IMG/VR virus record: IMGVR_UViG_3300032295_001241
Span: 1-33,081 of that record
Source of the DNA: a virus
Lineage: Duplodnaviria > Caudoviricetes
Direction: 5' to 3' (one strand)
DNA length: 33,081 nucleotides
Both the position numbers and the translations under genes were made by a program. A model generated the notes under the pieces. That model was given only the letters and a program-made list of their open reading frames with translations. It did no database searches and was not told the origin of the DNA. The stretch's first letter is position 1. Each line of letters starts with the position of its first letter. Positions 1 to 33,081 of the stretch are shown piece after piece.

Positions 1-22
1 AGATACCGAGGGGGCAAGGGCT

Positions 23-457
23 ATGAAGTTACAAGCCATTGTTCAGGGCATTGACGGCGAGATGATGCTTGACTTACTCCAAGACACCGAGACAGCAATG
101 CTTCTTAGTGCTTGGCTAGAGCCTGAGGGCTTAGTCGCTAGGGTTAGACGCCCTGACGGAGTGTTACAGGTAATGACCACAGCAGGTAGTGTCCAGTTCA
201 TAAAGACATTGCCTACTGGTGACAGGATCGTAAGGTTCTGGGGCGACAAGCGTCTTGACAACAAGGCTGTATATCCAAAGCGTGAGGACTTCGCTAATGA
301 CTACGAGTATGAGTTATGTCGTGGTACTTACAAGTATCTTGCTATGCCTTTAGAGCTCAAGAAGGATAGCCAAGCGGCTTACGACACTATGCTCAACGCC
401 ATTAGCGAGAAACTCCAACGCCAAGTACAGAGAGACGGTGATGATGATGAGGCTTAG
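23..457 (+). CDS. hypothetical protein (early-type)
   Basis: 144-aa ORF with GAGGGGG SD-like element upstream; no recognisable motif. Confidence 0.7.
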   Translation: MKLQAIVQGIDGEMMLDLLQDTETAMLLSAWLEPEGLVARVRRPDGVLQVMTTAGSVQFIKTLPTGDRIVRFWGDKRLDNKAVYPKREDFANDYEYELCRGTYKYLAMPLELKKDSQAAYDTMLNAISEKLQRQVQRDGDDDEA

Positions 458-482
458 TTATACCTGTAAAGAGGTAATCGGT

Positions 483-629
483 ATGATCATTGACATAATC
501 AACCAAGACGGTGAGGCTAAGTCTGATGGTGAATGCATAGACGAGATATGGGAAACGCTAGATTTTCACGGCTATATCCCTAAAGAAGTCCATAGCCAAA
601 CAGGGAAGGAGAACGGTATAGAACATTGA
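483..629 (+). CDS. small acidic hypothetical protein
   Basis: ATG at 483 preceded by AGAGGT; translation MIIDIINQDGEAKSDGECIDEIW...; this start is preferred over 438. Confidence 0.55.
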   Translation: MIIDIINQDGEAKSDGECIDEIWETLDFHGYIPKEVHSQTGKENGIEH

Positions 630-691
630 TCCCTAATGCTCTAGTCGTATTGGTAACAGTCATCGTGCTAACGCTGGTGGCTAATAGGTAA
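626..691 (+). CDS. putative 21-aa single-TM peptide (MIPNALVVLVTVIVLTLVANR)
   Basis: TTG start overlaps the upstream TGA (TTGA); GGAAGGAG upstream; hydrophobic core; not in the ORF track. Confidence 0.4.
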   Translation: MIPNALVVLVTVIVLTLVANR

Positions 692-856
692 TGGCTAGAC
701 CCCTAGTGCTAGGTGCTTACTGATCTAGGTGCTTAGTGCTAGGGCTTAGTCCTACCGCTACCTCTACCGCTATGGATTTATGTAATGCGTAAAGAACTAG
801 CCCCCACTCCCCTCGGGGTAGGGGGTGGCGGTTGATCGGTCAATGTTGCGGCGAGG

Positions 857-885
857 TTGTCAATGCTTGACAGTGGTGCTAGTGT
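857..885 (+). promoter_or_regulatory. sigma70-type promoter TTGTCA-N17-TAGTGT with extended -10 TG
   Basis: -35 at 857-862, -10 at 880-885; overlapped by dyad TGTCAA-TGC-TTGACA (858-872). Confidence 0.6.
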
Positions 886-940
886 GGTTGGTGTGGCAAG
901 TCCGCCACAAGCCCTAAGGGGTACTAATGAAAGGGTCAAT

Positions 941-1189
941 ATGACCGCAACAATAAAGGCTTACGGCGAGTGGTGTATCCTCTCGGGCAGTAAGAAGGAC
1001 AACGACGCCGTCTATGGCGCTAGGATCTGGGAAGGTCAGACTGTCAAGTCTGGTGACCTAGTAGTCCTAGTGAATTGGAAGGGTCACGAGTCAATGACAG
1101 TGCTAGGCGATAAAGGCGAGACTGTCAAGGGTAATCCACAACGTGGAAAGATCGGCTACACCAAATGGTCGGTAGTCACTAACAAGTAG
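941..1189 (+). CDS. hypothetical protein, 82 aa
   Basis: ATG 941 with GAAAGGG SD, downstream of the 857 promoter; the ORF-track start at 857 lies inside the promoter. Confidence 0.65.
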   Translation: MTATIKAYGEWCILSGSKKDNDAVYGARIWEGQTVKSGDLVVLVNWKGHESMTVLGDKGETVKGNPQRGKIGYTKWSVVTNK

Positions 1190-1195
1190 TGGAAA

Positions 1196-1233
1196 GGCAG
1201 GTAGATCTCTAGGAAACTAGGGGTCTGCCTGCC
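1196..1233 (+). terminator. 17-bp RNA hairpin with GAAA tetraloop (terminator-like, no U-tract)
   Basis: GGCAGGTAGATCTCTAG-GAAA-CTAGGGGTCTGCCTGCC; the three non-Watson-Crick positions are all U.G on the + strand; directly after the stop at 1189. Confidence 0.65.
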
Positions 1234-1380
1234 ACACCCCCACCCCCGGGGGGTGTAATACCCGTCCTCCATATGTGTGTATTTGTGTTACAAAGATGTC
1301 TGATATATGACAAACGAAATATGCTTCTGTGTGTGTATGTGTATCGCCGCTTCGATGCGGCTCTAGGGATGTCGTGTTAG

Positions 1381-1561
1381 CTCCCCCCACGGTTCGCTCC
1401 TTTAAGAGCTGGTCGCCGTAGCCAAGTATTTAGCCGACACCAAGTTTGAGATTACGTTTCTCACGCCGCTCCTCTACATGACATAGAGGTCTACCCGCGT
1501 TCCCGCGTGTGAATGACCCGCCCCGAGCGAATGGGGTACGTCCGTGCTACTTACCAGTTGT
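1381..1561 (-). ncRNA. candidate structured ncRNA, copy 1
   Basis: Minus-strand promoter TTGTCA-N18-TAGTAT; begins ACAACTGG; hairpins covary with the copy at 28797-28940; ends approximate. Confidence 0.65.
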
Positions 1562-1568
1562 GGGGTAG

Positions 1569-1598
1569 ATACTACATGCAATAGTGTACAGTTGACAA
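1569..1598. promoter_or_regulatory. overlapping divergent promoters
   Basis: Minus strand: -35 TTGTCA (1598-1593), -10 TAGTAT (1574-1569). Plus strand: -10 TACAGT (1587-1592) 7 nt before ATG 1600 with no SD, i.e. leaderless arrangement. Confidence 0.55.
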
Positions 1599-1599
1599 C

Positions 1600-1992
1600 A
1601 TGCGCAACATAAATTTTTCTGGAAGCTTGAGCGACTTTAAGAAGTCTATCGGCATGCCAACCGGGAAAGAATCTCCTGAGCCTACGTATCCAGAAGGATT
1701 CACTCCATACCCTAAAGGCTTCACTCCTTTCCCACCGGGCTTTACTCCTAATGCAAGTGTTCCTGTGCAGCAAGGTACTCGTGTTAAAGCACCGCGCATG
1801 CTTAATGAGGATCCGGGCAACATTCGCCGTATGCAAGATCGTCGTGCCATGTTCAGTGACATCATCCATTATTCGATTGTTAACAACTACCCAGAGATGC
1901 GTGAGCTTGCAGAATACAAAGAAATGAAAGTAGCTCACAACATCATGCGTGGCCGCAAGAATGTCGGCAAAGGTCCAAACAAAGGTAAGTAG
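1600..1992 (+). CDS. hypothetical protein with 3x PxGFTP repeat
   Basis: 130-aa ORF; YPEGFTP-YPKGFTP-FPPGFTP; basic C-terminus; stop overlaps next start. Confidence 0.75.
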   Translation: MRNINFSGSLSDFKKSIGMPTGKESPEPTYPEGFTPYPKGFTPFPPGFTPNASVPVQQGTRVKAPRMLNEDPGNIRRMQDRRAMFSDIIHYSIVNNYPEMRELAEYKEMKVAHNIMRGRKNVGKGPNKGK

Positions 1993-2918
1993 TGGCACCT
2001 AAGCCTAAAGACATCTGGGGTGTTCCTCTCCCTAGTCCCAAAGACGTAGTCAACTACCTGAACAACGCCGTCAACGCAGGCCGTATTGCTTCCGGGGATA
2101 AAGCTGCCATCCTTCCAGGAGAGCAAGGTTTACGTACTCTGGGTGTGGGAATCTCAAGGACCAACGATTACCTAAACCCATATGCCAATACCACCAAGCA
2201 ACTGCTGGGCATGGCTGCCGGTAACCCTGGTGCCGAAGCCAAGTTCGCTAAGTCATTAGCTAAAGACATTGCTATCACCGCAGCTGCTGCTGGGGCTGGT
2301 GTTGCTCTTTCAAAGGGAGCGAAAGCTGTGCAGAACACCGGCATTCCTGCTCGACTTAACAATTACATAAAGGGAGAAACGGTGCTGGTCCATGGTTCTC
2401 CAGTAAGAGGACTTTCTCAGATAACGCCAAACAAAGCTCGTGCAAACCCAGAGTCTGCTTTGGTTTATGGAATGAGAACTGATGTTCCATTGGCTCAACA
2501 GAAACAAATAATCCCTGTTACTGAGCAGTATGCGCGTGGATCAACATGGCATGACAGAGGAACGGCGGTACCTTCCGGCGGTGGATCTATCTACGTAACA
2601 AAGGTTCCAAAAGAAACCACGCTTCTTCCGGACTACCCTAAAACGGTAAGGGGTGAAACAAAATTCACCGCAGATGGAAGACCAATCATAAGATTTTCAC
2701 CGTCTGCCGCAACAAGTTCTTCATCTTCTGCGCGTGTGGTCGGTGAGATCCCGGTTGCTGGAAAGCGTGAGGATCAGTTAAGGGCTGCGCTTCAAATGGA
2801 ATTGAAGAAGGCTGGTGTTAAGGTTAAACCAAACATCGTTGAAAAAATGCTTGATAAAAAAGAAGCCAAAAGAATAGCCGAGCTTCAGAGAACAAAGAGC
2901 TCAAACTCCGTAGTTTAA
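1992..2918 (+). CDS. hypothetical protein; C-terminal half resembles an ADP-ribosyltransferase-fold domain
   Basis: VLVHGSP...LVYG...QYA...GGSIYVTKVP spacing recalls H-G-[ST] class ART strands; N-terminal Ala/Gly amphipathic segment. ORF is solid, ART call tentative. Confidence 0.5.
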   Translation: MAPKPKDIWGVPLPSPKDVVNYLNNAVNAGRIASGDKAAILPGEQGLRTLGVGISRTNDYLNPYANTTKQLLGMAAGNPGAEAKFAKSLAKDIAITAAAAGAGVALSKGAKAVQNTGIPARLNNYIKGETVLVHGSPVRGLSQITPNKARANPESALVYGMRTDVPLAQQKQIIPVTEQYARGSTWHDRGTAVPSGGGSIYVTKVPKETTLLPDYPKTVRGETKFTADGRPIIRFSPSAATSSSSSARVVGEIPVAGKREDQLRAALQMELKKAGVKVKPNIVEKMLDKKEAKRIAELQRTKSSNSVV

Positions 2919-2925
2919 GGAATCA

Positions 2926-4875
2926 ATGACAAAAGGTAGACGGGCGATCTCGCCCGAGGATAGGGCTTTGTTTTGGCAATCCCTGCAATCAGGTGTGTCA
3001 ACTAAAGAAGCTGCTCGCATTGCTGGCATCTCATACAACGCAGCTGTTAAATGGCGGGCTAAAGCCAAAGAGACGGAAGCTCGCATTGACTTAGAGAACC
3101 TCACCCTTGCTAAGCCTGGTGGTGGTCGTGGCAAGGTCGAGAAGGACCGCGTCGAAATGGTTACGATGCCTCCGGTTATTCCGGCTGGTCGTTTGTGCGA
3201 ACGTGCACAACGTGGTTTAGAAGACTTCGACTATTTCCGTCGTGTGTACCTTGGACGTGTTCCGGCCCCATGGCAGGTTGATGCTGCATACAAGATCGTG
3301 GCCATGCTTGAACATCCAGAGAAACAGTTCATGGTTCTTAACTGCCCTCCTGGTGCTGGTAAATCAACCCTGTTCCATGATGTGGCTGTGTGGTGTATCG
3401 TGCGCAACCGTTCCATCCGTGTGATGATTGGTTCGATCAGTCAGACACTGGCAAAGATGTACTCACGCCGTATCCGTGAAACCCTAGAACGCACGCAACC
3501 TTTGCAACCGGACCCTGAAATGGTAGCCCGTGGTTTAGCATTGAATGCAGAAGCATGTCTCTCAGTTGACTATGGGCGGTTCCGCCCCAACCACGTGGGA
3601 GCATTATGGCGAGCAGAGGAGTTTGTAGTTGAACAACTGGGTACTGGCGGCTTGGATAACAAGGAACCAACCGTTTCTGCATACGGTATTGAATCTGAGT
3701 TTATTGGTCACCGTGCTGATCTGTGCCTTTTCGACGACGTAGCCTCACCAGAAAACTCCAAAGAATCTGTAGCCCGTGACAAACTCATCGAACGTTGGGA
3801 CTCCATGGCTGAAGCGCGTGTGGACCCGGGCGGCATGCTGGCGGTTATCGGACAGCGACTCGGACCTGGAGACTTATATGCTCATTGCTTGGCTAAGGTC
3901 TCGTACGATGTGGATGAGTATGACGGAACGGACGTTACGGATGTCTCGGAAACAGTCGAGCCACTTAAAAGCTACAAATACCACCACCTCATCTACAAAG
4001 CGTATTACGAAGAACTAGATAGTGGCCCTGCTTCGCGCAAGCAGACAGCTCCGGCATGGCCTGAAGGTCCACTTCTAGAACCATTCCGCCTTTCATGGAA
4101 GGACCTGTCGTACGTTAAGCACAGCTCACCATCAAAGTTTGAGGTGGTATATCAGCGAAAGGACATGGCTGAAGACCACTACCTGATTAACCGTGTATGG
4201 GCAACCGGAGGTCTTGGACCGGACGGTGTTGACTACCCGGGATGCATCGATAGCGACAGGCAACCAGGCTGGATCCCAGAAGGACTAGCCCCACCAATCA
4301 TTTCCATTGCCAGCATCGACCCATCGCCAACAATGTTCTGGGCCATCCAATGGTGGCTATACCAGCCAGAAACCAACCTTCGTTATCTCATTGACGTAGA
4401 ACGAATCAAACTGACAGCCGAGGATCTCCTCGGATACGACACCAGCAACCGCACCTTCGGCGGAATCATGGAGGAGTGGCAGAACAGGTCCTGGGAATAC
4501 GGCTATCCAATTTCCCACTGGATCGTAGAAATCAACGCGGCTCAAAGGTTCCTCCTGGCTCATGACTTCGTGCGCAAATGGCAGGCACTACATGGCGTAA
4601 ACGTAATCCCACACACTACCGCACGTAACAAGTTCGACGAAAACCTTGGTGTTGAAGCTTTGCTGCCACCACTATGGAGATCAGGACAGATCCGTATCCC
4701 CACAATGCGAGGCAACTGGAAGACTCTTGCGTTCGTGGATGAGATGTGTTCATGGACAAGAGATAAAAAGAACGGAACCGACTTGGTGATGGCTCACTGG
4801 TTTGCAGAGCTACACGTTCCACAGTTGCGTCCATCCAAAGCACCACCAAAGCTCTGGAGGCCAACGTGGATTTAG
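2926..4875 (+). CDS. terL: terminase large subunit with N-terminal HTH
   Basis: Walker A NCPPGAGKST, Walker B LCLFDD, coupling motif VIGQR, nuclease SIDP...VEIN...TDLVMA; N-terminal GVSTKEAARIAGISYNAAVKW HTH. Confidence 0.92.
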   Translation: MTKGRRAISPEDRALFWQSLQSGVSTKEAARIAGISYNAAVKWRAKAKETEARIDLENLTLAKPGGGRGKVEKDRVEMVTMPPVIPAGRLCERAQRGLEDFDYFRRVYLGRVPAPWQVDAAYKIVAMLEHPEKQFMVLNCPPGAGKSTLFHDVAVWCIVRNRSIRVMIGSISQTLAKMYSRRIRETLERTQPLQPDPEMVARGLALNAEACLSVDYGRFRPNHVGALWRAEEFVVEQLGTGGLDNKEPTVSAYGIESEFIGHRADLCLFDDVASPENSKESVARDKLIERWDSMAEARVDPGGMLAVIGQRLGPGDLYAHCLAKVSYDVDEYDGTDVTDVSETVEPLKSYKYHHLIYKAYYEELDSGPASRKQTAPAWPEGPLLEPFRLSWKDLSYVKHSSPSKFEVVYQRKDMAEDHYLINRVWATGGLGPDGVDYPGCIDSDRQPGWIPEGLAPPIISIASIDPSPTMFWAIQWWLYQPETNLRYLIDVERIKLTAEDLLGYDTSNRTFGGIMEEWQNRSWEYGYPISHWIVEINAAQRFLLAHDFVRKWQALHGVNVIPHTTARNKFDENLGVEALLPPLWRSGQIRIPTMRGNWKTLAFVDEMCSWTRDKKNGTDLVMAHWFAELHVPQLRPSKAPPKLWRPTWI

Positions 4876-4914
4876 CTTGTGGTAATTTAGACGTAGCGCA
4901 AACACGAGGACAAG

Positions 4915-6753
4915 ATGGCATCTTCTAAGAAAAACAAGAACACTACACCCCAAGATCAGGCTCTCGCAGCGAAGCGTGTTGCTTTTGTTAAGTCAAAACC
5001 TGAGTTGTCTCCAGTAGAAGCACGTACTCGTTTCTTTGTCCAGACTCGCGCAGCAGAACTTCAGGCAAAAGGTGTAGAGGTTACCAAGCAGAGGCGTCAA
5101 GAGCTTCGTCAGAAGTTTGCAAGCGGTGGTGTGCAGCGTACCGGCTTCTATACTCCAGCTGATATTGCGCGTGCAGCTGCAGCAAAGAGCACGGTGACAC
5201 CGCCTCCCGCAACTCTTAGTTCGCGTCCGCAAGATCTTGCTGATTACAAGAACACGACATACAGCTACCTTGATAAAGAAAACATGGCTCGTCGCCCTGT
5301 TGTACCAAAGGCTACACCCAAGGGAAACCCACTTGGTGTAAGTGATCGTTTTGCTAATGCAGTAAAAAATCCAGCAGCAGATTTCTTTGGAAGCCCAGCC
5401 GGAAAGTTTGTTAAGGGTGCATACAATCTTGCTGAATCAACTGCAGAATCCTTTAACGCTACGTTTATAAACCCAACCGTAAACCTTGCCGGAAGAATCG
5501 TTGGCAAAAACCCAAATCTTCGCCAGGCTGGAGGAATGGAAGCAGCAGTAAACACGGCAGATGTAATTCTATCTATTGTTACAGCCGGTGTGGCCAAGGG
5601 GCAGGTACAAGGTGTTAACACGGCAATTAAGGGACTTCTTCCAGCAAAGTCTGGACTTATTAAAACTACAGCAACAAAAATTTCCTCAAAGTTTCCTGCT
5701 GGTGGGAAGAGTCAGATGGTTCGTGGAGCGGATGATTATGCACAGACTGCCCTTGCCAATTTGGGTAAAGGACCAAAGGCTGGAACAGTAGACCTAATGA
5801 CCGGTGCTTACACAGCGCCAATTAAGAATACTGCAAAGAATACTGCAAAGAATACTGCAAAGAACAAAGCAGCTTCTGAGATAGTAACGGGAGCGGACGA
5901 TTACGTAAAAGCCGCAGTTAAAAACTACGGTAAAGGCGCAAAGTCTGGAACTGTTGATCTTGCTACTGGCGCTTATCAAGGTGTAGCAAAGAATGTGGCA
6001 AAGAGCACAGCCAAGAAAACTGCTGCAAAATCCACGCCAGCTAAAACTGTTGCTACAAAAATTGATGTAGCTCCAAAGGTAACTCCTACGGCTACACCAA
6101 AGGCAACTCCGGCAAAGTCTGTAGCACCAAAAGCTACACCAAAAACTGGCAAGCAAAGGTTTGAAGCTACCCGCACACAAGCTAGGAAAGATGTTAATGC
6201 AAGTAACTGGAAAGATCCAAACAATCGTTTTGTAGATGGGTACGAAGACGGCCCTATTGACATGAGCAAAATGGATTTCATGGAAAGCTCACCTGGTTAT
6301 AGCACTGCTCGCCGTGCAACAAAAGTTAAAGATACTGCGCCAGCAACAAAAGCTACACCAGCAAAAACAACTAAGCCAAAAGCCAGGGCAAAGGCAGGAT
6401 TCAAAGCCAAGGTGAATGAAGTCAAATCAACCCCAGCACCAGTATCTGCAAAATCTTCGTTTAAGACACAGGCTGAATACAACGATTGGCTAAAGGGTGG
6501 TGGAAAAGAAATCCTTCGCAACATGACACAGGGCCAACGCAATGTGTTCCTTAAGGCAAACGATAAGTTCGTCCAGGGTGCTGCGGCAAAAGCTCAACAG
6601 GCTGCTGCAGAACAGGCTAAGTCAACCGCTCGTGCTCTTAAAACTGAAAAGCTTTACAAGGGCGCACGTCCAGAATTGCAGGCAAAGTTCAACAAGGCTC
6701 TACTCAACAGGCAGCAACGTCAGCTTCTTGCAAAAATTGCGCCTAAGAAGTAA
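4915..6753 (+). CDS. Lys/Ala/Thr-rich basic protein with internal repeats (possible virion/DNA-binding protein)
   Basis: 612 aa; GAGGA SD; KNTA tandem repeats, ATPK/TPAK motifs, duplicated GADDY...GTVDL.TGAY module. Confidence 0.75.
   Translation: MASSKKNKNTTPQDQALAAKRVAFVKSKPELSPVEARTRFFVQTRAAELQAKGVEVTKQRRQELRQKFASGGVQRTGFYTPADIARAAAAKSTVTPPPATLSSRPQDLADYKNTTYSYLDKENMARRPVVPKATPKGNPLGVSDRFANAVKNPAADFFGSPAGKFVKGAYNLAESTAESFNATFINPTVNLAGRIVGKNPNLRQAGGMEAAVNTADVILSIVTAGVAKGQVQGVNTAIKGLLPAKSGLIKTTATKISSKFPAGGKSQMVRGADDYAQTALANLGKGPKAGTVDLMTGAYTAPIKNTAKNTAKNTAKNKAASEIVTGADDYVKAAVKNYGKGAKSGTVDLATGAYQGVAKNVAKSTAKKTAAKSTPAKTVATKIDVAPKVTPTATPKATPAKSVAPKATPKTGKQRFEATRTQARKDVNASNWKDPNNRFVDGYEDGPIDMSKMDFMESSPGYSTARRATKVKDTAPATKATPAKTTKPKARAKAGFKAKVNEVKSTPAPVSAKSSFKTQAEYNDWLKGGGKEILRNMTQGQRNVFLKANDKFVQGAAAKAQQAAAEQAKSTARALKTEKLYKGARPELQAKFNKALLNRQQRQLLAKIAPKK
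5824..5864 (+). repeat. 12-bp tandem repeat AAGAATACTGCA x3 plus partial
   Basis: Directly visible; in frame, encodes KNTA. Confidence 0.95.
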
Positions 6754-6755
6754 CA

Positions 6756-8525
6756 ATGCTCACAGCTGAAGAGATTGTAGAACTCTACAACCAGCGCAAG
6801 AAAGCTGCTGGCCCTGTAAGAGAGCAGATGCGCCGTATTCGCGACCTTGCGAACGGTGACATTGTGCTTCCACTCAACGAGTTGGACAGGAACGCTCGTA
6901 GTTCTGTAGCCAACTTGTTCATCCAGGGTCTCGAACAGATGTCAATGCGTGTTGCATCAACCATGCCATCACCTTATTTCCCTCCTGTTAAGGAAGGATC
7001 AGAGCGAAGCAAGAACAATGCCAAGCAAAAGAGGCAGGCAATGCTTGCTATGTGGGATAACAACCGTATGCCAATGAAGATGCGCCGTCGTGCGCGTCAC
7101 TTGTTCGCATATGCCAACTCACCAGTAATTATTAAGCCTGACTTCCGTAAGCTTACCCCTACTTGGCAGGTGCGTAACCCTCTTAATACGTTTGCTGCAC
7201 CAGTTGAGGACATGGACGATCCAGTTCCTTATGACTGTATCTTCACCTATCAAGTAACAGCTTCGTTCTTGATCCGTACCTACGGAGAGAAGGTGGTACA
7301 GCAGCTACGCATGGGCAAGGTTGACAGCGATCAGAAGTTCACCATGCTTGAATATGTTTCACCTGAAGCGATTCAGATGTGCGTTATCGGTTCGGTTCCG
7401 GAATACGACGACATGGAAGTCTCTGAGTACGGTGGATTCGCAGCAGTAATGCTTGAGCAGATCCCTAACCGCACGGGTTTGCCACTCGTAGTTAACCCAG
7501 GTCGCATTACTCTTGACAAGCCACGTGGTCAGTTCGACGGAATCCTTGGCATGTACTACACGCGTGCGCGTTTGCAGGCTCTTACCGAGATTGCTATTGA
7601 GCGCGGTATCTTCCCAGAGGAATACCTTGTTGCTCGTTCCGGCGAGAACCCAGAGATTATCCAGATTGCCGATGGCAAAACAGGTCAGCTTGGCGTTGTT
7701 AAGGGTGGAGACATCCAACAGCTACAGGTAAACCCTGGATATAAGACTGACACAGCCCTGGATCGCTTGGAGCGACAGGAACGACTAGAGGGTGCTATCC
7801 CTGCTGAGTTCGGTGGAGAGTCCGGAACAAACATCCGTACTGGTCGCCGTGGTGATTCTGTTCTTTCTGCAACAATCGACTACCGAGTGCAAGAAGCACA
7901 GACAATCTTTGAGTCCTCAATGGTCGAGGAAGACAAGATTGCTATTGCAGTCGAGAAGGCTTACTGGGGTGTGTTCCAGAAGTCCTTCTACATTCCTGGT
8001 CGAGCAGCTGCAGGCATCTCTTTGTATGTTCCTAACCAGCTTTGGGACAACGACTTCCACTATGTCTCGTACTCGGCAGCAGGATCTGACGTTAACGGAC
8101 TTGTTGTCGGACTTGGTCAACGTCTTGGAACTGGATTGATGAGCAAGGAATCTGCACGCGAAGCCGATCCATTGATCTCGGACCCAGATCTAGAGCACGA
8201 CAGAATCATCCAAGAGGGTATAGAGTCTGCATTGCTGTCTTCAATCCAGCAACAAGCAGTAGATCCTAACGGCCCTTATCAGCCTGAGGATCTTGCATAC
8301 CTTACCCGTTTAGTGGTAGAAAATGATGTAACACTTTATGAAGCAGTCAAGCGTACAGATCAGAGAGCACGAGATAGGCAAGCAGCAATGATGCCTCCAG
8401 GTGCACCTGAGACTATGCCTGGACTTGCACCACCGGGAATGGGAGCAGAAGCACAAGCAATGGCCCCTGCTGGTCCACAAGGTGGAGGACTCGACGCTCT
8501 ATTAGCTCAACTTGGTGGTCAATAA
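6756..8525 (+). CDS. portal protein
   Basis: 589 aa downstream of terL; helical N-terminus, portal-like layout, low-complexity Pro/Gly/Met C-terminal tail. Confidence 0.8.
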   Translation: MLTAEEIVELYNQRKKAAGPVREQMRRIRDLANGDIVLPLNELDRNARSSVANLFIQGLEQMSMRVASTMPSPYFPPVKEGSERSKNNAKQKRQAMLAMWDNNRMPMKMRRRARHLFAYANSPVIIKPDFRKLTPTWQVRNPLNTFAAPVEDMDDPVPYDCIFTYQVTASFLIRTYGEKVVQQLRMGKVDSDQKFTMLEYVSPEAIQMCVIGSVPEYDDMEVSEYGGFAAVMLEQIPNRTGLPLVVNPGRITLDKPRGQFDGILGMYYTRARLQALTEIAIERGIFPEEYLVARSGENPEIIQIADGKTGQLGVVKGGDIQQLQVNPGYKTDTALDRLERQERLEGAIPAEFGGESGTNIRTGRRGDSVLSATIDYRVQEAQTIFESSMVEEDKIAIAVEKAYWGVFQKSFYIPGRAAAGISLYVPNQLWDNDFHYVSYSAAGSDVNGLVVGLGQRLGTGLMSKESAREADPLISDPDLEHDRIIQEGIESALLSSIQQQAVDPNGPYQPEDLAYLTRLVVENDVTLYEAVKRTDQRARDRQAAMMPPGAPETMPGLAPPGMGAEAQAMAPAGPQGGGLDALLAQLGGQ

Positions 8526-8912
8526 ATGGCAATTCGTAGTGATCTTCAGAACCCAGCTGCAAAGATTGGCAGCACAATGACACCAAAGGTTGCACCATCA
8601 AATCAGTATGGTGAATCAGCCAAGTTAATGCGTGGACTGAAGGACGTACCAGCTGGTGCACCACCATCAGAAGCTGTTCAGTCGCAGCCACAGGGGCCAC
8701 GTCCCGGAAGCCTTCCTGACTTGTTTGCACCAACTGCTTTCCCTAACGAACCAATCACATCTGGTGCTGACTTTGGCGCAGGCATGTCTTCGTTTCAGGC
8801 GGGAATTCCTATGGCTAACCCAAACAATGATGCAATCATCGAACTTCGCAATATCTCGCGTATGTTTCCTGAGAGTGGGATATCTGACCTTCTTGACAAG
8901 TATGGAGAGTAA
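8526..8912 (+). CDS. Pro-rich hypothetical virion-associated protein
   Basis: 128 aa coupled to portal; QYGE and PTAFPNEPITSGADFGAG motifs. Confidence 0.7.
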   Translation: MAIRSDLQNPAAKIGSTMTPKVAPSNQYGESAKLMRGLKDVPAGAPPSEAVQSQPQGPRPGSLPDLFAPTAFPNEPITSGADFGAGMSSFQAGIPMANPNNDAIIELRNISRMFPESGISDLLDKYGE

Positions 8913-11900
8913 TGGCCCGTTGGCAAAACTACCTAGATCAATCGTCAATCCAGGGCGTATATCAGAAGGCCGCGAATAAAGACGCTGAGCTTGCTCGTCC
9001 GACTATTGTCGATCCACTTGTAACAGAGCGCATTTCATACATCAATACTCGTGCGCCATGGCTGTCACCAAACACTCAGGTTGCACTAGCTAAAAGCTAC
9101 GCAAGCGATCAGGCTATTGACAAGGTTGCCGGATATGCGAGCAAGAATCTTGTAGACAATCCAGATCAGGCTTACACTCAGCTCAACTCGGTTCCAAGAA
9201 GCTATTGGACAACTCCTGCTGCAATTCAAGCAAGAGTAAATGTTGGTCAAGGAAACAAAGATCAAGACGTTGGTGTTCTTGATTCGCTTTATGGTGGTTT
9301 CAAGCAGGTATCTCGTGTTGCTACGGCAATATCAATGGGTCTTGGCGAGCTTGCAAACAACGCTGCTTCGCTGGAGTTTGATGAACTTGGAGTGTTGAAT
9401 AACGTCATAAACCCTTTCTATGGTTTTAGCAAAGACGCAGAGAATAAGAACCAAAGCGTAAAGACCGCCCTTAACTCATTGAGTCTTTGGCAATTGCTTA
9501 CCGACTGGGAAAACCAGGGTGAAGGATTCTTTATCTCTGAAGAGCAAATGTCTCGCCAGTCAGAAGCTGCTCGTTCATTCCGTGGAACCATCGGAGGATC
9601 TGCATTCAGCATTGGTCGAGGCGCTGCAGCAACAGTATTTGATCCAGGTAGCAGATGGTATAACGCAATGTCTGGAACGATTGACTTTGGTATTGCTCTT
9701 GCTCTGCCGGATCCGAACAAGTACATAGTCAAGGGAGTTAAGGCCGGAGCGTATGCAACAAAAGCTCTGCAAGGAGTAAAGGCCGGAGATACATTCGTTG
9801 ATGCCTACAAAGGCGCAAAAGGAATAGTACCTCTTGTTAGCCAAGCTGATGCTGACGATTTTGTCAAGGCAATCAAGTCGGAAGCTGGGCTTACAAAGAA
9901 TCTTACTGGAATGTCACTTGATGTAAACAAGTGGAATAACTTCATGGACAATCACCCAATTGCTCGTCGCGCCGTAAATGATCTTATCGACACTACTAAT
10001 CCAGAAGATGTTCTCAAGAAGTTCAAGGGCAGAATAACGATTGAGGAGTCTGTTGCTTTGTCTAAAGCAAAGACAGCCGAACAGGTAAAAGAAGTTCTTG
10101 TAAACCAATATGCTCTTGGAAAGAATACTTTGTCGACAGATATCTACGATATTCGTCCAAACGTATTCCATAACCCAGCTCAATGGGCCGTACAGCGCAC
10201 CCCATTGAAGCGTTCGCGTTTGCTTATGCATTTGCCGGAACGAGAAATCGTTATTAACGGTAACGACCAGCAGAGAAGCGCTTCTGTGTTGAACATGATT
10301 AAGTCCATTGAGGTATCTGGTGGAACAGCCGAAGATGTTCGCAATTTCAGTGCCAAGGCTTTTGAAAAGTTCAAGGCAACATCTAGTTCAGACGATCAAA
10401 GAGATGCATACAAGGTTTACGAGAGCGCATTACGTGTAATTCTTGGGCGCAACGGCGTCAAGGACGAAGTATCCAACCTGATCTTTGAGCGCCCTAGGTA
10501 CGACATGCAGAAGCTTCGTAGCTACATGACCAGTCGCATGGGTCTTGAAACGGATAACGGCATGATGAAGACTTATGCCGCACAGCTAAGGAAGCATTTC
10601 CCTGACACCGTTTACAATGACATGCTTGAAAAGGTTGCAGAAACTGGATACGAGGGGTATGGATTTACTCGTCCAATGCAACTGTCAGAACTGTTTGACC
10701 GAGTGCAGACGCTTCCAGATCCAAGAGAAATCCGCAGGTTAACTGGTAATCCTTTGATCATGGAGGCTCTGAATACTGTTGGTCTTGCGGCAAAGCCTAC
10801 AAAGTATTTGACTTCCAAGGTCCGTCGGATGGATGTTATCGAGTATACAGATCCAGAACGCGCAGTTGAGATCAATGGTGAAATCTCAAAGCTGACGAAT
10901 ATCAATAGGACTAATGCCGACAACATCAGACTTGGCGCATTGCGCGACGAGCTTGAATCCATGCAGCAGGAAGTAAAGCGATTCAGGTATACCGGAGAAG
11001 CAAATATGGGAATTGCTTTCATGGATACATTGCAGAACTCCATTTGGAAACCCCTGCAGTTGGCAACCATCGGTTACGTTATGCGTAACAGCATTGACGC
11101 TCAGGTCCGTATGGCATTCGGTGGAGCTTCAGGATTCTTGAACCATCCTGTTGAGTACATCTCTTTGCTTATTGGAGAGACCAAATCATCCAGCAGGCTT
11201 ATGAAGATGGCTAAGAATGCTGGCTTTGACACGTTTGAAAAGTCAATCCTTGGAGAAGAACTAACAGCAAAAGCTGCGGATCTATACAACAATTTACGCC
11301 AGGAGCACGCTGAACTTCTTAATCTTGACGCCCGCAAGCAGGGTCTTGCAGCAAACAACTTTGGTGGACACCTTCACAGAACTAACCAGTGGAGAATTGT
11401 AACCAAGCAGGATGGAATTGAGAACTATCAGCGTGGAATCATAAACCAAATCAGACTCTCAAACTCTGACGAGCTGCAAAAGACTGTGGCTAAAGGTCGC
11501 GTTCTTGGTCTTGACGACGAAACTATAATGCAAGAACTTCTTTCTACGGCAAAGCAGCGAAAGAATCTAAACAACATTGACGGTATTTATAGCCGCGGTG
11601 TTCCTTTTGTGGATCGCATGGGGCGCGAAGCAATAGGCCCAGCACGCTCGATCAAAGGACTTGAGTCAAAAGACCTTGATGAGTGGCTGACCAACGTGCA
11701 CCTAAAGCCTGTTGTAATCGACGCTGTTGACAACCTTTCAGGTGGATACAACGAAATGAACTTCATGATTGCCTTTGACAAAGTTCCTTTGTACGACAAG
11801 GCTTTCGAGGCAAACGTTAGTACCTTGCTGCCAAGGGTTGCAGGTGAAGATCTTAAAGCTGGGTCATTCGTAAAGAACATTGATGGAGAAGAAGGTGTGA

Positions 11901-13951
11901 TTACACGTCTTCTTGACGATGGAACAGCTACGGTTATTCCTGTTGCTGCTGGTTCTGCAAGCAAAGGATACAACGGTCACAAGATGGCACGTTCGTTTAT
12001 CCGCAAAGCCCAGGTGTTTGACGGCGTAGAAGGATCAAAGGGCTTGCCTCAAGGTGCAGCCATGGAAATTATTTATGCTTCAAACAAGGAAAAGACATCA
12101 TGGTTCAACGATGTCCAGGAAGGACTTGACAAGAAGGCTGACCTTTTGTTCAACGAACTTATTGGTAAGCGTTGGGTTAAAACAACTGAGCGTAGTCCTG
12201 TATTCCGCAAGTTCTATTACGATACGATCAGCGAACAGATTGGACGACTTAGCAAAAAAGAAGCCGATGATCTTATTGCAAAGCTAAAAGTTAGCGCCCA
12301 AAAAGCTGACATGGGCGATGACATCGGCAAATACATTGGCAGCAATGAGGCGGCGCAGAAACTCCTTAACGCTAAGGGAACCGGAACAGTTACTGCCGCT
12401 CAGCTAGATGACTACGCTCGTGTTGTCGCCCTTGAAAAGACAAAGGGTTTGCTGTACGACGCTTCCGAAAAGAACAACCTTGAAGACATGCTGCGCATTA
12501 TTGCCCCGTTCGTTTCTGCATGGAAGAACGTTCTTGGAACATACGCTGGTTTGATGTTGGAAGATCCAACAGTTGCAACCCGCTTTGGTCGTTACTCCAA
12601 CATGATGATGAACAGCGACCCGGACAGAGACGGTCGTGGTTTCTGGTACAAAGATCCACAGACTGGTGAGACTTACTTCAAGTTCCCGGCAATCATGGGT
12701 CTCAACCTGCCAGCATTCTTGCTTGACAAAGTAACCGGAGTCAACCCATTCTTCGAAGCACCTGTCAGTCAGCTTAGCCAAGGTATGTCTTGGTTGCCTG
12801 GTCTTGGACCAGTTGCTCAGCTGCCAGCTTCATTCCTGTTGCAGAACAAGCCAGACAACGACTGGATGGTCAAGATGTTGTTGCCTTATGGAAAGGTCCC
12901 AGCAAACGAAAGCTTGACATCGCTTAGTCCTGTTCCTGGTTCTGTCTCTAAGATAGCTGGAGTAATCAAGAGTTACGTAACAAACTCCGAAGACCAGATG
13001 AACACAACCATCTCGAACTCATACATCGAAGTTCTGCGTGCAAGATACGCAACCGGAGATTACGACATTAATAAAGAAGAAGACCTCAAGCGTCTCAAGA
13101 GTGACTCCAAGCGTGATGCACAAAACATCACCCTACTTCGAGCTGCCCAACAGTTCATTGGACCAACCTCACCTCAAGTTGGGCTAACAGTCAAGGTCAA
13201 AGGTATTGACGTTTATGTAGATCAGATGGCTAAGGTTTTTGAAAAGATGCAGGACGAGAACTACGACACTGCAACACAGCGATTCCTCAAGGTCTTTGGC
13301 GAAGAAATGGCGCTGTACGTCGGATCAAAGAGCAGGTCCGTGGTACCTGGTCTTGAGGCATCAACCGAGTTCGGTGAGTGGGAATTTGAAAACAAGGACC
13401 TGCTTACCGGCAAGTACGCTGATGTTGCCGCATACCTGGCTCCTACCGGATCGGAGCTTGACTTCGATGTTTGGAAGCGTCAGCTCGGAGAGGGTAAGCG
13501 AGTCAAGCTGACAGACGACGAACTGATTGAGCTGGCTCAGAACCGTATTGGATCAGCCAAGTACCGCGCGGCACGTAAAACGTTTGGTCAATTCCCTAAC
13601 GACATTCAACGCGCCCGCCTTGACTCATATAGAGCTTCCTTGAATGAGCAGTATCCTGGTTTCCCGAGGTACGCACAGTTTGAGGTTGGCAAGTTCCCCA
13701 ACCAATTGGAAGCACTCAAGGATCTAGTTGAAGAAGAGAGAGTTCAGGATAACCCTGTGGTCGCGGTGATTAGGGACTACCTGGCTAACCGCAAAGTGTA
13801 TCTAGCTCAAGCTGGTGGTAAGTCTTTTGAGTCAAAGAAGGCAACCCCTGCGAGAATGTATATGTACAACTACGGTAACCAGCTAGCAGAACAAAACCCA
13901 CAGTTTGCTAGAATCTGGGAACGATTGCTGATTCAAGAGGTTGAAGACTAA
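8912..13951 (+). CDS. large probable internal virion (ejection) protein
   Basis: 1679 aa, predominantly helical composition, within the structural operon; no tape-measure periodicity or polymerase motif recognised. Confidence 0.65.
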   Translation: MARWQNYLDQSSIQGVYQKAANKDAELARPTIVDPLVTERISYINTRAPWLSPNTQVALAKSYASDQAIDKVAGYASKNLVDNPDQAYTQLNSVPRSYWTTPAAIQARVNVGQGNKDQDVGVLDSLYGGFKQVSRVATAISMGLGELANNAASLEFDELGVLNNVINPFYGFSKDAENKNQSVKTALNSLSLWQLLTDWENQGEGFFISEEQMSRQSEAARSFRGTIGGSAFSIGRGAAATVFDPGSRWYNAMSGTIDFGIALALPDPNKYIVKGVKAGAYATKALQGVKAGDTFVDAYKGAKGIVPLVSQADADDFVKAIKSEAGLTKNLTGMSLDVNKWNNFMDNHPIARRAVNDLIDTTNPEDVLKKFKGRITIEESVALSKAKTAEQVKEVLVNQYALGKNTLSTDIYDIRPNVFHNPAQWAVQRTPLKRSRLLMHLPEREIVINGNDQQRSASVLNMIKSIEVSGGTAEDVRNFSAKAFEKFKATSSSDDQRDAYKVYESALRVILGRNGVKDEVSNLIFERPRYDMQKLRSYMTSRMGLETDNGMMKTYAAQLRKHFPDTVYNDMLEKVAETGYEGYGFTRPMQLSELFDRVQTLPDPREIRRLTGNPLIMEALNTVGLAAKPTKYLTSKVRRMDVIEYTDPERAVEINGEISKLTNINRTNADNIRLGALRDELESMQQEVKRFRYTGEANMGIAFMDTLQNSIWKPLQLATIGYVMRNSIDAQVRMAFGGASGFLNHPVEYISLLIGETKSSSRLMKMAKNAGFDTFEKSILGEELTAKAADLYNNLRQEHAELLNLDARKQGLAANNFGGHLHRTNQWRIVTKQDGIENYQRGIINQIRLSNSDELQKTVAKGRVLGLDDETIMQELLSTAKQRKNLNNIDGIYSRGVPFVDRMGREAIGPARSIKGLESKDLDEWLTNVHLKPVVIDAVDNLSGGYNEMNFMIAFDKVPLYDKAFEANVSTLLPRVAGEDLKAGSFVKNIDGEEGVITRLLDDGTATVIPVAAGSASKGYNGHKMARSFIRKAQVFDGVEGSKGLPQGAAMEIIYASNKEKTSWFNDVQEGLDKKADLLFNELIGKRWVKTTERSPVFRKFYYDTISEQIGRLSKKEADDLIAKLKVSAQKADMGDDIGKYIGSNEAAQKLLNAKGTGTVTAAQLDDYARVVALEKTKGLLYDASEKNNLEDMLRIIAPFVSAWKNVLGTYAGLMLEDPTVATRFGRYSNMMMNSDPDRDGRGFWYKDPQTGETYFKFPAIMGLNLPAFLLDKVTGVNPFFEAPVSQLSQGMSWLPGLGPVAQLPASFLLQNKPDNDWMVKMLLPYGKVPANESLTSLSPVPGSVSKIAGVIKSYVTNSEDQMNTTISNSYIEVLRARYATGDYDINKEEDLKRLKSDSKRDAQNITLLRAAQQFIGPTSPQVGLTVKVKGIDVYVDQMAKVFEKMQDENYDTATQRFLKVFGEEMALYVGSKSRSVVPGLEASTEFGEWEFENKDLLTGKYADVAAYLAPTGSELDFDVWKRQLGEGKRVKLTDDELIELAQNRIGSAKYRAARKTFGQFPNDIQRARLDSYRASLNEQYPGFPRYAQFEVGKFPNQLEALKDLVEEERVQDNPVVAVIRDYLANRKVYLAQAGGKSFESKKATPARMYMYNYGNQLAEQNPQFARIWERLLIQEVED

Positions 13952-14877
13952 TGGCGCGAGCAAAAATTTCAGGTGTCACGCAGAACAGAATCGTGCCAAC
14001 GAAGGAAACTACACCAACAGATCAGGGTAAAACGGCGGACCAAATGGTCTCCGAAATTGATCCATCCTTGGTTCAAGATCAAGCAGACGGAGAAATCCCT
14101 GCCACATCTGTGGTTAACCCTTCTTCTATTACTGGAACCAACTATCCAATCCCTCCTCGTTATGTTCCGGCGACAGCAGAGAACCTTGCTCTTGCTGCAA
14201 AAGACGGAGAGCTTGACACTACGTTCGCCAATCAGGTAACCCTGCGGAGAATAGGCGGGAACCCGAACCTTCCATCCGTGTACATTGGACCAAGACTTCT
14301 TGATGAAAAGGGAAAGCTTCAGAACTGGTACGGATCAAACGGCGAAAGCATTGATACCGAGTTCTTTACTGCTTCTGCATCAGAGAGAGCGACGCTAATT
14401 TCTACTGCTCAAAAGCTTGGGTTCTTCTATGGACAAAAGCCAAGTGGAGCGATGCTTGCCGGTAACGGCCTTGACTCAAGCGACAGGCGGGCAGTACAGG
14501 ATCTTCTTGACTTCTCTGTACGCAATGGTAGGACCTGGCGTCTTGTCGGAGGCATGGTTTCTTCCGGGCAGATTGCCACCTCCGGCGTTGGAACTGGAAA
14601 ACTATACAGCGTTGTATCCACAGAGGATGCAGCTGACGCGGTAAAAGAAGAGTTCCTGCGTGTCTTGAAGCGCATGCCAACTGTTGCTGAGGTAAAGCAG
14701 GCTGCACTTAATATCCAGAACGAAGAGCGCAAACGAGCACAAGGTGGATCAATGGACCCAACATCATTAAGTGTCGCTGCTCGTTCTCAGGCTCAGATGG
14801 CTGCACCTGGAGAGTATGCCGCGAACGCTGCTGGTAGTGCTGTGAACAGACTCTTCGCATTGTTTGGTGGTGCATAA
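13951..14877 (+). CDS. probable internal virion protein
   Basis: 308 aa, TAATG coupling; function inferred from position. Confidence 0.55.
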   Translation: MARAKISGVTQNRIVPTKETTPTDQGKTADQMVSEIDPSLVQDQADGEIPATSVVNPSSITGTNYPIPPRYVPATAENLALAAKDGELDTTFANQVTLRRIGGNPNLPSVYIGPRLLDEKGKLQNWYGSNGESIDTEFFTASASERATLISTAQKLGFFYGQKPSGAMLAGNGLDSSDRRAVQDLLDFSVRNGRTWRLVGGMVSSGQIATSGVGTGKLYSVVSTEDAADAVKEEFLRVLKRMPTVAEVKQAALNIQNEERKRAQGGSMDPTSLSVAARSQAQMAAPGEYAANAAGSAVNRLFALFGGA

Positions 14878-15830
14878 TGGCACCTAAAGGAAAGACCACA
14901 GTAACCCCTGCGCCGAAGAAGCAAAACTGGAAAGAAACGTTTGTTGCCAAGTATCCGCAATTCAGGACTCTAATTGATGGCGGTGCTGGAGAAGCCGAGG
15001 CTCGTTTAACTTTTGGCGATGATGTAGTCGACCTCATTATCGACGTTGCGACCAGGCCAGATCAATACGATTTCACGACTCAAGCTGGTCTAGATGCGTT
15101 TGACTCAAAGGTTTATGCAACAAGGTATTACAACGAAACAGCTAATGCCGCTAAAGCTTTTGATGCTTTAACAACTGGTGAAAGACTGGACAAGATCCAG
15201 ACAAACCGTGTTAGTGTCGCAAACAAATACGGTGACCTTGGACTTACTTCAAAAGAACTTGACAGCATTGCAACCACGGCTACACGTCGAGGGCTTGCTG
15301 GTATTGGTTTAAGTCAGTACATCAACACAATCGTTGGCAGTCGTGCACGTGGAAAGCAGGATCTTCTTGAAGGTGCAGACGCCCAGGAATTTAAGAAGGT
15401 TGCAGATGCTTACGGTTATAGGCCAGCTGATCTTGAGGATCAAATCTTTGCTGCAGTTCAAGGCAAAGAATATGGTGGTGAAATTCTTACTGTTGATTCT
15501 TTCAAAAAAAGAGGCCTAGCTCTTGCCAAGGCCGCTTACTTCCAGCTTTCACCTCAGCTGGATGCAGGGCTTACGCTCGCAGAGATCTTCACTCCATACC
15601 GAGAACTTGCTGCTCGCACCCTAGAAATGGCCCCTGATTCAATTGACTTCAATGATCCCAAGTACAGCGTTGCTTTTGGAACAGCAGATAAAAGACCAAT
15701 GAGCCTTAACGAATGGCAGGAAACACTTAAGTCTGATTCCAGATACGGGTACGACAAAACAAATCAGGCCAAGCAGGATGCAAGATCAATGGTTTTGGCT
15801 ATGGCTAAAGCGTTTGGAAAGGTCGAGTAA
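14877..15830 (+). CDS. probable internal virion protein
   Basis: 317 aa, TAATG coupling; function inferred from position. Confidence 0.55.
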   Translation: MAPKGKTTVTPAPKKQNWKETFVAKYPQFRTLIDGGAGEAEARLTFGDDVVDLIIDVATRPDQYDFTTQAGLDAFDSKVYATRYYNETANAAKAFDALTTGERLDKIQTNRVSVANKYGDLGLTSKELDSIATTATRRGLAGIGLSQYINTIVGSRARGKQDLLEGADAQEFKKVADAYGYRPADLEDQIFAAVQGKEYGGEILTVDSFKKRGLALAKAAYFQLSPQLDAGLTLAEIFTPYRELAARTLEMAPDSIDFNDPKYSVAFGTADKRPMSLNEWQETLKSDSRYGYDKTNQAKQDARSMVLAMAKAFGKVE

Positions 15831-16906
15831 TGGCTGTTACACCAGAACAAGTATCCAATCTTTATGGACAAGTTGGTGGTCGCGTAACAGGCGAAGGTCA
15901 GACTTACCTAGATAGTGTTTACTCACAGTTTCAGTCCGGGTCAATGACTGCACAGCAGGCATCAGACTTGTTCAACAATGTGTTGCGTCAAGCCAATGCT
16001 GGATATTCCGGAATGGAGGGGAGTAGTATTCAGCTAGACACTTCTGGTGTTCCCGATGCCGCAAGTGCCAAAACAATCCTTCAATCTGGGCTGGCTCAGT
16101 ACGGCCTTGAAGGTCTTTACGATTCCCTGTGGACCAAGTATGTGCGTGGAGAAGTAGACGCACAGATGGACCCAGATTCTTTCATTTATTCATTAAAGGA
16201 AGAACCTGCTTACAAGCAACGCTTTGCGGCGAATGAAATCAGGAAAGCAAAGGGTTTGTCGGAGTTGCTTCCATCCAGCTACCTTGCAATGGAGCAGCAG
16301 TACAAAAACACTATGTCTTTGAACGGCTTGTCTCAGAGCTACTACTCCGACCAGGCAAAGCTTGACAAACTGATTGGTGGGGACGTAGCAATAAACGAAC
16401 TCAACAACCGTCTTCGAGATGCCTATAGAGTTGTCAGAGACGCACCAGCTGACGTAACCGAAAAGCTCAAGACAATGTATGGCCTGACAGATGGAGACAT
16501 CCTGTCCTATTTCCTTGACCCAGAGCAGGCAAGAAAAGACATGACCTCAGCTGACTACAAGATTCAGGCACAGGCAGCTTTGACGGCAGCTAAGGCAGAA
16601 CGTCAGGCTGGCTTGCAGCTTGGGACACCGTTTGCTGAAAAGGTAGCTCGTGCTGGGTTGACGGATACGCAGACAACTAACGCATTTGAAAGCATTGCTG
16701 GTATGCGTGAACTTGGACGCGCCGCACAAACGGAAGCTGGTCTGTCGCAGGAACAAGTAGCTGGATCAGCGCTTGGTCTTGACACGGAAGCAAAGAAGAG
16801 GCTTGATGAGCTCAAGCGTCAGAAGGTTGCTGGCTTGTCTGGCGGTGGATCTTTCAGTCAACGTCAAGTAAGTGGGTCGATCAGATCATCCATCGGTGAG
16901 GCGTAA
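15830..16906 (+). CDS. probable internal virion protein
   Basis: 358 aa, TAATG coupling, Ala/Gln/Gly-rich C-terminus. Confidence 0.55.
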   Translation: MAVTPEQVSNLYGQVGGRVTGEGQTYLDSVYSQFQSGSMTAQQASDLFNNVLRQANAGYSGMEGSSIQLDTSGVPDAASAKTILQSGLAQYGLEGLYDSLWTKYVRGEVDAQMDPDSFIYSLKEEPAYKQRFAANEIRKAKGLSELLPSSYLAMEQQYKNTMSLNGLSQSYYSDQAKLDKLIGGDVAINELNNRLRDAYRVVRDAPADVTEKLKTMYGLTDGDILSYFLDPEQARKDMTSADYKIQAQAALTAAKAERQAGLQLGTPFAEKVARAGLTDTQTTNAFESIAGMRELGRAAQTEAGLSQEQVAGSALGLDTEAKKRLDELKRQKVAGLSGGGSFSQRQVSGSIRSSIGEA

Positions 16907-16930
16907 CGTCACTATAAAAAAGTAATGGTG

Positions 16931-17058
16931 TACTATTGGAATAGTTCCATTAGGAACTAACCATTGGAAAACCCCCCGGTTTCAATGTGCACTTAGGGGT
17001 GTATAAGTTAAGCAGCCGTTTGGTTCCTCCAACCGAACGTGGGCAGAAGGAGTGGGTC
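16931..17058 (+). promoter_or_regulatory. promoter (-10 TACTAT) and structured 5' leader of the scaffold/capsid operon
   Basis: Four consecutive hairpins; the last has a CCTCC loop upstream of SD AAGGAG. Confidence 0.6.
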
Positions 17059-17532
17059 ATGTCAGAACAAGGCTTCTACGAAGAAGAGGACGTTCAAGAC
17101 CAAGTGCAGCAAACTCGAGATCCGGTCAGATCACATCTGAAGAAACTGGAACAAGAGAATAAAGAACTTCGACAGCTGAAAGTAGATGCTGAAGCAGCCA
17201 AGAGGAAGTTAGCTTTCGTGGAAGCAGGTGTAGACCTGTCAAGCCCGGTAGCTGAATACTTCATCAAAGGCTACGACGGTGAAATCTCTACCGAAGCCAT
17301 CAAGTCTGCAGCTTCCAAACTTAACTTAACACCGCAACAAAGTGCACCAGCACCTCAGCAGGTAGCGCCAGCCGAACAGCAGGCGTGGAACCGAATGGGC
17401 AATGCAGCACGAGTAGGCGATGCAGGTGAGCCGGAGGTTGACTTTGCTTCACGAATCTCGAATGCCAAATCTGAACGAGAAGTGATGGAATTACTGGCCC
17501 AGGCGCGAGCCAACCAAACCAACATCATCTAA
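17059..17532 (+). CDS. capsid scaffolding protein
   Basis: ATG 17059 with AAGGAG SD; acidic N-terminus, coiled coil, directly before the major capsid gene. Confidence 0.75.
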   Translation: MSEQGFYEEEDVQDQVQQTRDPVRSHLKKLEQENKELRQLKVDAEAAKRKLAFVEAGVDLSSPVAEYFIKGYDGEISTEAIKSAASKLNLTPQQSAPAPQQVAPAEQQAWNRMGNAARVGDAGEPEVDFASRISNAKSEREVMELLAQARANQTNII

Positions 17533-17553
17533 CTCAATTAAGGAACAAATAAC

Positions 17554-18525
17554 ATGGCAGGCGAAACCCTCACCTCGTCTCTGTCCGTAGATCAAATTGC
17601 GTTTGACCGTCTTGCATACTTTGCATTGCGTTCAGAGCTTTTGTTCGATCAGGCAGCAGACGTACAACCAGTAGCTCAGGCAATGCCTGGAAGCGCTGTA
17701 ACATTCACTATCTTCAACGACATCGCAGCAGCGACTAGCACCTTGAACGAAGTGACCGACGTAACTCCTACTGCCCTTTCGGACAGCCAGAAGACCGTCA
17801 CCCTTGCAGAATACGGCAACGCCGTTGTGACCACAGCTAAGCTCCGTGGCACAGCGTTCTTGGACGTAGACGCTGCAGCAGCAAACGTTATTGGCTACAA
17901 CGCTGGTGACTCATTGGACAAAGTTGTATCGGCAGTTCTTGCTGCTGGAGACAACGTAGCTTACGCAACCGGTGGTGCTTCGGCTCCTTCGTCACGCGTT
18001 GGCATGGCCGTTGACGACCTTTTGGTAGCTAACGACATCCGCAAGCAAGTAGCTGCATTGCGCAAGGCTAACGTTCCAACCTTCAATGGTTCGTACATTG
18101 GCTTCATCCACCCAGACGTTTCGTACGACTTCCGTTCGGCAACCGACGCATCAGCATGGCGTACGCCAGCTAACTACGTTGACCCAACCGGGATCTACAA
18201 CGGCGAAATCGGTCTCTTTGAATCAGTACGATTCATCGAAACCCCACGTGCACCAATCTTTGAAAATGCATTCAACGGTGCAGGTGCAGCTGGTACGGGT
18301 GACACGTATGCAACTCTTATCATGGGTCGTCAGGCTCTTGCTAAGGCATTCAGCACCCAGGATGGCAACGGCGCAATGCCAAAGGTTGTTCGCGGTAACG
18401 TGACCGACTTGCTCATGCGCTTGATGCCAATTGGTTGGTACTGGCTCGGTGGCTACGGCCGCTTCCGCGAGGCTTCATTGCGTCGTATTGAGTCAGCATC
18501 GTCAATCGGTGCAAACGCAAGCTAA
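17554..18525 (+). CDS. major capsid protein (N4-gp56-like family)
   Basis: 323 aa; LFDQAADVQP..PG..VTFT, VTLAEYGNAV, YIGFIHPDV..D, GEIGLFESVRFIET patterns; AAGGA SD; followed by a terminator. Confidence 0.88.
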   Translation: MAGETLTSSLSVDQIAFDRLAYFALRSELLFDQAADVQPVAQAMPGSAVTFTIFNDIAAATSTLNEVTDVTPTALSDSQKTVTLAEYGNAVVTTAKLRGTAFLDVDAAAANVIGYNAGDSLDKVVSAVLAAGDNVAYATGGASAPSSRVGMAVDDLLVANDIRKQVAALRKANVPTFNGSYIGFIHPDVSYDFRSATDASAWRTPANYVDPTGIYNGEIGLFESVRFIETPRAPIFENAFNGAGAAGTGDTYATLIMGRQALAKAFSTQDGNGAMPKVVRGNVTDLLMRLMPIGWYWLGGYGRFREASLRRIESASSIGANAS

Positions 18526-18552
18526 GCAGCTAACTACATTGCTGTAAGCAGT

Positions 18553-18585
18553 AAAGCCCCTCCGCCTAGTACGCGGGGGGGCTTT
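18553..18585 (+). terminator. rho-independent terminator
   Basis: AAAGCCCCTCCGC-CTAGTAC-GCGGGGGGGCTTT after the capsid gene; immediately followed by extended -10 TGCTATACT. Confidence 0.75.
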
Positions 18586-18613
18586 GCTATACTAATTAAG
18601 AACTAGGAGTCAT

Positions 18614-18982
18614 ATGTCAATTTCAAACTACGCAGAACTTAAGTTGCTTGAGCATGTCACAGGCAAAACTTCATTTACCATGCCATCGAATGTGTACTTA
18701 AAATTGCACACCGGTGACCCGGGCGAAGACTGCACATCAAACGCAGCAACAGAAGCTACACGCAAGATCACAGCTTGGGCTACTGCAGCCTCTGGTGCGA
18801 TCGCAACGAGTGCAACTGTTGAGTGGACAAACGTTTCAACAACTGAGACCTACACTCATTGGTCAATGTGGGATGCTTCAACTGCAGGTAACGCATTGTG
18901 GAATGGTGCACTGTCCGCTTCAGCTGCTGTAACTTCTGGCGACACTTTCCAGATCACATCACTTACGCTGTCTCTCGACTAG
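18614..18982 (+). CDS. virion structural protein (decoration/fibre-base type)
   Basis: 122 aa; SNYAE..LL....VYLKLHTGDPG...THWSMWDASTAGN.L.....GDTF pattern common in phage structural modules; AGGAG SD. Confidence 0.7.
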   Translation: MSISNYAELKLLEHVTGKTSFTMPSNVYLKLHTGDPGEDCTSNAATEATRKITAWATAASGAIATSATVEWTNVSTTETYTHWSMWDASTAGNALWNGALSASAAVTSGDTFQITSLTLSLD

Positions 18983-19000
18983 TAGGTAGGGGAATCCCCT

Positions 19001-20092
19001 ATGGCTGCTTTTCAGAGCACGCTCACAGATTTTTCATCTGCATATAGACCAGCAACTGGTCTTTACTTTGGCGCACCTATATGGCAGTTAACCGCAACTG
19101 GATCTGGTTCTGGATCTGCGGTTGTTGTTGCGTTTGCAACTAAAGCAAAACAAGGAACAGGCTCTGGTGCTGGATCAGCCGTAGCAGTTGGTGTTCGAAT
19201 TGTTGGAAGAACTGCTACTGGATCAGCTATCGGTGCGCAAGTAGCAATAATCTCTGGACCTACACAGCTAAGACTTGGTGCAATAACAGACTTCTCTTTC
19301 CCTTACCTAACTGGTGGACGCTTCTACCTTGGACCTGCCTACTATTTAAGAACAGCTTCTGGAACTGGAACAGGATCTCAATCAACAGTTTCCATCCATG
19401 TTGTTGTTCGTTCAGCAACTGGATCTGGATCTGCAGGAGCTTCAACTAGCGCCGACCTTGAGATTCTGTTTAGGTCTGCAACTGGATCTGGAACATCATC
19501 CAGCGAAGCTGACCCATTCCTGTTTGTTATTAGAAATGCTACTGGATCCGGTGCCGGGACTTCTTCTGTAGTTTTCAGACGCGAACGCCTACGCGCAGCA
19601 ACTGGGGCTGGAGCCGGAACATCTAGTGCAGCAAGGCTCGTAAAGAACCTTAGGTCTGCAACTGGATCTGGAATAGGTTCAGCTGTTGCAATACGACTTG
19701 TTCGTACAATCAGAACAGCTACTGCCTCTGGCATTGGAACAGCTTCATCGATATCAATCGAGCTACTTCCAAGAACGGCTAATGGTTCTGGATTGGGGGC
19801 GACAAGCGGTAACGCCACCTGGGCTAAGTCGCGCATCTTCCGGGTACCAAACATAACCTTGTATGCGTGGGCTGATATGTACGGCGACAACAGGGCTGAC
19901 AGATTGTTTGCTCACGTGCCGCAGGGCATACGCGCAGAGAACCTTTACCGCCTGTCTGATGGATCGTATACAATCAATGACCCGGGATATGGAAACTCAA
20001 CAAGGGCTTACCTTGGTGGTCACAACATATTCCTTGATGACACAGAGGTAGCAGAACTAACTGCAGCTGGATACGGAGCTTACATATCGTGA
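19001..20092 (+). CDS. Gly/Ser/Thr-rich repetitive virion fibre-like protein
   Basis: About 20-aa periodic RxATGSGxG repeats; GCAACTGGATCTGG recurs in the DNA. Confidence 0.65.
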   Translation: MAAFQSTLTDFSSAYRPATGLYFGAPIWQLTATGSGSGSAVVVAFATKAKQGTGSGAGSAVAVGVRIVGRTATGSAIGAQVAIISGPTQLRLGAITDFSFPYLTGGRFYLGPAYYLRTASGTGTGSQSTVSIHVVVRSATGSGSAGASTSADLEILFRSATGSGTSSSEADPFLFVIRNATGSGAGTSSVVFRRERLRAATGAGAGTSSAARLVKNLRSATGSGIGSAVAIRLVRTIRTATASGIGTASSISIELLPRTANGSGLGATSGNATWAKSRIFRVPNITLYAWADMYGDNRADRLFAHVPQGIRAENLYRLSDGSYTINDPGYGNSTRAYLGGHNIFLDDTEVAELTAAGYGAYIS

Positions 20093-20358
20093 TTCACCAA
20101 CAGACCCACCCAGGCCTAGATGTTGAAGGTTGCTTTGCTTGCCGCGTTTCTGGCGTGCGCATGGGCATGAACACCACTACTACTCGCGGCATGGCTGTTG
20201 ACGGTATCAACAAGACTGAGCGCAACTGGCAGAAAGACATGCCAGCCTACAAGCGTCTACGTGAAAATGGTCTTCAGCCAAAGAGTATTGATGGTGCTGC
20301 AAACGTAGAGAAGAAAGCCGAACACAGCTGGCAAGTTGAGACAGGACTAGGTATATGA
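20089..20358 (+). CDS. hypothetical protein (H..H...CxxC)
   Basis: 89 aa, GTGA overlap with upstream stop; HQQTHP...GCFAC possible metal site. Confidence 0.7.
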   Translation: MIHQQTHPGLDVEGCFACRVSGVRMGMNTTTTRGMAVDGINKTERNWQKDMPAYKRLRENGLQPKSIDGAANVEKKAEHSWQVETGLGI

Positions 20359-20513
20359 AAAAGAAAAAAGAATTCTGGGACAAGAAGAACCCAAACAAGA
20401 AATCAACCCCACTTACCCCTGCGCAGAAGAAGTCTGCTCAAGCAAGGGCAAAGAAGGCTGGTCGCCCATACCCAAACCTTGTTGATAATGCTGCTGCCAA
20501 GAGGATGAAGTAA
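20355..20513 (+). CDS. small basic protein, 52 aa
   Basis: ATGA overlap; MKKKKEFWDKKNPNKKSTPLTPAQKKSAQARAKKAGRPYPNLVDNAAAKRMK; absent from the ORF track. Confidence 0.75.
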   Translation: MKKKKEFWDKKNPNKKSTPLTPAQKKSAQARAKKAGRPYPNLVDNAAAKRMK

Positions 20514-20515
20514 AC

Positions 20516-20767
20516 ATGGCTATTGAGTATAGGGGTGAGAAGTTTGCTGGTTACAACAAGCCAAAGAAAACTCCTGGAGCAAAGAAGTCTCATGCTGTGC
20601 TTGCCAAGACTGGCAGCCAAGTTAAGTTGATCCGTTTTGGACAGCAGGGAGTGCAGGGTTCACCTGATGGGTCAGCAAGGAACAAAGCGTTCAAGGCTAG
20701 ACATGCCAAGAACATTGCCAAAGGCAAGATGTCTGCAGCTTACTGGGCAGACAAAGTCAAATGGTAA
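20516..20767 (+). CDS. small basic phage protein
   Basis: 83 aa; KLIRFGQQG...FKARH...SAAYWA motif. Confidence 0.8.
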   Translation: MAIEYRGEKFAGYNKPKKTPGAKKSHAVLAKTGSQVKLIRFGQQGVQGSPDGSARNKAFKARHAKNIAKGKMSAAYWADKVKW

Positions 20768-20796
20768 GATTTCATAACAACTAACAAGGAGCAGTC

Positions 20797-20928
20797 ATGC
20801 CAAAGGTAGGAAAAAAAGAATTCGGTTACGGCGCAAAAGGGATGGCTATGGCCAAGGCTGAAGCCAAGAAGACCGGCAAGCCAATGAAGATGGACAAGTC
20901 CAAGATGAAGGCCAAGAAAAAGAAGTAA
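20797..20928 (+). CDS. small Lys/Met-rich protein, 43 aa
   Basis: AAGGAG SD; MPKVGKKEFGYGAKGMAMAKAEAKKTGKPMKMDKSKMKAKKKK; TGGTAAGAT extended -10 upstream; absent from the ORF track. Confidence 0.75.
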   Translation: MPKVGKKEFGYGAKGMAMAKAEAKKTGKPMKMDKSKMKAKKKK

Positions 20929-21816
20929 ATGACAACTACTGCAACCGTCATAGACAGGACGTTGCGCCAGCTACTATCGGGAACAGTGGAGGCACGCAAC
21001 AAGCTTGCTTCTACAATCAACTCATCTGCGACGAGTGTCACAACTACGTACGCACTTGAGTCTCTTCGTGCTGGTCAGGTATTTGAAATTGACTCAGAGA
21101 TGTTCTACATCTGGGAAGCTGATGTATCCACCAAGACACTGACCGTTCAGCGCGGATACGCCGGAACTACGGCAGCTGCCCACACATCAGGTGCGATCGT
21201 TACTGCTAGCCCGCGCTTCCCTCGCGCTCAGGTTCTTGAGGCAATCAATGATGAGCTGATGGATCTGTCTTCCCCGATGCATGGGTTGTTCCAGGTCAAG
21301 ACACTTGACTACACCTACAACGGAACAGATAGAATGGTCAACCTTACTGGAGTAACCAGCATGATTGACCTTATTGGTGTTTCTGTGCGTTACCTGAACG
21401 ACGACTATCCAGTCGCACGAAAGGTTAAACTTGTTCGCGATCTTCCTACTGACGACTTTGCTTCTGGCTTCGCTATCAAGTTCGATCAGAACGTATACCC
21501 GGGAAGACTCCGAATTGTCTACAAGGCTGCATATAGTGGCACAACCAGCGAATCTACAGATATCAACACAACATGTGGTGTACAGGAATCAATCACAGAC
21601 ATTGTCACTATTGGCACTCAAATTCGTTTGATGTCACCTCGCGAGATTAAGCGCAACTTTACAGAGTCCCAGGGTGATACACGTCGAGCAGAAGAGGTGG
21701 GGGCTGGTGCTGTTACCGCTTCTATCTCCAACATGAAGCAGCTTCGCAAGGACCGGATCACAGCGGAGGCAGCACGACTAGCCAGGGCATACCCAACGTT
21801 CTTAACACGGGAGTAA
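20929..21816 (+). CDS. probable head-tail adaptor / tail tubular protein A-like, with inserted beta domain
   Basis: 295 aa; helical ends (QVLEAINDEL), central IDSEMFYI...VQRGYAGTTAAAHTSGA module; position before the nozzle-like gene. Confidence 0.55.
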   Translation: MTTTATVIDRTLRQLLSGTVEARNKLASTINSSATSVTTTYALESLRAGQVFEIDSEMFYIWEADVSTKTLTVQRGYAGTTAAAHTSGAIVTASPRFPRAQVLEAINDELMDLSSPMHGLFQVKTLDYTYNGTDRMVNLTGVTSMIDLIGVSVRYLNDDYPVARKVKLVRDLPTDDFASGFAIKFDQNVYPGRLRIVYKAAYSGTTSESTDINTTCGVQESITDIVTIGTQIRLMSPREIKRNFTESQGDTRRAEEVGAGAVTASISNMKQLRKDRITAEAARLARAYPTFLTRE

Positions 21817-21819
21817 GCC

Positions 21820-23682
21820 GTGTCCGGTCTTCTCACGTTTACAGAACCATTCGTAAACACTCACCCATTCTTTACAGGAAGGCCATCTAACAACTTGGTC
21901 CCAGACATCTTCCCCATTGCGATTGACGGGCGACCATACTTGGTTGATCAGAAGTCAAATCAGTTCATGCGTGGATTCGAGGCGCGTGTCCGCGACTCTG
22001 TTGACCAGTCAACCAGTCCTGGTGAAGCAGCTATCAACCCACAAGGGTTGTGGCGTCGTGGTGAAACCTCTTGGCATTTAGGTGCAGGTCAGCTGTACGC
22101 AGATACGGCAGAAGCACAGGACTACCGGTTCTATTCAAGTAAGGGTATCAACCCATGGACCAAAGGCCAGCTCAAGCTTCTCAACAAGGTAAAAGAATCT
22201 CTAAACTCAGCTAACACCAACCTCGGGTTGCATGTAGCTGACGGCAAGGTGTATGTATCTGACGGTACAGCTGTCAAGTATTCGTCTGATCCGTTTGCCG
22301 CTTCTCCAACTTGGACATCGGTAACCGGTCTCCCAGCTGGTCATACTCCTCGCGACATGGCCTCTGACGGAAGCAACATCTACTTGACTTACGAGGGAAC
22401 AAACTCTTCTCATGGTCTATGGAAGATCAATGACAGCCAGGTTGCATCAAACGTTGCATACGGTCACCAGCTTCACTATGTTGACTTTGTAAAGGGATAT
22501 GTAATGGTGTCGGGAAACTCAGCATCCGGGAATGCTCCAGATCTTTATTACAGCCCAGTTGGAAACATTGGCGGAGATGATTACTCTCACCCACTATCAA
22601 CATGGAACTGGACCAGCTTCGCTGCTGGACAGAACGCAATCTATGTGGCTGGTCACAGCGGGGATCGCGGTGCCATCTACAAGATAACCATTGCAAGCAC
22701 TGGAGTTCTTGATACCCCTGTCGTAGCTATCGAGTTCCCAACAGGCGAGATACCAAACACCGTCTTTGGATACCTTGGTGGAGTGTTCATCGGCACAAGC
22801 AAGGGAGTTCGTTACGCAACATCTGACGCTGACTCAAACCTTACTGCCGGTTCATTGATCCCTGTATCTGGTGGGGTTACCGCATTTACGGCAGACGACA
22901 AGTATGTGTGGTTCAACTGGTCCAACTATGACGGTGTGTCTACCGGCCTTGGTCGAATTGACCTGTCTTCATTTACCACCTCAAACACCCCAGCCTATGC
23001 AACAGACCTGATGCTTACGTCTACTGCAAATGTCAACAATGTAATTACATACGACAACAAGAGGATCTTCTCTGTGTCTGGAGATGGTGTGTACGTCGAA
23101 GACTCAGCCAACCTTGTTGAATCTGGCGAGATCATTACCGGAACATACCGATGGGGTATTCCTGACCGCAAGTTTGTAGCCAAGTTTGATCTCAGAACCA
23201 CACCACTTGAGGGGACAGTCACCCCGTCCATATCTAGTGACTCGGCTGCTTATGTGGCTATGTCGGCACACGAGCTACAAGCTGCAACCGAGAAAGTGTC
23301 AAACGGACCGCAGTCAAAGTTCATTGAGGCAAAGTTCAAGCTTGTTCTAGCCAGGGCAACAGCAACCACAGGACCAACTGTCACCCGATGGATGGCACGC
23401 GCTTATGCCTCCCCTGCTCGCAGCCAGGTATTCCGTGTACCTATTCTTATGCACCACAAGATCATTGATACTCACGGTTCTGAGCACTACTTCGATGTCG
23501 AAGCCGAGCTTCAAGCCCTGCGAAGTCTGGTCACAAATCCGGTAGTGGTAAACTATCAAGAAAATACTGAGACATTTTCGGTGGTCGTTGAGGACCTGGA
23601 GTTCCAGGTGATTGACGGTTACTATCAAAACTGGGACCTTGAAGGAACCTGTATTGTTACAATGAGATCAGTACAAGATTAG
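21820..23682 (+). CDS. probable tail nozzle / tubular protein B-like (beta-propeller)
   Basis: 620 aa beta-rich with repeated blade-like strands; WHLGAGQ, SKGINPWTKGQLKLL. Confidence 0.6.
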   Translation: MSGLLTFTEPFVNTHPFFTGRPSNNLVPDIFPIAIDGRPYLVDQKSNQFMRGFEARVRDSVDQSTSPGEAAINPQGLWRRGETSWHLGAGQLYADTAEAQDYRFYSSKGINPWTKGQLKLLNKVKESLNSANTNLGLHVADGKVYVSDGTAVKYSSDPFAASPTWTSVTGLPAGHTPRDMASDGSNIYLTYEGTNSSHGLWKINDSQVASNVAYGHQLHYVDFVKGYVMVSGNSASGNAPDLYYSPVGNIGGDDYSHPLSTWNWTSFAAGQNAIYVAGHSGDRGAIYKITIASTGVLDTPVVAIEFPTGEIPNTVFGYLGGVFIGTSKGVRYATSDADSNLTAGSLIPVSGGVTAFTADDKYVWFNWSNYDGVSTGLGRIDLSSFTTSNTPAYATDLMLTSTANVNNVITYDNKRIFSVSGDGVYVEDSANLVESGEIITGTYRWGIPDRKFVAKFDLRTTPLEGTVTPSISSDSAAYVAMSAHELQAATEKVSNGPQSKFIEAKFKLVLARATATTGPTVTRWMARAYASPARSQVFRVPILMHHKIIDTHGSEHYFDVEAELQALRSLVTNPVVVNYQENTETFSVVVEDLEFQVIDGYYQNWDLEGTCIVTMRSVQD

Positions 23683-23690
23683 GAGAGTAA

Positions 23691-24620
23691 ATGCCATACG
23701 CAACTAGGAGATCGTATTCAGGAGCATCAGCTGCATGCACCCTCACGTCCTCGATTACGTCTGGTGATACCAGTGCAACCCTGACCGGAACAACGACAGC
23801 ATGGCCTTCAACTGCCAGCGGTTCGTTCTTCATGGTTATTGATCCGGGCCTAAGCACCGAAGAAAAGATTCTTGTAGGTGCACGCTCGACAAACTCGCTC
23901 TCTAGCATTACCCGTGGTGTAGATGGCACGACTGCTGCCTCACACTCAGCTGGTGCAACTTGCTACCCAGTGTTCACGGCAGTAGATGCCGACCAGGCTA
24001 ACGCGGTAGCCGCAACTCTCACAACCAAGGGTGACCTTCTTGCAACAGATGGTTCGGCCCTTAACCGTTTAGCTGTTGGAACAAATGATTATTCTCTTGT
24101 AGCTGACTCGGCTGCGACTAACGGTATTTCATGGAAGCAAATCCCAGCTGCAGGTCTTGCATCTGATTCAGTCACCACAGCAAAAATTTTGAACTCCAAC
24201 GTTACCGCAGCAAAGCTTGCAACCGATTCTGTTGAAACAGCAAAGATCGTTGACAACGCTGTGACACAGGCAAAGTTGGCTGATCGCGTTATCGGTTCAG
24301 CAGAGTATGACAACATGACGCTGAACGCTCAAACCGGGACCACGTACACTCTTGTTTTGGCTGATGCGCACAAGCTTGTTACTTTGTCTAATGCTTCAGC
24401 TATTGCACTTACAGTTCCTACCAACTCTTCTGTGGCTTTTGAAATTGGTGACCAAGTTAACTTGTTGCAACTTGGTGCTGGTCAGGTGACGGTTGGTGGT
24501 GCTAGCGTAACTTTCCGTTCTGAGGGTTCTAAGTTAAAACTTAAAGGTCAGTATGCGATGGCTACATTAGTAAAAATTGATACTGATACTTGGGTGCTTG
24601 TCGGCAACACGGCAGCGTAA
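23691..24620 (+). CDS. tail fibre protein
   Basis: TRGVDGTTAASHSAGA, TTKGDLL, VTTAKI/VTAAKL repeats, NAQTGTTYTLVLAD C-terminal domain. Confidence 0.75.
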   Translation: MPYATRRSYSGASAACTLTSSITSGDTSATLTGTTTAWPSTASGSFFMVIDPGLSTEEKILVGARSTNSLSSITRGVDGTTAASHSAGATCYPVFTAVDADQANAVAATLTTKGDLLATDGSALNRLAVGTNDYSLVADSAATNGISWKQIPAAGLASDSVTTAKILNSNVTAAKLATDSVETAKIVDNAVTQAKLADRVIGSAEYDNMTLNAQTGTTYTLVLADAHKLVTLSNASAIALTVPTNSSVAFEIGDQVNLLQLGAGQVTVGGASVTFRSEGSKLKLKGQYAMATLVKIDTDTWVLVGNTAA

Positions 24621-24623
24621 CTA

Positions 24624-25466
24624 ATGCAAATACTTGCTGGTATCGGCGGTGGAGTTGCCCTAGAAACAGTTGAACTACTTGTGGTTGCTGGTGGTGGCGG
24701 CGGCGGCGGAAAATTTGGTGGTGGCGGCGGCGGAGCTGGTGGCTATCGCACAAACACTGCATTCTCCGTTGTTCCTGGAACCCAGTACACGGCAACTGTC
24801 GGCGGTTTTGGTGGTGGAAGCAGTGGCGACCTAAGTAATGGTGGTTCTGGTTCTGCATCATCATTTGGTTCATACGCTTCATCAGGTGGTGGTGGCGGTG
24901 GAACAGTTAGCGGTGGTTCAGGTGGTGGTGGTCACGGAACTGGTGCTAGTGGGGGAAGCGGTAACTCTGGTAGTTACTCCCCAGTAGAAGGCTATCGCGG
25001 TGGTGCTGGTGCTGGAATTATTGCTGGTCGCTCCCGTGCAGGCGGTGGCGGCGGTGGCGGTGGTGCAGTAGGTAATGATAACGCTGGAGAATCTGGCGGT
25101 GGTGGTGGAAGCGGAGTTTCGTCAAGCATCACGGGTTCGGCAACTTTCCGCGCTGGTGGCGGCGGAGGAGGTTCTTATGTTGGTTACGGCGGTGGTGGCG
25201 GTGGTGGTAACGGCGGCGGCGGTGGTGGTAACGGCGGCGGCGGCGGCACAAATACCGGCGGTGGTGGTGGCGGTGGTGGATATTACATTAACTACGGTCA
25301 CATTCCTCTTAACGGCGGAAACGGCGGAAGTGGCGTTGTGATTATTGCCTACCCACAAACATTCCCTGTTGCAACAGCAACCACTGGTTCTCCAACTTAT
25401 AGCAGTGCAAGTCGTGCTGGATACCATGTTTACACGTTTACTGGCACAGGAACGATCACCTTCTAA
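24624..25466 (+). CDS. glycine-rich tail-associated protein
   Basis: LVVAGGGGGG...GGGGAGG...NTGGGGGG...GGSGVVIIAY...YHVYTFTGTGTITF. Confidence 0.8.
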   Translation: MQILAGIGGGVALETVELLVVAGGGGGGGKFGGGGGGAGGYRTNTAFSVVPGTQYTATVGGFGGGSSGDLSNGGSGSASSFGSYASSGGGGGGTVSGGSGGGGHGTGASGGSGNSGSYSPVEGYRGGAGAGIIAGRSRAGGGGGGGGAVGNDNAGESGGGGGSGVSSSITGSATFRAGGGGGGSYVGYGGGGGGGNGGGGGGNGGGGGTNTGGGGGGGGYYINYGHIPLNGGNGGSGVVIIAYPQTFPVATATTGSPTYSSASRAGYHVYTFTGTGTITF

Positions 25467-25813
25467 TGGCACACTTTGCAGAACTAAACGAAAACAATGT
25501 TGTTATCAGTGTTATTGCTGTGCACAATAATGAACTTCTTGTCGATGGTGTTGAAAACGAACAAAAAGGTATTGACTTTTGCAACACGATAAAGACAGCT
25601 AATTGGATCCAAACTTCATACAACGCTAACTTTAGAAAATCACCTGCGTTTGTTGGTGGTTCATACGATCCTATTCGTAATGAGTTTGTTTACCCTAAGC
25701 CTTTTGCTTCTTGGACATTGGATGCAAACAACGATTGGCAACCACCAGTTGCTAGGCCAACAGAAGATGGACAATGGATTTGGGATGAAGAAACCCAACA
25801 GTGGCAACTGTAA
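25466..25813 (+). CDS. tail-fibre-associated small protein
   Basis: MAHFAEL...WIQTSYN..FRK...YD...F..PKPFASW...WQPP...WDE; coupled to the glycine-rich gene. Confidence 0.75.
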   Translation: MAHFAELNENNVVISVIAVHNNELLVDGVENEQKGIDFCNTIKTANWIQTSYNANFRKSPAFVGGSYDPIRNEFVYPKPFASWTLDANNDWQPPVARPTEDGQWIWDEETQQWQL

Positions 25814-26286
25814 CTTTTGGTAGTTTTCCCCGTTCGGGCAATTTCTTTCTAGTAGAAACATTTAGAAAAAATGCTTCATCAGTTGGCGTGAACTGGGTGG
25901 GTCATAATGCTCACCTATTAACAAAACACAAAAACTCTTTTACCGTAATTAGAAATCCGTTGGATTGTGTTCCATCTTGGATTGTGTATAAAAAAGATCT
26001 TCGCCCCAACAGGGCTGAAAAAGTTCTTGAATGGTACTGCGCTTATTATAAAAAGTGTTTTGACGACAACATCAAAATGTTTACTTTTGACTATTTAATC
26101 AATAACCCAATCGGTTTGATAAGCCAGTTTTGTGAAGTACAAATACATGAAACCGATTTTAAGTATTTCTACAATGAAACAAAAGATAAATCTGATTATG
26201 ATCTGATACTTGACGAGATGTATTCGTCTCCAAGTTTCAACAAAGCAACAAAACTATTTGAGGAACTATGCGTTCCCGTTGGTTGA
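25801..26286 (+). CDS. sulfotransferase-like (P-loop) protein
   Basis: SFPRSGNFFL resembles the 5'-PSB loop and IRNPLDCVPSW the 3'-PB motif; visibly AT-rich. Confidence 0.65.
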   Translation: MATVTFGSFPRSGNFFLVETFRKNASSVGVNWVGHNAHLLTKHKNSFTVIRNPLDCVPSWIVYKKDLRPNRAEKVLEWYCAYYKKCFDDNIKMFTFDYLINNPIGLISQFCEVQIHETDFKYFYNETKDKSDYDLILDEMYSSPSFNKATKLFEELCVPVG

Positions 26287-27635
26287 TAATAATCCCGGCA
26301 ATACTGTTTGCATTATTTGCAAAGCCAGCTAAAGCCGAAACGTTAGGTGAGTGGACATATAGCCAGTCCTGTCCAACGTCTGGATCAGTAGAGGTAATCG
26401 AAGACACAATTATCCTGCATGGCCCCGACCAGGGCGGGTGTTCCGGTGCTGCTCATTGGGCAAAGATTGAGACCACAATCCCAGCTGATGTGGACACAAT
26501 AGATTTCACTTGGTCATATCAAACGACTGATGGATGGGTGTATGACCCGCCACAGTACGGAATCAACGGCGTATACACCTTGATTACACAACAGAACAAT
26601 GCGACGGGTTCGCTCTCTGTTCCAGTTCAAGAGGGGGACATCTTCACGTTTCGGCAGTACTCTATTGACACCTGTTGTGCCCCAGGTCACCTAACTATTG
26701 CTAACCTTTCTTTATGGGCATCTATAATCTCATCCACGACGTCAACGACGACAAGTACTACTACTGTTCCGTCAACGACTGTCCCTGTCACCAGCACGAC
26801 TACTATGACAGTTCCAGAAACCTCAACCTCGTCTACATCGACGACTACAAGTACGACGGTGGTTTTACCGGATACCTCAACTAGTTCTACTTCTTCAACA
26901 ACAACGACAACTTCCATCCCTGGAACAACAACAACGGAACAATCAACATCCACCACATCTATTGCACCTCAAATATCTGAGCCAGAACCCGTTGATACTT
27001 CTGTTCCTGAAGAGCCTGAGATAACCGAGACAGGCACCACAACGACAGTAGTAGAGGAGCCCATCCAAGAGGAGACGCTTCCCGAAGAAACAACCACGAC
27101 AACTGAGCCAAGTCCAGAAGATACATACCCTGAGACTACCGAGCCGGAGGTGGTTGACACAACCCCTGAGACGCTTCCAGATGCCCCCTTAAGCGAGGAA
27201 GAAGTTGCATCGATACTTGAGGAGGCTACAACCACAGAGGAGCTCGTAGAGGCTCTTGCTGATTTGAGTCCGGAGCAGGTATCCCAGGTGATTGAGGAGA
27301 TCCTTGCTGAAGAACCAACACAGGAGCAGGCAGCTGCGCTTGCTACATCTCCCGAAGTGCTTGCTGTAGTTAGCGCACAAGAAGCTGAGCAGATCTTCGA
27401 AGCACTAGATGTTGGCGAGCTGACAGACGCACAGACAGAGCAGCTGATCGAAGCTATCGAGTCTGCACCCACGGAGATTCGAGAGGAATTCGAGGACACC
27501 ATTGACATCTTTGGTGAAGGTCTAGATGATTACACCCCTGTTGGATCCACTATCCCGGTGGGGGAACGACGCACTTTGATTGCTGTTACGGCGGGGATAA
27601 CCCTTGCGGCAGCAGGTACTAGAATTAGACGATAA
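26268..27635 (+). CDS. secreted/surface protein: signal peptide, beta domain, Thr-rich linker, acidic helical region, C-terminal hydrophobic segment
   Basis: MRSRWLIIIPAILFALFAKPAKA-E signal; poly-T/S tract; EEP/PET repeats; LIAVTAGITLAAAG. Confidence 0.8.
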   Translation: MRSRWLIIIPAILFALFAKPAKAETLGEWTYSQSCPTSGSVEVIEDTIILHGPDQGGCSGAAHWAKIETTIPADVDTIDFTWSYQTTDGWVYDPPQYGINGVYTLITQQNNATGSLSVPVQEGDIFTFRQYSIDTCCAPGHLTIANLSLWASIISSTTSTTTSTTTVPSTTVPVTSTTTMTVPETSTSSTSTTTSTTVVLPDTSTSSTSSTTTTTSIPGTTTTEQSTSTTSIAPQISEPEPVDTSVPEEPEITETGTTTTVVEEPIQEETLPEETTTTTEPSPEDTYPETTEPEVVDTTPETLPDAPLSEEEVASILEEATTTEELVEALADLSPEQVSQVIEEILAEEPTQEQAAALATSPEVLAVVSAQEAEQIFEALDVGELTDAQTEQLIEAIESAPTEIREEFEDTIDIFGEGLDDYTPVGSTIPVGERRTLIAVTAGITLAAAGTRIRR

Positions 27636-27796
27636 TGAGAAAGATCTTTGATTACCTAGCTGATAACTCTTGGACGTACGCCGGTACGGGCATGGTTCTA
27701 ATCACCCTGTCGGGCCCTACTCTACGCCAAGCTGTATGGATTACTGGTGTAACATTGATATTGCATTCGGTACTCACACTAAGCAAGAAAGACTAA
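27635..27796 (+). CDS. small 2-TM membrane protein, 53 aa
   Basis: TAATG coupling; MRKIFDYLADNSWTYAGTGMVLITLSGPTLRQAVWITGVTLILHSVLTLSKKD; absent from the ORF track. Confidence 0.7.
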   Translation: MRKIFDYLADNSWTYAGTGMVLITLSGPTLRQAVWITGVTLILHSVLTLSKKD

Positions 27797-27798
27797 CC

Positions 27799-28050
27799 AT
27801 GGCAAAGCTTCAAAACATCATCTTCCGTATCTTCGCATTGTTCGGTTCATCCGCATTGGCAGCTGTTGCCGGTGGTGCCTTAATTGGTGTTGACCTTTGG
27901 AAGTCTGCTGCTCTTGCCGGAATCATGGCATGTGCACAGGTAGTTGAAAAGCTTCTTCGCTTCAGCGTCGATGGCTCACTCACCAAAGAAGAAATTGAAC
28001 TTGCGTTCACTGGTGCGGTTAAGCCTAAGCCTGAAGCAGCAGCTGAGTAA
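27799..28050 (+). CDS. putative holin
   Basis: ATG 27799; two hydrophobic segments; directly upstream of the endolysin. Confidence 0.6.
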   Translation: MAKLQNIIFRIFALFGSSALAAVAGGALIGVDLWKSAALAGIMACAQVVEKLLRFSVDGSLTKEEIELAFTGAVKPKPEAAAE

Positions 28051-28589
28051 TGTCGCTGCCGATCGTACCGATCAAGTACTGCGAGCACATCAAGGGAAAG
28101 AAGCCAAGCGAGATAACGCCAGCCATGCTGCGCAAGTTATCCACAGGTGGACAGATGCACCATTGTGCTGCCCGTGCATTCGAAGCAATGGTGGCAAAGG
28201 CAAAGGAAGATGGAGTGGTCATCAAACCCACTTCCAGCGGTGACACATTCCGCAGTATCGACCAGCAGCTCAGGGGATTTTTGCAACGCTACAGCGAGAC
28301 CGACAACGGTTCAGGAAAGACAAGGACATACAAGGGTAAGAAATGGTTTCTTAAACCAGGTAATGCTCCACTTGCTGCCCCTGAAGATGATCCGAAGAAA
28401 TGCTCGCGTCATATGCTTGGCATTGCTGTCGACGTTGCTAACGCTAATGGCAAGGTACTTGAGTGGATGAAACTCAACATTGCTGCATTTGGATTCTCTT
28501 GGGAAGTTGTGCCTGAAGAACCATGGCATATCCGCTGGGTAGATAGCACGCCGTCACAGGCTGTCCTTGACTTTGAGGCCAAGGCATAA
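28050..28589 (+). CDS. endolysin, M15-family Zn peptidase (VanY-like)
   Basis: FRSIDQQ, SRHMLGIAVD (SxHxxGxAxD), EPWH. Confidence 0.88.
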   Translation: MSLPIVPIKYCEHIKGKKPSEITPAMLRKLSTGGQMHHCAARAFEAMVAKAKEDGVVIKPTSSGDTFRSIDQQLRGFLQRYSETDNGSGKTRTYKGKKWFLKPGNAPLAAPEDDPKKCSRHMLGIAVDVANANGKVLEWMKLNIAAFGFSWEVVPEEPWHIRWVDSTPSQAVLDFEAKA

Positions 28590-28593
28590 CCTT

Positions 28594-28797
28594 GTGGATG
28601 GTGGGATCGCTATCGTTCTTGCTGCTGCTGTTACTGGTGCTTTCAGTTTGCTAACTGTGCTTGTGCAAAAATTCCGCAAAGAGAATGCTAGAGATCACGA
28701 CGTAGTGATGGGGATGCTCAAGTACATGCACAAGTCCGTCATCCGTACGGAGGGGAAGTTAGACAAGCACATTGAGGATCACAACAGAAAGATCTGA
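28594..28797 (+). CDS. single-TM membrane protein (lysis cassette)
   Basis: GTG start; N-terminal TM, then RKENARDH...KLDKHIEDH coiled tail. Confidence 0.7.
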   Translation: MDGGIAIVLAAAVTGAFSLLTVLVQKFRKENARDHDVVMGMLKYMHKSVIRTEGKLDKHIEDHNRKI

Positions 28798-28940
28798 GTG
28801 CCCCCGTCGGGTTGCCACAGTCCGACTCCCTAAAACAAATTCACAGCGCCTCGCTACATGACATAGCGATCAACCCAGGTTCCCCTGTTTACTGCCCACC
28901 TCCTGCGACGGAAGCACACACATGCGACTAGCCAGTTGTT
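28797..28940 (-). ncRNA. candidate structured ncRNA, copy 2
   Basis: Minus-strand promoter TTGCAA-N17-TACCGT; begins near ACAACTGG; same ordered motifs and covarying stems as 1381-1561. Confidence 0.65.
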
Positions 28941-28948
28941 GATCGGAC

Positions 28949-28992
28949 ACGGTACACCCATGCCCAAACTTTTGCAACATGCATGTTAATGT
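28949..28992. promoter_or_regulatory. divergent promoters with a central palindrome
   Basis: Minus strand: -35 28977-28972, -10 28954-28949. Plus strand: TGTTAATGT 28984-28992. Palindrome AACATGCATGTT at 28976-28987. Confidence 0.55.
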
Positions 28993-29070
28993 TTCTTTTG
29001 TCACTCCGGGGGCTTTGGTTATTCCCTTCCTTGGGCCCTCGGGTGACACTTACCAACGGAGGGAAAGCCA

Positions 29071-29277
29071 ATGAGCAAGTTCACGGAAGTACTGTCAACA
29101 AAACAACACTTGTCTGTAGAGGACAAAATTAAAAATGCACTCGATGAAGAATCACACAAAGACTTCATGGTTGCAATGAACAACCCCGGCATAACAGCTG
29201 CGTCTATCTGCCGTGCACTCAAAGATCTTGGTGTAGAAGTTTCTGTCATGAGCATACAAAGATGGAGGCAGAAGTGA
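29071..29277 (+). CDS. small HTH-like protein
   Basis: ITAASICRALKDLGVEVSVMSIQRWR; GGAGGG SD. Confidence 0.65.
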   Translation: MSKFTEVLSTKQHLSVEDKIKNALDEESHKDFMVAMNNPGITAASICRALKDLGVEVSVMSIQRWRQK

Positions 29278-30272
29278 GTAGTAAGTTCCAAGAGTATGTA
29301 GAGTTGCAGAATGAAATTGCAGAACTTAGGCGAGCTCTTAAAACAAGCCAGCTCTCAGAGTCAAGGTCAAAGATCAAATCCCAAGGGATCATTGATGCGG
29401 TATATCGTGCTGCAAAGGATGCGTCTCTCGCTACGGGCAATGCTCGCAGAACACCGGCGTTACCAAAGAAAGATGTTCGCAAAGCAAAACCAGAGGTAGC
29501 CCTAGTTCATGCAACGGACTGGCAATGTGGAAAGAAAACAATATCCTTTGACATTGCTACCCTCTCAAAAAGAATTGAAACCTTTGCTGAGAAAGTTCTT
29601 GAACTAACAGAGATCCAACGCGCACATCATCCTGTAAAAGAATGCGTGCTTATGTTTGGTGGAGACATGGTCGAAGGTGTGTCCATATTCCCTGGTCAAG
29701 CGTACGAGATTGAAGCACACCTGTTTGAGCAGTTGTTCGAAGTATCCCGGATCATGGAGCAAATGATTCGCACGTTCTCCTCATACTTTGAGAAGGTAAC
29801 AATCGTGTGTGAGTACGGCAACCATGGACGGCTTGGTCGCAAAGGTGACATGCCAGACGGGGACAACATTGACCGTGTTGCATACAAGATAACTAGTGAC
29901 CGAACTAAAGACCTGAAGAACGTCACATGGCAGCAGTCATCAGACTGGTATCAGATCGTGACTATCGGAAAGTACAGAGCTTTGCTTGTGCATGGTGACG
30001 AGATCGGATCATACGGAGGCATACTCCGCAAGGTAAGTTCATGGTCTACTGGTGTAGTTGAACCATTCGCTGACTGTTATGTAGGACATTTTCACACCCC
30101 TACAACCCTGACCATGGCTAACGCCGGGCGTATCTTTGTATCCGGATCACCAGAGTCACACAACGAGTATGCGCGTGCGTATGTGGGTGCAGTAGGCAAA
30201 CCATCACAGCGTCTTCACTTCGTTGACCCAGACAAGGGCCGAGTAACTGGAGAGTACACGTGTTGGTTGTAA
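29274..30272 (+). CDS. calcineurin-like metallophosphoesterase with N-terminal coiled coil
   Basis: TDWQ, GGDMVEG, GNHGR, VHGD, GHFH motifs; GTGA overlap start preferred. Confidence 0.85.
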   Translation: MSSKFQEYVELQNEIAELRRALKTSQLSESRSKIKSQGIIDAVYRAAKDASLATGNARRTPALPKKDVRKAKPEVALVHATDWQCGKKTISFDIATLSKRIETFAEKVLELTEIQRAHHPVKECVLMFGGDMVEGVSIFPGQAYEIEAHLFEQLFEVSRIMEQMIRTFSSYFEKVTIVCEYGNHGRLGRKGDMPDGDNIDRVAYKITSDRTKDLKNVTWQQSSDWYQIVTIGKYRALLVHGDEIGSYGGILRKVSSWSTGVVEPFADCYVGHFHTPTTLTMANAGRIFVSGSPESHNEYARAYVGAVGKPSQRLHFVDPDKGRVTGEYTCWL

Positions 30273-30350
30273 ACCCGCGCGTGTGCGCGTGCGTATATGA
30301 CGGGGTCATCCCGCGCCCCCCTGTATGTGGAGAGAAACTGGACGACGCCG

Positions 30351-30644
30351 ATGAATGAGCCACTCACCTATATATACGTGACCTGGAAGGACGCGCACTC
30401 CGGCACCACTACATGGACGCAACCAACGGAGATAGATCAGGAGCCGTGCATTGTGAGGACGTCTGGATTTCTTCTGGCCGAAGCAGAAGGTGGCAAGCCA
30501 GATCACATCACCGTGTTCCAATCAATCACCCCAGATGGCGACATCGATCATGTTCTCCATGTTCCGGTCAAGATGGTGGTGGATTTCAAGTGCGTGCAGG
30601 TTGACTTCGCAGCAGGGGTTGTCATAACTCGATCAACCCAGTAG
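30351..30644 (+). CDS. hypothetical phage protein
   Basis: YVTWKDAHS...RTSGFL...QS...HVP pattern; ATG 30351 preferred. Confidence 0.7.
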   Translation: MNEPLTYIYVTWKDAHSGTTTWTQPTEIDQEPCIVRTSGFLLAEAEGGKPDHITVFQSITPDGDIDHVLHVPVKMVVDFKCVQVDFAAGVVITRSTQ

Positions 30645-30647
30645 CGT
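30619..30647 (+). promoter_or_regulatory. promoter TTGTCA-N17-TAGCGT for the recombination operon
   Basis: Same -35 hexamer as at 857 and 1593; AAGGAGG SD follows. Confidence 0.55.
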
Positions 30648-30670
30648 GATCCCACCCACAAGGAGGGAAC

Positions 30671-31615
30671 ATGGAAGAGAACAGATATCAAATTGCAAAG
30701 CCAACGCACGGTAGCCAGGAATGGTTGCTAGCTCGCTGGCAAGATGACAAGGGTCGCAAGCGCATTGCCGCTTCTACCGCAGCAGCAGTACATGGTGAAC
30801 ACAAGTACATGACACCCGGAGATCTAGCTACCGAACTGTTGGCTAGTGAACCACCAATGCCAAAGCCACCGACCCAAGCAATGGAGCGTGGCAACCGCAT
30901 GGAACCAATGATCATTGAATGGGTTGCAGACGAAGAACGTATTGAACTATTCACCCCTAACGAGTTGTATTGCTACGACGATGGTCGCGCCCGTATGGTT
31001 GCCACCCTTGACGCACAAGACGGAACAGGAACACCATTTGAAATCAAGACGATCAACAAGAAGTGGGATGGCAAACTCCCACCCCACTGGTATTGGCAGG
31101 GAGTACAGCAATCCATCTGTTCAGGTATGCGTGACATCGAATGGCGTGTCTTTGATAGCGAGATGGTTATCCACCGCTATAAGCAAACCGTTTCGTCTGA
31201 CGAGCGTCAAGTACATATCGAGGCAGTTGCAAAGTTTCTTGAGGCGATAGACCTAGGAGACGTACCGGATACGGCGATCATGTCGTACGAAAACATGAGT
31301 GAGTTGTACTCCAAGTCGCTACCCTTGCAGGTAGAACTTCCGGCTGAAGCATCACTCATGATTGCTGATCTTGAGAAAGTCAAGAGCGTAATCAAAGAGC
31401 TAGAAACAAGAGAGAGCATCATCAAGGCGGACCTTGGCAAGCTACTCCAAGAAGCAGAAGAAGGTGTGATCGACGGGGAGGTCGTGATCACTTGGAAGGA
31501 ACAGAAGCGTACATCGTTTGACTCAACTCGATTTGACAAAGAACGTCCCGAGCTGGCAAAGTTGTACAAGAAGGACACGAAGTTTCGTGTAATGAAAACC
31601 AAAGGAAGGAAATAA
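30671..31615 (+). CDS. YqaJ-like viral recombinase / lambda-type exonuclease
   Basis: GSQEWL..R...IAAS, ERGN..EP, ATLD, FEIKT, WQGVQQ. Confidence 0.85.
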   Translation: MEENRYQIAKPTHGSQEWLLARWQDDKGRKRIAASTAAAVHGEHKYMTPGDLATELLASEPPMPKPPTQAMERGNRMEPMIIEWVADEERIELFTPNELYCYDDGRARMVATLDAQDGTGTPFEIKTINKKWDGKLPPHWYWQGVQQSICSGMRDIEWRVFDSEMVIHRYKQTVSSDERQVHIEAVAKFLEAIDLGDVPDTAIMSYENMSELYSKSLPLQVELPAEASLMIADLEKVKSVIKELETRESIIKADLGKLLQEAEEGVIDGEVVITWKEQKRTSFDSTRFDKERPELAKLYKKDTKFRVMKTKGRK

Positions 31616-31617
31616 CA

Positions 31618-32265
31618 ATGGCATCATTCAACCTAGATAACTACGAGACCGTCGAAGATCGACTCGTCAAGTTTTGGAACGAACATCCGGATGGAAGAAT
31701 CCTTACTGGTGTCCACTACTACGACGATAACCGGATCCTTGTGCGTGCAGAGATCTACTTCAACCGTGAAGACGATCGTCCTGTAGCCACTGGATACGCA
31801 GAAGAACTTCGTGGTGCATCTCCGGTAAACCGGACAAGTCATGCGGAAAACGCAGAGACGTCGGCAATCGGACGCGGACTGGCCAACTGCGGGTATGCAG
31901 CTAAGGGTTCACGTCCTAGTCGTGAGGAGATGGAGAAGGTACAGCGCATGGGTTCTGCACCTGCACCATCGAAGCCTGTCAGCAACAGATCAACCGACGA
32001 CATCATCAATGGACTCGTTGATACATTCGGAGCAGAGAAGGTTGACGGCCCAACATCCGCACCAGCATCAACTCCAATGATCAAGAACCCAGGTGAGAAC
32101 GCCTCAGAGAAGCAGGTCAACATGATCCGTGCAATCCTCTCAGGCCAGGGCATCAAGGGTCAGGAAGTTCTTGACTTGTGTGGTGCAACCATTGGTCGTG
32201 AACTTGACAGCTTTGACTCACTAACTAAGGGCGAAGCGTCAGCACTCATCACTAAGTTCAAATGA
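31618..32265 (+). CDS. single-strand annealing protein (Rad52/Sak-like) partner of the exonuclease
   Basis: YETVEDRL, ENAETSAIGRGLA; C-terminal ASEKQ...LTKGEASALI; adjacent to YqaJ. Confidence 0.7.
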   Translation: MASFNLDNYETVEDRLVKFWNEHPDGRILTGVHYYDDNRILVRAEIYFNREDDRPVATGYAEELRGASPVNRTSHAENAETSAIGRGLANCGYAAKGSRPSREEMEKVQRMGSAPAPSKPVSNRSTDDIINGLVDTFGAEKVDGPTSAPASTPMIKNPGENASEKQVNMIRAILSGQGIKGQEVLDLCGATIGRELDSFDSLTKGEASALITKFK

Positions 32266-32477
32266 CATTCGACGAATGGATGAGGGTCGGCCTGGACAAT
32301 GGCTGGGCTGGCCCTCCCGTTTGTTTCACTCACGACGGACTGCCTTGCTCGCGAGACGAAGAAGAACTAGACGACAACTGCATGCATATCATCCGGTTGT
32401 ATGAAGACAACGAACACAAGCTGAAGGTTGAGGACAACCACAGCCCATCTCTATGGAGGAACAGTTATGACAGATGA
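32262..32477 (+). CDS. hypothetical protein
   Basis: 71 aa, ATGA overlap; C..HDG...C.H possible metal site. Confidence 0.7.
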   Translation: MTFDEWMRVGLDNGWAGPPVCFTHDGLPCSRDEEELDDNCMHIIRLYEDNEHKLKVEDNHSPSLWRNSYDR

Positions 32478-32913
32478 AAGGAAAGGTGAATGTGAAGGCA
32501 ACAAAGACAAATGCAACGCTGTGGGATGCCCCCTATTCGGGGCGCTCGGACGACCAGGTCGTGACGGTGCGCGTAGGATTAGAAACTGTGGTGACCCTGC
32601 AGCTAGGGGTAAAAGGAACCGCACTAAGGGTGATTCGAAGGCGCGTAGAGCGCGTAAGAAACTTGGGTTGGGCGGTCACCTTACCCGTCACGAGGAAAAT
32701 TGGGGTGGTGCTTTTCGTTGCGAAGTCAAGGCGGGCGCTCAAGTTGGTCCGATTTGGACGAGGTTTAGAGACGCCAAGAATCAAAGTGACGCGTGTAAAT
32801 CGCTGGGTGATAATCGTCCGTTTGTAATGGTGGCTATGCCTGACGGTACAACCGAGGGCGTAGTGCTAATGACACTCACGGAATTCACAGAAATTGTAAG
32901 CCTTATTCCATAA
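32467..32913 (+). CDS. putative PD-(D/E)xK nuclease / Holliday junction resolvase-like, Cys-rich N-terminus
   Basis: RGKRNRTKG...CEVKAG...PFVMV; ATG 32467 preferred. Confidence 0.55.
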   Translation: MTDERKGECEGNKDKCNAVGCPLFGALGRPGRDGARRIRNCGDPAARGKRNRTKGDSKARRARKKLGLGGHLTRHEENWGGAFRCEVKAGAQVGPIWTRFRDAKNQSDACKSLGDNRPFVMVAMPDGTTEGVVLMTLTEFTEIVSLIP

Positions 32914-32947
32914 GGGTTAGAGGGAAAAACTATAATGGGAGGGAACG

Positions 32948-33081
32948 ATGAACAGACTTACTCGGTGCTTTATTGCACCACTACTTTGTCTCGGAGTTAT
33001 GACAGCAGAAGCGAAAGCAGCTGGCGCTCCGGAGCACCCGAACTCACCTGCCCCTGTGGGGATACGTGCAGATGTGAGATC
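32948..33081 (+). CDS. N-terminal fragment of a signal-peptide-bearing protein (runs off the window)
   Basis: TATAAT at 32931, GGGAGGG SD; MNRLTRCFIAPLLCLGVMTAEAKA-AGAP... Confidence 0.6.
   Translation, partial: MNRLTRCFIAPLLCLGVMTAEAKAAGAPEHPNSPAPVGIRADVR

Follow-up and report, generated by a model that had tools for sequence, protein, structure and literature searches.

The packaging RNA (pRNA) of phage phi29 comprises 174 nt (bases 147-320), and descriptions of it are confined to phi29-like phages (PMC11476376). GOLLD and ROOL, according to a preprint, are pseudoknotted phage non-coding RNAs of unknown function that lie near tRNA islands, and GOLLD often exceeds 800 nt (bioRxiv 2024.12.08.627333). 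ARRPOF, GEBRO and PAGEV are moderately long structured motifs tied to replication regions (PMC5737381). By eye, the known system closest to the RNA described here is the raiA motif RNA (RF03072), which has a length of about 200 nt and an actinobacterial setting.

The locus analyzed here lies in a virus record of 33,081 nt (IMGVR_UViG_3300032295_001241; estimated completeness 84%), and this whole stretch is called the window. Its plus strand carries terL, portal, capsid, endolysin and recombination genes. An earlier note had proposed a novel non-coding RNA on the minus strand, present in two diverged copies with compensatory base changes. The family to which these copies belong resembles phi29 pRNA in its similar size, its own promoter, its position near a likely genome end and a short covarying loop pairing, but differs in its nuclease-type terminases, in the presence of a small terminase (TerS) in one phage group and in having no match in Rfam, which also separates it from the other systems named above. 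A phi29-type motor without a small terminase was not encountered; the large terminases were of the phrog_38 and phrog_9 types, and TerS was present in phages of about 30 kb. GOLLD and ROOL are likewise pseudoknotted, but the family RNA has only 140-250 nt and the window contains no tRNA. ARRPOF, GEBRO, PAGEV and ColE1 RNA II are plasmid-borne; for the present RNA, a role at an origin is a candidate. Lastly, HEARO and omega-RNAs differ in that the HNH domain beside the present RNA is fused to TerL, and no IscB- or TnpB-type nuclease adjoins either copy in the window.

Two diverged copies and their homologues

Both strings quoted in the earlier note were located on the minus strand. A 12-mer of the shared core occurs at two sites in the window versus 0.08 expected, and the core common to both copies constitutes repeat family D16 (1461-1504 and 28841-28884). 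Copy 1 (1383..1561, minus strand) belongs to subtype A and scored 127 bits with the family covariance model, the training set of which included copy 1. Copy 2 (28798..28939, minus strand) belongs to subtype B and is flanked by the lysis genes on one side and the early operon on the other. From 30 copy-1-type sequences, with copy 2 excluded, a model was derived that retrieved copy 2 with 29.7 bits and an E value of 3e-8, whereas the next match in the window had an E value of 0.35. Single-sequence folding was unremarkable for either copy compared with shuffled sequences (z about -1.2).

The proposal that the RNA is neither a tRNA, a tmRNA nor a known ribozyme, and that it falls outside the described families, was borne out by several searches. 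ARAGORN found no tRNA or tmRNA genes in the window. Searches with cmscan against Rfam 15 gave no match for the whole window at E<=5, and none for positions 1300-1640 at E<=10; in 20 homologous loci and in 6 loci of types C and D (see below), the motif was likewise free of matches. Likenesses to riboswitches, SRP, RNase P and the introns of groups I and II were dropped as they had no support from Rfam. Searching 50,697 phage records with blastn yielded no match, and cultured phages, among the matches listed, had only about 24-30% identity to the two terminases. No description of the RNA was found in a literature search that covered mainly freely accessible papers, PMC10861870 among them. Three files of the viral candidate RNAs of Fremin 2023 (PMC10690425) contained no match, and the alignments, the bed file and one table of that work may list it. 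The novelty concerns the RNA family and its fold; the mechanism may turn out to be of a known kind.

A pattern search with the shared core yielded 31 viral loci. A GNRA-hairpin pattern was found in an estimated 1,300 IMG/VR stretches, of which 120 loci were taken for analysis. The median pairwise identity of the non-redundant members was about 45-50%. Two pattern scans returned mostly chance matches (69/107 without either flanking feature), which were not counted as members. Genome collections contained seven matches, all on MAG contigs from widely scattered taxa; where genes could be read, the contigs looked phage-like. One of them sits in an Acidimicrobiales MAG and is a candidate host link. 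A search of 140 further genomes from the family to which the genome G001 belongs yielded no chromosomal homologue. At two loci inverted second copies lie beside the first (L703:2753-2921 and L714:2752-2896), which are probably assembly chimeras.

Covariation and the pseudoknot

The common 5' domain of the family consists of the hairpin P2, the GNRA hairpin P3, a GGGUAGA junction and the variable stem P4, and is followed by one of two 3' domains, a long one in subtype A and a short one in subtype B. Copy 2 has the same 5' domain as copy 1, but its 3' domain is shorter, different and ends with a G5 run, which corrects the earlier note. At a few loci, designated type C, the 3' domain is of the A type and the 5' domain is altered (L589:5483-5681, L561, L586, L580, L592 and L607).

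In an unfitted MAFFT alignment of 30 sequences, 86.7% of the cells were paired versus 72.5% after shuffling (0/500), and structures slid along the alignment reached at most 50.6%. For 70 model-aligned sequences the values were 92.2% versus 75.3% (0/500), with slid controls at no more than 52.3%, this alignment being fitted to the model and thus biased toward it. P2, P3, P4 and one 3' hairpin topped the ranking by mutual information. Overall, covariation across the family extends to four helices and to a pseudoknot between a loop and a junction. The compensatory stem exchanges that had been noticed between the two copies are thus real, and they recur family-wide.

In copy 1 (all on the minus strand), transcription is predicted to start at ACAAC near position 1561. 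P2 occupies 1515..1542, and its core pairs were 98.6% paired, with two-sided changes at 4/4. It is followed, according to the family alignment, by P3 (1493..1510) with its GNRA tetraloop and a conserved AGA junction. The stem of P4 (1471..1489) covaries, and the sequence and length of its loop are variable. The GNRA loop and the GGGUAGA junction, which had been regarded as conserved, belong to the common 5' domain; TGTCATG, in contrast, is not a family feature because the loop of that stem varies widely in homologues. P6 (1411..1441), a helix with bulges in the 3' domain of subtype A, is mostly invariant and its covariation is weak, and P1 and P5 are likewise weakly supported or mostly invariant. 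The closing helix P1 has modest support (72% paired; -4.59 versus -3.91 kcal/mol, 0/500). The predicted 3' end is a G6 run (1383..1388), after which an A/C-rich trailer may follow. A G-run of at least five residues was present in 62/70 aligned members, and no pairing partner for it was found in the family alignments. A second pseudoknot of subtype A involving this run received no support from mutual information. Pairing of the ACAC bases with the 3' end was also dropped because variants preserve the local P3 pairing. An optional small leader hairpin lies upstream of the RNA at some subtype A and type D loci (L017, L085, L092, L742 and L743).

The pseudoknot emerged from an unguided column scan. 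It joins bases of the P2 loop (1526-1530 in copy 1) with the strand immediately 3' of P4 (AGCGG, 1466..1470). The longest Watson-Crick duplex averaged 3.37 versus 2.63 with permuted partners (0/2000; n=113 sequences less than 90% identical, a set that still includes a few misparsed rows). One position was U-A in 57, C-G in 35 and mismatched in one of 93 scorable rows, counts that are inflated by kinship, and both states occur in both subtypes. The TCGC loop singled out earlier is one strand of this pseudoknot, which had been missed; in copy 2 only three pairs are possible.

One likeness to raiA lies in the pseudoknot. In both RNAs, the loop of a hairpin, of the [U/C]GCA type, is paired with the strand immediately after the next stem, and the pairing analogous to raiA PK1 covaries here. 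In addition, the P2 tip of subtype B resembles raiA P3b, and a comparison of real sequences revealed a GUGGGG-like stretch near the 3' end of both RNAs. However, by inspection, the family RNA lacks the closing stem P1 with its GU/GGU bulges, PK2 and the UUAG..GUAA / PK1-P6 linker of raiA (PMC12968392). It also has an extra GNRA hairpin, and its closing helix is nested differently. The search with RF03072 gave no match at E<=10. A raiA-core model, with which a held-out raiA control scored 65.7 bits, had no match on the motif in 51 phage loci, and in the reverse search the family model scored at most 6.6 bits on raiA sites. Membership in raiA was therefore rejected, the cross-tests being negative both ways and P1 and PK2 being missing, and we regard a distant common origin of the two RNAs as doubtful. 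raiA was found in 44/121 Actinomycetota genomes (a tally that includes the unpublished G089, from which no sequence was taken); none turned up among 61 genomes sampled from the family to which the Acidimicrobiales MAG belongs. A full raiA RNA lies at the end of one viral contig (L548:1-201). In two others (L546 and L547) only the raiA 3' end is present, after unrelated DNA, which suggests an integration site.

Together, the alignments support a structured RNA family under selection. A folded single-stranded DNA or a conserved DNA site might mimic such a pattern, and pipelines of this kind also pick up ssDNA motifs (PMC5737381). However, G-U pairs outnumber A-C pairs by 136 to 15, which favours an RNA transcribed from the minus strand. 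Moreover, a GNRA loop was found in 72/72 regular subtype B members that had been sampled independently of P3 (14 more rows of this sample being variants or chance), and a promoter motif is located at the 5' end. We therefore consider a DNA element highly improbable, although the RNA contigs covering copy 1, described below, carry no strand information.

Promoters and transcription

Each copy had been thought to have its own promoter. For copy 1, a promoter scan identified a sigma-A-type promoter, TTGTCA-18-TAGTAT, on the minus strand (1569..1598; -35 at 1593-1598, -10 at 1569-1574). For copy 2, a candidate (TTGCAA-17-TACCGT, 28949..28977, minus strand) was read by eye and remained below the scan threshold; a similar element is present in the close relative G124. 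The motif TGnTAnnnT was found at most 70 nt upstream of the RNA in 40/55 distinct window-type sequences versus 2.3 in shuffles. In the small phages it was found upstream in 6/30, and many -35/-10 pairs were recognized by eye.

Contigs from RNA libraries covered copy 1 in two of four runs: a 240-nt contig of an aquatic run spans 1332-1552, and a 151-nt contig of a freshwater run spans 1313-1463. The other two runs contained no matching contigs, and uncovered stretches prove nothing. The aquatic run also contained contigs of other phage genes at similar depth (3-42). These contigs carry no strand information, so that they are a hint of copy 1 transcription. Of the original proposal, a new RNA family under selection is thus supported by covariation, the G-U asymmetry, promoters and the Rfam searches, whereas a minus-strand transcript is a prediction.

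Another possibility is that the RNA is a ribozyme or a cis regulator of the downstream operon, for example an antitermination leader. Ribozymes typically have a pseudoknotted core with conserved unpaired bases, and so does this family. However, no ribozyme family was matched and the RNA-library contigs that were matched had no joints at copy 1. The virion operon of the small phages is headed by the promoter and the RNA on the same strand, which would suit a leader, but neither copy in the window has a same-strand gene downstream. We judge a role of either kind to be distinctly unlikely. A type II hammerhead ribozyme (L051:2853-2915, 50.6 bits) lies about 1.3 kb downstream of one family member.

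Phage groups and packaging

The family occurs in three unrelated virion types, with genomes of 15-17 kb, about 30 kb and 38-40 kb (about 39 kb). Among 87 distinct loci with long flanks, the RNA immediately preceded an HNH-TerL fusion encoded on its own strand in 47, and it was divergent from a window-type terL in 20; the remaining 20 were other arrangements or truncated. The HNH-TerL group comprises complete genomes of 15-17 kb, and those of 15 kb have about 22 genes. In these phages the HNH nuclease is fused in frame to TerL (L059:1735-3021, L070:1717-3021, L720, L721 and L723). The 38-40 kb group we infer to be podovirus-like. The third group, of about 30 kb, is HK97-like and has its own TerS (phrog_83); its single copy, of subtype B, is separated from terL by about 7 kb, and the gene upstream of the RNA gave a weak lead to G39P_N (0.88, 11% of members). 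In the window, the large terminase gene (2926..4875, plus strand, phrog_38) lies beyond the copy 1 promoter, on the strand opposite to the RNA.

A packaging RNA similar to pRNA would bind the prohead or the terminase, could form intersubunit loop-junction pairs and would replace the small terminase. In accordance with this, the RNA adjoins terL in 67 of the 87 flanked loci, and neither the HNH-TerL phages, including a scanned genome of about 15 kb, nor the scanned window-type ORFs yielded a separate small terminase. Contigs of the HNH-TerL phages often stop just past the HNH part, 420-600 nt downstream of the RNA and within the fusion gene. In its size, and in lying close to a likely genome end, the RNA resembles pRNA (PMC11476376), and the covarying pairing of 4-5 bp could be intermolecular. 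However, the phages of about 30 kb combine a TerS of their own with a single, distant copy, the same RNA subtypes occur beside unrelated motors (phrog_9 HNH-TerL fusions, phrog_38 TerL and HK97-like TerS/TerL) and unrelated capsids, the N-terminus of one window-type TerL is weakly similar to TerS (phrog_4102, E 5e-6), and Rfam contains no match. A packaging role thus appears rather unlikely. The specific form in which a packaging RNA exists outside the phi29-like phages, has an interchangeable second fold and replaces TerS in HNH-TerL siphoviruses and podovirus-like phages of aquatic actinobacteria seems quite unlikely.

The orientation of the RNA is the same as that of the genes in two groups and opposite to all genes in the group of the window, and its position varies: it adjoins terL, comes after the lysis genes or lies within the early region. 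All three groups have a common early module. A WhiB gene was found in one sampled member of each group, which points to actinobacterial hosts (the corresponding part is absent from the window itself), and together with the common module it suggests that the groups share a host type. A gene for an AAA_5 ATPase adjoins a phrog_33218 gene in the early region of window-type phages (L725:6040-8709 and L728:9081-11257).

Conservation of the slot and the downstream DNA

Fixation was quantified by sampling terminases rather than RNAs, which covers close relatives only (69-100% identity). The 80 window-type loci included 68 in which about 1 kb or more of upstream DNA was searched. At 67/68 of these a structured RNA was present in the slot, namely the family RNA at 55 and a different RNA, type D, at 12; the single negative locus has just 1.7 kb upstream. 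Of the 78 loci of the small type, 40 had upstream DNA that was searched, and 37/40 were positive; the three negative loci match only inside TerL. A second copy was found in 8/26 positive window-type records.

Type D is another conserved structured RNA, of about 165 nt, which occupies the same slot upstream of terL, on the opposite strand, behind the same promoter type (L555, L558, L611, L612, L614, L615, L619, L622-L624, L627, L628 and L737-L837). It was found at 101 metagenome loci (63 distinct), has two-sided changes of its own at three pairs and likely contains a pseudoknot. The window-type geometry was observed in 40/40 loci with a marker gene in reach; 61 had no marker match. Type D matched neither Rfam nor the covariance model of the family, and it retains the promoter, the start motif and an end of seven G residues.

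Downstream of copy 1 and after an A/C-rich tract, a conserved DNA site, GGCAGACCCC (1220..1229, minus strand), is a candidate genome end or origin. A GGCAnACCC-like site was present 107-331 nt downstream in 51/57 window-type loci versus 4.5% of control windows. The composition shift at this site stems mostly from the A/C-rich tract before it (-0.33 versus +0.08). TATAT or ATATA was found at most 400 nt downstream in 38/57 loci versus 17.5% of controls, and in the group of about 30 kb an (AT)n run comes after the RNA. A C/G-rich inverted stretch (1233-1262) lies close to the site, and short CTAG/TAGTGC-rich repeats are found in a non-coding stretch past it (690-770).

R-loop priming has precedents in ColE1 RNA II and the T4 origins. 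As a cis-acting replication primer or origin activator, the RNA would form an R-loop with its 3' G-run that would be extended by host enzymes. The frequent terminal G-run, the AT-rich elements downstream and the retention of promoter, start motif and G7 end by type D would suit such a role, and the ORFs scanned from G149, G124, G178, G163 and G001:C9 matched no family of initiators, helicases, primases or polymerases. ARRPOF, GEBRO and PAGEV provide replication-linked precedents (PMC5737381). However, the copies of the window group face all genes, so that forks would be expected to collide head-on with transcription, copy 2 is directed into a lysis gene, an ORF lies about 100 nt downstream in the small phages, one carrier (L050) has a recognizable initiator gene (phrog_270), and the downstream change in composition is mostly an A/C-rich tract, not a symmetric origin skew. 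On balance we regard a primer as unlikely, yet as a serious candidate.

Discussion

Our preferred reading, which we hold tentatively, is a trans-acting RNA that binds a host protein common to the hosts of these phages. The free orientation and position, the selected second copy and the unrelated motors beside it all point to trans action on something that the hosts have in common. Copy 2 has kept a promoter-like element and compensatory changes although no non-coding tract lies downstream of it. In this trans-acting role, a host sigma-A promoter would likely drive the early synthesis of a discrete RNA of 140-250 nt, and the A/C-rich trailer may help to terminate the transcript and to trim it as far as the G-run. 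The GGGUAGA junction, the GNRA hairpin and the pseudoknot could form a compact surface for protein binding, the target presumably being a core factor of the actinobacterial cell and not a part of the virion.

Several observations weigh against trans action. The presence in 67/68 and 37/40 loci fits a cis-essential element as well, and accessory host-takeover genes are usually less fixed than this. The slot is tied to the downstream DNA site (51/57), which a purely trans-acting RNA does not need. In addition, the replacement by the unmatched fold of type D would be more readily understood if nothing but the promoter and the G-run were required.

Large pseudoknotted RNAs that phages keep almost universally are rare. 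The present RNA is kept in genomes of 15 kb and in three virion types, and a second fold can occupy its slot, so that it probably performs an indispensable job. A host-takeover RNA, an RNA-primed phage origin or a pRNA analogue would, if true, each be new biology, and an RNA-primed origin would bear on how tiny actinophages that lack replication genes manage to multiply their genomes.
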